A stretch of DNA of 62,992 bases, counting the filler, from Reclinomonas americana ATCC 50394 (lineage: Eukaryota): assembly GCA_048213135.1 (NCBI GenBank). It is 9 parts of 6 records of this genome, joined end to end, with 100 filler letters (N's around TTAATTAATTAA, not from the genome) between each part and the next. Parts side by side here need not be neighbours in the genome. Positions count along the whole stretch, not along the records: positions 9,812 to 19,863 come from PS015459.1; 8 more parts are not named here. One strand, 5' to 3'. Within the stretch, counting starts at the first letter, position 1. Every line of letters begins with the position of its first letter. Made by a program: the position numbers and the translations under genes. The notes under the pieces were generated by a model, which had not been told where the DNA came from, searched no databases, and was given only the letters and a program-made list of their open reading frames with translations. Of this stretch, positions 1 through 62,992 are shown in pieces.

Positions 1-1
1 G

Positions 2-1552
2 GGCATTGCGCGCAAGCTCAAGGAGCGCATCCCCGGTGTGAAGGTTTGGTGTTCTATCACTGGGCGCTGCTGTCAGGTGCCCTGTTGTCTGACTGCTTTC
101 TGATGGGGTGTAGATTCTCGGCGTGGATCCCGTCGGTTCCATCTTGGCCGACGATTCACACGCGATTGGCACGTACGATGTGGAGGGGTGAGTACCGATT
201 CAGGGAAAGATTATCTCTCTCTCTCCCTCTTCCTCTTCCTCTTCCTCTTCCTCTTCCTCTTCCTCTTCCTCTTCCTCTTCCTCTTCCTCTTCCTCTTCCT
301 CTCCCTCTTCCTCTTCCTCTTCCTCTTCCTCTTCCTCTTCCTCTTCCTCTCTTTCTTCTCCTGAATTTCCTCTCTCTGGGGGCTTCCCCGCAATTGGAGT
401 TGTGTTCATCTGTCTCCCTCAACCTTTCGATACTGTTCTCTCCCCTGCACTCTTCTATTCTATGTCTCTCTTTCCTCTCTCCTCTCTCACTTTCTTTCTT
501 TCCTCGCTTTCCCCCTCTCTTTCCTCTCTTTCTCCTGATGTCCTTCTCTCTGTGTGTACACCCCCCCCCCAGTCTTGTTCATGTATTTCTCCCAGACTTT
601 CCAGAATATTTCTCTCCGCTTTTCTTTGATTTTCCCTCGCCGAGTCTTGCGATGTGTTCGCCCTACCTTCCAGTCGATCTCTTTCTTCCCCCCTTCTCTC
701 TTTCTCTTTCTTCTTCTTCTTCTTCGTATTCTTCTTCTTCTTCTCGGTTTTTCTCTTTCTTCTCCTTCTCTCTCTCCTGGCTTTCCGTCTCTCTTGTCCC
801 CGAGACTTACAGTATTTTCATTCAATCTTTCCAAACCATTTCTCCCTTTTTCCTTCCTCTCTCTCTTTCCCCCCTTCGTCTCCTGCTCTCCCTCTCCTTT
901 CTCTTCGTGCCCGCTGACGACATTCGTGTGTGTGCCACGGGCAGTGTGGGATACGATTTCATCCCGAAGGTGCTGGAGCGCGGCCTGGTGGACGAGTGGT
1001 ACAAGAGCACCGACAAGGAGTCATTTTTGATGGCGCGCCGACTGATCCGCGAGGAGGGTCTGCTGTGCGGCGGCTCCTCGGGCAGTGCCATGGTGGCTGC
1101 GCTGAAGGTGGCACGCACGGTACGTTGTTTTGTTGTTCTCGTGCAAGTGGGAGGAGGCATTTTTCTGAGTCTCGTGTGACAGCTGCCAGCTGACGCGCGC
1201 GTGGTGGTGATTTTGCCCGACGGTCTGCGCAACTACATGACCAAGTTCCTCAGGCCCGAGTGGATGATGGAGCGCGGCCACGCCGACGAGGAGATGTTGG
1301 CCAAGGCGGCGGCGTCGTCGGCGGCCCCTGCTGCGGAGGTGCGGTAACTGTACTTTGCCCCTGTCGTGATGATGATGCAAGCTGAACGCTGCGCCTCCTC
1401 TTCCCCCCGTCGCTCCACAGAAGTCGGAGATTGAGACTCTGCGCGAGATGAACTCGAAGATGCGCACGCAAATGGAGCAGCTGATGCTGGAGCGCGACAG
1501 AATGGCCGAGGAGATGGCCCGTCTGCGCAAGGCTCCCGCGTCGGCCGAGTGA
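2..1552 (+). CDS. CBS: Cystathionine beta-synthase (5'-partial, multi-exon), ending in a short coiled-coil tail instead of a Bateman module
   Basis: Spliced: [120 protein letters not shown]...|[47 protein letters not shown] introns; TGA at 1550-1552. Confidence 0.93.
225..350 (+). repeat. (CTCTTC)n microsatellite in the CT-expanded CBS intron
   Basis: Tandem hexamer inside the ~750-nt pyrimidine-rich intron at 188-944. Confidence 0.95.
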
Positions 1553-1776
1553 AGCGCGCGTGCCGTGTCGTCCCAGTAGAATTATTATATGATGATGGAT
1601 CCCACGACAGCCACGACGAGTAAAAACAACGAGAAATCCAAGAAACGCCGCCGGTTTCTTTTAATCACCGCAAAGCAAGCAAACCTGACCAATACAAACG
1701 CCTCCGTGGCCCACATGAGCGGGGCAGCGGGGGGACACACACACACACAACCTCATCATCATCATCATCATTCTCC

Positions 1777-2245
1777 TCAGTGATGCTGGTGATTGTGATG
1801 ACCACGGGTGAAGCGCAAGCCGCAGTACTTGCACGTCTCGACGACTCCCTCGCGAATCTTGATGAATTCCACCGGATGGCCCAACTGATTGCTGCCGCCG
1901 TCGCACTTGGCCACCGATCCATCAACCACACGAACCGCCTGATCCGCAATCAACTGCTCCGGAGTCTTCTTGCGCTGCTAACACACAAAAGAGATGCAAT
2001 TGATTCAACGCGTGCTTCAAATCTCATTCCTCTCTCTGCTAACATTGTCTTAGTGTCTTTCTCTCTCTCTCTCTTTCTCTTGTTTGTGTGTGTGTGCTCA
2101 CCGTGGAGGCATCGACTGCTCTCAGCACAGCCGACGTTGTTATTGATGACGCGCGCACTGACCATAATGACGCAGCCGCAGACGCAGACGAGGAGGACGA
2201 CGACGGGACAACGTAGCGCACAGCGCGGGTGAGAGCAGACGCCAT
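1777..2245 (-). CDS. NDUFS6: Mitochondrial complex I zinc-finger subunit (NDUFS6/NUMM, zf-CHCC)
   Basis: Exon 1 (2245-2102) MASALTRAVRYVVPSSSS... is Ser/Arg-rich like a presequence. Exon 2 (1977-1777) QRKKTPEQLIADQAVRVVDGSVAKCDGGSNQLGHPVEFIKIREGVVETCKYCGLRF carries the CDGG..LGHP..CxYCG motif. Confidence 0.9.
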
Positions 2246-2481
2246 TGGTTGCTGTGAGAAGAGGAGAAGGGGAGAGTGAGACAAAGGTTGCATCGATGGC
2301 CATGTGAGACACACATAAGAGGAAATGACGCGTCGTGCGTGGGTATGTGACACCCGCGCGTGTGTGTACTGTGTTTGACACACCTGTGTTGTCTGTACTT
2401 CACACAGTGACACACAAAAAGTTGAAGTGCGGACAGATGCGGGGACAGACGATGCATGACGTCATCGCACGCACTTTTGTC

Positions 2482-3096
2482 ATGGACGACTTGTGGTGCG
2501 CGCACATTGCGCTGCCTCTCTCCACTGCAGACCTCGTTACGCGCAAACACTCTCTCTCTCTCTCTGTGCACAGTCATTGTCTTGTGCGCTCACTCTCTCT
2601 CTCTCTTCTCTCACAGGTGGGAGAGGATGTGGAGTCGAGTTGTGTGAGTGTGGGCGCGTCGTCTTCCTCGACTGCTGCAGCAGAGAGCAGTGCTGCTGCT
2701 GCAGCAGTGGCGTCCATGGGAACTGGTGCATTGGTGCGCTCGCTGGTCATGAAGGGCGACAAGAAGCGCTCTCTGGCGGAAGGTCTGTTGTCTCACTGTC
2801 TGTCTCTGTGTCTCTGTCTCTCTGTCTTTGTGTGTCTCTGTGTCTCTGTGTGCAACTTTCTCTGTGTCTCTCTGTCTCTGTGTCTCTCTGTCCCTCTGTC
2901 CCTGCCTCTTCCTCTCTCTCTCTCCTCCCCGTCTCTGNNNNNNNNNNNNNNNNNNNNNNNNNNNNNNNNNNNNNNNNNNNNNNNNNNNNNNNNNNNNNNN
3001 NNNNNNNNNNNNNNNNNNNNNNNNNNNNNNNNNNNNNNNNNNNNNNNNNNNNNNNNNNNNNNNNNNNNNNNNNNNNCTCTCTCTCTCCTCCTCCTC

Positions 3097-3142
<46 letters not shown>

Positions 3143-3194
3143 TGTGTGTGTGTGTCTCTCTTCTTCCTCCTCCTCTCTCTCTCTCTTCTTCCTC

Positions 3195-3227
<33 letters not shown>

Positions 3228-3778
3228 CTTCGCCCTCTCTGTCTCTCTGTCTCTCCCTCTCTCTATCTCTCTCTCTCACTGACTGTCGTTGTGCAGCTGC
3301 GGCCACTGAGCGAGTGTGTGCTGTAATGGCGCACTCACCGCACAATGTGATTGCAATGAGCACGGCGGAGAGTGTGTCGTGTGAGACCTCGGCGCGCACT
3401 GTGCAGCTGCGTATTTTGTTTCGCAGTTGTCCTTGTCATCGTCGGATGCATGGGTGCTGATTGTGTGCATGTATGTAGGCGATTCCCGATTGTGCTGGTC
3501 GATGCGTCCATGCCGGCGAGATACACGTTATTGCGCACTGGTGAGTGGGTGGACGGCTGTGAGAATTGTTGACTGTCTGCTGCTCCTTTCTCTCTCCCAC
3601 TCTCTGTGTCTCCCACTCTCCACACACTTCACTCCCTCTTGTTGTCTGTCTGTGTGTTTGTCTGTCTTTTCTCTCTGTCTGTCTGGTGACCTTCTCCTTC
3701 CATTCTACTCTCTCGCTGCCTCTTCCTTTCTCTCCTACCTCTCCCTGCCTTTCACTGCCTTTCCCTTTCTCCGTGTCT

Positions 3779-3836
<58 letters not shown>

Positions 3837-5409
3837 CTCTCTCTGTCTCTTTGTCTCTGTCTCTCTGTCTGTCTGTTTGTCTCTCTTTTCAGTCTGCTGC
3901 TGACCTGCTCTCTTCCTTTCCACTCTCGCTGTCTCTCCCTTACTCACCCGGTCTCTCCCTTCCTCTCCTACCTCTCCTTCCTCTCACTGCCTTTCCTTTT
4001 CTCCGTCTCTCCCTTTCTCTCCTTCCTCTCTCTCTCTCTNNNNNNNNNNNNNNNNNNNNNNNNNNNNNNNNNNNNNNNNNNNNNNNNNNNNNNNNNNNNN
4101 NNNNNNNNNNNNNNNNNNNNNNNNNNNNNNNNNNNNNNNNNNNNNNNNNNNNNNNNNNNNNNNNNNNNNNNNNNNNNNNNNNNNNNNNNNNNNNNNNNNN
4201 NNNNNNNNNNNNNNNNNNNNNNNNNNNNNNNNNNNNNNNNNNNNNNNNNNNNNNNNNNNNNNNNNNNNNNNNNNNNNNNNNNNNNNNNNNNNNNNNNNNN
4301 NNNNNNNNNNNNNNNNNNNNNNNNNNNNNNNNNNNNNNNNNNNNNNNNNNNNNNNNNNNNNNNNNNNNNNNNNNNNNNNNNNNNNNNNNNNNNNNNNNNN
4401 NNNNNNNNNNNNNNNNNNNNNNNNNNNNNNNNNNNNNNNNNNNNNNNNNNNNNNNNNNNNNNNNNNNNNNNNNNNNNNNNNNNNNNNNNNNNNNNNNNNN
4501 NNNNNNNNNNNNNNNNNNNNNNNNNNNNNNNNNNNNNNNNNNNNNNNNNNNNNNNNNNNNNNNNNNNNNNNNNNNNNNNNNNNNNNNNNNNNNNNNNNNN
4601 NNNNNNNNNNNNNNNNNNNNNNNNNNNNNNNNNNNNNNNNNNNNNNNNNNNNNNNNNNNNNNNNNNNNNNNNNNNNNNNNNNNNNNNNNNNNNNNNNNNN
4701 NNNNNNNNNNNNNNNNNNNNNNNNNNNNNNNNNNNNNNNNNNNNNNNNNNNNNNNNNNNNNNNNNNNNNNNNNNNNNNNNNNNNNNNNNNNNNNNNNNNN
4801 NNNNNNNNNNNNNNNNNNNNNNNNNNNNNNNNNNNNNNNNNNNNNNNNNNNNNNNNGTCTCTCGCTGTCTGCTGTGAAACCTCTCTCTCTCTCTCCTTTC
4901 TCCCTTTCTCCATTTCCCTCCTCCTCTCATCTTCCCCCCTCCCCCTCCCTCCCCCCTCCCTCCCCCTCACTCCTTCTCCCTCACTCCCCTCCTCCCTCCC
5001 CTTCCCCACCCTCTCCCTCCACGCAGCACATGCATTCCCCGTGTCATTCCTGGAATGGGGCACACCGTCGAATCACCAGCGACTACTGTCGATAGATCAG
5101 GCGGGCGACTTGGCGGTGTGGCAAATGGCGGTGCGTGTGTGTGTTTTCTGTGTGATGTACTTGCGTAGCTGGACACTGATTGTGGCTGGAAAACATGCAG
5201 CGTGGATGCAAGAGCTTCATGAGTGAGATCTTCTCGTCGTCGGAGATGCGCACGGTTGTCGCTGCGCGGTGGCTGCCGTTTGGTCGACGGGTGTGTTACA
5301 TTGACTCTCGATCACTTCCTTCTCTCTACCATTTTCTCCCCCTCTCCTTCTCATGGTCTCTCAAGCTCGCTCTCTTCCGCTTTTCTTCTTTCTCTCGCTC
5401 AATAATCTG

Positions 5410-5447
<38 letters not shown>

Positions 5448-8400
5448 CTTCACACAGACACTTTTCCTTCTCTCAGTCAACCCACGTGTGTTTTTCAATG
5501 CAGATTGTGGTGGATGCCGGCCAACGGGAACCTGTGCCTGGCCTTCGCATCACGCCCGTGCATGGTGCGAGTGCTGTTTGACTGTTGTTGGTCTCTCTCC
5601 ACGCTCACTTGATTCTCTTCAGCGCGAGGAGCACGGAGCTTGAGTGCGTTCTGCTTGGTGGTCTCCAATGGCGAGGTGTGCTCTCTCACACGTTTAGATT
5701 GCAAGTGAACAGTCAATCACCTTGATTATGTGCAGATGGTCATCTACCACGAAGCATCCCTCCCGAGACCCGACGGTGGTCTCTTTGTGCGCTCGCAGCT
5801 GCAGTTGCCGGGCGTGGCGTCGCACTGGAAAGTGACGGCTGCTGATGTTCGCCTGCTTCCTTGTTGAGTGTGGCCTCCTATTCACGCACGTTGCTCGACA
5901 CCATCGCTGCGTGACTCACGCCCCGATGCTATACAGCGGGAGACGTGGCTATCGTGATCCATCACAGTGGAATGCGCAGTCCGGCCGAGGTCTCCATGTT
6001 TGTCGTTCGTCTGGAGTTCACCGATGATTGTTGCGTGCGCATCCTCGCACGATCCACATATTTTTGATTCTGTAGCTTAACCCCCCGCTCCCCTTCCCAC
6101 AGCCATGGACGCACGAGTTCGTCAGTCGGAGCCATTCATCAGTTGCGATTTCGAATGCTCTCACCGTTTTCATTCCGGTGCTTATGTGAGCACGGTGCAG
6201 CCTCGGATGATCCCTCGGCGTCGCTGGTGTCGCTGGCGATTGCCGACCACAACGGCAGCTTCAATGTCTTGTGTACCACCCACACAGACACGGAGTTGCT
6301 GGTCAGCAGCTGGGGCGTGCGTGATACCGGCGAGCACTTGGACGTGGACAAGGACCGATCGGTGGAGGTGAAGCACCCGACCAAGCCGCGATCAGCGATC
6401 AAGCACGATGTTGTGTATCCGGGAGACAGGTGACTGCACTCTTCTTTCTTTTTTGCTGCTGACTGTAGTCACGCAGTCTGAATACGGACAAATGCTGGTG
6501 TCACCCGATGGAAACATGGTGGCCTACTTGGCACACGATCAGAGCACCATCCACGTCTCCAACATGTTCGTCACTCACCGACTCTTATATTGCTGCTTCT
6601 GGGAAGGACTCACATGACTGCATTCGCAGTCACAACTTGCATCGCCTGGGCAGTGTGCCACTGCGTCCGCACCCGACAGCCGAGGACGCTGCCGCTGCGG
6701 CCGATGGAGAACGTGAGACGCGCTTTTTTTGCTGTGGTCGCCTGCATTTCTCGTCACTTCCTGCTCACATTCCACGCAGCACCGCGCAAGCGATCACGTA
6801 TGGGCGAAGGCAGTGCCAGTGCCGACTCGGATGCAACAATGACCGACATGACGGAGGAACACGGCGAATGGCGTCGACGGGTCATGGTCCGCTTCTGCTT
6901 CTCGTATCACAGCACCTGTGTGGCGTACCTCGATGAGTGGCATCACTTGCATTTCGTGCCGCTGTCGAGTATTCTGCTGCCAACGAAAGGCAGAAATCGA
7001 GGTGCATTGCTGGCCAACCAAGTGTGCATGTGTGTTCTCGTGGACTAACCGCGTGCCTCCCAGATCTACCACCAAGTGAATGTGCACAAGTTGCGCAATA
7101 TGTGGCGGCGCGCCTCGAAATGTGCATGTGGCAGCACTCGGATCCATTCGATGTCGCGGCGCTGCTCGCCATTTTTTCGGAAGGCTCTGAGGCCATGGAT
7201 AGTGCGTGGCGCGGTGTATGTGATCATGTCTCGTTTTTGCCACTGGATGGCTGATGAAGCGCCGCAGATATTGTGGCAACTGCGCACACGCTGCTGACGC
7301 GAAACATGGCGGCACAGTCGCGAAACAAGGAGAGCATGCGGTTACCGTTTGCGTGGATGCAACAATACCTGTGTCGGTTCGCGATCTGTTTTCGTTGTGC
7401 CCTTGTGTTTATTGTCTTGGCTCATCATTGTCGTGCGTAGCATGTCGGACAAGATGTGGCCGCAGTTGTTGGCCGTGCAGCTCCGCATCATGGAGGAGCA
7501 GTCGTTCCAGTCGCTGTCTCGTCTGCTGGGTGTCCAGTTTGATCACAGTGCGTGTGGAGGGGAATAATGTGTCGTTACTGCAAGATACTCACATGCGCTC
7601 ATGTTCTCCTCGTACAGCGCAAGCCGCCGATGCGCAGCGTGAATCGTACCTCCGTGCATGCCACGCGGCCAGTGCCAGTTGTGTTCTCTTACTTGCGATT
7701 GTCGGTTGAGCAGATACTCAGTAGTCTTTGCGCAGGCGATTTGCGGCGTACAATGCCCTTCCTGAACGTCTTGCACGAGATTCTGTATCAGCGAATGATG
7801 GACACTTGGATGTTGTTCCGCCCCAGTTGCGTTGATGGAGATATTTGGCGAGACTCTCATCTCACTCACCACTTCCTGGGCTCTTGAGCAGTGGACGTGA
7901 CGTACGATACCACGGCCACGGTTTGTCGACCTCGCCAGTAGCCATTGTCTGCTCTCCTCGTCCTCATTGTGCACGTGCAGGCGAACGACACGGTCAACGA
8001 AGACTGGCGGCTTCAACGTCTGATGCTTCTGTTGCTCTTTGCCGACGCGGCAGTGGCAGAGCTGCGTAATCGAGGGCTCGAGAGCATGTTTGAGCTGGCC
8101 AACCGCATTCTCAAGAGCATTATCAATCGCCCCGAGTTGTCGAACAACATGAAGAATGCGCTCATGGACATGCGGTGCGGTCTTGTTGCTGCGCGACGGC
8201 GTGCCCTGTCTGTGATCTGACCTCTTTCTCTCTCTCCTTTTCTTTTTACTCCGTGTGTGTGTGTGTCCTTTTCTTTCTCCCTCTCTCTCTCTCTCNNNNN
8301 NNNNNNNNNNNNNNNNNNNNNNNNNNNNNNNNNNNNNNNNNNNNNNNNNNNNNNNNNNNNNNNNNNNNNNNNNNNNNNNNNNNNNNNNNNNNNNNNNNNN

Positions 8401-8714
8401 NNNNNNNNNNNNNNNNNNNNNNNNNNNNNNNNNNNNNNNNNNNNNNNNNNNNNNNNNNNNNNNNNNNNNNNNNNNNNNNNNNNNNNNNNNNNNNNNNNNN
8501 NNNNNNNNNNNNNNNNNNNNNNNNNNNNNNNNNNNNNNNNNNNNNNNNNNNNNNNNNNNNNNNNNNNNNNNNNNNNNNNNNNNNNNNNNNNNNNNNNNNN
8601 NNNNNNNNNNNNNNNNNNNNNNNNNNNNNNNNNNNNNNNNNNNNNNNNNNNNNNNNNNNNNNTCTTCTCTCTCTTCTTTCTTTCTTCGTGTGTGTGTGTC
8701 GTTCTTTCTTCCTC

Positions 8715-8764
<50 letters not shown>

Positions 8765-9437
8765 TCCCTCGCACCACAGAACCCAGCTGAAGGCATGGAG
8801 GGTAGACCATCCGCACGAGCAAAACATCACCCACACCAGCGTTTTTGCGTGGCGGCAACGCCGCAACGTCGATCCGGTTCCGTACGACGCCCACCAGCTG
8901 TTTGACCGACCCGTGCCCCATCGCATCATTTTCTCGCTGGGCATTGGCCAGCTCATGTCGCGCATCCACCCGCTGTCGCTCCCGCATATTAAGGTGCAAG
9001 TGTGTTTTCCCCCTGTTTCCGATGTGGACTTGATTGTTGATTTTCCTTATTCACAGCCGCGTCTGGTGGACGAATCGCTGCTGCATGCGCTGGTTGACGT
9101 GGTGAGCAAGTCGATGAACCCGTCACCCCCATGGTTGGTGTGCTCGCGCTGCTACCGATTGCATTCGCTGGACGCGGAGCAGCAAACGCCGCCACTCTTC
9201 GACTTGCACTGCCCAATGTGTGGCGCGTACTGGTTCGCGTACCAGACGACCGAAAGTCCATACGCCAACGCCGATCTCCAGCAGCAACTGGGCATCAGCA
9301 CCTCGCTGACAGGAGCCACGCCGTCGGCTGCCGCCTCGGGATCGTCGTCAGGGGGTGCGGCGAGCGGCGGTGGCAGTGGTAGTGGTAGTGGTAGTGGTAG
9401 TGGTGGTGGTGGCGGTGGTGGTTCAGGTGGGTTTTGA
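2482..9437 (+). CDS. MED16: Mediator subunit MED16/SFR6 (multi-exon, gaps in introns; start uncertain)
   Basis: N-terminal propeller motifs AHSPHNVIAMST, PIVLVDASMPARYTLLRTAHAFPVSFLEWG..RLLSIDQAGDLAVWQM and VTAADVRLLPSGDVAIV. The C-terminal CSRC...CPMCGAYW matches the MED16 C-terminal Cys motif. Confidence 0.8.
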
Positions 9438-9711
9438 AAAATAGAGCGAAGCAACAGTGGTGCTGTATTATTCGTTCCCACTCTACGCTGCCCCTCCGCG
9501 TCGCATCACATGCGCGTGTGCAAAATCGCTGGCCCATTCTCCTCGTACTCCTCCTTGGTGATCCGCAACTGTGGGAACACACTAAACGACGCAAACGTCG
9601 ACGCGCCCGCCCACACGCCGTATCTGCGATCCTTCGGCAGCACGACCTTGGTGCGCGCGTAGGGTGCGCGCTCGAGCAGTCCCTGTGTGAGCCGGTTGCC
9701 GAATCCTGCAC

Positions 9712-9811
9712 NNNNNNNNNNNNNNNNNNNNNNNNNNNNNNNNNNNNNNNNNNNNTTAATTAATTAANNNNNNNNNNNNNNNNNNNNNNNNNNNNNNNNN
9801 NNNNNNNNNNN
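9712..9811. other. Artificial contig-joining spacer N44-TTAATTAATTAA-N44; recurs with the 12-mer at 19908, 30604, 34844, 44477, 51338, 55947 and 60982
   Basis: Identical 100-nt structure each time; the 12-mer gives stop codons in all six frames. Confidence 0.97.
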
Positions 9812-10035
9812 GCAGTTGGGAACATGGGACGGTGGTGAGTCGACTCACGAGGTGGCAAGCTGTCGAGTGCAAAGTGTGGTGCGCACACCAATAACGAAAT
9901 TGATTGGTGAAAACGCACTTGGTACTCAGTGGTGACACACAGACAATCGCTTCTGTCAACGCTCGTGTGCCCGTGTGTTTGGGCGCTGTGCTCACAGACT
10001 CTTGACGAAAACAATCACGATTGATATTTCTTGGT

Positions 10036-10737
10036 TTACAGCGGATGTTCTTCATCGATTTCGTCGTCCCCGGGCGTCAGCGACTGTGCGCGTGCGATTC
10101 GGATTTGGAATTCGACTTTGAGTAGATTGGATCGCGCGGCTGCCAGCTCGGGGTCAATAGCCAAGGCACGCTCAAGCGACTGCCTGGCCATGTGAAGATC
10201 TCCTTGCCCGATGTAGACGAGCGCCACGTTGTTGTGTGCCTACGACGAGGAGTATTGAGACCAAGTCGTGGTGTCGAATCAGCATGGTACACGCAAACGA
10301 AACTACAGCATTGTCGGGCTCCTTCTCCAGACACCGTCTGAAGGCCTCCATGGCGTCCTCGTAGAGGCCTGCGGGCAAGTGTCGATGAGACGGCAGACAC
10401 ATGCGTGGGAAAGAGAGATGAGAGAGACAATATGCACACCTTGGTGTCGCAATAGGTTGCCAAGGTTGTTCTGAATGGAGGGTCGTGCATCAAGCTCGAG
10501 AGCCTTGTTGTAGACCACACCAGCCTCTTGAAGCTCTCCATTGAGGTGCATGGCCAGGCCTACGAACATCGGGGGAAGAGTGAGAGAATAAATCAGCGCA
10601 GTAAAACGCCGATTGTACACCACGTACCGAGATCGCTCCACACAATCGGCGACAGCAGATCACGCAGTACGGATTGTTTGAAGAATTCCGCGGCCATGTC
10701 GTACGCGCCTTCCGTGAGGCACAGCATGCCCAGCTAA
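10036..10737 (-). CDS. TPR-repeat protein, C-terminal part (5' end in gap)
   Basis: Spliced repeats LGMLCLTEGAYDMAAEFFKQ, GLAMHLNGELQEAGVVYNKALELD, NNLGNLLRHQGLYEDAMEAFRRCLEKEPDNA, HNNVALVYIGQGDLHMARQSLERALAIDPELAAARSNL; TAA at 10036. Confidence 0.85.
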
Positions 10738-11673
10738 ACATAACAACTGCGTGAGAAAGCATGACGCACAACTNNNNNNNNNNNNNNNNNNNNNNNNNNN
10801 NNNNNNNNNNNNNNNNNNNNNNNNNNNNNNNNNNNNNNNNNNNNNNNNNNNNNNNNNNNNNNNNNNNNNNNNNNNNNNNNNNNNNNNNNNNNNNNNNNNN
10901 NNNNNNNNNNNNNNNNNNNNNNNNNNNNNNNNNNNNNNNNNNNNNNNNNNNNNNNNNNNNNNNNNNNNNNNNNNNNNNNNNNNNNNNNNNNNNNNNNNNN
11001 NNNNNNNNNNNNNNNNNNNNNNNNNNNNNNNNNNNNNNNNNNNNNNNNNNNNNNNNNNNNNNNNNNNNNNNNNNNNNNNNNNNNNNNNNNNNNNNNNNNN
11101 NNNNNNNNNNNNNNNNNNNNNNNNNNNNNNNNNNNNNNNNNNNNNNNNNNNNNNNNNNNNNNNNNNNNNNNNNNNNNNNNNNNNNNNNNNNNNNNNNNNN
11201 NNNNNNNNNNNNNNNNNNNNNNNNNNNNNNNNNNNNNNNNNNNNNNNNNNNNNNNNNNNNNNNNNNNNNNNNNNNNNNNNNNNNNNNNNNNNNNNNNNNN
11301 NNNNNNNNNNNNNNNNNNNNNNNNNNNNNNNNNNNNNNNNNNNNNNNNNNNNNNNNNNNNNNNNNNNNNNNNNNNNNNNNNNNNNNNNNNNNNNNNNNNN
11401 NNNNNNNNNNNNNNNNNNNNNNNNNNNNNNNNNNNNNNNNNNNNNNNNNNNNNNNNNNNNNNNNNNNNNNNNNNNNNNNNNNNNNNNNNNNNNNNNNNNN
11501 NNNNNNNNNNNNNNNNNNNNNNNNNNNNNNNNNNNNNNNNNNNNNNNNNNNNNNNNNNNNNNNNNNNNNNNNNNNNNNNNNNNNNNNNNNNNNNNNNNNN
11601 NNNNNNNNNNNNNNNNNNNNNNNNNNNNNNNNNNNNNNNNNNNNNNNNNNNNNNNNNNNNNNNNNNNNNNNNN

Positions 11674-12396
11674 TCTCTTTGTCGCCGTGCTGGCCGTCTG
11701 TGTGGCCGTCGCACTGGCCGATTCGTGCGCCTACACTTGCAAGAACTACGACGCCGTGCGCCTCGGCACCGCCTCGTGCCCACCCAACACCAGCGACCTC
11801 ACCAACGGCAACTGCTGTGGCTTCTACTCGGGCGCCAACTGCGACGTCTCTCCCTTCCCCGCCGTGTGGCCGCCAGTCGCCGTGTGCACCAATGAGCCGG
11901 GTGCCTGCAACAGCAACGGCTTCTGCAAGCCCGACCTCACCTGCGCCTGCTACTACAACTGCGTCAACTACGTGCAGGTGGCCCTCGGCACTGCTGTGTG
12001 CCCGCCCGGCACCAACGATGCTGGCAACGGTTTGTCACTTGTCTGCTCTCTCTCTCTCATCCCCGCAATGACTCAACTCTCCTCCATCTCTCTCCCTCCC
12101 TCGCAGGCAACTGCTGCGGCAGCTGGTCGGGCAGCCACTGCGAGAACTCGCCGTTCCCGGCTGTGTGGCCGCCGGTGCCGGTGTGCACTGATGCCCCCGG
12201 CGCATGCAACAACCACGGTTACTGCACGGCCGATCTGACTTGCCAGTGCCACTACGCCTGCAACAACTACCCCGCCGTGGCCGCTGGCACCGCCTCGTGC
12301 CCCGGCACCAGCTCTCACCTCGGCAACGGCAACTGCTGCGGCAGCTACAGTGGTGCCACCTGCAGCCAGTCTCCGTTTGACAGCTGCACGCAGTAG
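11674..12396 (+). CDS. Secreted Cys-rich protein with ~2.6 tandem EGF-like modules (start in gap)
   Basis: Signal-peptide tail LFVAVLAVCVAVALA; repeated unit CxYxCxNYxxVxxGTAxCPxxTxxxxNGNCCGxxSGxxCxxSPFPAVWPPVxVCT; one intron at ~12030-12106; TAG at 12394-12396. Confidence 0.8.
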
Positions 12397-12469
12397 ACGA
12401 GAGTAGATAGAGAGAGAGATTCTTGCCAAATGAAATCTGTAATTACATGTTTGCACTTGCCAACAGTCA

Positions 12470-15400
12470 TCACAGGCTCACAGCGGCCGCAGCTAACGGC
12501 GGCGCCAGCACAAGTGTGTGATAGCCGTACTCGTCTCCCGAGTCGAAGCGAGTGACCGAGGTGCGACAGAGAGGACATTTGCCACGTCGCTCGACCACTT
12601 GCTGTGCACAGTTGCGGCACACAACCTCGTGTCCGCACGGACGCAGTCGAGTTTCGCGCACATCGTAACAAAGCACGCAGGCGCGACGGCACGACAACGC
12701 AGTGAGATCGCGCATCTCGGCCACCAGCTCGTCGGCACTCGGGCGGCGATTGGGTCGATGGTCGACACAGCTGCACCCCAAACCATGAGGGAACTACGCA
12801 GTGCAAACAAGAACGGGGCTGATGCTTACTACTCACCGCATGGCCAATCGCACAAGACGGCGACAGACGGATGTGGGCCATTCCCGGCCCACCGAGGTGT
12901 CGGCCAGCAGCACAGCGGCCTCATCGAGTCTCGCCACGTCGTCGTCCTCCACCATTCCCTCAATCCACTTGTGCACTCTTGCAATTGGTTGACCGGAGAA
13001 CAGTTGCAGCAGAATGAGTCCGAGGCAGTATACGTCGGCAGTCGGGCGCAGAATGCCACGCAGTGCCTGCGGATCGGCATAGTCGTGGTCGCCGGCAAAC
13101 TGCACCGATAGGTGTGTCTGCTTGTCACCACACGCGCACTCATGAGTATACTATCGGTGGGAAGGCGGGGGAAGGGAGAGAGCACACTCACCCCACCGGT
13201 GCGGAACCAGTGCGCGATTCCCAGGTCCGAGATGCACGCCTGGCCACGCTCGTCAAAGAGGATGTTGGCGGGCTTCAAGTCGCGATGAATGACTGCGAAT
13301 CATGGTGAATATTTGAGGCCACGACGTAAATGAGCGCACAGAGACTCACCATTCTGGGCGACGGCGAGAACAGAAAGCAGTGACAGTGAGAGGGAAGAGG
13401 AGTGAGAAACGACGTCATCAAGTAGCACGACAGCGACACAAACCATCCTGTACAACAAGAGATGATGAGAAACGACCACAAGCACCCGATTTCCCACTGC
13501 AGCTGCTGCCTCACCTATGCAATGCCGCCACGATCTCCGAACAACGAAGCAAACACGTCATGCGCTCCTCGATGGCCATGACGGGCAATCCGAGTGCTTG
13601 ATACTCCAACAGCCGGTGCTCGAGGTTGTGCTCGCTTGTGAATGATCAAGAGAAAGACAGTGCATCAGCAACAACGTGCCAGAAGAATTGCATGCAACCA
13701 GCAGGAATACGCAATATCCACCAACCTCATGGCCTCCAGCACAATGCACTTTTCACCACGGTCTGATTCGGCAAACCCAATAATGCGAACCACGCCAGGC
13801 ACCATCACATTCTTCAGTTTCTCCAACTGCACCCAGCAAATAACGGTAAACAAAATGCGATGATCACCATGGCCAGGTCTCCCCACACGAATATTCTCAC
13901 CTCATTGGAGAACGACTCGATGCACCACGGCGCATCGCTGTCGAACACTTTGACGGCCACCTGCTGCTCCTTCCACGCGCCAGAAAACACGCTTCCCTGT
14001 CCACCAGTGCCAAGACGACGAGCAAAGCCATTTGTCATGGCGCCGATTTGCCTCCACGAAAAGACCGTCAATGGAACTGCAAAGCTGCACATGAGCACAA
14101 GCAATCTTTGCCGCACACTCACTCGCACTCACCACGATGGTTGAGCTCGTGCTGCGCGGCGGCCAAATCAGCGGCCAGTCGTTGTGCGCGGTCGTATTCT
14201 TGCTGCCGCTGCTCGTCCATGCGCTCCAAAGAGACGCGAAGAGCCGCACATTCCTCACGCAAGCGCTGCACCGCGGCTTCTCGCTGTGGCTGCACATGCA
14301 ACCGCTGCATCTCCACCTCGCGCCGCAGTCGCCCAATGGTGGCATCTTGTTGTTGTACGCGCTGCTGCAACACATCCGCTTGGGCATTTCGCTCGCGGAC
14401 AGCCGTCTGCTGCTGCTGCCGCTGCTCCTCTACCTCCCGCCTCAGCTGCGCAATGGTGGCTTCATGTTGCTGCACTTGCTGTTGCAATGCATCCACTTGA
14501 GCTGTTCGCTCGCGGACAGCCGCCTGCTGCACGTCCGCCTCATCCAGCACCTGTGCAATCGTGGCATCTTGCTGCTGTGCTGTCGCTCGCTGCTCCGCCA
14601 GGTCGCGTTGCAGTTGTGCAATAGTTGCCTCCAGCTCCTGCTCGCGGCCCGAGTTCACTTGCGGTGGCTGTTGCACTCAATCCCGATGAGCGTCAACATA
14701 GCATCAATAATGTTGTCATTCCTCACCGGCGGGTAAGCCATTCGTGGAGCAGGGGAGAACACTGGGGGTGCTTGGTACGGTGGAGGTGCGTCGTACACTG
14801 GTGGTGGGTACATTTGAGGATAGCCGTACGCTGCAGGAGCGGCGAATGCTGCAGCTGGGGCTTGAGGTAGCACTGGTGGAGGGACGTATGCTGCTGCTGC
14901 CGGAGGAGAGCCGAACGCTGGCGGTGCGTCGTACACTGGTGGCGAGCGGTGCACTGGCCGCGGTGTATGTGGTGGTGCGATGTACGCAGAGGCTGAAGAC
15001 CTCGAAGGCGCTGCGCATCACGCAAAACCGTCAACATGTACAAGCGCATAAACACGAAGCAAGATGCAAGGATACGCACGGAATATGCGTGCAGCGTCAC
15101 GACGTCGCCGCGCAACGGCCAGCTCTGCTCGGGTTTCGGAAAGACTGTCGGCAGTGCTCTGGGTGTGCGCGTGGTTCGGCCCCAGCACGCGACGACGAAG
15201 CGGCAAGATTTCCTCGAATATCTGCACGGCCTCCTCCAGATTGGCCAAGCCGCCTACATTGACCAGCGTGTATGCCATATTGTGCATGCTCGTCAGTGTT
15301 GCAGGGTGATCCGCACCCAACACTTCACGTCTCCGGCGCACAACATCACGCGAGACTCGAACTGACTCCTCGTACTCCTTGTTATCGTCAAGCGCGAGAG

Positions 15401-15839
15401 CCAGACAGTGTAATGTATCCAACACACACTGGTCCCCTTCATCCACGTAGCGTTCCTGCTTCGCCGCCGTGTCGCGCAGCAATGCAATGGCCTCATCGTA
15501 CCACTTGAGCGCCAGCAGAGTGAGACCCTTGTTGAACGCCGTCTGCAACGTTCTCTTGTGAGTCGCGCCCAACAAACGCTTCCTCCTCTCCAGCACATCG
15601 TCGAATAGTGACAATGCGCTCTGCGTGTCTCCCGACTCGCGGAGCGTAACCGCATACTTGAAGGCACACACAAGAGTCGCCTCGTCGTCAGGGCCGCGCA
15701 AGTCCTCAAAATCTCTTAGGCAGGAACTGAGAATGGGTGCGGCAGTGGCATGATCACCGCTGTCGCAGAGCCGTCTGGCTTCATCATACTGCTGCCTTAT
15801 CTCATCGTAACTCGGCGTCGGGCCTTCGCGTCGTTGCAT
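12470..15839 (-). CDS. TPR - Pro-rich - coiled coil - Pelle/IRAK/RLK-like Ser/Thr kinase - C3HC4 RING fusion protein
   Basis: All junctions phase correctly with GT-AG. Order: TPRs (LGADHPATLTSMHNMA, VLGPNHAHT), PPVYDAPP repeats, Gln-rich coiled coil, kinase motifs (LGTGGQGSVF, VAVK, HRDLKPAN, DLG, YADP, DVYCLG), then RING CVLC..PCGH..CRNC..CPLC; TGA at 12470. Confidence 0.85.
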
Positions 15840-16049
15840 GACGACAAACACAAGCCGGACGATAACCACTAAAGGACTTTTTTGACATGTATATTGGCAG
15901 ACAGTTCGAAGTTCCGTGCCACTCAAGAGGATGCACCGCACATCACCATCGCCAAGCGAAGTACAAACATGGAGAAGTGCTTATGATCCCACATGCGCGA
16001 CAGATCGACAAGCTCGGCGATCGAGCTCGAGGTCGTGATCCATGCATGT

Positions 16050-16206
16050 ATGCATCCGAACCGCGCAAGTCCTCAAAGTCGCGCATGCAGCGAGCGAGGA
16101 GGGGTGCGGCGGTGGCATAGTCACCATTGTAGTAGTGCCGCTTGGCCTCTTCGTACTGCAGCTTGACCTCATCGAAGGTAGGCGCACGACCTCCGCTCCG
16201 ACGCAT
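16050..16206 (-). pseudogene. Truncated duplicate of the first ~50 codons of the TPR-kinase-RING gene
   Basis: MRRSGGRAPTFDEVKLQYEEAKRHYYNGDYATAAPLLARCMRDFEDLRGSD aligns with MQRREGPTPSYDEIRQQYDEARRLCDSGDHATAAPILSSCLRDFEDLRGPD; similarity then stops. Confidence 0.6.
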
Positions 16207-16445
16207 TTATGACAAGATTTTTTCCAGCACGCCGGACACGAAGGATCCTGTCAATGATGCCGGCGATGGGTGCGGACGGTCTGCTCGTGGCAACTGAGTA
16301 CTCGTGATAGTGCTGCCTTTGCAGAGTAGACGGTGGGGATCGTCTGCACTCATCGTGCAGGTGGGTGTGCGATATTGCCAATGTGCACATGTGTTGGTGC
16401 ATGCACGGTAAGTCATCGAAAGAAGTTTTACACCTCACTATCCTC

Positions 16446-19848
<3,403 letters not shown>

Positions 19849-19963
19849 CGTACGTACGAACGTNNNNNNNNNNNNNNNNNNNNNNNNNNNNNNNNNNNNN
19901 NNNNNNNTTAATTAATTAANNNNNNNNNNNNNNNNNNNNNNNNNNNNNNNNNNNNNNNNNNNN

Positions 19964-22900
19964 GTGCACATCCGACAGGTTGCTGCGCACAACGTCGAGG
20001 ATGTTCGGCCGGGGAATGCGGCGCAGGTCGAGATTGGAGCGCTCGGCAAACTTCTCCAAAATGAACTTCATCGACGACGGCTTGCCGCCAAAGTTGCGGA
20101 TGACGGCGTGGAACAAAATCTGCTCCGAGAAGTCGGTGGCGGCCTGCAGACGACGGTTGACGTCCTTGACGATCGAGTAAAAGTCACGCAGACCAAAGAA
20201 CTCGCGGCGACCCTGCTCCGTGTACACCTCGTTGTAGGCCTCGGCAAGTGGGCGCAGATACGCCTCCAGGTCGTGCCGGTTGACAATTCCCTTGGCCGTG
20301 AAACACAAATCCTCCACACCAGGCGCCGGGCGCGCCAAATGCACACCCTGTGTGGTGACCACGATCAGCAACTGTCATCTCTACTGCACAGCGCGAGACA
20401 ACCACAGACACACACACACACACGAAACTCGGTTGATCTTGGCCGGATCGAGCACCCAGTTGGAGATGCCGACCACCGCCAAATCCGGATGCTCCAGCTC
20501 GGCGTGCAGCACCTTGAGCGGCAGATGCGGGCTCTGCTCAGCCAAACCGACCTCGTCGAGCAACACCACGACCACCGTGCGTGGCGCCTCGCGCTGGTAC
20601 CTGTGTGGACATTTGTGGTGAACCACCACACGAAAGCAATACAAGTCGTTGGAAGCGAGCGAACCGCCGTGCCGCCTGTAGCGTCTGCTCAATGCCCTGC
20701 GCCGTCGACAGCGGACTGCACTGGTAGCTGAAAATCTGCGAATGGTCGAGCGCAAGTCAGAGTCCCAGCATTGACGTCGATCACACGGTGCGGTGCGTTA
20801 CCTGCACGGGCGGGAAGCATCGGAGGAACTCGTTACGCGACACCTCGCCGTTGAAGCGAGTGGCGATGACCTCCATGGCCAGACTCTTGGAGGAGCCGGG
20901 CTTGCCAATGACGAAGATGGGGATCTTGTTGAGAACGGACACGAAAATCATGAAGAGATTCTCGCACAAGGCCTGGTTGAGCGCAATGCCGTCGCCCTGA
21001 CCCACGTCCATGCGCGCGGCAAAATCGCGCTGCGCGTTCCACACCCACGTGCGGAACTTCTCCTCGTCGACACGCAGGTACGAGTGCATCGGCAAGCTCA
21101 ACAGTGCATTCGAGATCTCGCACCGGTAGTCGGCGCGCGTGTTCCTGCATCACGCAAGTCAGCACATCATTACGTCGGCCGACAGAACACTTCAGCAATG
21201 TAACGCAACGTCAAGCGACTGTGGTAGCAGTGCGAGAGCGCCATGACCATGGCTCGCGGAATAATGTCACGCGAGGCGAACCGATCCTCGTCGAAGCAGT
21301 ACGCCTTCTTCTCCATGTCGCTAAAGTAGGCGACGAAGAACTTGAAGAGCTTGATGCAGCGCACAATGTCACGCAGACTCACAGCCGACACGTCTGTGCC
21401 GCACGAGACGTTTTGGTGAGCACGCGAACAAACCAGATCACAGGAAGCAAATCAAAATGACACATACCTCCGAGGAACGAGCGCATGTACACTTGCGAGA
21501 TGCTGAGGCAGTTGGTGAACACGTCGATGAACTCGCTCTTGAAGCGGTGACGAATGGTCCAGCTGAGCTCACGCATGAGGATGCTACCGGCGTACAACTG
21601 CACGCAGGTAGAAAGCGCGTCAGCGACACCCAGTTCTTTCTCATACTCTCTCTTTCTCTCTCTCTCTCTTAACCTTTTCAGTGGCCTCTGGCAGTGCGCC
21701 GTAATCGAACACATACTCCATCATGGTCTGCGGCAGCGGCAGCACGCGGTACACGAGCTTCTCGAGCGGGTCGGGAATCGGATTCTCGTCTTGTTGGTAC
21801 TGGGCCGAGAAAGTGAGATGCGCTAGTCGGAGAGAGATCGTTTGCTACCCATGCAGGAGCGAGCGCACCTGGAACACGAGACCAACTGGGCCCTCCGAGT
21901 CCTCCTTCTTGAGGCGGTACGGATTGCAGGCGGCAATCACCTTGATGTTGTTCGGCAGTCGCTCACCGAGCATGAAGCGGTCGCACACAATCTCCTTGAA
22001 CAGGCCTGGCGCGGTGGAGAGGAGAGGCAAGCAGTCAGTGACACATTAAAACACAAAGNNNNNNNNNNNNNNNNNNNNNNNNNNNNNNNNNNNNNNNNNN
22101 NNNNNNNNNNNNNNNNNNNNNNNNNNNNNNNNNNNNNNNNNNNNNNNNNNNNNNNNNNNNNNNNNNNNNNNNNNNNNNNNNNNNNNNNNNNNNNNNNNNN
22201 NNNNNNNNNNNNNNNNNNNNNNNNNNNNNNNNNNNNNNNNNNNNNNNNNNNNNNNNNNNNNNNNNNNNNNNNNNNNNNNNNNNNNNNNNNNNNNNNNNNN
22301 NNNNNNNNNNNNNNNNNNNNNNNNNNNNNNNNNNNNNNNNNNNNNNNNNNNNNNNNNNNNNNNNNNNNNNNNNNNNNNNNNNNNNNNNNNNNNNNNNNNN
22401 NNNNNNNNNNNNNNNNNNNNNNNNNNNNNNNNNNNNNNNNNNNNNNNNNNNNNNNNNNNNNNNNNNNNNNNNNNNNNNNNNNNNNNNNNNNNNNNNNNNN
22501 NNNNNNNNNNNNNNNNNNNNNNNNNNNNNNNNNNNNNNNNNNNNNNNNNNNNNNNNNNNNNNNNNNNNNNNNNNNNNNNNNNNNNNNNNNNNNNNNNNNN
22601 NNNNNNNNNNNNNNNNNNNNNNNNNNNNNNNNNNNNNNNNNNNNNNNNNNNNNNNNNNNNNNNNNNNNNNNNNNNNNNNNNNNNNNNNNNNNNNNNNNNN
22701 NNNNNNNNNNNNNNNNNNNNNNNNNNNNNNNNNNNNNNNNNNNNNNNNNNNNNNNNNNNNNNNNNNNNNNNNNNNNNNNNNNNNNNNNNNNNNNNNNNNN
22801 NNNNNNNNNNNNNNNNNNNNNNNNNNNNNNNNNNNNNNNNNNNNNNNNNNNNNNNNNNNNNNNNNNNNNNNNNNNNNNNNNNNNNNNNNNNNNNNNNNNN

Positions 22901-25900
22901 NNNNNNNNCCCCGGGGGGCATGCTGCAGAGCGAAAGTCTGGAGGACGAGCAAGAGCGCGAGGCACTGCTGCAGGGCGTCGATGTGCTGGAGATTGCCTCC
23001 AAGTTCCTGTCGATGAAGCGATGGGAGGAGAGCAGTCACCCGTTCGTCGTCTTCTACCACGGCATGCCAGACCTCGGCTTGCCGCCGGACATCGACATTA
23101 GCGAGATTCCGCCCGATGTGTTGGAGGCGCTGATGTTTGGCGCCGGCGCGGCGGCCTCTGTCAGTGGCGTGGATGTGATCAGCTTGGACCACACCATCAT
23201 CAAGCGGTTCATGAAGGACGCTCTGCGCCAGACGCTCCGTGAGAACCAGATCGATCTCGAGTACGACTGGACGGTAGGATCGATTATTTTGACAAGTGGT
23301 AGCAGATGACAGGGTGCTCACTTTTCTGTTCCTTGCAGCGTTTGGTGGAAGACCAAGGCAAGGCCATTCGCATTCTGCGCGAGGTGGCGGGCCTGCCGGA
23401 GCGTCAGACATTCGAGGATCTCATCAACCCCGACGGCACCTTCAAGTACGTGATCACGGTCGACAACCTGCTGAAGATGCTCAGCATCCTCATGCGTCTG
23501 CGCTGTGGCATCCCGACCATTATCATGGTGCGTACATGCATGCCTGGCCCACCATCATTGTCTGTTCTGACCGTCCACTGCAGGGCGAGACTGGCTGCGG
23601 CAAGAGTGAACTTATTCGCTTCATGTCCCGTGTGGTGGAGGTGGAACTGTTCCGCCTCAACGTGCACGGTGGCATTGGCGAGCAAGATATTATCGACTGG
23701 ATGGCGAAGCCGATTGAGGAGGCGCGTGCGCATGCCAACAAGGATTTCTTTGTCTTCTTTGATGAAATCAACACGACCACCATGGGTGCGCAGTGCGAGT
23801 GGNNNNNNNNNNNNNNNNNNNNNNNNNNNNNNNNNNNNNNNNNNNNNNNNNNNNNNNNNNNNNNNNNNNNNNNNNNNNNNNNNNNNNNNNNNNNNNNNNN
23901 NNNNNNNNNNNNNNNNNNNNNNNNNNNNNNNNNNNNNNNNNNNNNNNNNNNNNNNNNNNNNNNNNNNNNNNNNNNNNNNNNNNNNNNNNNNNNNNNNNNN
24001 NNNNNNNNNNNNNNNNNNNNNNNNNNNNNNNNNNNNNNNNNNNNNNNNNNNNNNNNNNNNNNNNNNNNNNNNNNNNNNNNNNNNNNNNNNNNNNNNNNNN
24101 NNNNNNNNNNNNNNNNNNNNNNNNNNNNNNNNNNNNNNNNNNNNNNNNNNNNNNNNNNNNNNNNNNNNNNNNNNNNNNNNNNNNNNNNNNNNNNNNNNNN
24201 NNNNNNNNNNNNNNNNNNNNNNNNNNNNNNNNNNNNNNNNNNNNNNNNNNNNNNNNNNNNNNNNNNNNNNNNNNNNNNNNNNNNNNNNNNNNNNNNNNNN
24301 NNNNNNNNNNNNNNNNNNNNNNNCAAAATGAGTTTCTTTTTACACAAAGTATTGGAGGCGGTGGTTGGAGATGAGACGCAACGCGCAGGCGCTCCAGTGG
24401 TGCACCCTCGTCAGCTTCGTCTGCAGCAGCAGCAGCGACAGCAACAGCGACAGCGGCATCGGCTTCGTCAGCAGCAGCCACAGCCGCCGCAGCAGCACCC
24501 ACCACCAGTCCGACATCTTCTTCGTCGTCGTCGTCATCGTCGTCCTCCACTGGCGCAATGCTGTTGCGAGAGGGGCGGGCGAGGTGTCAGTGGCTCGTGC
24601 AGACTGCTTCTGCATGTGTCAATCACGCAACTCGCCGCGGGCAGCACGATCGCGTGTCTCCGCATTGTCGGTGGAGCGCACAGCAAAGTCGACCGACGTG
24701 GCAATGAGCATGTTGATGAAGCTGTTCTTGAACTCCTCCATGCCTTCGCTCATCATCGCATTTTGCAGCAGCGGGTAGTTGGTGACCTTCTGGAACTGCT
24801 CATACATAAAGTTGACGAAAGTGGCCAACATCGCATACGTGATGTCGCGCACAGCCATGCCACCGCCACAGTGCTTGACCAGCAGGTCTGTNNNNNNNNN
24901 NNNNNNNNNNNNNNNNNNNNNNNNNNNNNNNNNNNNNNNNNNNNNNNNNNNNNNNNNNNNNNNNNNNNNNNNNNNNNNNNNNNNNNNNNNNNNNNNNNNN
25001 NNNNNNNNNNNNNNNNNNNNNNNNNNNNNNNNNNNNNNNNNNNNNNNNNNNNNNNNNNNNNNNNNNNNNNNNNNNNNNNNNNNNNNNNNNNNNNNNNNNN
25101 NNNNNNNNNNNNNNNNNNNNNNNNNNNNNNNNNNNNNNNNNNNNNNNNNNNNNNNNNNNNNNNNNNNNNNNNNNNNNNNNNNNNNNNNNNNNNNNNNNNN
25201 NNNNNNNNNNNNNNNNNNNNNNNNNNNNNNNNNNNNNNNNNNNNNNNNNNNNNNNNNNNNNNNNNNNNNNNNNNNNNNNNNNNNNNNNNNNNNNNNNNNN
25301 NNNNNNNNNNNNNNNNNNNNNNNNNNNNNNNNNNNNNNNNNNNNNNNNNNNNNNNNNNNNNNNNNNNNNNNNNNNNNNNNNNNNNNNNNNNNNNNNNNNN
25401 NNNNNNNNNNNNNNNNNNNNNNNNNNNNNNNNNNNNNNNNNNNNNNNNNNNNNNNNNNNNNNNNNNNNNNNNNNNNNNNNNNNNNNNNNNNNNNNNNNNN
25501 NNNNNNNNNNNNNNNNNNNNNNNNNNNNNNNNNNNNNNNNNNNNNNNNNNNNNNNNNNNNNNNNNNNNNNNNNNNNNNNNNNNNNNNNNNNNNNNNNNNN
25601 NNNNNNNNNNNNNNNNNNNNNNNNNNNNNNNNNNNNNNNNNNNNNNNNNNNNNNNNNNNNNNNNNNNNNNNNNNNNNNNNNNNNNNNNNNNNNNNNNNNN
25701 NNNNNNNNNNNNNNNNNNNNNNNNNNNNNNNNNNNNNNNNNNNNNNNNNNNNNNNNNNNNNNNNNNNNNNNNNNNNNNNNNNNNNNNNNNNNNNNNNNNN
25801 NNNNNNNNNNNNNNNNNNNNNNNNNNNNNNNNNNNNNNNNNNNNNNNNNNNNNNNNNNNNNNNNNNNNNNNNNNNNNNNNNNNNNNNNNNNCGTCTCAAA

Positions 25901-28900
25901 TCGGCATACGTGGCTGCGATCGAACCTTGCAGCACGGCGTAGTTGCGCAGCTGCTTCTCCTTCCAGCGGAGAGCAGAAATCAACGACGCTGCGTTCATGC
26001 CTTCACGCAGCGGGACGCGCTGGTAGATGAGGCCCTCCTTGGCCACCCAGCGCATCACAAAGTCACTCTTGCCGGTGCCGGCGAGAACCGAGGTGACACT
26101 GAAAATGCCCGCCGTGTACTGCACCGAGAGTTGCTCCAGCACACGCGTCAGGTCATCCTCCTCCATGGTGCGAGTGTCGACCACGCAGCGCGACAGCGCA
26201 GTGAGCAAGTGCTGACCGCGCGACACGCCACTGACCAGCACCAGCACCGAGCCCGGCAGTGAACTGTGCTCCAGCACCTGGCGCAGCTTGTCGACAAACT
26301 TGCACTGCGTGGTGTACGACAGCATGTCGACGTTGCCGATGCAGAACACGCGGTCGTCACGGTTGTGTGTCTTGGCGCCAATCCAGCGCAACAACAGGAT
26401 CTCAAGATCCTCGAAATCCGTCCTGCCCTCCCCAGTCAGTGCTGGGTGGGCAAAGAGGAAGAAGGCGACGAACGAGGTGTGCGCAACTTGGAGTCGCACA
26501 TCAGCAGCTCCTCCGGTTCGGGGAGGCGTCCACGACTGGCGAAAATGGACAGCACAACGTCGATGACACTGCGCGATCCAGGAGGGTCAGCAAAAAAAGC
26601 GCGGGTTGCAATCAGCAGAAATCGTACGGCGGCGTGCGCACCGTTCAGTGCCACCTGCGGCGCACACGGCCACCGGCAGACCCACTTCGGCCACACGCTC
26701 GCCAGCGTCAAAGAGCGCATGAATAAACTCGAAATTGTGGCGCGGAATCGTGCGGCGGGTCGGCGGCGTGTGCAAGAACATGCGGCCCAGCAGCTCACCT
26801 GCACAAATAAAGAGGAATTGAGTAAGCACGTCACAGCTCATGTTTCACCCGTGCTCCGATCCAAGCACACACCGAGCGACGACAGGCGCTCCTCAGGTGT
26901 CTTGGCCTTTGCCTCTGCCCACGCTTCCACCACGCCAAGAAGTGCTTCCTCGGCCACTTCGGCAATCAGACGCAGCAACGAGCGAAGCATTTCAAGCGCA
27001 GGCTCTGCGAGACGACTCTTTGTTGAGTCCCAGAACACACGTTGACAGGTAACAACCCAACACTGACCGTCGGTAAATGTCGACTTGACGTAGCGATCCA
27101 GATACTTGACCAGCATGAGGATCTGGCGCATGTTGAAAAAGTTGAGGAAGTAGTGCATGAGACGCATCTCCGCCACTTGCTTTGTCCAGTTCTGCAGACG
27201 GTGGCAGGTGAGAAACTCGAATGGTGCTGCCACCGTTCTTCTGTGTGCCGTACCCTGCTGATGGTGGCCAGCCGATCTGCTTCAGCCTCCAGCTGAGGAA
27301 GCGGTGTTGAAGCGGCAAATGACAGCTCGAATTCCTCTTGAAAGTCAAAGTGGCCAGAGCTGTGCCGCACTCGCTTGAGTAACGCACTTATCAATTTCCC
27401 ACACCGGCCAACCCCGACGCAACGAGAACAGGGCAATGATCGTGTCGCGCATCTCACTGAAAATGCGCAGTTGCTCCACGTAGGTGGTGATCATGCTGTT
27501 GAAGTCCTCCTGCTCGGCAAGCTCCGGTGGCACCTCGGTGAGCATCAGCTTGTTGCGCAGATCCAACAGCGTGTCGAGGGTGAACTCCGACGCGAACGAA
27601 TCGGCCTCGGCGCCACGCAGACGGCACAGGAAGATCGAGTTTGGATCGCGACGGATGCTCGAGTTGCGGAAGTTGTACTGGCCGCGCTCGAGAATGTCCT
27701 GCGAAGGGAAGAGCAAGAAAAGTGAGCGACAAGAGCGAACGAGCTATGTGGTGTGAGTATGTGCGTCGCACCTTGAGATCGTAGCAGGCCTTCACGCCAG
27801 GCGAACGAGTCTGATGCTCAAACACCTTCAGCAGCGAATCAAACGAGGAGGCCGTGGTGCGCAGATTCTGCAATCCGTCGACACCTCGCGCAAGAAGTTC
27901 GTCAGGCTCGAATACGTGCGGTCGTACAGCACACGCGAGAGCAGAGTGCGTGTGGCGACAACGGCCGCAAACGCTCTCAGCATCTGCGAGGCACAAATCG
28001 TGAGCAACGCCAACAACACGCAAAAAAGACGTGCAGCAGCATGTATGAGGGACAAACCATCGGATCGTCAGTGGACGATTTGCACACATTAATGAGCGAG
28101 TTGAAGTTCTCGTGGCTCGACTGCTCGCGCAACCAATCCACCAGGGCGGGGGCCGAGCACAAAAGCTCAATGTAATCCAGATGATCGAACGAGAAGTCGC
28201 GGAACAAGCTGTTGACGGCGCTCGTCAAGTTCAGCACCGACGCCGCCGGCTGCGTCTGCCAGTCCTCTTGGAACATGCGCTCGCACTCCACCAGCCGCTT
28301 AAACAGCTCGTCACTCTCCATCTCAAAGTCGAAGAGCGTCGGGAGCAACCTGCGCGCGATTTCGCTCATCAGTCCAATGGTGCTCGGCGGAAAGAGCGCC
28401 CTCAAGCACGGTATGCAACGTGGACGACGCTCGCAGCGCCGGAATCCACTTCTTCTGGCGAAGCATCAGCGCCAGTTCGGCGAAGCGCTTCTGGCGGTTC
28501 TCCACCCAGCGACGGTCCATGCTTTGCACCTGGCCAGTGTACGTGGCCGACAGCATCTCCAGCTCTTGCACATAGTTGGCGGTCTCTGCGGTGCACAAGT
28601 GAATAGGTGGACGGCGAAGAGATCGGCAAAGGCAGCAAGAAAAATGCGCAACGCAAGAACAACTGGTGCAGCTGCATGACTGGAATGGTCATGCTGTCCA
28701 CCGACTCGTACAAGTGGAACCACTCTTCCTTGGCGCGCGGCACAAGAACGCTGGGTGCAGAGAATGAGACGTGAGGTTTGATTTGGTGCGAGTGGAACGA
28801 GTGTAAATCTCACACGAAACTGAGCCATCTTGTCAAAGTTGGCCGGCTCCTTGTGCTCCTCGCCCGGAATCTCAATAAACTAGTCGGTGGTGGCAAGAAA

Positions 28901-30559
28901 TGTGAGTTGCAGGCGAAAGCGCAGGAGGCACACAGTGCGAGTCGGCAAACCTGCGGCTCGGGTGGCGGCTGAGCAATCGGCTCGCCGTCCTCATCGTACT
29001 CCACTGGTTGCGCCGCATGTGGCTCGGCCGGGATCTCGATGCGTTCACCACCGCGCATTTCAGTGCAGCTGGAACGACGAGATGAGATGAACGATGTGAC
29101 GCACATGTGAGGGGGAGAGAGAGAGGAGGGGAGGGGGGGGGGAGGAGGGAGAACGAAAAGTGTCGCACCNNNNNNNNNNNNNNNNNNNNNNNNNNNNNNN
29201 NNNNNNNNNNNNNNNNNNNNNNNNNNNNNNNNNNNNNNNNNNNNNNNNNNNNNNNNNNNNNNNNNNNNNNNNNNNNNNNNNNNNNNNNNNNNNNNNNNNN
29301 NNNNNNNNNNNNNNNNNNNNNNNNNNNNNNNNNNNNNNNNNNNNNNNNNNNNNNNNNNNNNNNNNNNNNNNNNNNNNNNNNNNNNNNNNNNNNNNNNNNN
29401 NNNNNNNNNNNNNNNNNNNNNNNNNNNNNNNNNNNNNNNNNNNNNNNNNNNNNNNNNNNNNNNNNNNNNNNNNNNNNNNNNNNNNNNNNNNNNNNNNNNN
29501 NNNNNNNNNNNNNNNNNNNNNNNNNNNNNNNNNNNNNNNNNNNNNNNNNNNNNNNNNNNNNNNNNNNNNNNNNNNNNNNNNNNNNNNNNNNNNNNNNNNN
29601 NNNNNNNNNNNNNNNNNNNNNNNNNNNNNNNNNNNNNNNNNNNNNNNNNNNNNNNNNNNNNNNNNNNNNNNNNNNNNNNNNNNNNNNNNNNNNNNNNNNN
29701 NNNNNNNNNNNNNNNNNNNNNNNNNNNNNNNNNNNNNNNNNNNNNNNNNNNNNNNNNNNNNNNNNNNNNNNNNNNNNNNNNNNNNNNNNNNNNNNNNNNN
29801 NNNNNNNNNNNNNNNNNNNNNNNGCCACGCAATGAAGTCAGCCACTGCAGATCGTCTTGGATCGGCAAATTGGAGCGCCAGTCCTGCACACACACTCATG
29901 CGTGAGTTCGCAGACAGAAGAGAGGGAGAGGAGTCAATCATACCTTGATCTCGCGCAACACCAAACGCTCCTTGTTGGCGCTCATCGCCACCAACTCCTC
30001 GGCCAGACCGTCGGTGCGGATCGGTGGGTCCGTGTTGCAGAAAATGTTGACCAAGAAGCCCACATCACGGAAGTGGTTCTCGAAGGCTGTGTGTTTTGCA
30101 CGCGAATCATGTGGTCAGAGAATGGGAGGCGAGGCGGGGGGATAGAGAGAGAGAGGAGGGCCAGGTGAACTCACTCTCCAGCGTGCGCTGGCGTGCAGAG
30201 AACACATCGTCGGAAATAGCATTCCTGCCGCGAATAGACTTGGCCAGCAGCTTGAACGACTCCCAGTTGTCGACCACCTTGCGGAGATCGCCAATCGTCA
30301 GCTGCTCCGAGATCAAGTCGTCTAGAGTCCGACTGAATGTCTGCGTGCAAGCACATGTGTCAGTGCGCACGAGCAAATGAATCTCTGTGAATCGTGTCGA
30401 CGAAACGACAAAGCCGGCCACGAGCACGCTCAACATGCGCGCCTTGGCCGAGGCGAGCGAGGCAAATGGCTGACGATCCAAGTGCAGATGATCCTCGATG
30501 CGAGTGCTGGTGTCACGCAGCCACTGTGATGCACAACCGTGAGGACGTGGCCGAGAGTA
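19964..30559 (-). CDS. RNF213: RNF213-like gene, stalk and dynein-like AAA+ core (gapped, multi-exon, partial at both ends)
   Basis: Motifs SVLAGTGKS; GLFKEIVCDR..IKVIAACNPYR; YRVLPLPQTM; VSLRDIVRC; ENLFMIFVSVLNKIPIFVIGKPGSSKSLA; YQCSPLST; VVLLDEVGLAEQSPHLPLKVLH..VGISNWVLDPAKINR; FFGLRDFYSIVK..IRNFGG. Confidence 0.9.
22909..23784 (+). CDS. RNF213: RNF213-like AAA3 exons on an inverted gap-bounded contig
   Basis: YVITVDNLLKMLSILMRLRCGIPTIIM|GETGCGKS..LNVHGG..VFFDEINTTTMG. The last exon (ATG G|gt) phases exactly into the minus-strand exon GC CTG TTC AAG (G-L-F-K) at 22005. Confidence 0.9.
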
Positions 30560-31892
30560 NNNNNNNNNNNNNNNNNNNNNNNNNNNNNNNNNNNNNNNNN
30601 NNNTTAATTAATTAANNNNNNNNNNNNNNNNNNNNNNNNNNNNNNNNNNNNNNNNNNNNAGAGAGAGAGAAAGAGAGACAGTGTGTGTGTGTCAGTGTCA
30701 AACCTGCACCGCCAGCGCCATAACCGCCGCTTGGCCCTGTGTGTGTGAGAGAGAGACACAGTGAGAGAGAGAGTGCATGAGGTAAGGAAAAATAGCTACT
30801 TTTGTCACTTTTGAACACACACACAAGAACATGCGAGAGACAGGGAAAATGAAAGACAGTGTGCAGGTGAGCAGGAGATTCGGGGTGCGAAGAGCGTGCG
30901 TGGGGGCGACGGGAGGCCATTGTCACCTGACATGGCGCGCTCTTCACGTGTTTCGGAAGTTGGTGTGTAAGAAGATGTCCCGCCGGTGTGTGCTTCTTTG
31001 TATACACACGCGCGCGCACGAGCAAGATGCACGCAGACAGGGGGGACGGGCTTGTGGTTACACAGGCACGCAAAAAAAACACGCGGCTTGCGGAAATAGC
31101 AGCGCGACGTTCATGGACGTCGAGACAAGGCGCCGACAAGTCCACTTGTGTTGATCAAGAGAGCGAGAGAGACACTGTACTTGTGCCACATCGAGCCTTG
31201 TCATCGGCAATGCAAACAGGAGTGGAAGACGATGCGGAGTCAGAAGAGCCACTTCAAGCGCTCTTCATCGCCAACACAAATAGAAGTGGAAGAGGAGCCA
31301 CAAGAGTCACAACAGCAAATCGATGCAGAGAAAATGCAGTGGAAAGCAACGCTGCAGAGACAAGGAACACAAGATAACTGATTCGAGGAGAACATGTACC
31401 ACATCAATCAACCACTCCTCGTCGCAAGCGCAATAATTAATGGGTGGAAGAGGAGTCAGAAGAGTTGCAATGGTGGAATACCGAAATCGATATCCATTGT
31501 GAAGAGTACAAGCACAGAGACACTGCATGCTCCAGAAAGAGAGAGACCCCATACTCGTACCACACCAGCCACTCCTCATTGCAAGCGCAATGATCAAGCA
31601 GGGAAGAGGGGTCACAAGAGTCATATACCGAAATCCAACGCGACGACAGTGCACGAAGAAGGCAAAAGCTGCACAGCAACGGCGACAGAGGAGCTTTCTC
31701 CAGTAGTGCCCCACCAGCTGCTCTACGCAACCATGCGCGAAAACAGTGCCCACGCCACTGCTGCAGCGAAACTCGGAAAAACACCAACCATCGACAAGTC
31801 TCCGCAGCTGCTTCTCCTCCTTGTTGCACGCACCTCGAAGCGAGTGCTGCACACCTGTGCACGTAACAAAAACACCGCTCTTCCACTACGCT

Positions 31893-33607
31893 TCAATCAC
31901 CATCGCCGCCCTCCTCTCGCGCACTCTCCCACGCCTGTAACCGCGCCCATGCGCGACTATACTGCGAAGCATGCGGACACGCAGTCGCCCACGCCACACG
32001 CAGCTTATCCGCCGACACCGGCTCCACCACCGCCTGCTCCAGCACCTTGACCGCGCGCGTGAGCGCCACCACCTCCCTTCCACACTCTGCACTCGCATCG
32101 CGCAACACCTGCGCGTCGTCGTCACACGCGCACATGCAGTCGCGCAACGCACAATGCACTGCACCCTGCGACACCAGCGCTGAGCACGCAGCTCAACAAC
32201 ACACACACACACACAGACAGAGACTGACCATTGCCCGCAGCAACTCGCGTAATCGTCGCCGCTGCGCGACCAACGACCGCACCAGCACACGCGCACGACT
32301 CTCACGCACACGCTCTCCACTCAACGCCAAGTCCACCGCGCCACACGTCAACTCTCTGCTCACTAAAATAAGCACATGCTCGACTCTACAGGAGCGCATG
32401 CTTTTGTCACCTGTACTCCATAAGCACCCGCACAAAGCCATTGGCGGCCTCGACAAGCGCCTCACGTGCAGTCGTCCACTGAGCACTGAGCAGCATTGAT
32501 ATAGGCGCGACTTTGGTGCATGTATGACACATCACTTTTACGTGGGTTCAATTGGACCCATGGCTGCGCCTCAGAGCACCGTACCAAGCTCCGCCNNNNN
32601 NNNNNNNNNNNNNNNNNNNNNNNNNNNNNNNNNNNNNNNNNNNNNNNNNNNNNNNNNNNNNNNNNNNNNNNNNNNNNNNNNNNNNNNNNNNNNNNNNNNN
32701 NNNNNNNNNNNNNNNNNNNNNNNNNNNNNNNNNNNNNNNNNNNNNNNNNNNNNNNNNNNNNNNNNNNNNNNNNNNNNNNNNNNNNNNNNNNNNNNNNNNN
32801 NNNNNNNNNNNNNNNNNNNNNNNNNNNNNNNNNNNNNNNNNNNNNNNNNNNNNNNNNNNNNNNNNNNNNNNNNNNNNNNNNNNNNNNNNNNNNNNNNNNN
32901 NNNNNNNNNNNNNNNNNNNNNNNNNNNNNNNNNNNNNNNNNNNNNNNNNNNNNNNNNNNNNNNNNNNNNNNNNNNNNNNNNNNNNNNNNNNNNNNNNNNN
33001 NNNNNNNNNNNNNNNNNNNNNNNNNNNNNNNNNNNNNNNNNNNNNNNNNNNNNNNNNNNNNNNNNNNNNNNNNNNNNNNNNNNNNNNNNNNNNNNNNNNN
33101 NNNNNNNNNNNNNNNNNNNNNNNNNNNNNNNNNNNNNNNNNNNNNNNNNNNNNNNNNNNNNNNNNNNNNNNNNNNNNNNNNNNNNNNNNNNNNNNNNNNN
33201 NNNNNNNNNNNNNNNNNNNNNNNNNNNNNNNNNNNNNNNNNNNNNNNNNNNNNNNNNNNNNNNNNNNNNNNNNNNNNNNNNNNNNNNNNNNNNNNNNNNN
33301 NNNNNNNNNNNNNNNNNNNNNNNNNNNNNNNNNNNNNNNNNNNNNNNNNNNNNNNNNNNNNNGTGTCGGGATCCGCTGCCGCCAATGCCGCAGCCGCCGC
33401 CTCTGCCGCCAATGCCGCAGTGAGCGCGGCCGGGGGCAGCTCAGTGTTGGCGAGTGTGGTGGGCGGAGGAGTGGGCACAGTGCCGGGCGGCTCGGCGTCG
33501 GTGGCGGCCTCGGCGGCCTCAGTGGCTATGTCGTCGGCGGCGGCGGGCGGGAGTGCGGGCGTGGGGGTGAGCAGCAGCTCGGGCGCGCGTGAGTTGAGCA
33601 GGGCGGG
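31893..33607 (-). CDS. Hypothetical helical protein (fragmentary, spans gap)
   Basis: Plausible GT-AG spliced exons (AREALVEAANGFVRVLMEY|...RVLVRSLVAQRRRLRELLRAM|...WARLQAWESAREEGGDGD*) plus an Ala/Pro-rich segment at 33363-33607; no family recognised. Confidence 0.35.
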
Positions 33608-34075
33608 NNNNNNNNNNNNNNNNNNNNNNNNNNNNNNNNNNNNNNNNNNNNNNNNNNNNNNNNNNNNNNNNNNNNNNNNNNNNNNNNNNNNNNNNNNNNN
33701 NNNNNNNNNNNNNNNNNNNNNNNNNNNNNNNNNNNNNNNNNNNNNNNNNNNNNNNNNNNNNNNNNNNNNNNNNNNNNNNNNNNNNNNNNNNNNNNNNNNN
33801 NNNNNNNNNNNNNNNNNNNNNNNNNNNNNNNNNNNNNNNNNNNNNNNNNNNNNNNNNNNNNNNNNNNNNNNNNNNNNNNNNNNNNNNNNNNNNNNNNNNN
33901 NNNNNNNNNNNNNNNNNNNNNNNNNNNNNNNNNNNNNNNNNNNNNNNNNNNNNNNNNNNNNNNNNNNNNNNNNNNNNNNNNNNNNNNNNNNNNNNNNNNN
34001 NNNNNNNNNNNNNNNNNNNNNNNNNNNNNNNNNNNNNNNNNNNNNNNNNNNNNNNNNNNNNNNNNNNNNNNNNNA

Positions 34076-34758
34076 GAGGCGGCGTTTGCAAAGACCGAGC
34101 GCATTGTTGCGTGATGATAAGCTTGCCGACGTGTGTGTCATGCGTGCGCTCATGTGTGTGTGTGGTGGAGAGCAGAGCGCGGAGTTGTTTGCGTTGACGT
34201 ATGGTGCATTGGTCACACAATTGCTCAAGGTGCGCGTGCGTGCTTCTTTGACAACGTGGCATTCATGCATGCTCTCACACACACGCACACTAGGACACTG
34301 ATGGCTCTGCGGTGGATGTGAACAAGCTGCTGGATGAGATGTTGCGTGGTGGCCTCTCTGTCTCTCTGTCTCTGTCTCTGACGACTGTGCGCAGTGGGTA
34401 CATGATTGGTACGCGCATTGTGGAGGACTTCCTCGCCAAGAGCAACACGGCATCGTGCCAGACCTTCCGCGATGCCATGGAGTCTGTGTCCAAGGTCGGC
34501 TTCAAGATGTTCCTGGGTGTCACAGCTGGCCTGGAAGACTGGAACTTTGGCGACGATGAGGTGCATGCTGTTTGAGGAAGCAGCATGCGCACCGTGGTCG
34601 CTGCGGACTCACTGTGGTGTGACATGCGCGTGCAGGTGTCGTTGACACTGGACAGCAGCAGCAACCCGATCACAGAGTTTGTGGAGCTGCCCGACGAGCT
34701 CGGCGACTTGGCCTACTGCAACATGATTTGCGGCGTGATTCGTGGAGCTCTGGAAATG
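34076..34758 (+). CDS. BET3: TRAPP complex subunit BET3/TRAPPC3 (partial)
   Basis: EAAFAKTERI|SAELFALTYGALVTQLLK|D..VNKLLDEI|GYMIGTRIVEDFLAK..KVGFKMFLG..NPITEFVELPDELGDLAYCNMICGVIRGALEM. Confidence 0.96.
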
Positions 34759-34898
34759 GTACGCGCCCTTTCCTCCTGCCGCCTGCGCCTGTGTGCACCN
34801 NNNNNNNNNNNNNNNNNNNNNNNNNNNNNNNNNNNNNNNNNNNTTAATTAATTAANNNNNNNNNNNNNNNNNNNNNNNNNNNNNNNNNNNNNNNNNNN

Positions 34899-35583
34899 NA
34901 ACTGATCGGGGTTCGGGTTGCGGCAAATGGTGCCGACATACGTCAACACCACCAGCTCAGCAATGGAGGCCACCGCTTGAATGATGGTGAGGATGAGGAC
35001 AGTGAGGGCGACGCGCGAACGACATGAGCCGAAGCGAATCCACCCGCTCGGCAACGTCGCCATCACCATCATCGTCCAGAACACACACAGTGCCGCCAAT
35101 AGAATGACCATGGAGCCCGCGTTGATGAACAGCGCAGACCAGTAGTCAGGCGGGTTCCAGTACATGGCATACGCAGCTGTGCAAGGGAGTGTGTAAGAGT
35201 GTGTGCAAGTGTGTGTGCAAGGGTGTGCGTGTGTGTGCGTGTGTGTGTGTGTGTGTGTTGTGCACAAGTGAGTCAATGTGTTTTATCAGACAAGTGTATG
35301 CAACTGGCGGCGCTTGCGGAGCACGTTAGTCGCACTGTCTGCGTGATCCAGTAGAATGTGATGCGCGATCTTGAGTCACTGGAGAAGTGAGTGAGAGTGA
35401 GAGTGAGAGTGAGAGTGTGAGCGGGTGAGGAAAAATATACGCGCGCGCATATGTGTGTCAACGCAACTATCGTCGATTGGGGAAGCGAAAGATGAGGTGA
35501 AAGACAAGGGAGAGGAAGACAATAACAGCGGCGGCGGGGTACACGCCGTTGACGATGATTACATAGTACAATGGTGGGTCCAT
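34899..35583 (-). CDS. Multi-pass membrane protein (at least 4 TM, 3'-partial; 7TM/GPCR-like layout possible)
   Basis: MDPPLYYVIIVNGVYPAAAVIVFLSLVFHLIFRFPNRRY|DSRSRITFYWITQTVRLTCSASAA|TAYAMYW..LFINAGSMVILLAALCVFWTMMV..VALTVLILTIIQAVASIAELVVLTYV. Confidence 0.65.
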
Positions 35584-36607
35584 GTGTGTCAACAGAGAGA
35601 GTGTGTGTGAGATAAGAGAGAGAAAGTGCACACACAAAAGAGAGAGAGTGTGTGTGCGTGTCGGGGGAGAGAGGAGTCGCGTGCGCACACACACGCACTC
35701 TGTGGTTGTGTGTGCGTGTGTGCGTGAACAAGCGCGAAAGTGTGTGCGTGGTGCGAGAATGGATTTCCCGATCCGTTTTTTCGACGGACGCCGCCCATTA
35801 CCAGAGTGCATTGTCATGCAGTTGCATGGTGCTCCCTGTGATGGTGGGGTAGGTGCAGAATTGGAGGCGTTGGTGCATGTGGGGGAGAAACAAGTGAAAG
35901 ATCGATAAATTTAGAAGGCACTTGGTTTCGCGAGTGCAGGGCGAGCCGGCGCGCGCCGCAAAGAACACATGTATAGGTGCAGGGCCGCCTGTGGGGTGTA
36001 CGTGTAGACTTTGCAGAGCACGCCTGAAATGCAGTGCCGAGAAGAAATTCGAATTCGAATTCGGCGGCAAGCTGCAGGCCTAGGTGCATGCGTGGCAAGC
36101 ATCGGAAATGTGTTCCACGGCAGATTGTGCTCCGCAGCGGGCCGAGTACGCGCAGTTACAGGTGCATCCGTGCCGGTGAAGCCTTTGAGACTAGAGACCA
36201 CCTGCTGCTGGCCATGATGGGCGATCCATGGACTCGATGCATTGTTGTATAGGCGATGCAGTACGGCTATGTCCAATGACCATCAAGACAGCTGTTGCTT
36301 TTTTGTTGGTACCGGTGGAAATTGTTGCAGTATGCAAACGTCTGATTTTCACATTTTACACAAGAATTCGAAGTCAGAGGACGGGTTGTCTGACCACAGT
36401 GCAACACCGTTGCGAAGTGAAGAGCAGCTGAGACGCCTTCTGCGTTCCCGTCAACCATGCGTCGACGTCGAAGTTGTCCTGGTACATTTTGGCGCGAAAT
36501 AAAATCATCATTTCACACTTTGACGAGCGATGGGTTTGTGTTTGTGTTTGTGTCTGTGTTTGCGTGTGCGTTGTTGTCTTCCACTCATGCCACGCGCTGC
36601 GCCCCAG

Positions 36608-39202
36608 ATGACACCGATGCCGGCTACGCTCTGGCAGGTGTGTTGTTCTTTCTTTTTCCCTCAGTGCACACATGCACAACACCACAGAGAAGAGGGTATA
36701 AAGAGGCTCTGATGCGTTTGTGCGCTCTCAGCTCCACTCGAAGTCCACAACTTTGACGACTGCCTGCCGTTGTTGGGTTTGCCAGCATCGGTACTGGAGG
36801 CTGTTCTCAAGGGTGTGAAAGAACACTACACTGCGGCTGTGTGGAACGCCACGGGAGTAGGTTATTACACTGCGTGCTTTTGTTAGCAGTCCCCCTTCTT
36901 TTCCTTGCCGCTTACACAAACTTCTTCGAAGCTGGCAAGCAGATGTTTCTGCAGACGCTGGCCTCTCTGCTCGCCACTCGCGAGGTGGAGATNNNNNNNN
37001 NNNNNNNNNNNNNNNNNNNNNNNNNNNNNNNNNNNNNNNNNNNNNNNNNNNNNNNNNNNNNNNNNNNNNNNNNNNNNNNNNNNNNNNNNNNNNNNNNNNN
37101 NNNNNNNNNNNNNNNNNNNNNNNNNNNNNNNNNNNNNNNNNNNNNNNNNNNNNNNNNNNNNNNNNNNNNNNNNNNNNNNNNNNNNNNNNNNNNNNNNNNN
37201 NNNNNNNNNNNNNNNNNNNNNNNNNNNNNNNNNNNNNNNNNNNNNNNNNNNNNNNNNNNNNNNNNNNNNNTACAGGTGTGGCAAGAGAGAAAGGAACGAA
37301 AAGGGGGGAGAGAGAGACTCATTTACGTAACGATGTGTGCACAGCGCTGGATGCGTTTGGCGAGTCCGAGTACGCGCCCGGCGTGAAGCGGCGGCGCAAG
37401 CTGCAGGTGGAGGAGTTGTCGGCGGAGGTGCGTGAGCGACTGGAGGCGCTGCGCAATGAGTACTCGACGGCTGTGGCCTCCATCGTGGATGTGGCGGCGC
37501 CGAGCAGTCAACCGCAGCGCGGTGGTGGTTTCGAATCCAAAATCGAGCAAGCGCCGCCACTCGACATTTCACCATTCAATGAGTTGTTTGATCGCGACCG
37601 CCAGTTCGTGCAGCGTGTGACGCAGCGCGAGCGCTCCATGCACGATCGTACCACCGTGTTGCGTGCCGAGCAGGCGCTGCAGACGGTGCAGGCCGGCACC
37701 ACGGCCACTTCGGGGCGTGCAGGCACCGGCTCTGCTGTCTCCGCCTCACAACAGTCATCACAAGGCTCTGCAAGTGGCGAGGCCGACAACCAGGCGAAGC
37801 GCGGTTACTTTTCTGACGTGCTAGAACTATTCCGGCTGGTGCAGCGAACAGCGGTGCGTTTCCTTTCCTCGGGATGAGTTCATTTGCAAAGATCTCACTT
37901 GCATTTGTACATACAGGCCAGTGAACCGGTGGCCACACACGCCACGGCCGCCGCCGGTGGTCCCGTCGGTGGACGACCCAGCGGTGGCCGACCTGGCTCG
38001 CCGACGTCGGCGCGCAAGTCCACGCAGCCAAAGAAGCCGGCCGTGGAACCGTCGCGCTTGGAGCGACAGGTGCCGGAGAACCAAGTATGGGGTCACGCCG
38101 GCATTGGCTCCGGTGCGTGTCTTGTCGTCGTAGCACTTGTGACCGTACACACAGTCACTCACCACGTCCACCAACCAGACGTGACGGACATTGTGGCAAA
38201 CCCCTCCGGAACGCTGCTCCCCGTGCGCGTTGCGTCATTCCTCCCCCCTTGTCTCGCACATGCCCTTTCTCACTCGTGGCACACAGTCGGCCTCCTCCTC
38301 CACAACCTCTTCGTCGTCCGCCGCTCCGCGGTCATCGTCCGCTCCCCGGCCAGCCCCACCATCAAAACCAACGACCGCCGCTGCTCCGCCGCCTCCCCCT
38401 CCTGCATCTTCGTCCTCCTCCTCCGCTGGCGCTGCAACAGCAGCAGCCGGGGGTTCAGGGGCGGCAGCACCACCCGAGGGCAAGAAGCAGCGACCATTTA
38501 TCATTCTGGTGCCGTCGGCCGCCACCTCGCTCATCACGCTGTACAATGCCAAGGAATTCCTACAAGACGGAAAGTTGCGTGACACACACACGAAACGCCG
38601 CACTGCGTGTTCCTCCCCTCCCCCCATCCCACTCACGCACGTTGGTGGTGTTGCGTGCTCCAGCTTTGTGTTCTCGGAGGAGAAGCGCAAGGCCAACCCG
38701 AAAAAGGAGAGCTTTGTGCGCATCACACGCACACTACCGAACGGGCAGACAATGACGTACGACGTGCTGGACAACCCGGCCAAGCTGCCCGCCGGCTACT
38801 TTGAGCGCACCGTGGCCGTCTTTGTCACCGGCCAGCCGTGGCAGTTTGCCGACTGGCCCATCTCGCAGCCGGCAGAGATCTTCTCCAAGTGTTGCGTGAC
38901 CACTCGTGCTTTGCTATGTGCGTGCGGGTTGCTGCTGCTCAAAAAGACGCACGCAGTCCGCGGCTTCCACCTGCACTTCACCGACGAGAAGGCGCACCCG
39001 AACGTGGCGAACTGGAACGTCAAGACACTCACGGTCTTTTCCTGCAACGCTCGCGTACTTGCACACGACACACACACTTGCTCACTACTGTGTACAGATC
39101 TCCAAGGAAAACCACATGCGATACATGGACCGATCCAAATACCTCGAGTTCTGGCGCCTCGTCGACGACCACATGACGAAGAAGAACATGTGGAAGCTGT
39201 GA
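36608..39202 (+). CDS. CDC73: PAF1 complex subunit CDC73/parafibromin (N-terminus uncertain)
   Basis: DRQFVQRVTQRERSMHDRTTVL; RPFIILVPSAATSLITLYNAKEFLQDGNFV; YFERTVAVFVTGQPWQFADWP..PAEIFSKFRGFHLHF..VANWNVKTLTISK..RYMDR..FWRLVD. Confidence 0.92.
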
Positions 39203-39295
39203 TCGAGCAGAAAAAAAGGAAAAAGGGGGGGAAAAGTGTGTGACAGCTCGTGACACGATAAAAATTCAATCAATTTCTCATCAGCTTGTCAGAGA

Positions 39296-39584
39296 ATGAG
39301 CAAGGCGCACGACTTCCTCGACAAGATCTCCAAGCAGATGTGCGTGTGCCTCTCTGTGTGTATATGAGAGAGAACACGCGCATTCTCACTCTCTGTGTGT
39401 GTGTGTGTGTGTGAGCAGGCAATCGTTTCTGTCTGCGGGCAAGTGGAGTGGGCGAGCGGCGGTGACCGAGGCCAACGTGCCCTGCCCCGACTACACTCAG
39501 AAGCTCTATGACAACCTGCTGAGCATGCTGGAGACACAGGGACACGCAGTCGTCAACAACCCACTCACACAGGTGAGAGAGAGC

Positions 39585-39621
<37 letters not shown>

Positions 39622-41441
39622 GCGCGCAGCAACAAATCACCGACTGGTGGAACGCACACTACTCGGAGCTGTTGGAGCAGTTCCAGCGCGAGTGGACAGC
39701 TGCATTGCCTTCTTCCTCGACAACAATGCATGTCGATCGCGATCGAGCAAGTGGAAAACGCCCTCGCGAGCCTGTGCCAAGCAGTAGCAGTAGCAGTAGC
39801 ACAACGGCAGCAGCGAGCAAGCAGCAGCAGCAGCAGCAGGCANNNNNNNNNNNNNNNNNNNNNNNNNNNNNNNNNNNNNNNNNNNNNNNNNNNNNNNNNN
39901 NNNNNNNNNNNNNNNNNNNNNNNNNNNNNNNNNNNNNNNNNNNNNNNNNNNNNNNNNNNNNNNNNNNNNNNNNNNNNNNNNNNNNNNNNNNNNNNNNNNN
40001 NNNNNNNNNNNNNNNNNNNNNNNNNNNNNNNNNNNNNNNNNNNNNNNNNNNNNNNNNNNNNNNNNNNNNNNNNNNNNNNNNNNNNNNNNNNNNNNNNNNN
40101 NNNNNNNNNNNNNNNNNNNNNNNNNNNNNNNNNNNNNNNNNNNNNNNNNNNNNNNNNNNNNNNNNNNNNNNNNNNNNNNNNNNNNNNNNNNNNNNNNNNN
40201 NNNNNNNNNNNNNNNNNNNNNNNNNNNNNNNNNNNNNNNNNNNNNNNNNNNNNNNNNNNNNNNNNNNNNNNNNNNNNNNNNNNNNNNNNNNNNNNNNNNN
40301 NNNNNNNNNNNNNNNNNNNNNNNNNNNNNNNNNNNNNNNNNNNNNNNNNNNNNNNNNNNNNNNNNNNNNNNNNNNNNNNNNNNNNNNNNNGCGCAACCGG
40401 CGAAAAAGCGACGAAAGATCGTGCAGCCGCCGCCTATGATGGCAATGTCGACACCGAGCATTGCGGCCACTGGCAATGTCGTGGATCTCACTGCGGATGA
40501 GGACGAGGACGAGGTGACTACGCCGACTACGGTGGTGGTGCCCAAGAGCAAGAAACGTGGTGCGGAGAAGCGATCGGCGAATGGTCGTGGTGCTGTTGTT
40601 GTTGTTGTGGATGTTGGGGACAGTGACGAGTAGTAGTGACGCGGGGCGCTGACTTCGCTGTGCGGTGTCGCCCAGTGGGAGAGGAGGCTGCGAAGAGAAT
40701 AGCCGATGGTGCGTGTGCCTGTTGGATTCTTGGTGTTGTTGGAAGGCGTGATTTATGTGGCTTGTCGCGCAGGAGCCAAGTCGACGACGACAACGACGAC
40801 GACGAGTAAGACGGGTGTAAAGGTAAACAGAACGGACAGTGGAGACGATGAGGCGAAGGAGGTGCATGCGGCGAGCAAGAGCACTCGAACGGGTTCGAAG
40901 AAGACCGAGGAGGAGACGCTGGAGATGGGTTAGTGTTTTCGTTGCAGGAGTCCTCCACGCCAACAGTTGACGCTGACAGGTTGTGACAGAGTTGGATGCA
41001 GAGGCGCCGTCACCGCTGTCGTCCACCGGTGCAGCCGAAAGTGCGACCCCACCACCATTCGCGCCTCTTCCCACTCTTTGTTTATTTCCTCCCCCGCCCT
41101 CGCAGAAGCCGCCAAGAGCGCAAGCAGCAAATCCGGACACGCAGCTGCAGGTGGCAAGAAGGAGCCGCCGACCGCCTCCTCCTCCTCTTCCTCCTCGTCG
41201 GCGTCGTCGACAGCAGATAAGGGTACGTTGACACTCGCCTGCATGCCTACGCTGTGCGACAACTGAACTGCGCCATTTTCCCTATCAATTAGTAATGCAG
41301 CCGGCCGCCGCTGGCGACGACTCCCCCCTGCTCTTTGGAGGCCAGCAACCTGCCGGGAGAGCTGCCGCTGAGCTCGACCCTGTCGCGCAGCTTCTGCAGT
41401 CCAACGCTTTCCACAAGCTGCTGTCGACAATCACCAAGTGA
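39296..41441 (+). CDS. Hypothetical protein: helical N-terminus, low-complexity body with a SIM-like VVDLT motif
   Basis: MSKAHDFLDKISKQM|QSFLSAGKW..KLYDNLLSML..|QQITDWWNAHYSELLEQFQREW; later NVVDLTADEDEDE; ends ..QSNAFHKLLSTITK*. Confidence 0.55.
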
Positions 41442-41652
41442 AACCCTCGGAACAATTTTTGGCGGGAAATTCTCATCGCGTCGGAACAACCTGTGCGACC
41501 GCGAGGATGCGTTACTCACTTTTGTTTTGTGTGTGTCAGAACGCGGAGGTTACGCTCACCGGTCTGCACCATAGAGAGGCGTTGAGGGGTGCGCCAGAGA
41601 GCATTCTTATAGAGAGAGGATTGAGTGGAGCAAACAACAGTACATAGAGTAG

Positions 41653-42725
41653 ATGAACATCATGCAACAACAACAACAACAACAACGCCGATCAACAGCG
41701 ACACTCGCTGTCCTGCTTCTTCTTGCAGTGACATGTGTGGTGTGCTGTACAAGTGGAGCCGAAGCTCGTTGCGTTGGCTGTTACCTCTCATTGTCTCGTC
41801 TTGGTTTCTCACCGTCGGACTTGTTGGTTTCTTTGTGCTACGTGCAGGTCGGAACATCAAGTGTGGACAGAGTTGCGCGGGCTATTTTTTGCCACCTTTT
41901 TCTTTTTGTTGTGCTGGTGTATTGACGTTTTGAAGCAACAACAACAGCTTCGAGTACGGATATGAACCTGCAAGCTAATATCACTTGCGGAGGACAGTTG
42001 CGGCCACTCGGCAACACCTTGCCTGTGGTGATCAACTCGGCATCGTGGGGACGCAGTCAAGGTACGCTCTCTACGCTATCCTACTTGTCAGTGATCGACA
42101 CAAGAAGCCTCACGTCGCATGCTGCTGCAGTATTGACCACCTGCCCGATCTCATCCATGTTTGGCAACACGCGCGTCGACTCGCAAACGTGCGCTCCGTC
42201 GGATGTGGATGTGACCAGCTTTGTGGCGGCGGCGTGCGCTGGACAGGCGTCGTGCGCCGTCAGTGTGTCGGATGACGGCCCGCTCAACCGCGTGGGCCAG
42301 AGCGCCAATGGCGCGCTCAACGAGCCGTGCCCGACCGTGTACAAGTACTTGACGGTCGACTTCACGTGCAGCTGCGTGGCGGGCTTCATGGGAGCCGCCT
42401 GCGAGTGCAACCAGGCCACTGACTGGTGAGGCTCACCTCAGTCGGTGTCTCCCTTTGTCCTCGTCCTCATTGCTCTCCCCTTCCCCGCTTGCAGCAACGT
42501 GCAGACGGTGCTCCCGAACGGTCAACCAGCCGGCACGTGCAACCCGAACGGCACAGTGGCCGGTGGCAACCTGTGCTTCTGCCAGCCGGGCTTTTACGGC
42601 GCGGCTTGCCTCGGCACGTGCAACTGCAAGAACGGTGGCACGTGCGCCGACGGCATCACTGGCGACGGAAAGTGCACTTGTGCTGCCGGCTTTTATGGCG
42701 CCGACTGCTCGGGCGTGTGCCCGAG
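41653..42725 (+). CDS. Secreted SUEL/Gal-lectin + EGF-repeat protein, N-terminal part
   Basis: Signal [15 protein letters not shown]; lectin motifs [48 protein letters not shown]; then EGF repeats ([20 protein letters not shown]). Confidence 0.85.
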
Positions 42726-42945
42726 NNNNNNNNNNNNNNNNNNNNNNNNNNNNNNNNNNNNNNNNNNNNNNNNNNNNNNNNNNNNNNNNNNNNNNNNNNN
42801 NNNNNNNNNNNNNNNNNNNNNNNNNNNNNNNNNNNNNNNNNNNNNNNNNNNNNNNNNNNNNNNNNNNNNNNNNNNNNNNNNNNNNNNNNNNNNNNNNNNN
42901 NNNNNNNNNNNNNNNNNNNNNNNNNNNNNNNNNNNNNNNNNNNNN

Positions 42946-44432
42946 CCTGAGAACCCAGTGTTGCACACGCAAGCGCCAAAGCCATCCAGCCGCCCGCGGT
43001 TCGAGCAGTTGCGCGTTGTGCAACCGTACGCCACCGACGCAAACTTGTACTGCGACGGGCACGGATCTGAGCCCGTATCGTTCGGGAAGCGATCAAGGTT
43101 GCCGCCGCTGGCCAGGAACTCGTAGCAGTACGACGTCGGCGGGTTCTGATTGCACAGACCCTGGAAGTGCGCCGTCACGTCCTTGATGCATGTGGTGGTG
43201 TCGGCCAGCAGACTGCTTCCAGGCGGAACAGGGCATGTCGTGGCTGTGTGGAAATAACATGAGCAAACTGATTCTTCTCAACTCTCTCCCTTTGAAAAAC
43301 GCAACTGTCGGTGCGGCCCCAGTTGGCCGACATCGCAAACACGTACTGGCCAGCCGGGCATGCCACCACAATTGTACCGTCACTCGTAGTTGCCGCATTG
43401 TTGTCGTCCTGGCAGCCAGTCTGTCGCTGGATCGGCACGCAGTCCGGACCCGTGAAACCAGGTGCGCACTTGTTGCACGACGTGCCAGTGAAGCCAATCT
43501 TGCAAACGCAGTTGCCGTTGCCGTCGCACGTGCCGTGTCCATTGCAGGTGGTGGCCGCGCTGCAACCCTTGTCGCACTTCGGGCCGTACATGCCGTTGAT
43601 GCACTGACTGCAGTCCGACCCACCATACGGGAAGAAGCAGTTGCAGGTCGCGTCCGCATTGCACGTGCCTTGCCCGCTGCACGACTCCACCGGACGGCAC
43701 TCGCAGAACGGTCCGTTGATGCCAGGTCGGCATCCGCACTTCTTCGTCACCGGATCGCAGATGCCGTTGTTGAAGTCAGTGCAGCTGTTGATGTTGTTCG
43801 GGTTGCACATGTCGCACTTGTCGCCCACAACACCAGGCTTGCACGCACAGCCGGTGCCCAGCACGCCCTCCGAGCACGACGTCGTGCCGTTGGACAAGCA
43901 CTCGCTGCACAGGCCGGCACACTGCGGTCCGTACCGACCAGGAGCACACTTGTCGCACAGCGGTCCACTGAAGCCGTCCTTGCACTGGCAGCCCGTGCCA
44001 GTCACGCCCTCCGAGCACGTCGCCGTGCCGGCACCGTAGCAAGCGCTGCACTGGCTTGTGCATGTCGGACCAAACAGTCCCGGCAAGCACGTGCTGCACG
44101 ACTTGCTGGCATCGAACCCAGTCGTGCACACGCACGATCCGTCGGTCTGCGCCACACCCTTGCCGTTGCACGTCACCGCGTCCGTGTATTGGCAAGTCGA
44201 GCCGGTCGAGCCTGGCTTGCACACGCAGCCGGCACCAGAGCGACCCGGCACGCACTCCACCGTGTTGGCCACCACGCAAGCAGCGCACCGGCCACTGCAA
44301 TCAGCACCAAACGCCTGCGCAATGCACTGATCGCACAGCGTGCCGGTGAAACCGTTCTTGCACACGCAGCCGAGACCAGCTATGCCCTCGCTGCACGTCT
44401 CGGTACCGCCGACATCGCACTGCGAGCAAAGA
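42946..44432 (-). CDS. Laminin-type EGF repeats plus a second SUEL lectin domain (probably the inverted continuation of 41653-42725)
   Basis: Long Cys-rich ORF (CKNGFTGTLCDQC, CKDGFSGPLCDKC...), then VACPAGQYVFAMSANWGRTD|TTTCP..DVTAHFQGLCN..DPCPSQYKFASVAYGC; open at both ends. Confidence 0.82.
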
Positions 44433-44583
44433 NNNNNNNNNNNNNNNNNNNNNNNNNNNNNNNNNNNNNNNNNNNNTTAATTAATTAANNNNNNNNNNNN
44501 NNNNNNNNNNNNNNNNNNNNNNNNNNNNNNNNATGTGAGCGTGCTTGTATGTGTGTGTGTGCGCTAAAGCGTGTGCTGTGTAG

Positions 44584-47497
44584 GTGTCGCGAATGCGCGC
44601 CGGTTTGCCGAGTGCGACGGCTATGCGGTGTGTGTTGAGTTGTGCGAGACGCATGTGGAGGTGGCGCCGGTGATGAAGTGGATCTGGAGTGTGCTCGGTT
44701 ATGCCATGCAGCAAGGTAAGCGATGTTGTTGTTTTCTTGGCGTGCCGTGCTTGTCCGTGTCTCACTCGGTGCGTGAGCAGATGCTGCTGGTCGTGATGTG
44801 TTTCGTGAAATGTACCTGCTTCGTGTGCTTGTGGAGAGCCTCGACAAGCACAAGGCTGACGCGAGTGTGATCAAGCCGGCCATGTTTTGTTTGCATGCCG
44901 CGTGCACTCGATGTCGTTGCGTGATGCGCCGCTGCGGTGTGAGAGGAGAATTATGAGTCCGACTCCCATGCACACAGCGGTCAATGCACAAGAGTTCCAG
45001 GAGAGTGGCGGTATCGAGCTGGCGCTCACCATCGTGCGCCAACATGCGGCGAATCCATTCGTGGTGGAGTGGACGGCGCGGGCATTTTCGGCCGCCGCGC
45101 TGTGCGGTTGCGTTGCGAGAACAACGTGCTGTTTTGCCATCAGTGACACTGACACAAAAGGTCCGCGCAGCATCGGCGGCTGCAGCCTTTGACGACAAGG
45201 GTGGCGTGGAGCTGATGGTGCAGCTGTTGGAGCAGCACATGAACAAGGAGAGGGTCGCCGAGGCTGCTTGCGGCGCGCTGCAGAGTGTGCTGACGAGTTG
45301 CGAAGGGATGGAGGGGGGCGCACGGCTCCCTCGTGCATCTGCCCTGAATAATGCATGCGCAGCGCCCACTCGCCGTGCGCAGTTTGGCGAAGCGTTTGGC
45401 ATACGAACTGTGTGCATGGCTCTGCAATTGTACCTTGACAATGCGACGATGGTGATTCCGGCGTGNNNNNNNNNNNNNNNNNNNNCGCCGTCCTCTGGCA
45501 GGCCATGTTTGGTGCGCACGCATGCGCTCCCTTCTGAGCACGGCCGTCGACTGCCTTCCTGATCATGCACACACGCGCACAGATGCTCAGAATGCTGCGG
45601 ATTTTGGCGAAGATGGTGTCACGTTGCTCTGCCAGGTGCTAGTACGACATGCACTCGATATGCAGGTGGTGTACCGCGCCTGTGCCGCTTGCGCTGTGTG
45701 TATGGCAGCTGGTGAGTCTGTACACTCAACACTCGCATGGTCGGATTGTTTTCCCACTAACACTCCCGTGCACACAGATGAGGCATGCAGGCGCATGTTT
45801 GGGCAGTGTGGCGCATGCGCGATGCTGCCCGAGTTCATTCTCACCGGCATGCGTAGCGACAAACTCCTCGAGCAGTTGTGCTACACAGTCTCGGTCGCCT
45901 GCGACAAGGGTTGGTATCCATGGGGGAAACCAATCAGCGCTGGTGTTGCTCTCTCTCTCTCACACACACTTACTTGGGTGTGTGTGTGTGTGTCGCTGTA
46001 GTGCCAGAGAATCGGATCAATCTGGTGCGACACGGCGCTGTGCGTGCCGTGCTCAAGGTGCTGGAGGAACATGTGCAGTCGACATCGGTGCTGCTGCAGG
46101 CCTTTCGAGCCATGCAGGCGCTGCAACGCGATGGTGAGGCTCGCGCCGTTCACGCCTACGTGGTTTTTTGCGCCTCTCACGCTGCTGGCGCAGATGCACG
46201 TGCTCAACGTGAGCTCTACTTGGCCGATGGGTATGTCGCCGTGACCAAGGTACTCCGTCGGCACGCTCGTGGAGATGCGGACGACATGCTGGTGGAGCTC
46301 TACCGCATGCTGCATGTGTCGCTGCAAGATGGTGAGCTGTCGATGCTGTCTATGTGTACGAAACAGCTCCAAGTGGCCTCACTGCTCGCTTGTTCGTGAC
46401 ACAGCACCGCTAAACATGCGTGCGATTGGCGCAAGTGAGTGTGTGGACGAGGTTGTCAAGGGTATGGAGGCCAAACTTCGCAACGCTGCCGTGACCGAGG
46501 CCATGGCAAGGGCACTGTGTGAGGCTCTCCTGCTCGGTGCGAACGTGTGATGTTGTTTTTCCTGCTCCACTTCTTCTCACTGTCGATGCGGTGCAGATGC
46601 GGAAAATCGTGTGGTGCGCACACAAGACTGAGCGACAAATGCGCGCGTGTGTGTTCTCATACCAAAGCTTGTTTTCTTGTCTCTCTGGCCGCAGGCGTTC
46701 CAGTACCTGGGGGGTGTAAAGTTTGCTGTCGAAGGTCTGCGACTGCACGCCGAGAACGAAAGCGCTGCGTTGGCGCTGGTCGAGTTGATTGCGCACGCCA
46801 TTGAGTTTGGTGAGCTCCTCAGCTGCTTGATTGCCATCCACGGACCGTGGTGTGTCTTACCACCACCACCACCCCCACGCACACAGTTCCCGAGAGCAGC
46901 GCGCAGTTTGGCGAGCTCGGCGGTGTCGGTATGCAATCGAGATGGCTACATTTTTCTCTTGCACTCATACCAGTGACTGAACCAGTGTCTCGCCGAATGC
47001 AGTGGCGTTGCTTGACCTCACACGACGTTTCGCTGGTTCGCCGTCGTTTACACGAGCAGTGTTGCGCACCATTGAGTGCGCCATCAAATATGGTGGGTGA
47101 GGGAATGTGTTGACCCGACTGTTCTCCGCTGTGCCTCACCGGCTTCGTTTTGTGGGGAAGACATGGCAAACATGGCACTGTTCATGTCCAACGAGGGCGT
47201 CGAGCTGCTCAGCGGCAACCTTGAACACGTGTGGAAAGACGACGAGGTGACTACCTGTGTCGTTCACATTGTTTTGTAACTGTGTGGCAGCATACGATTG
47301 ACCTTCCTCCAATCTGCGCAGAGCGTGCAAAGAGCCGGGCTGGAACTAGTGCAATTGTGTCTCACGAGCAGCAAGATGCGCAGCCCGGAACGCGCTCAGT
47401 CGCCACCGTCTGCGCCATCGTCGCCGGGTGCGTAACGCCACTGGCGTTCTGCAGCATGCTGGGCTGCGTCCCCGCAGACGAAGGGCTCCTCCGCTGA
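44584..47497 (+). CDS. Armadillo-repeat protein (5'-partial, many exons)
   Basis: Repeated ARM-like units: NAQEFQESGGIELALTIVRQH, DKGGVELMVQLLEQH..VAEAACGAL, ENRINLVRHGAVRAVLKVLEEH, YLGGVKFAVEGLRLH. Confidence 0.78.
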
Positions 47498-48065
47498 TCG
47501 TAAGCGATCGGCATGAACAGCCATACTCCTGCACAGGTAACGGCATGTTTACGGAAATCATGCTGCGAAGGCGCTTTTCGCAGTCAGTCCTGTAACGTAT
47601 TGGCGCGTAAACAATGAACGCTCATGTGGTCGTCGCCCTGCGCTCCGGTTTGACAGGAAACTGTGATGACACACACGCACACACACACCACGGCGGAAGT
47701 TGGCAGTTGTCGACAGGATCGAACTTGGTGCATCGACTCGATCGCGAGGCGCGCGTGTGGCGCCAAAACACTGGCAATTCGCGTGGCGGGCGAATACGAC
47801 TTTCTCGTCACTCTCTCCCTGCCAAGGCACAGCGCGCGTTGCGTTATCTGCCGACACAGTGTATCTGCAACCGCAGTAGGTGCAGCACTGTGGGCAGCAC
47901 CGCCAGCACCGCCCCGCTCATAACGGAAAGCAGGGCCGTTACAATTTTCCATTTTTTTCGCGTGTGTGAGAGAAGCGAAACTCGATCCCGGATTGACATT
48001 CTCCGTCTCCGTGGCCCCCTCCTCCCCCTCTCTCTCCTCCCTCAATCCCAATCCCCAATCAATCA

Positions 48066-51000
48066 ATGATGCGCGCGCGTGCAATCTCCGCGTTGGCGCT
48101 GCTGCTGCTGGTCGTGCTGTGCTCCGCTCACGGTGAGTCTCTCTCTCTCACTCACTCTCATGTGATTCGAACATACCGACGACGTGTGCGTCATCAACGG
48201 TCGATGTGTGCGTGCGCGAGAGTGGCGAGGTGGAGAGAAAGAGAGAGAAACACACACACCGAAAAAGAGATGCACTTTTTTCATGCATTCCCGCGCACAA
48301 CGGTCACATTTCGCGCGCGCGCGCAACTCACACATTCTTTGCGCAGCCTCTGGCAGCCTGCTCGACAATGACGATGCGCAACTCTTCGGCGAGTCGTCTG
48401 CCAGTATCACCCACACTGGCTGCTTGGCAAACACGCTTGACGTGACGTGCCCGGCCAACACCTACATTTCCATCAGCCAGATCACTCTGCGCCTGGCGGT
48501 GACAACCGACGGCTGCGGTGCTGTCCTCAGCTCGCCGTCGTACTGTGCCACCGTGATCGACGTGACTTCCAAGCTGGCGCCGTTCTGCAACAAGCAGGCC
48601 GGCTGCTGGGCCAAGGTCAGCGACTACGACTCGTCGGACTGCGCCCAGTACCGCGTGCTGCAGGCCGACTACCAGTGCCTGACTGGCTCGCCGAACCCGC
48701 CGCTCTTCTGCACCAATGCTGGCTCTTGCAGCAATCAGGGTGCCTGCGTGGTTGACTCGTACGGCAAAGCGTCGTGGTGCGTTGATCGGCAAACCAAACC
48801 GACACCAGCCATCCGAAAAGCTCTCGCTGACACACATTGTTGGTTTTCTTCTTCTTCCGTCGTCGCACAGCAACTGCGCCAATGGGTACTCGGGAGACCG
48901 GTGCCAGAACCCGCCGACCGGAACGTGCGCCAACTACCAGTGCGCGGCCAATGGCCTGTGCAAGGTTGTCAATGGATCGCCGACCTGGTACGACTTTGTG
49001 TGTAATATATTCTCTTGTCGCGCAATGTTTTATTTACTGTGGCTCTCCGACAACACAGCGTGTGCTTCTACGGCTACACTGGTGCCAAGTGCGACGTGCC
49101 TCCGCCAAACAGTGCGTTTGCGTGCAGACTTGTCGTTGAGAGCGTTTAGAGTGTGGCTGACTGCTGACTTCTCATCTGCAGGCGCCGACACGCTGCTTCT
49201 GAAGGACGTGATTGCGCCGTTGAACGACTTGACCCCGCTCATTACCAGTTGTGTTTCACCGCTGCGGCTTGTGCTTGTTCTACTTATCTGATTCCGTTTT
49301 CTTGTGCCAACCAGGCCTGCAGCCGACGTGCCAGACCTACTCATGTGGCCAGTACGGCACATGCAGCATCGTCAACAACACTCCCAAGTGGTACGTGTGT
49401 TGTGACCGTCATTGTTGTGGGTGACAAGAGCCACGTCTCCTCACAAAAGATTTGTAAACGCAGCACATGCACTGGCGGCTACACTGGCGCCAAGTGCGAC
49501 GTCCCGCCGAGCAACTCATGCCCCGCCAACTACTGCGGTGCTTGGGGCACATGCAGCATTGTCAACTACCAGCCCGTGTGGTGAGTCTCTGTTGCTGTCA
49601 CTGCGTTGCGAACTTTGCTCCGTCAAGAGCTAACTTTCTTCTTTTCTCTCGACATGCAGCACTTGCAACAGCGGCTACACTGGTGCCAAGTGCGACGTCC
49701 CGCCGAGCAGCCCGTGCTCTGCCAATTACTGCGGTGCTTGGGGCACATGCAGCGTTGTCAACTACCAGCCCGTGTGGTGAGTCTCTGTTGCTGTCACTGC
49801 GCTGCGAACTTTGCTCCGTCAAGAACTAACTTTCTTCTTTTCTCTCGACATGCAGCACTTGCAACAGCGGCTACACTGGCGCCAAGTGTGACGTGCCGCC
49901 GAACCCGTGCGCCTCATACTCGTGCGGCCAGTACGGCACATGCAGTGTCGTCAACTACCAGCCCGTGTGGTGAGTCTCTGTTGCTGTCACTGCATCGTGT
50001 TGTTCTTGTTCCCCAGTCCTGACTTTATCTTGACCTCTCTCTCTCTCTCNNNNNNNNNNNNNNNNNNNNNNNNNNNNNNNNNNNNNNNNNNNNNNNNNNN
50101 NNNNNNNNNNNNNNNNNNNNNNNNNNNNNNNNNNNNNNNNNNNNNNNNNNNNNNNNNNNNNNNNNNNNNNNNNNNNNNNNNNNNNNNNNNNNNNNNNNNN
50201 NNNNNNNNNNNNNNNNNNNNNNNNNNNNNNNNNNNATCACTCCCAACCATTACCCACACTGGCTGCCCGACTAGCACACTCGATGTGTCGTGCCCTGCCA
50301 ACTCGTACATTGCTGTCAAGCGCATCTACCTGCGCCTCAGCGTGCTGGTCGACGGATGCTTCAACCCGCAGCCGCCGCCAACTGCGCCGTCGTACTGCGC
50401 TACCGAGATCGACGTGACTGCCAAGCTGGCGCCGTTCTGCAACAAGCAGGCTGGCTGCTGGGCCAAGGTCAGCGACTTTGACACTTCGGATTGCGCCAAG
50501 TACCGCGTGCTGCAGGCCGACTACACTTGCCCGTCGGGCACCCCCAACCCGCCGCCGTTCTGCACCAACTCTGGTGCGTGCAACAACCAGGGCGACTGTG
50601 TGGCCGATGCGTACGGCACGATTTCTTGGTGAGTGCGTCCCCGATACATGCTCGCGAAGTGAGCAGTGGTTTGACAAAGTGTATGTATGTGTGCAGCGCT
50701 TGCAAGAATGGCTGGACTGGCGATCGTTGCCAAAACGCTCCGACTGATCCGTGCATCAACTATTCATGCGGCCTGTACGGCAAGTGCAGCGCTGTGAACA
50801 ACCAGGCGACTTGGTGAGCTTGCATGTGTCATCCATGCCTCCGACTTGCTTGTGACTCACACTATCGCTTTCAATCCTCGCAGCGTGTGCAACAGCGGCT
50901 ACACTGGCACCAAGTGCGACGTGCCGCCAGACCCATGCGCCTCGTACTCGTGCGGCCCGTACGGCACTTGCAGTGTGGTTCACTACCAGCCTGTGTGGTG

Positions 51001-53119
51001 AGTCTCTTTCTTCACGACTTGCATCGCTTGTCAGTTCTGACACTTCTCTCCACTCCCCTCTCGACACACAGCACTTGCAACAGCGGCTACACTGGCACCA
51101 AGTGCGACGTGCCGCCAGACCCATGCGCCTCGTACTCGTGCGGCCCGTACGGCACATGCAGTGTGGTTCACTACCAGCCTGTGTGGTTTGTTCTCGTCTC
51201 TTGTTCATCTGTATTACGGATCCAGCACTGTCTAACACGAAACTGCAGCACCTGCACTGGCGGCTACTCGGGCGTCAAGTGCGACATCCCGCCNNNNNNN
51301 NNNNNNNNNNNNNNNNNNNNNNNNNNNNNNNNNNNNNTTAATTAATTAANNNNNNNNNNNNNNNNNNNNNNNNNNNNNNNNNNNNNNNNNNNNGTCGCTC
51401 CCAACCATCACCCACACTGGCTGCCCGAGTAACACACTCGATGTGTCGTGCCCTGCCAACTCGTACATTGCTGTCAAGCGCATCTACCTGCGCCTCAGCG
51501 TGCTGGCCGACGGATGCTTCAACCCGCAGCCGCCGCCAACTGCGCCGTCGTACTGCGCCACCGAGATCGACGTGACTGCCAAGCTGGCGCCGTTCTGCAA
51601 CAAGCAGGCTGGCTGCTGGGCCAAGGTCAGCGACTTTGACACTTCGGATTGCGCCAAGTACCGCGTGCTGCAGGCCGACTACACTTGCCCGTCGGGCACC
51701 CCCAACCCGCCGCCGTTCTGCACCAACTCTGGTGCGTGCAACAACCAGGGCGACTGTGTGGCCGATGCGTACGGCACGATTTCCTGGTGAGTGCGCCGCC
51801 GATACATGCTCGCGAAGTGAGCAGCGGTCTGACAAAGTATGTGTGTGTGTGTGTGTGTGCAGCGCTTGCAAGAATGGCTGGACTGGCGATCGTTGCAACA
51901 TTGCTCCGCCGCCCACGGATCCGTGCGCCAACTACTCGTGTGGCTCGTACGGCAACTGCGTGGCGTCGAACGGCCAGCCGTCTTGGTGAGGCGCATCCCT
52001 TGGCGTGTTTAACCTGTGACTTTGACATTGACATTGCCCTTCCATCTACGCAGCGTGTGCAACAGCGGCTACAGCGGCGCCAAGTGCGACGTGCCGCCGA
52101 ACCCATGTGCCTCGTACTTGTGCGGCCAGTACGGCACTTGCAGTGTGGTTAACTATCTGCCCACTTGGTTTGTACCTCTTCTGTTCTTGATAGTTTTGTG
52201 TGTCACCACCATTCTCAACCTCTCTTTCCGCAGCACCTGCACTGGCGGCTACAGTGGCCCCAAGTGCGACATCCCGCCGTCGCTCCCGACCATCACCCAC
52301 ACTGGCTGCCCGGGAAGCACTCTGGACGTGTCGTGCCCCGCCGCCTCGTACATCTCGGTGAAGCGCATCTACCTGCGCCTCGCCACAACGGCTGACGGCT
52401 GCGGCTACATCTACACGGCGCCGTCCTACTGCGCAGCGCAGGTCGACGTGACCGCCAAGCTGCTGCCGTTCTGCAACAAGCAGGCCGGCTGCTGGGCCAA
52501 GGTCAGCGACTTTGACACTTCGGACTGCGCCCAGTACCGCGTGCTGCAGGCCGACTACGCCTGCCCGTCTGGCACCCCCAACTCGCCGCCGTTCTGCACC
52601 AACTCTGGTGGCTGCAACAGCCAAGGCGACTGCGTGGCCGATGTGTACGGCACGATTTCCTGGTGAGTGCACAGAGAGAGTTCTCGCTCCAGTGTAAGTC
52701 GTGGTGACTCACACTGTGTGTGCGACGCAGCGCATGCAAGAACGGCTACTCGGGAGACCGGTGCCAGAATGCTCCGAGCGCCAACTCGCCAATCTGCAAG
52801 ACCGATGCCGACTGCAACTCGCACGGCAAGTGCATTCTTGGCAACTCGTACGTGCCGGTTTGGTCAGTGCACGATCTTGCTGCCTCTATAAATCACAAGA
52901 CTGGCAACTGACAACACCATTTTTTTATGCAGCGCCTGCAACTACGGCTTCACTGGTCCGACGTGCGCCACGTCGACCTACGGCTCGAGCGATCCCAATG
53001 CCTCGTACCCAGGTGAGTCGCGACTGCGTCACTGTCATTATCGGCTCACCAACCATCGCTCACGCGCCGGAACAACGAATGCAGATCTCTCGTCCGACAA
53101 TCTCTTCGGCCCGAAGTAA
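48066..53119 (+). CDS. Secreted protein with four SUEL-like lectin modules interleaved with EGF repeats
   Basis: Signal AISALALLLLVVLCSAH. Module ITHTGC..TLDVxCPA..I.LRL..DGC..SYCA..DVTxKLxPFCNKQAGCWAKVSD..DC..YRVLQADYxC occurs at ~48406, 50237, 51394 and 52280. EGF units are CxxGYxGxKCDVPP; TAA at 53117-53119. Confidence 0.85.
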
Positions 53120-53218
53120 GCAATCACCACAGGAATAGCAATGCACCGTGGTGCAATCGCCGGGCACGGCAATGCTCCTCCGGCACACAAGCAATGAATT
53201 GTGTGAATCTTGAATCAA

Positions 53219-53986
53219 TCATTCGCCACCACCACCACCACCACCGTGAACACGCGCACACTCGGCCAGCACTTGACGGCATTCTGCCACATCTGCCTGG
53301 GCCACGTAATGACGCAGTCGGCGCGTCCGTTGTTCGCTTGCCGGCCGAGGCACCACTGGTTGCAGCTGTCGATTGGAGGCATGGAGTGAGTGAGCACAAC
53401 AATGAGACTCCGCCCACGCACCCATGCACGCACCACTGTCGTATCGCGCATCACTGGCGGCAGCGCAATGGCAGCGGCCTCGACCAACCGTCGCCGCTGC
53501 TCCTCCACGCGCTGCGACGATCGCCTGTGTGCCAGACGACGAGTGACGGCGATCACAAACTTGTCAACCTTCCGCTGCTCTCGCGCATCGACGTCCTGCT
53601 CCTCATTCTCCTGTGCCTCCACCTCCGGTCCACTCAACTGGCGGTCGATACGCGCCAACAGAGTCGCCAGTCGCATGCGTTGCACGTGTCGCTCATCAAT
53701 CACATTCACAGTCGACTCTGCTGGTGGAGGCTGTCGCTCTCGCCTCACACCGTCCTTCTCCAGTCGCATCCGCAGCAGCGCGATCGTCGACTCTGCAGGT
53801 CAATCACCGCGGCGTTACGTGGCGGGCAGTGCAGTGAAAGGAGAAGAGGGAGTTTCACTTGCCATCGGCGGGTGGGCGCCGTCGTCGTCGCAGTTCTTCG
53901 TCTGGTTGGCCACTGCCAGAGTGCTTCAGTAGCGAGATCATCGCCGAGTACGTCGCGTGCTGCTCAGGCAGTGGCGCGGTCTCCAT
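53219..53986 (-). CDS. Hypothetical charged helical protein (three exons, first intron probably GC-AG)
   Basis: METAPLPEQHATYSAMISLLK..PPAD|ESTIALLRMRLEK..RMRLATLLARIDRQL..|LQPVVPRP..GGGGE*; no family recognised. Confidence 0.45.
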
Positions 53987-54138
53987 GGCAAGCAAGAAAG
54001 ACAAAGTGGGATTCGTTCATTCATTCATTCATACAAACCACCAATATCAACACTCCACGGCATTCAAGGAGGGAAGGAGCGACCACGCAGCGCCCGCTCC
54101 ACGAGCAGCAGTAACACTGCGACACAAACCGTCTGCGA

Positions 54139-54659
54139 CTACCTCGGTTGCTGTTGCTGCTGCGACTGTCCCAAATGCGTGTCCATCAAATGAAACATAT
54201 GCGCCGCCTGTGCTGGTGGTGGCGGCGGCGGCGGTGGCGGCGGCTGACCGGCAGCAGTGAATCCGGGAGTGCAATGAACCGACTGTGTTTGAGGCATCAA
54301 TGGCGGTGGGGGCGCCGGTGTAGTTGCGACAGTAACCACTGTTTCCATCGTCGGCGACGAGGTGCGACCATTTCTTCGCGCACTCCGTCCAGAATCATCC
54401 TTGTCGCGCTCTCGGAAGCGTGTGTCGCTGTTGGCTTGGTTGTCGTGGCAAAACTTGTTCCACGAGGAACTCGCCTGTGTCCACTCGTTGAAGGCCATGC
54501 CAAGCTGCACATACACACACAATAAGACCGCCGTGGCGGGTGGGGGAGAGATGCACACACACAAAGAGCGACGCACGTTTTGACGGAGGAAGTCGTTGAC
54601 ACTGTTTCGCAGCTCCTTCATCTTGAGCTTCTGACCGCCGCCCTTTTCGTACTTGCTGA
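54139..54659 (-). CDS. Hypothetical protein, C-terminal part
   Basis: SKYEKGGGQKLKMKELRNSVNDFLRQN|LGMAFNEWTQASSSWNKF.. followed by a Pro/Gln-rich tail and TAG. Confidence 0.5.
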
Positions 54660-55658
54660 NNNNNNNNNNNNNNNNNNNNNNNNNNNNNNNNNNNNNNNNN
54701 NNNNNNNNNNNNNNNNNNNNNNNNNNNNNNNNNNNNNNNNNNNNNNNNNNNNNNNNNNNNNNNNNNNNNNNNNNNNNNNNNNNNNNNNNNNNNNNNNNNN
54801 NNNNNNNNNNNNNNNNNNNNNNNNNNNNNNNNNNNNNNNNNNNNNNNNNNNNNNNNNNNNNNNNNNNNNNNNNNNNNNNNNNNNNNNNNNNNNNNNNNNN
54901 NNNNNNNNNNNNNNNNNNNNNNNNNNNNNNNNNNNNNNNNNNNNNNNNNNNNNNNNNNNNNNNNNNNNNNNNNNNNNNNNNNNNNNNNNNNNNNNNNNNN
55001 NNNNNNNNNNNNNNNNNNNNNNNNNNNNNNNNNNNNNNNNNNNNNNNNNNNNNNNNNNNNNNNNNNNNNNNNNNNNNNNNNNNNNNNNNNNNNNNNNNNN
55101 NNNNNNNNNNNNNNNNNNNNNNNNNNNNNNNNNNNNNNNNNNNNNNNNNNNNNNNNNNNNNNNNNNNNNNNNNNNNNNNNNNNNNNNNNNNNNNNNNNNN
55201 NNNNNNNNNNNNNNNNNNNNNNNNNNNNNNNNNNNNNNNNNNNNNNNNNNNNNNNNNNNNNNNNNNNNNNNNNNNNNNNNNNNNNNNNNNNNNNNNNNNN
55301 NNNNNNNNNNNNNNNNNNNNNNNNNNNNNNNNNNNNNNNNNNNNNNNNNNNNNNNNNNNNNNNNNNNNNNNNNNNNNNNNNNNNNNNNNNNNNNNNNNNN
55401 NNNNNNNNNNNNNNNNNNNNNNNNNNNNNNNNNNNNNNNNNNNNNNNNNNNNNNNNNNNNNNNNNNNNNNNNNNNNNNNNNNNNNNNNNNNNNNNNNNNN
55501 NNNNNNNNNNNNNNNNNNNNNNNNNNNNNNNNNNNNNNNNNNNNNNNNNNNNNNNNNNNNNNNNNNNNNNNNNNNNNNNNNNNNNNNNNNNNNNNNNNNN
55601 NNNNNNNNNNNNNNNNNNNNNNNNNNNNNNNNNNNNNNNNNNNNNNNNNNNNNNNNNN

Positions 55659-55902
55659 ATGACGCCGTCGCCGCCGACAATGACTCAAGTCGGTGCTCGG
55701 GTCAAGAACGGCCGTCGGCGACAGCGCCGCTCCGAGGAGCCGGAGGACGACGAGCACGAAGAGCGCGATGAGACAGCGAGTGAGGATGGCTCTGACGAGA
55801 CGCACTCGCAGCGGAAGAAGAAGCCCCGTGGCGCCGGGAGCAACTCTGCCAACAAACCGCCGCCGGTCGAGCATGAGGTCGCATTGGCCACGCGTTGGTT
55901 CG
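55659..55902 (+). CDS. Acidic/basic coding fragment with an NLS-like RKKKPR
   Basis: Open frame MTPSPPTMTQ..RRRQRRSEEPEDDEHEE..RKKKPR..EVALATRWF between two gaps. Confidence 0.4.
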
Positions 55903-56002
55903 NNNNNNNNNNNNNNNNNNNNNNNNNNNNNNNNNNNNNNNNNNNNTTAATTAATTAANNNNNNNNNNNNNNNNNNNNNNNNNNNNNNNNNNNNNNNNNN
56001 NN

Positions 56003-56714
56003 AGGAAGTGCATTCGCCGGAATGCCCATGGGCGACGGCGGCGCCGGCATGCCGCCGCCATGCATCGGCGGTGGTGGTGGTGGTGGTGGCGGCGGGGGCG
56101 GCGGTGGTGGCAGTGGAACCGAAGCGTGCGACTGCGGCTGCGGCTGCGGGACTCTGCCAAACTGAAAATTGGAGAAGGACGGAGCGGCGCCCACCGGGGC
56201 CGCTCCAAAGCCATTCGGCGGCATGTTTGGATACACCGAGTACGGCACTGGCATTACCCTCGCAGCAGCAGCAGCAGCAGCATCACCGCTGTTACTCTGA
56301 CCAAACCCGGGGTTGGTGAACTGCACTGGCACCGGCAGCGGCGACTCGGGCATCTTGGCGCCCTCTTTCGGCACAATGACAATGACATTGGTCGGCGCCA
56401 GGCCCATGCGCAACACAACCATCAGCTGGTTGGGCGCATTGATGTCGCGCGACACCAGCGATCCACTCATCACATCGCAGTGCGGGAACATCTCAGGCAG
56501 CCTCTGTGCGCTTGTCGTCAGCCAGGAATGGACAGGTTTTTTTCAGGAAACAGACAAGTGATACACAACAGAGGTATCGAGTTGCACGGCGGGCGGCGCC
56601 GGTGATGGTGATGGTGGCGCCACACCGCGCATCAGTGAGGTGGTGGTCACAGCTGGTGCGGCGGGAGGTGGAGGCGGTGGTGGTGGANNNNNNNNNNNNN
56701 NNNNNNNCTGACAT
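56003..56714 (-). CDS. Hypothetical proline-rich protein (3'-partial)
   Basis: RLPEMFPHCDVMSGSLVSRDINAPNQLMVVLRMGLAPTNVIVIVPK followed by polyproline tracts. Confidence 0.45.
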
Positions 56715-57940
56715 GCCGACTGCTGCAGCACAGAAAGCATGCTTTGGCGCAACTGATCATGGTGTGTGTGTGTTGTGTTGTTGTGTTCTCTCCGAAAAGT
56801 ACAAAATAAAAATCCGACAACACAACCGACCGGACGCCGCTGCCGAGTCGCGCCTTCCAGTCGCGATCTAAAACAGGCCACCGGGCTCGACGCCATCTTC
56901 ATCTTCTCACAGAGCACAGCATAAACGGTGCCACGTGTTCTCCAATGCGAGCTTGCACGTACACAGCGCACGATCCGGGGGTCGTGCCAACTCCGAACGC
57001 GCGGCGAATTTGCAGATGGATCGATATTGCGAGAAAAGCTCAGGTGTGACAACTCACACTCGACATCGGTGAACGGGACGATAGGAGAAATGCTGGAAAT
57101 GCGCCGCTGGCACATTGGCAGAGCCTGGCTGGCTTGGGAGAGGCGCGTCGACGCGATTTAACACACCAAATTTGGAACACCTGTTTTCGTGGTACATTAT
57201 AATTACACGGCCGGCGTCGGCTTCTCCCAGACCAATCGCGACAAGACGACATGACACGCACGTGGCAGCATCCGGCACGCACACCGACAGGGCACAAGGG
57301 CCGTGAGAAGGCGCGCGCTGCGGTGTCGGGCGACTCGCGATCGCGCGCGTGCGAAAATAACCATGCAGTCTGCAAGGACCTCCGAATCGCGAGGGCCCCG
57401 TACCGCTCGTACGTGTCCAGTTCATGCAGTGCAAATCGCCGGACAACACTCTGACAATGGCGTGAAAACGCGTGTTAAACACGCTGTCAGAATTGTTGTC
57501 CCAAAGTTTCAATCCAACGTCGGCCACGGACAACAACGAGTGCAAGCACGCCTGGCCCCGGACACGCACCGTGTGCTCATATGTCAGAATGCGAGTGCAC
57601 GCATGCATGCCGCGTCTGGCAGAACGTCGCGCAATGTCCTGAATGCACAAGATCGACCGACGACGACATCAAGATGGAGGGCCAACGTGGACTCCCGCCG
57701 ATCCTTTCACCACCACCAGTCAGTGGCGACAAGGTGCAGAACGAATGCAAAACTGCGTCTTCCTGCGTGACATCGAAAATAACTCAATGTTTCTCCGCGC
57801 GTGTGTGTGTGTGTGTGCTTTGTGTCTTAGCCTGCTGCTGCTTCACCGTTGCGTCCACTGCCTTTCGTGTATGCGGATGTGTGTGCGAGTGTGCGAGAGA
57901 GTTCACACACTCACTGCATGTGCGTCTTCCATCACTATAG

Positions 57941-59725
57941 ATTCAAGGTCAATTGGGCGGCAAAGCCTGCTGATGCCCCCGCTGTGGCGCAAGCAGCACC
58001 GAGCGCAGTCGCACTCGGCGGTGTTCCTGTAGCGCTGAAACCGAATCCGTTTGGCGCATCACCTGCGTCTCCGGTGGCTCCTGCTGCGCCTGTCGCCAAG
58101 GCATCGTTTAGCTTTGGTGTCAAGGCGGCGATTCCCTCGGCCCCCTCTGCTCCTGCTGCCCCTGCTGCTGCGCCTGTTGCTGCCGCCAAGCCATCTGGGT
58201 TCGGTTTCGGTGCTCCTGCGCCTGCTGCACTTGCCGCCAAACCATCAGGGTTTGGCTTCGGAGCTCCTGCAGCCGCTGCACCTGCTGCTGCGCCTGTTGC
58301 TGCCGCCAAGCCATCTGGGTTCGGTTTCGGTGCTCCTGCGCCTGCTGCACTTGCCGCCAAACCATCAGGGTTTGGCTTTGGTGCTCCTGCAGCCGCTGCA
58401 CCTGCTGTTGCCGCCGCGCCTGCTGCCAAGCCGCCTGGATCTCCTGTAGCCGCCGCACCTGCTGCTGCTGCTGCTGCACCTGCCGCCAAACCATCAGCGT
58501 TTGGCTTCGGTGCTCCAGTAGCCGCTGCGCCTGCTGCCAAGCCGCCTGGATCTCCTGTAGCCGCCGCACCTGCTGCTGCTGCTGCTGCACCTGCCNNNNN
58601 NNNNNNNNNNNNNNNNNNNNNNNNNNNNNNNNNNNNNNNNNNNNNNNNNNNNNNNNNNNNNNNNNNNNNNNNNNNNNNNNNNNNNNNNNNNNNNNNNNNN
58701 NNNNNNNNNNNNNNNNNNNNNNNNNNNNNNNNNNNNNNNNNNNNNNNNNNNNNNNNNNNNNNNNNNNNNNNNNNNNNNNNNNNNNNNNNNNNNNNNNNNN
58801 NNNNNNNNNNNNNNNNNNNNNNNNNNNNNNNNNNNNNNNNNNNNNNNNNNNNNNNNNNNNNNNNNNNNNNNNNNNNNNNNNNNNNNNNNNNNNNNNNNNN
58901 NNNNNNNNNNNNNNNNNNNNNNNNNNNNNNNNNNNNNNNNNNGCGCCTGTTGCTGTTGCTGCTGCGCCTGCTGCCAAGCCATCCGGATTCGGCTTCGGTT
59001 CCCCTGCTGCCGCTGCGCCTGTTGCTGTTGCTGCTGCGCCTGCTGCCAAGCCATCAGGGTTCGGCTTCGGTTCCCCTGCTGCCGCTGCACCCGCTGTTGC
59101 TGCTGCTGCACCTGCTGCTGCACCTGCCGCCAAGGCATCAGCGTTTGGCTTTGGTGCTCCTGCTGCCGCTCCTGCCCCTCCATCAGCCGGATTCGGCTTT
59201 GGTTCTTTTGCCGCGGCAGACAAGCCTCCTGCGGCCGCGTCGCCTGGTGTCCGGAACCCGTTTGCCGCACCCGACAAACAGCCGGCTAGCTTGAATCCGT
59301 TTGGTGCTGCTGCTGCTGCTGCTTCCTCGCCCGCAGGCGAGCCGGCCAAGCCGTCGCCGTTCAGTGGAAAGGTGGCATTCGGCTCTCCGGCGGCGGGATC
59401 TGCCGTGGCAGCGGACTCAAAGTTGTCACCATTCGGTGCCGCAGCCTCCGCAGCTGCGCCTCCGGCCAAACCGAGATTCGCCGTCGGTAGGGCGTCAAGC
59501 AGTGGAGCGTCAGGGGGCGTGGCATCTGCGGCCGCCGGCGGTCGCCAACGCGTAGACCAAGCCACGGCGGTGTCACGCCTGGCGGAAAACACCAAGCAGA
59601 TGGCCGAGTCGGCTTCCGCGCTGGCCCAGCAAGCGCAGCCAAACTGGCCAACGCTGGCCACCATCGCAGAAGCCGTTTGCGCCATGGCCTTGGCCACCGT
59701 CTCTGCTGCACAATCGCGAGAGTAA
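57941..59725 (+). CDS. FG/FxFG-repeat protein, nucleoporin-like (upstream exon(s) uncertain)
   Basis: Many KPSGFGFGAP/KPSAFGFG units with Ala/Pro spacers, NPF motifs and a short helical C-terminus; TAA at 59723-59725. Confidence 0.72.
58160..59170 (+). repeat. Coding minisatellite encoding KPSGFGFG units (includes a near-perfect ~120-bp tandem duplication)
   Basis: 58160-58280 is repeated almost exactly at 58280-58400; further degenerate copies continue across the gap. Confidence 0.9.
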
Positions 59726-59765
59726 ATTGTCACTTGTTGCATTCTCTCACGCACACACACACGCC

Positions 59766-59937
59766 ATGCTCTCCAACTGTCTCTCCGAGCTGCACTCCAT
59801 CCGACTGCGCCCCGACGAGCATGCCCACATTCACTCCATCTGTGTGTGCGAGGTGCCGGCCACCGCCGTCGCCGCAGCCTCCACCGCAGCAGCCACAACA
59901 ACCTCTGCCGCAACACGAACCTCTCCCAGCAGTCGAG
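59766..59937 (+). CDS. Probable first exon of a kaptin (KPTN)-like gene
   Basis: MLSNCLSELHSIRLRPDEHAHIHSICVCEV.. weakly resembles the kaptin N-terminus; donor gtactc at 59938. Confidence 0.4.
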
Positions 59938-60411
59938 GTACTCATAGTTGCATGTCCTTGCGTGCCCTCACTCACTCACATGCGCATGAGCAGCAANNNN
60001 NNNNNNNNNNNNNNNNNNNNNNNNNNNNNNNNNNNNNNNNNNNNNNNNNNNNNNNNNNNNNNNNNNNNNNNNNNNNNNNNNNNNNNNNNNNNNNNNNNNN
60101 NNNNNNNNNNNNNNNNNNNNNNNNNNNNNNNNNNNNNNNNNNNNNNNNNNNNNNNNNNNNNNNNNNNNNNNNNNNNNNNNNNNNNNNNNNNNNNNNNNNN
60201 NNNNNNNNNNNNNNNNNNNNNNNNNNNNNNNNNNNNNNNNNNNNNNNNNNNNNNNNNNNNNNNNNNNNNNNNNNNNNNNNNNNNNNNNNNNNNNNNNNNN
60301 NNNNNNNNNNNNNNNNNNNNNNNNNNNNNNNNNNNNNNNNNNNNNNNNNNNNNNNNNNNNNNNNNNNNNNNNNNNNNNNNNNNNNNNNNNNNNNNNNNNN
60401 NNNNNNNNNNN

Positions 60412-60937
60412 CGTGGCCTCGTATCCGACAACGAGCCCGGCTTCACCACCGCCACGCCCAGAAACACGTGCTGTTGCACGTCGTGCGGCACCAAAGCCCC
60501 CATGCACACAATCTCCGCACTCGGCGGCAACGTCAGTGGGATCTCGTACAGGCGCGGCAACACCGCTGCCGCGCCCGACTCCAACTGGTGCTGTGCTGCT
60601 GATGCAGCAGCAGCGGCTGCAGCCATCGCGGCTGACCTTGACGACTGTGAGGACGAGGCTGAGGGAGGAGGAGTGGCATGGTGGTGGGAGTGATGATGGT
60701 GATGATGATCCTCGTCGACAAGGTACACACGACGCTGTGTGACCACAAACACGTGTCTACGCGGTGGCGCGCTGGTAACACTCGCTGCACTGCCGACTGC
60801 CGATCCTTCACTCGCAGTGGGTGCGACTGCGGGGGGAGTAGTCGGTGGGGCTGTTGGAGGAGCTGCAGGCCGCGGACTTGAGCGACTGCCTGCTGCGGGA
60901 GGAGGAGGAGCAGCAGCAGCAGCAGGGGGAGGTGGAC
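60412..60937 (-). CDS. KPTN: Kaptin (KICSTOR subunit)-like exon, probably on an inverted contig
   Basis: YEIPLTLPPSAEIVCMGALVPHDVQQHVFLGVAVVK resembles kaptin ELQFNYIPVDAEIVSIDTF...LVVGITFIK (recalled motif). Confidence 0.5.
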
Positions 60938-61102
60938 NNNNNNNNNNNNNNNNNNNNNNNNNNNNNNNNNNNNNNNNNNNNTTAATTAATTAANNNNNNN
61001 NNNNNNNNNNNNNNNNNNNNNNNNNNNNNNNNNNNNNGGGGCATGCAAAGACGTGAGGAGAGGAGGCAGTGCAGGGGAGTGCAGCGACGAAACAACACGC
61101 AC

Positions 61103-61593
61103 CTTGGCGTGATGCGCAACGTGGTGCAGCTTGAGCGTGTCTGCGAATAGACATTCAGGGAAAGGGGGTGGTGGTGGAACACAATCCGGACACCTCCCAT
61201 CCCACTCTGCCGCCCACAAGACGAGGACGACGAGGCGCACCGCACGCTCTCACTCACTCACTCACTCACTCACTCACTCACCGAGACGCGCCACGGCATT
61301 GCGATACGGACCAAATCCAGTCGCCACCGAGATTGCTGCTCACACAGTGCGTCACCACTCTGCCCATGATTCACACACGCACACTCAACACACGCACCCT
61401 GTCTTGTTATCTCCTTCAGCTGGCGACCAGTGATGCCCGTCAGACTCGGCACATGCAACACGAGGTTCTTGAAGTTCCGATACTCAAACGAGCGGATCAC
61501 TCTCATCACCAGTGTGAACGAGCTGGGTGGTGGCTCTCCTCCACTCCCACTTGCCTCAGAGGGCGCGTCGGATGCCGACGCAGCAGAGGCCAT
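61103..61593 (-). CDS. AIM29: UPF0538 / C2orf76 / AIM29 family protein (3'-partial)
   Basis: TLVMRVIRSFEYRNFKNLVLH..TGRQLKE..|AISVATGFGPYRN..|DTLKLHHVAHHAK. Confidence 0.88.
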
Positions 61594-61697
61594 GATATGA
61601 TCGCGCTTGTGCGTGAGTGAGCGATTAGATTGCGAGTGACTGATTGCTCGCCTGTCTTTGTCTCTCTCCACACACACTCGCTCTTGCTGCTGTACGG
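61594..61697. promoter_or_regulatory. Probable bidirectional promoter between AIM29 and WDR61
   Basis: Divergent ATGs only 104 nt apart. Confidence 0.55.
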
Positions 61698-62979
61698 ATG
61701 AGGTCAGTTGTCTCTCAGTGTGTGAGCATGTGTGTGCATGCTGCTGATATGTGCTTGCGTGCGTGTGTGCACAGTTACGCGCAGAGTTTGCGACGAGAAG
61801 AGGCGCATGTGGATGGCATCTGGTGTGTGTGCTGGCCGCGCAGTGGAGCACCACTGGTGACTGGCTCAGTCGATGGTGCTGTCAAGCTGTGGTGCGTGTG
61901 TGTGTGTGTGTGTGTGACATGCGCGCGCACTCTTTTCTCTCTTGTCTCTTACACATGCGTGCAGGGCACCGGAGACACTCGAGTCGAGAGTGCAGTTTGA
62001 CGCGCATCCGCTTGGTGTGCTGTCGGTGACGTGCGATCAGGGTGGACGAGGTCTGTGTGTCGATGAATGATTGATTGTGATTGATTGCATGCACTCATTT
62101 CAATTCTCCCCCGTTAGTGTGCGCTGCCTCGTCCATGGACAGCCTCATTGCCATCTACGACTTGGAGCGTGGACAGCGAGTGAATGAGATTGGCAAGAAG
62201 AGTGCACCAAGTTGCGCGCATGCATCGTTGCTGCGGTGCTTGCTGTTGTCTCACGCTCATTGTCAGTGGACATATGGACGAGCTGCATCACGCCCGACGC
62301 CAAGTACGTGGTGGCTGGCGGGCAAGTTGCGCTGCACAGTGGTATGCGTGCGTGCATGTAGGGTCGTTGAGTCGCTCACCAGCAAGCATGCAGAGTGGCA
62401 AGGCGCAGTTGTATGATGTGGAGAAAGGCGGCAATCCGACGGCGTCGTATGAGACGCGCGGCCCGTTCATCATGAGTGTCAAATTCGTTGCGTGTGCGCC
62501 GCCGTGTTGTGTTTGGCTTGCTGCGTGTGCAGTTCTCAATGACTAAGGCAGAGCCCCGATGGGCGGATGCTGGCGTGTGGGTCGAAGGACGGCCTGGTCA
62601 CTGTGTTTGACGCCGAGAGCCGTGCGCTGCTGTACCGATTGGAGGGTTACGTCTGGCCCTCCCTCACTTTCCTGTGTGCGCATCGTCTGAAGAGAATTGG
62701 ATGCCGACAGGTCACTCGTTGTGTGTCCGCGCCTTGTCGTTCACGCCGGACTCGGCACACTTGATCACGGGCTCCGACGACAAGCACATCCACGTGTACA
62801 GCATGGCCGATGGCCGTCTGGTGGGCTCTGTCAGTGGCCACTCGTCGTGGGTCGTGTCGGTGGATGCTTCGCCCGATCGGCGGCATTTTGCGTCTTCGTC
62901 CACCGATCACCACGTCAAGGTGTGGGATTTGCGGACGCGCGAGGCGGTCACCACATTTGGTGGATACCACACCGATCAG
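61698..62979 (+). CDS. WDR61: WD40 protein WDR61/SKI8 (3'-partial)
   Basis: EEAHVDGIWCVCW..LVTGSVDGAVKLW..HPLGVLSV..ASSMDSLI..PMDIWT..TRGPFIMSVKFSPDGRMLACG..EGHSLCVRALSFTPDS..LITGSDDKHI..SGHSSWV..SSSTDHHVKVWD..HTDQ. Confidence 0.94.
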
Positions 62980-62992
62980 GTGTGCATTCTTT

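Follow-up and report, generated by a model that had tools for sequence, protein, structure and literature searches.

The window, that is the whole stretch of 62,992 nucleotides that was analysed (parts of six records of the Reclinomonas americana ATCC 50394 assembly GCA_048213135.1, joined with spacers), carries on the minus strand of its PS015459.1 part a gene whose product, according to profile searches and translations, combines TPR repeats, a coiled coil, an IRAK/Pelle-like kinase domain and a C-terminal RING. The kinase domain is split by seven short introns, and between 14051 and 12473 all seven coding exons are open. The features, in the direction of transcription, are as follows:

15021..15980, minus strand: open frame of TPR repeats (Pfam TPR_12, 101.1 bits; TPR_10, 94.6 bits), the putative N-terminal part of the same gene, its connection to the kinase exons being proposed solely by the exon-chaining script
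14123..14676, minus strand: Q/A-rich coiled-coil exon upstream of the kinase domain, an open frame with weak coiled-coil family matches only; its donor GTGAGT at 14122 is a proposal of the script
13901..14051, minus strand: kinase exon with the glycine loop GTGGQGSV and the VAVK lysine (from the translation), aligning from profile position 49; 5' boundary 14051 proposed by the script, donor GTGAGA at 13900 read directly
13726..13826, minus strand: kinase exon from helix C to the hinge region, read from the sequence, its frame confirmed by the continuous profile alignment
13515..13634, minus strand: kinase exon with helices D and E, ending in ..A-A-L-H plus AG (sequence and translation)
13448..13514, minus strand: intron I3, 67 nt, GTGAGG...CTCAT...ACAG; donor 6.4 bits (50th percentile of training introns), acceptor 11.3 bits (91st)
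13444..13447, minus strand: proposed microexon 1, GATG, completing the R codon and encoding M (splice-site scores, best path)
13354..13443, minus strand: intron I4, 90 nt, GTTTGT...CTCAC...pyrimidine tract...CCAG; donor 9.6 bits (92nd percentile), acceptor 9.0 bits (66th)
13350..13353, minus strand: proposed microexon 2, AATG, encoding N and starting the V codon (splice-site scores, best path)
13293..13349, minus strand: intron I5, 57 nt, GTGAGT...GCAG; donor 10.8 bits (97th percentile), acceptor weak, 5.0 bits (23rd)
13192..13292, minus strand: kinase exon with the catalytic loop (V)IHRDLKPAN and DLG (Pfam Pkinase match)
12837..13120, minus strand: kinase C-lobe exon from the Y-A-D-P motif to subdomain X (structure match to IRAK4; remote kinases in the protein search)
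12470..12770, minus strand: last coding exon with the end of the kinase domain, a C3HC4 RING and the stop codon TGA at 12472-12470 (Pfam, sequence reading)

Membership in the kinase family is indicated both by a score above the curated cut-off and by the presence of GxGxxG, VAVK, HRD and DLG. The 33 residues of the IHRD exon alone reached 32.5 bits against Pfam Pkinase (PF00069; cut-off 31.7; profile positions 120-149 of 263), and the RING, with its cysteines intact, reached 40 bits against zf-C3HC4_3 (PF13920; cut-off 27). When compared with a kinase profile built from 63 kinase domains of 50 remote homologues, the spliced product aligned as one continuous domain over profile positions 49-330 with 190.6 bits. 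A Pfam screen of 49 long open frames gave names to only four neighbours.

The HMMER search against 1.84 billion representative sequences yielded 50 matches at E<=0.001, all of them remote (best 1.2e-15), and among these representatives the C-lobe exon met only remote kinases, with 34-44% identity over parts for most of the top ten. A word-index search with the same 95-residue exon, at the longer lengths, produced 246 candidates, none of which scored, and turned up nothing identical or close among 5.8 billion clustered protein sequences; metagenome contigs scanned with it gave 599 pattern matches and 0 confirmed ones. Its best solved-structure match was IRAK4 (E 8.2e-6, over only 53 residues of this one exon), followed by the plant kinases PBL2, RIPK and BIK1. 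The activation-segment Y-x-D-P and the HRDLKPAN loop fit a tentative place in the IRAK/Pelle/receptor-like kinase group. Database proteins match it over parts only, with no more than 34-44% identity. The exact 33-mer from the IHRD exon was present in two metagenome contigs, both encoding intronless kinases with unrelated flanks; they look bacterial in our judgement and share only the conserved motif with the gene studied here, and are therefore uninformative on its splicing. The order TPR, coiled coil, kinase and C-terminal RING was seen in none of the matches, which were not screened for RING, and the biology of a TPR/kinase/RING protein is not markedly unusual in itself.

The junction upstream of the catalytic loop

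The exon of helices D and E ends in ..TTG CAT AG at 13515, the IHRD exon begins with TC ATT CAT CGC GAC at 13292, and 8 nt are required between these two large exons to hold the frame. Two candidate exons of 4 nt, lying 94 nt apart, could provide them. Both have an AG acceptor immediately upstream and a GT donor immediately downstream, each site belonging to a complete intron, and none of the three introns lacks a donor, a branch-like motif (CTCAY) or a CAG acceptor of its own; their lengths (67, 90 and 57 nt) are typical for the genome. The coordinates, intron lengths and microexon positions of the earlier note were all recovered on the minus strand as given, and its three GT..CAG introns read as GTGAGG..ACAG, GTTTGT..CCAG and GTGAGT..GCAG. 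Joining the four pieces reproduced the predicted reading ..L-H-R-M-N-V-I-H-R-D-L-K-P-A-N.. without a stop, and the statement that skipping of one or both microexons shifts the frame held in every variant, with a stop 6 to 13 codons on. If I3 is retained, the upstream exon runs at once into an in-frame TGA, and retention of the 90-nt I4, a case that the note had overlooked, stays in frame without a stop.

The same note had the two microexons building the catalytic loop itself, which goes too far, as HRDLKPAN lies wholly within the downstream exon. What the 8 nt encode is the R/M/N/V link just upstream of the loop, which connects helix E (..LH) to the strand that precedes HRD. The frame and the domain are preserved by both microexons together, and a single 8-nt exon would satisfy this equally.

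Splice-site scores and competing joins

The possible joins were scored with position weight matrices trained on 159 introns that the model itself had predicted, this region excluded, or on the 86 introns that passed strict criteria; the model is thus self-trained on one 63-kb window containing 10219 N. A first intron-finding pass without splice-site models was too noisy for use. Under a flat length prior, 68 of 85 introns measured 45-110 nt and none of the 85 measured 112-170 nt. A YTNAY motif lay 8-45 nt from the 3' end in 69/85 introns and is present in each of the three introns of the microexon region, and the donor hexamer GTGAGT was enriched (66 observed, 23.8 expected).

With either training set, the join through GATG and AATG came out ahead of the 11 other possible GT-AG paths (12 in all); it remained at the top among 32 paths when GC donors were allowed, and was the Viterbi path under both log-normal and flat length priors. 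With the 159-intron matrices it scored 37.1 bits, compared with about 29.7 for the runner-up (exons of 19 and 4 nt) and 9.6-23 bits for the paths with a single short exon (8 nt GATGGTTT, 20.8; 8 nt AATGGTGA, 18.2; 14 nt, 20.5; 5 nt, 9.6), and the AATG microexon is common to the six best paths. None of 1000 dinucleotide-preserving shuffles of the 222-nt interval attained 37.1 bits (mean 18.3, sd 4.5, maximum 31.8), and 965 of them contained some in-frame path; with a flat length prior the count was again 0/1000, by a narrow margin (30.7 observed, maximum 30.5). The two strands of the window together hold 3112 AG-N(1-8)-GT sites, of which GATG and AATG ranked first and second by combined acceptor and donor score and were the only ones with both sites at 9 bits or more. 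The upstream pyrimidine fraction of AATG, 0.80, was the highest among the sites of a separate listing. Because of the shuffle test and the ranking, the layout is beyond chance.

Well-studied genomes have few exons of 4 nt; this prior cost is absent from the model and is paid twice here. Elsewhere the same script proposes exons of 0-3 nt, and the model over-predicts when iterated. At least one such proposal, a 2-nt exon in the CDC73 gene of the window, was discarded as an artefact, the read-through there being open. The best database match to this CDC73 has about 31% identity, and the Atlas led only to generic eukaryotic CDC73 clusters.

Protein similarity cannot separate the join of two 4-nt exons from the 8-nt alternatives: the profile gave 190.6 bits for the former versus 191.4 and 189.3 for the two latter, a gap of at most 1.3 bits. 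An expectation that V never precedes two hydrophobic positions proved wrong, since V stands there in 8/64 homologue contexts, and N in 2/64.

On the side of the single 8-nt microexon, GATGGTTT (13447-13440, donor GTGTCG) or AATGGTGA (13353-13346, donor GTCTCT), are the preserved frame and canonical spacing, profile scores (189.3 and 191.4 bits) level with the two-microexon product, and our judgement that one microexon is a priori likelier than a pair. The other cag-xATG-gt unit would then lie by chance inside an intron of 147 or 161 nt. Such paths total only 20.8 and 18.2 bits against 37.1, with donors at the 32nd and 6th percentiles and a consensus GTGAGT 4 nt away left unused; single-exon joins need introns of 147-170 nt, a length range that holds 0/85 introns, and the unused unit would have to be, fortuitously, among the two best of 3112 sites, all of which makes a single exon improbable. 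A somewhat smaller chance still is given to a join that keeps AATG as a real 4-nt microexon and lengthens its partner, from 13447 to a weaker donor 10 to 37 nt downstream, thereby adding 2 to 11 residues before N-V-I-H-R-D. Paths of this kind occupy ranks 2 to 6 of 12 (24.0-29.6 bits with 159 introns, 26.2-32.0 with the strict set), and the profile has room here for as many as three extra residues, the variant with two more scoring 189.1 bits versus 190.6; however, they fall 6 to 13 bits below the path through both 4-nt exons, their donors GTCGCT, GTCGTG and GTGCTA stand at the 2nd to 14th percentile compared with the 92nd for GTTTGT, and five extra residues lower the profile score to 186.8 bits.

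The locus could also do without microexons if the 90-nt middle segment were coding, giving an ordinary 98-nt exon (13447-13350) that lengthens the stretch from helix E to the catalytic loop by 30 residues. This needs just two ordinary introns, and the segment is a multiple of three with no in-frame stop, but an open frame says little where 140 of 258 frames of the training introns are open as well. Read as 30 codons, I4 has a codon score of -6.7 bits, at or below 1.3% of 227 exon windows, and a GC3 of 0.53 (0.65 in the exons that first trained the codon model); the product drops to 175.6 bits on the profile, with the domain split in two, and within the segment there are CTCAC motifs, a strong donor and, among the sites of the separate listing, the acceptor tract richest in pyrimidines. 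As the main product it is hardly to be expected, though it could be a minor retained-intron isoform. Less remote, but still unlikely, is a locus that makes no such protein, either as a decaying or untranscribed copy or through an assembly indel or mis-join, with a fortuitous solution of the junction. The assembly is very fragmentary (10219 N, contigs joined with spacers), and the database of 5.8 billion clustered sequences holds no identical or close protein; against this, the coding exons are open, the spliced product aligns end to end with the kinase profile at 190 bits, the glycine loop, VAVK, HRD, DLG and the RING cysteines are intact, the sequence appears to offer no single-base change that would restore canonical spacing without extra exons, and both the shuffle and the site-ranking tests speak against a chance solution.

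On this sequence evidence, the microexon pair is probably real, and the mature mRNA most likely carries GATG and AATG as two constitutive 4-nt exons, whose 8 nt would encode R-M-N-V and so keep the HRD loop and the RING in frame. Splice sites would be paired across each intron. Intron definition, put forward earlier in a strict form, is plausible because the introns are short (45-110 nt in 68 of 85). Where a donor follows an acceptor by just 4 nt, the U1 footprint on the former would extend over the latter, so that the introns are probably removed one by one, with each ligation attaching the microexon to a long exon as its new end. A step that fails would lead to a premature stop, except for retention of the middle intron, which would stay in frame and add 30 residues. 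The further proposal that skipping serves as an off-switch is unsupported, frame arithmetic being its sole basis.

The view that the two near-identical cag-xATG-gt units arose by duplication looks doubtful, since the units and their flanks do not align in register. I3 and I4 do share an 11-nt exact repeat, extendable to 18 nt (8/2000 shuffles equal its score); the distance from the repeat to the following acceptor is about 19-29 nt in one case and about 50-60 nt in the other. Repeat and microexons are out of register, and the TTTCT and CTCAY motifs of which the repeat consists recur in the introns of this genome. A more elaborate scheme, to which we give little credence, would combine these elements into a gate on a kinase-E3 ligase: an obligatorily ordered splicing relay of three steps, in which completion would give the active enzyme, a missed step would give a stop before the catalytic loop and the RING, and in-frame retention of the 90-nt intron would give a third product with a 30-residue insert. 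Its origin could be a partial duplication of a module of branch site and acceptor, as the shared 11-mer of I3 and I4 might hint.

Known microexons and implications for gene models

The adjacent 4-nt pair probably belongs to a documented phenomenon, as microexons of 1-5 nt and adjacent microexons are known in plants. The sections of PMC8831610 drawn on here describe 1-nt exons in APC11 and VPS55 as well as a 4-nt exon and an adjacent pair of 5 and 12 nt in rice, with the 4-nt, 1-nt and adjacent 5+12-nt cases validated by RT-PCR, and report that the introns flanking plant microexons are removed consecutively rather than simultaneously. As far as those sections go, the plant ultra-short exons and the candidates here are alike in being internal and coding, a few nucleotides long, not multiples of three, located within conserved domains and essential for the frame, and plant microexons are likewise usually missed by annotation. 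Unlike the rice pair, both neighbours here are 4 nt long and lie 94 nt apart, in a genome that is not plant-like, with introns of about 70 nt and GTGAGT/GTGCGT/GTTGCG donors; and the plant cases described there are backed by RNA and cross-species support, whereas the present pair is known from genomic DNA.

The animal neuronal microexons treated in the consulted part of PMC13149111, which also covers recursive splicing, are 3-27 nt long and, for the most part, divisible by three, alternative and tissue-regulated, with long introns on both sides. As described there, they share with the pair a very small size that strains splice-site recognition, whereas the pair is frame-essential, presumably constitutive and set among short introns. 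In the removal of a stretch by successive reactions, the proposed splicing resembles another known arrangement, but 4 nt would be kept at each step here. That arrangement is recursive splicing and the nested introns called stwintrons, which leave no exon bases behind.

If confirmed, this adjacent pair of 4-nt exons would rank with the smallest tandem exons so far described, and would indicate that short-intron, intron-defined splicing can set splice sites 4 nt apart, twice running, in an essential catalytic domain. For annotation the case is a warning, as the kinase would come out frameshifted or truncated from gene finders and spliced aligners, in the way that the consulted sections of PMC8831610 relate for plant microexons. 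Simple signal models may be able to recover such exons, as the model used here did.

Gene, protein and neighbouring loci

The window consists of separate contigs joined by eight identical spacers, each made of 44 N, TTAATTAATTAA and 44 N as an all-frame stop linker (9712-9811, 19864-19963, 30560-30659, 34800-34899, 44433-44532, 51294-51393, 55903-56002 and 60938-61037), so neighbouring genes on either side of a spacer may be unlinked in the genome. The kinase gene sits within the piece 9812-19863. In an exon-by-exon scan, Pfam TPR_12 (101 bits) was found in the open frame 15980-15021, Pkinase (32.5 bits; cut-off 31.7) in the 33-residue exon carrying IHRD (profile positions 120-149), and zf-C3HC4_3 (40 bits; cut-off 27) in the last exon. 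When the exons were joined by coordinates in a script and aligned to a kinase profile built from 63 kinase domains of 50 remote homologues, the spliced product formed one continuous kinase domain (~190 bits, profile positions 49-330) containing the glycine loop, VAVK, HRD and DLG motifs, and this alignment fixes the reading frames on either side of the microexon interval. The nearest solved structure to the C-lobe exon was IRAK4 (E 8.2e-6); plant PBL2, RIPK and BIK1 came next. Thus, by Pfam, motif and structure matches, the predicted protein is a TPR, coiled-coil, IRAK/Pelle-like kinase and RING E3 protein; we infer from exon chaining only that the TPR part and the kinase exons form one gene. 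The chaining script also proposes a 98-nt intron (12384-12481, minus strand, GTGAGC..GTGCAG), starting 9 nt before the stop codon, which, if used, would swap the last three residues for a short alternative C-terminus.

The searched protein collections and metagenome contigs contained no close relative of the kinase gene. The 33-nt stretch coding for IHRDLKPANI matched two metagenome contigs exactly (L001 1501-1533 and L002 1501-1533); both encode intronless kinases with unrelated flanks and, in our judgement, look bacterial. GC-rich genomes have here converged, at the level of codons, on a conserved motif, which is a warning against taking exact-word matches at face value. Elsewhere in the window, a CDC73 C-terminal domain gene (38185-39240, plus strand, Pfam 113.6 bits) has best database relatives only ~31% identical, suggesting a eukaryotic lineage that has been little sampled. 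A cysteine-rich EGF-like repeat gene (49300-52700, plus strand) has repeated exons ending in ..CCCGTGTG and introns of ~79 nt, near-identical between copies (GTGAGTCTCTGTTGCTGTCACTGC..CTAAC..ATGCAG), a pattern that points to a recent tandem exon-plus-intron duplication.

Proposed microexon interval and splice signals

The microexons, introns and flanking exons described in the earlier note all lie in the minus-strand sequence where it had placed them.

Layout of the interval
13515, minus strand: end of the upstream exon, ..GCA TTG CAT AG
13514-13448, minus strand: intron I3, 67 nt, GTGAGG..ACAG
13447-13444, minus strand: proposed microexon GATG
13443-13354, minus strand: intron I4, 90 nt, GTTTGT..CCAG
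13353-13350, minus strand: proposed microexon AATG
13349-13293, minus strand: intron I5, 57 nt, GTGAGT..GCAG
13292, minus strand: start of the downstream exon, TC ATT CAT CGC GAC

Read-through of the exon ending at 13515 meets TGA immediately, and the frame of the IHRD exon is closed by TGA shortly 5' of its acceptor; therefore the extra bases, 2 modulo 3 in number, must come from inside the 222 nt. The microexons had been said to build the catalytic loop, but the 8 nt that they would supply instead code for the connection between helix E (..A-A-L-H) and the pre-HRD strand.

The intron model was self-trained on one fragmentary window (10219 N), with the target interval left out throughout. Starting from 24 hand-picked introns, an exon-chaining script, which combined codon log-odds with PWMs for donors and acceptors and a term for length, was iterated to 159 introns. 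Common donors among these self-predicted introns were GTGCGT (15), GTGAGT (14) and GTTGCG (10), CAG was the acceptor in 115, and the median length was ~70 nt. As a donor hexamer, GTGAGT was enriched (66 seen versus 23.8 expected) and GTAAGT depleted (4 versus 17.3). Apparent GTTGCG(T) donors lie, for example, at 18826, 18147, 28652, 21209 and 43305 on the minus strand and at 6030, 38229, 41768, 45107 and 62487 on the plus strand. GTTGCG(T), GTGCGT and GTGAGT, with GTAAGT near-absent, are an unusual donor repertoire. The hexamer GTGTGT occurs 315 times versus 23.8 expected in the window, and the very frequent (GT)n/(CA)n microsatellites yield long spurious open frames in six-frame listings.

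A strict subset kept the 86 introns whose removal averts a stop or frameshift and whose flanking exons measure 45 nt or more; all but one, of 293 nt, were 41-111 nt long. As a check on circularity, the parse was rerun with a flat 40-300-nt length prior; of 85 introns, 68 measured 45-110 nt and 13 measured 171-293 nt, and the 112-170-nt range was empty. In 69 of the 85, a YTNAY motif (mostly CTCAC, CTGAC or CTCAT) sits 8-45 nt before the 3' end, and I3, I4 and I5 each have one. The model charges each intron a geometric prior only and over-predicts tiny exons; at other sites it has placed exons of 0, 2 and 3 nt.

Candidate joins across the interval

If introns are GT-AG and no shorter than 40 nt, and at most two internal exons of any size are allowed, 12 in-frame, stop-free paths cross the interval (32 with GC donors allowed): the two microexons; AATG with a first exon of 10-37 nt (five paths); a 63-nt plus 5-nt pair; a single exon of 5 nt, of 14 nt or, in two versions, of 8 nt; and a 98-nt exon in which I4 is retained.

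Scores of candidate joins
GATG + AATG, two 4-nt exons: 37.1 bits
19 nt + AATG: 29.7 bits
10 nt + AATG: 27.6 bits
16 nt + AATG: 26.1 bits
Single 8-nt exon GATGGTTT (13447-13440): 20.8 bits
Single 14-nt exon: 20.5 bits
Single 8-nt exon AATGGTGA (13353-13346): 18.2 bits
Single 5-nt exon: 9.6 bits

Both length priors give the two-microexon path as the Viterbi path, and both training sets put it first. Donor scores along it are 6.4, 9.6 and 10.8 bits (50th, 92nd and 97th percentiles of the training introns) and acceptor scores 11.3, 9.0 and 5.0 bits (91st, 66th and 23rd). A single short exon of 5, 8 or 14 nt could fill the interval instead, and at the protein level the 8-nt versions do as well, with kinase-profile scores of 191.4 (AATGGTGA) and 189.3 (GATGGTTT) versus 190.6 bits for the microexon pair; however, the donors of the single exons reach only the 6th-32nd percentile, and each path requires a 147-170-nt intron. 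The 10-nt plus AATG variant has a profile score of 189.1 bits. Of the 64 distinct homologue catalytic-loop contexts, 8 have V and 2 have N just before two hydrophobic positions, contrary to an initial expectation that V would be absent there. Alternatively, I4 (13354-13443, minus strand) could be coding, since its length is divisible by three and its frame is free of stops, and its retention would add 30 residues, a hydrophobic/serine-rich insert. Such an open frame is unremarkable here (140/258 intron frames are open), read as coding, its 30 codons total -6.7 bits, at or below 1.3% of 227 exon windows, and the kinase profile drops to 175.6 bits, split in two; by an estimate from model scores, this join trails the best path by ~15 bits.

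Dinucleotide-preserving shuffles of the interval's interior gave some in-frame path in 965 of 1000 cases, none reaching 37.1 bits (mean 18.3, sd 4.5, maximum 31.8 bits). Under the flat length prior the observed 30.7 bits were likewise equalled by none of 1000, but the shuffle maximum was 30.5. In an independent ranking of all 3112 AG-N(1-8)-GT sites from either strand, each judged by its lower PWM score, GATG came first and AATG second, the sole two with both scores at least 9 bits. The next best (37852-37853, 8.4 bits, and 39338-39339, 8.8 bits, plus strand) both lie within or adjoining the CDC73 gene; the 2-nt exon at 37852-37853 was rejected as a likely artefact because read-through there is open. 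The pyrimidine fraction in the 40 nt upstream of AATG is 0.80, and the next among the listed AG-N(1-15)-GT[GA]AG sites is 0.65. Exons of 4 nt are much rarer in well-studied genomes than the geometric prior implies. We estimate that this costs the pair ~10 bits relative to a single 8-nt exon, after which it would still be ahead if intron length is counted, by a margin that is not wide. The proposal of two microexons stands as the best path and one that beats the shuffles, with protein similarity neutral between the 8-nt solutions; judged from the sequence, GATG and AATG are more likely than not to be two distinct exons of the mRNA.

Proposed splicing, possible origin and known microexons

Given ~70-nt introns and variable exons, splice sites would most likely be paired across introns. 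The U1 footprint covers exon positions -3 to -1 and intron positions +1 to +6; with a donor 4 nt past an acceptor, it would abut the AG of the upstream intron, and therefore simultaneous recognition of both sites would be unlikely. Introns would probably be removed stepwise instead, so that each ligation leaves a microexon at the 3' end of what is then a long exon. Plant introns flanking microexons are reported as removed consecutively, not simultaneously (PMC8831610). Skipping breaks the frame, as the earlier note had held: loss of GATG or AATG leads to a stop after 6 codons, and loss of both to a stop after 13 more codons. Retention of I3 gives an immediate stop, and that of I5 a stop after 18 codons.

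The two xATG units had also been proposed to be duplicates. I3 and I4 do have an exact 11-mer in common (minus strand GTCGTTTCTCA), extending to 18 aligned bases with a score equalled by 8 of 2000 shuffles; however, its copies lie ~19-29 nt and ~50-60 nt 5' of the respective acceptors and so are out of register with the microexons, and they are made of TTTCT and CTCAY elements recurring across this genome's introns. A duplication origin is possible.

No report of two adjacent 4-nt exons was found in the literature searched, in a search not designed to exclude one. Animal microexons are given as 3-27 nt, mostly in-frame and alternative (PMC13149111). RT-PCR-validated plant cases include 1-nt exons in APC11 and VPS55, a rice 4-nt exon whose omission truncates the annotated protein, and a rice pair of adjacent microexons of 5 and 12 nt (PMC8831610). 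Ultra-short exons are already documented, and the kinase pair would probably add another case.

What the first reader, a model, noticed from the sequence alone, without database searches (positions are those of the whole stretch)
12470..15839. Unusual TPR - PPxY - coiled coil - Pelle/RLK-like kinase - RING protein
Seen: several separate ORFs in the track splice in phase into one protein; for example TTC C|gtgcgt..cag|CG joins the TPR ORF to the Pro-rich exon. Established: LGxxHPxT-type TPRs are the sensor repeats of fungal NB-ARC/NLR-like proteins. FSxxxIxxxTNxF..LGxGGxG and YxDP are RLK/Pelle/IRAK signatures. Plant U-box kinases have a similar coiled coil-kinase-E3 layout but lack TPRs. PPVY/PPPY fit the WW-domain ligand PPxY. 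Inference: a single-chain sensor-oligomeriser-kinase-E3 receptor, an architecture I do not recognise.
Basis: partly seen in the sequence, partly recalled or inferred. Interest (0 to 1): 0.75.

Follow-up and report, generated by a model that had tools for sequence, protein, structure and literature searches.

The report
TPR–coiled-coil–IRAK-like kinase–RING gene
A ten-exon gene of an unidentified protist appears to encode one protein that joins a peptide-binding TPR domain, a dimerising helix, an IRAK/receptor-like kinase and a RING ubiquitin ligase, which is a new front end on a kinase–ligase fusion already seen in other protists and, with a U-box, in plants.

Summary
On the minus strand, 12470-15839, ORFs join through nine GT..AG introns of 56-91 nt into one 918-codon frame.

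The parts of the predicted protein:
- Five 42-residue TPRs of the kinesin-light-chain / fungal-NLR type.
- A proline-rich linker with three PPxY motifs.
- A 175-residue helix predicted to form a parallel dimer.
- A kinase of the RLK/Pelle/IRAK class with all catalytic residues.
- A C-terminal C3HC4_3 RING.

The coiled-coil–kinase–RING part is not unique. 22 of 30 scanned database hits carry kinase plus this RING, behind Ank, LRR, WD40, UBA or CUE modules. One is a Capsaspora "TKL/IRAK" protein. None of the 22 has TPRs.

Weak points:
- No RNA evidence could be obtained.
- The frame stays open only if a 98-nt exon is included. It puts 35 residues where 154 other kinases have 5-16.
- The kinase sits on a very long branch.

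Verdict: a real gene model and a new variant of a known kind. The "receptor" reading is inference. Interest is moderate.

The parts
15080..15839 (-). Exon 1: ATG plus five 42-residue TPR units and a capping helix (253 codons + 1 nt)
   Evidence: TPR_12 4e-29 and TPR_10 2.2e-27. The AlphaFold model has pLDDT 93.5 and 11 helices. Best folds are the KLC1 TPR and Podospora KLC-like TPR, TMq 0.72-0.74. PDB sequence hits run from 7.9e-17 to 2.7e-08.
14727..15010 (-). Exon 2: proline-rich linker (31 Pro in 95 residues) with PPVY, PPVY and PPPY
   Evidence: Joins to exons 1 and 3 in phase. No Pfam family. PPxY lies at model residues 277, 323 and 329. Enrichment is marginal.
14133..14667 (-). Exon 3: Q/A/R/E-rich coiled coil of about 175 residues, holding a 117-nt tandem duplication (14302-14530)
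   Evidence: Predicted as a single helix over residues 3-177, pLDDT 94.3. 39-residue repeats. The homodimer prediction passed: score 0.42 against best control 0.00.
13901..14076 (-). Exon 4: FS..I..MTNGF lead-in, Gly-rich loop GTGGQG, VAVK lysine and alpha-C glutamate
   Evidence: PK_Tyr_Ser-Thr 0.0043 on this piece alone. Aligns with 11 kinase-RING homologues.
13726..13826 (-). Exon 5: kinase beta4-beta5 / hinge
   Evidence: In phase. Collinear with homologues.
13515..13634 (-). Exon 6: kinase alpha-D/alpha-E, ending in ..AALH
   Evidence: In phase. Alignment.
13350..13447 (-). Questionable 98-nt exon: the only canonical way to keep the frame. It adds a hydrophobic/Ser-rich stretch before VIHRD.
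   Evidence: The flanking introns are 67 and 57 nt with GTGAG donors. The resulting alpha-E-to-HRD spacing is 35, against 5-16 in 154 other kinase domains. Its GC by codon position is [0.69, 0.34, 0.53].
13192..13292 (-). Exon 7: catalytic loop HRDLKPAN and DLG (the DFG equivalent)
   Evidence: Pkinase 1.7e-07 at profile positions 119-150, 31.4 bits against a 31.7-bit cut-off. Alignment.
12837..13117 (-). Exon 8: activation segment (..YADPQ), subdomains IX-XI
   Evidence: Best solved matches are IRAK4 at 1.6e-05, then PBL2, RIPK, BIK1 and Pto.
12470..12770 (-). Exon 9: end of the kinase (..RPSADEL..), a linker of about 15 residues, a C3HC4 RING with all eight zinc ligands, the tail and the TGA stop
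   Evidence: zf-C3HC4_3 3.5e-10. MEX3C 1.2e-07, then cIAP and XIAP RINGs. The ligand columns are invariant in the family alignment.
16054..16206 (-). Upstream relic: a copy of the first 51 codons of exon 1, ATG included, which then diverges to a stop
   Evidence: tblastn 57% identity over 51 residues, 7e-14. The DNA alignment shows likeness from about 10 nt before the ATG to ..GACTTGCGCGG.

Best explanation
This is one protein-coding gene (minus strand, ten exons, 918 codons) of an unidentified, poorly sampled eukaryote. Its product belongs to a scarcely described family whose core is a coiled coil, an RLK/Pelle/IRAK-class kinase and a C-terminal IAP/MEX3C-type RING. Here the core sits behind a KLC/NLR-type TPR domain and a proline-rich linker.

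Proposed working, all inferred:
1. The concave face of the TPR solenoid binds a short peptide of a partner or client.
2. The long parallel coiled coil holds two chains in register. The two kinase domains can then trans-autophosphorylate, and the two C-terminal RINGs can pair, as IAP-type RINGs do.
3. The kinase and the RING act on the same bound client or on each other, so that phosphorylation gates ubiquitylation. This has been shown for the plant kinase/U-box protein PUB33.

What is shown: the exon structure, the domain identities, the conserved catalytic and zinc-binding residues, and the existence of collinear homologues.

What is inferred: that it is one transcript, that both enzymes are active, dimerisation, and any sensor or immune role.
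For: Gene model:
- Nine GT..AG introns of 56-91 nt, all in phase, give a 918-codon frame from an ATG to a TGA.
- Exons show a coding-like GC pattern by codon position.
- The largest non-coding gap inside the model is 91 nt.

Domains:
- TPR.
- Helix of 175 residues.
- RING.
- Kinase with GxGxxG, VAVK, alpha-C Glu, HRDLKxxN, DLG, the subdomain IX Asp and the subdomain XI Arg.

Family:
- Residues 520-918 of the model align end to end with kinase-RING proteins at 25-30% identity. For the full-length proteins aligned, E runs from 4.5e-39 to 3.6e-22.
- 22 of 30 Pfam-scanned hits carry Pkinase plus zf-C3HC4_3.
- Several have coiled-coil-like stretches just before the kinase.
- In the tree, the window falls in a clade with SH-aLRT 98 that holds 15 of the 19 kinase-RING rows.
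- The next relatives of the family profile are plant RLKs and IRAK4.

Dimer:
- The model supports a parallel in-register homodimer of exon 3. Score 0.42, best of 3 controls 0.00.
- The mark was reached by 21 of 30 proteins solved as pairs of one chain and 0 of 23 solved as single chains (microbes).
- On eukaryotes it was reached by 17 of 29 and 0 of 30, but by only 1 of the 7 with no older solved relative.
- The runs agree in at least 0% of contacts, and the partner's pLDDT is at least 59.
- Long coiled coils resemble many solved structures, so the pass may be from memory.

Analogue: PUB33 has both activities, forms homomers, and is regulated by autophosphorylation (abstract of 10.64898/2026.02.10.704836).
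Against: - The link between the TPR/Pro-rich exons and the coiled-coil–kinase–RING exons rests on splice logic alone.
- If intron 1 is retained, the TPR ORF stops 20 codons later. The Pro-rich exon also holds in-frame Met codons.
- The frame needs the 98-nt exon. Its product makes the alpha-E-to-HRD spacing 35, against 5-16 in 154 other kinase domains. Its pyrimidine-rich DNA looks intron-like.
- The kinase's end branch is 2.4 against a median of 0.48, so its place in the tree is unsure.
- Profile scores do not separate the kinase-RING clade (129.7 bits) from plant RLKs (130.6) or IRAK4 (119.3).
- No TPR-kinase-RING protein was seen in any list: 0 of 120 listed carry the RING family, as far as I could see. 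0 of 120 listed carry TPR_12 or TPR_10, and 0 of the 22 kinase-RING proteins scanned have TPRs. There is therefore no comparative support for the fusion.
- PPxY is barely above chance.
Confidence: 0.6

Rival explanations
1. There are two transcription units: a small TPR-only protein (exon 1, ending in the retained first intron) and a separate coiled-coil–kinase–RING protein that starts at an internal Met. The fusion would then be an artefact of joining ORFs.
For: Unspliced, the TPR ORF reaches a stop at 15018-15020, 20 codons past the proposed donor. The Pro-rich exon contains Met codons. Homologues of the kinase-RING core exist without any N-terminal repeat domain, for example P0129, P0142, P0152 and P0181. 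No homologue with TPRs was found.
Against: The gaps between these exons are 69 and 59 nt, each with GT..AG exactly at the ORF ends and in phase, which leaves no room for a terminator and a promoter. The Pro-rich frame is open for about 66 codons upstream of its first Met. Homologues with other repeat modules in front of the same core (Ank, LRR, WD40) show that this kind of fusion is usual.
Confidence: 0.15
2. The locus is decaying or makes no active kinase. Either the true splice skips the 98-nt stretch, shifts the frame and truncates the protein after the N-lobe, or the insert disables the C-lobe. Only the TPR–coiled-coil scaffold would then be functional, possibly with a pseudokinase.
For: The direct exon 6 to exon 7 join is out of frame. 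The spacing of 35 is unique among 155 kinase domains. The branch is very long. A fragmentary duplicate of the 5' end lies just upstream, so the locus has been rearranged.
Against: All other eight junctions and 918 codons are intact, and every catalytic and zinc-binding residue is kept. The 98-nt exon is flanked by introns of typical size (67 and 57 nt) with consensus donors, whereas a single 222-nt intron would be an outlier.
Confidence: 0.2
3. It is the C-terminal part of an NLR/STAND-type receptor whose NTPase exons lie further upstream.
For: TPR_10/TPR_12 repeats of this type usually follow NB-ARC (many hits carry PF00931; passages of PMC4986451). Minus-strand ORFs with coding-like composition lie at 16891-18805.
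Against: No NB-ARC, NACHT or other family was found in any upstream ORF, even at E up to 1. Exon 1 and its upstream duplicate both begin with ATG at the same aligned position. In NLRs the repeats are C-terminal, whereas here they are N-terminal.
Confidence: 0.03

Closest known systems
Protist [module]–coiled coil–IRAK-like kinase–RING proteins, e.g. Capsaspora owczarzaki XP_004347679.1 ('TKL/IRAK protein kinase', LRR-kinase-RING, P0249) and a Triparma verrucosa protein (kinase-RING-Ank, P0294)
   Same: The kinase lead-in motif is the same. The kinase class, the short linker, the C-terminal zf-C3HC4_3 RING with eight ligands and a short conserved tail also match. A helical or coiled-coil stretch often lies before the kinase.
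   Different: The N-terminal module here is a KLC-type TPR plus a PPxY-bearing Pro-rich linker, seen in none of the 22 kinase-RING proteins scanned. Identity is only 25-30%. There is a 35-residue spacing before HRD. The named Capsaspora protein sits in a different clade of the tree.
Plant PUB-VI / RLCK-IXb proteins (PUB32-35, PUB50-53, PUB61)
   Same: They also have a long alpha-helical region, then an RLK/Pelle-class kinase, then a C-terminal E3 domain. PUB33 has dual kinase and E3 activity, forms homomers and shows cross-regulation by autophosphorylation (abstract and section 5 of 10.64898/2026.02.10.704836).
   Different: The plant proteins carry a U-box (no zinc ligands) and an N-terminal USP domain. 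This protein has a zinc-binding RING and TPRs and no USP.
Animal IRAK4/IRAK1 with the RING ligases TRAF6 and Pellino (separate polypeptides)
   Same: The kinase class is the same: IRAK4 is the best solved match of the C-lobe exon at 1.6e-05. The logic of kinase-coupled RING ubiquitylation within an oligomer is recalled, not tested.
   Different: There is no death domain. The E3 is fused in cis, and oligomerisation would be by a coiled coil rather than a Myddosome.
NB-ARC–TPR STAND/NLR proteins of fungi and actinobacteria, and kinesin light chains
   Same: The 42-residue TPR_10/TPR_12 repeat type and fold are the same. Passages of PMC4986451 state that fungal NLR TPRs are mostly 42 residues and go with NB-ARC.
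   Different: There is no NTPase domain, and the TPRs are N-terminal and few (five).
Bacterial Ser/Thr kinase–TPR proteins (Planctomycetota and others)
   Same: Kinase and TPR_12 lie on one chain.
   Different: The order is reversed (kinase N-terminal), there is no RING, and the kinase is distant: 45.8 bits against about 130 for RLK-type profiles.

Membership tests
RLK/Pelle/IRAK kinases (TKL group) | Complete eukaryotic protein kinase catalytic core | tested here: met
   GTGGQG, VAVK, alpha-C Glu, HRDLKPAN, DLG, the subdomain IX Asp and the subdomain XI Arg are present and aligned with homologues.
RLK/Pelle/IRAK kinases (TKL group) | Nearest relatives are RLK/Pelle/IRAK kinases | tested here: met
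   C-lobe exon: IRAK4 1.6e-05, then PBL2, RIPK, BIK1 and Pto. The family profile finds plant RLKs and IRAK4 next. Profile scores are 130.6 (plant RLK) and 119.3 (IRAK4) against 45.8 (bacterial STK).
RLK/Pelle/IRAK kinases (TKL group) | Separated from the other TKL families (RAF, MLK, LRRK, RIPK, STKR) | tested here: inconclusive
   No such sequences were in the tree. The N-lobe exon alone gave only weak matches to PTK6, BMP/TGF-beta receptors and RAF, with E of 0.012 or more.
Protist kinase–C-terminal RING family (unnamed) | Kinase followed after a short linker by a terminal zf-C3HC4_3 RING with eight ligands, collinear over the whole length | tested here: met
   The aligned span is residues 14-378 of the 399-residue query.
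Protist kinase–C-terminal RING family (unnamed) | Kinase domain groups with family members in a tree | tested here: inconclusive
   It lies inside a clade with SH-aLRT 98, but its end branch is 2.4 against a median of 0.48, from a quick search only. Profile scores do not discriminate.
Protist kinase–C-terminal RING family (unnamed) | Usual spacing between alpha-E 'LH' and 'HRD' | tested here: not met
   35 residues in the model against 5-16 in 154 other kinase domains. This depends on the uncertain 98-nt exon.
Plant PUB-VI/RLCK-IXb | U-box E3 domain | tested here: not met
   Pfam finds RING families. The only U-box-related hits (zf-RING_4, zf-RING_UBOX) are weak and below their cut-offs. All eight zinc ligands are present.
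Plant PUB-VI/RLCK-IXb | N-terminal USP domain | tested here: not met
   No USP hit on any exon.
Plant PUB-VI/RLCK-IXb | Long alpha-helical region before the kinase | tested here: met
   Helix over residues 3-177 of exon 3, pLDDT 94.3.
NLR / STAND receptors | NB-ARC or NACHT NTPase domain | tested here: not met
   None in the gene or in upstream ORFs.
NLR / STAND receptors | 42-residue TPR_10/TPR_12 repeats | tested here: met
WW-domain ligands (PPxY) | PPxY motifs in a disordered region, more than composition predicts | tested here: inconclusive
   Three motifs against a shuffled mean of 0.93. 5.5% of 20000 shuffles reach 3.
WW-domain ligands (PPxY) | A WW-domain partner that binds them | not testable with these tools
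   No genome is held.

The most novel reading that the evidence does not exclude
The protein is a self-contained innate-immunity-style signalling unit. A TPR sensor of the kind used by NLRs would be wired directly, through a dimerising coiled coil, to an IRAK-class kinase and a TRAF6/Pellino-like RING in one chain. On that reading, the family with swappable Ank, LRR, WD40 or TPR front ends is a protist counterpart of receptor–IRAK–E3 pathways. It would show that kinase-gated ubiquitin signalling by IRAK-class kinases predates or parallels the plant and animal systems.
Probability: 0.12. Interest if true: 0.75.

Novelty: new variant of a known kind. Interest (0 to 1): 0.4.

Why it matters
Kinase–E3 fusions of the RLK/Pelle/IRAK class have so far been studied only in plants (the U-box kinases). 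This locus and its homologues show a parallel RING-based family in protists, with interchangeable recognition modules. If the protein is made and both enzymes are active, it offers a compact system for studying how autophosphorylation gates ubiquitin transfer. It would also help trace how IRAK-like kinases were first coupled to E3 ligases. As it stands it is a gene prediction in an unidentified organism with no expression data, so its value is as a lead.

Tried and rejected
- Whole genome: none is held for this window.
- Earlier notes of this scan: none by place, by sequence or by words.
- RNA evidence: no RNA holder was listed for 12300-16300.
- Long in-frame reference with 'region': I tried this to widen the length filter of the homologue search. 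I did not pursue it.
- Exon 1 against metagenome contigs: 54 pattern matches, none confirmed.
- Organism identification through the neighbouring CDC73 exon: only two hits, at 31% identity. The organism stays unknown. The best identity of any library protein to exon 9 was 54%, over the RING only, so the organism's own proteome is not in the libraries.
- ESM Atlas with exon 1: only generic bacterial TPR_10/TPR_12 clusters.
- Rfam on the whole window: no match.
- NB-ARC or another N-terminal domain upstream: none.
- An 8-nt micro-exon (13447-13440, donor GTGTCG) would restore a spacing of 5 before HRD. I consider it speculative because the donor is off-consensus and micro-exons of this size are rare (reasoned).
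- Literature: four searches listed no paper describing a protist kinase-RING family or a TPR-kinase-RING protein. Subscription journals and supplements were not covered.
Full report
**What is there.**
The finding lies on the minus strand. Reading 16300-12300 in reverse complement and listing stop-to-stop ORFs shows a chain of ORFs whose ends coincide with GT and AG dinucleotides. A script that joined them by coordinates gives this model:
- Exon 1: 15839-15080
- Exon 2: 15010-14727
- Exon 3: 14667-14133
- Exon 4: 14076-13901
- Exon 5: 13826-13726
- Exon 6: 13634-13515
- Extra exon: 13447-13350
- Exon 7: 13292-13192
- Exon 8: 13117-12837
- Exon 9: 12770-12470

All nine introns are GT..AG and measure 69, 59, 56, 74, 91, 67, 57, 74 and 66 nt. 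Seven donors begin GTGAG. The exons have the codon-position GC pattern of coding DNA in this window: high GC1, low GC2, GC3 about 0.66.

**Domains.**
- **TPR (exon 1).**
  - Sequence: Pfam finds TPR_12 (4e-29) and TPR_10 (2.2e-27). Its best solved sequence relatives are the Podospora 'kinesin light chain-like' TPR repeats (7.9e-17) and KLC1/KLC2 TPR domains.
  - Fold: a single-sequence AlphaFold model is confident (pLDDT 93.5, pTM 0.84). It shows eleven helices, that is five helix pairs and a capping helix. Foldseek ranks KLC1 TPR and the Podospora repeats first, with TMq 0.72-0.74.
- Type: passages of PMC4986451 state that fungal NLR TPR motifs are mostly 42 residues long, go preferentially with NB-ARC and were modelled on KLC2.
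- **Proline-rich linker (exon 2).** It has 31 Pro in 95 residues, no Pfam family and three PPxY motifs. Shuffling the stretch gives a mean of 0.93 motifs and reaches three in 5.5% of 20000 trials. Two of the three lie in a repeated unit. The WW-ligand idea is therefore weakly founded.
- **Coiled coil (exon 3).**
  - Sequence and fold: it is Q/A/R/E-rich and holds a 117-nt tandem duplication (14302-14530, 80% matches). It is predicted as one helix from residue 3 to 177 (pLDDT 94.3).
  - Dimer test: for two copies, the model supports binding but does not show it. The score is 0.42 and the best of three controls is 0.00. The mark was reached by 21 of 30 proteins solved as pairs of one chain and by 0 of 23 solved as single chains (microbes). 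On eukaryotes it was reached by 17 of 29 and 0 of 30, but by only 1 of the 7 with no older solved relative.
  - Caveats of the dimer test: the runs agree in at least 0% of their contacts (one of the three runs scored 0.00), and the partner's pLDDT is at least 59. The contacts follow a 3-4 spacing with residue i facing residue i, which describes a parallel in-register coiled coil. Such helices resemble many solved structures, so the pass may be from memory.
- **RING (exon 9).** It matches zf-C3HC4_3 (3.5e-10). The closest solved RINGs are those of MEX3C (1.2e-07), cIAP and XIAP. All eight zinc ligands are present and fall in the invariant columns of the family alignment.

**The kinase.**
The kinase is split over exons 4 to 9, so single pieces score weakly in Pfam. 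Spliced, it has the Gly-rich loop, the VAVK lysine, the alpha-C glutamate, HRDLKPAN, DLG, the subdomain IX aspartate and the subdomain XI arginine.
- The C-lobe exon alone finds IRAK4 (1.6e-05), then PBL2, RIPK, BIK1 and Pto among solved structures.
- The N-lobe exon alone gives only weak matches to PTK6, BMP/TGF-beta receptors and RAF, with E of 0.012 or more.

**Relatives.**
*Exon 1 search.* Exon 1 searched among longer proteins gave only generic TPR_12/TPR_10 proteins at 24-37% identity: bacterial FxSxx-COOH TPR proteins, NB-ARC–TPR proteins, bacterial kinase–TPR proteins and fungal 'kinesin light chain' NLR-like proteins. There were 353 hits, of which 120 were listed. I saw none carrying the RING family, and there was no self hit.

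*Exon 9 search.* Exon 9 (kinase tail plus RING), scored against 1.84 billion representatives, gave 869 hits at E ≤ 0.001. The best identity was 54%, over the RING only. The organism's own proteome is therefore not in the library.

*Architectures.* I scanned 30 proteins with Pfam: 26 of the 150 listed, and four.
- 22 carry Pkinase plus a C-terminal zf-C3HC4_3.
- None of the 22 has TPRs.
- Two others of the 30 have TPR plus RING without a kinase (P0207, P0194).

The modules in front of or behind the kinase-RING core are:

| Module | Proteins |
|---|---|
| Ank repeats, N-terminal | P0148, P0174 |
| LRR | P0249 |
| WD40 plus the UBA-bearing stretch shared with P0170 | P0276 |
| UBA | P0170 |
| CUE | P0166 |
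| Arm, C-terminal | P0159 |
| Ank, C-terminal | P0294 |
| No recognised domain | P0129, P0142, P0152, P0181, P0263, P0286, P0291 and others |

*Named members.* P0249 is Capsaspora owczarzaki XP_004347679.1, which UniRef names 'TKL/IRAK protein kinase'. P0294 is from Triparma verrucosa.

*Alignment with the window.* Residues 520-918 of the window's model align with these proteins end to end at 25-30% identity. For the full-length ones aligned, E runs from 4.5e-39 to 3.6e-22. The alignment shows the shared lead-in motif, the kinase motifs, a short linker, the RING and a short tail. Several members have coiled-coil-like sequence directly before the kinase, for example P0263, P0286, P0148, P0152 and P0181.

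*Profile search.* A profile of twelve members (alignment A1) finds further kinase-RING proteins, 9 of the 120 listed. After them come plant RLKs (CRK, PERK, WAK, LecRK, LRR-RLK) and animal IRAK4-like proteins. None of the 120 listed carries TPR_12 or TPR_10.

**Tree.**
The tree was a quick IQ-TREE search on 48 kinase domains. Three bacterial rows were dropped beforehand because their matched domain was short. My label 'protist_noRING' for unnamed rows was a guess, and several of those rows fall among plant RLKs.
- The window falls in a clade with SH-aLRT 98 that holds 15 of the 19 kinase-RING rows. This clade is sister to the plant RLK group.
- The Capsaspora protein and three others form a separate clade, with SH-aLRT 89.
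- The window's end branch is 2.4 against a median of 0.48, so its place is unsure.
- Profiles built from each group score the window's kinase almost equally: 129.7 for the main kinase-RING clade, 130.6 for plant RLKs, 120.6 for the Capsaspora clade and 119.3 for IRAK4. Bacterial kinases score 45.8.

The class RLK/Pelle/IRAK is therefore well supported against bacterial kinases. Other TKL families were not in the comparison.

**The weak junction.**
Exon 6 ends ..AALH in phase 2, and exon 7 (..VIHRDLKPAN) needs phase 1. A direct join shifts the frame.

The only canonical solution is the 98-nt exon at 13447-13350. It is flanked by introns of 67 and 57 nt with GTGAG donors. A single 222-nt intron would be an outlier in this gene.

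However, its product makes the distance from the alpha-E histidine to the HRD histidine 35 residues. The DNA is also pyrimidine-rich like an intron tail. The insert may be real, the join may be a rarer one, or the copy may be damaged. Only RNA can tell, and no RNA run was listed.

**Surroundings.**
- Upstream: about 200 nt upstream of the ATG lies a diverged copy of the first 51 codons, ATG included (57% identity). The likeness runs from about 10 nt before the ATG to ..GACTTGCGCGG. After that point the copy runs into unrelated sequence and a stop. Both copies start at the same Met, which argues that 15839 is the true start.
- Further upstream: minus-strand ORFs at 16891-18805 look coding but match no Pfam family, even at E up to 1. 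No NB-ARC or NACHT domain is present anywhere in the window, so this is not an NLR.
- Downstream: a convergent plus-strand ORF set with cysteine-rich repeats ends within about 75-230 nt of the stop.

**How it most likely works.**
*Shown:* the gene model, the domains, the conserved residues, and the family of collinear homologues.

*Inferred:* the protein is a cytoplasmic dimer held by the coiled coil.
- The TPR groove binds a short peptide of a partner.
- The paired kinase domains autophosphorylate in trans.
- The paired C-terminal RINGs recruit an E2.
- Phosphorylation and ubiquitylation are coupled on the bound partner or on the protein itself.

The nearest tested case is Arabidopsis PUB33 (USP, long helix, RLCK, U-box). 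According to its abstract, it has both activities, forms homomers, and is inversely regulated in its two activities by autophosphorylation at one threonine (10.64898/2026.02.10.704836). A passage of 10.1101/2020.01.27.920793 says that an IRAK4-type kinase of the last eukaryotic common ancestor underwent much duplication. That fits finding this class in protists.

**Novelty.**
The core (helix, IRAK-class kinase, terminal E3) is known from plants with a U-box. With a RING, it is present but hardly described in protist proteomes. The TPR plus Pro-rich front end is new within what I could examine.

Four literature searches listed no description of this family. Those searches do not cover subscription journals or supplements.

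I rate it a new variant of a known kind, of moderate interest. The rating is limited by the lack of expression data, the unknown organism and the doubtful exon.

Noticed in passing
window 16054-16206 (-): A diverged duplicate of the first 51 codons of the gene, ATG included (57% amino-acid identity), about 200 nt upstream of the real start. It then reads into a stop. It is either a relic of a partial tandem duplication or an unused alternative first exon.
   Followed up: partly
window 11675-12393 (+): A convergent neighbour encodes repeated cysteine-rich units of about 75 residues (..CPP.TS.L.NGNCCG.YSGA.C..SPF..). GC3 is high at 0.73-0.76. There is no Pfam family, and the 5' part is lost in a run of 900 N.
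   Followed up: partly
window 19281-19613 (-): An RZ-type zinc finger (PF20173, 6.7e-23), the kind found at the C-terminus of ZNFX1/RNF213-like proteins. It probably marks the 3' end of a large upstream gene on the same strand.
   Followed up: no
window 16891-18805 (-): Several minus-strand ORFs with coding-like GC pattern by codon position (for example 16891-17331 at [0.65, 0.38, 0.74]) have no Pfam match even at E up to 1. This is an unknown gene between the RZ-finger gene and the TPR-kinase-RING gene.
   Followed up: partly
window 38185-39240 (+): A CDC73 C-terminal domain exon (9.1e-33). The closest of 5.8 billion clustered proteins are only 31% identical, which shows how poorly sampled this lineage is.
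   Followed up: partly
window 41926-42426 (+), 43178-44431 (-), 62611-62991 (+), 1-1176 (+), 61273-61881 (-): Other recognisable gene pieces: SUEL lectin, laminin-type EGF repeats, WD40 repeats, a PALP (PLP-dependent enzyme) fragment and DUF2340.
   Followed up: no
whole window: 10219 of 62992 bases are N, in 35 runs. Nine places show the same odd pattern of 44 N, 12 bases, 44 N (for example 9712-9811 and 19864-19963). This looks like masking or scaffolding rather than biology.
   Followed up: no
window 14302-14530 (-): A 117-nt (39-codon) tandem duplication with 80% matches inside the coiled-coil exon. The helix has been lengthened by in-frame unit duplication.
   Followed up: yes
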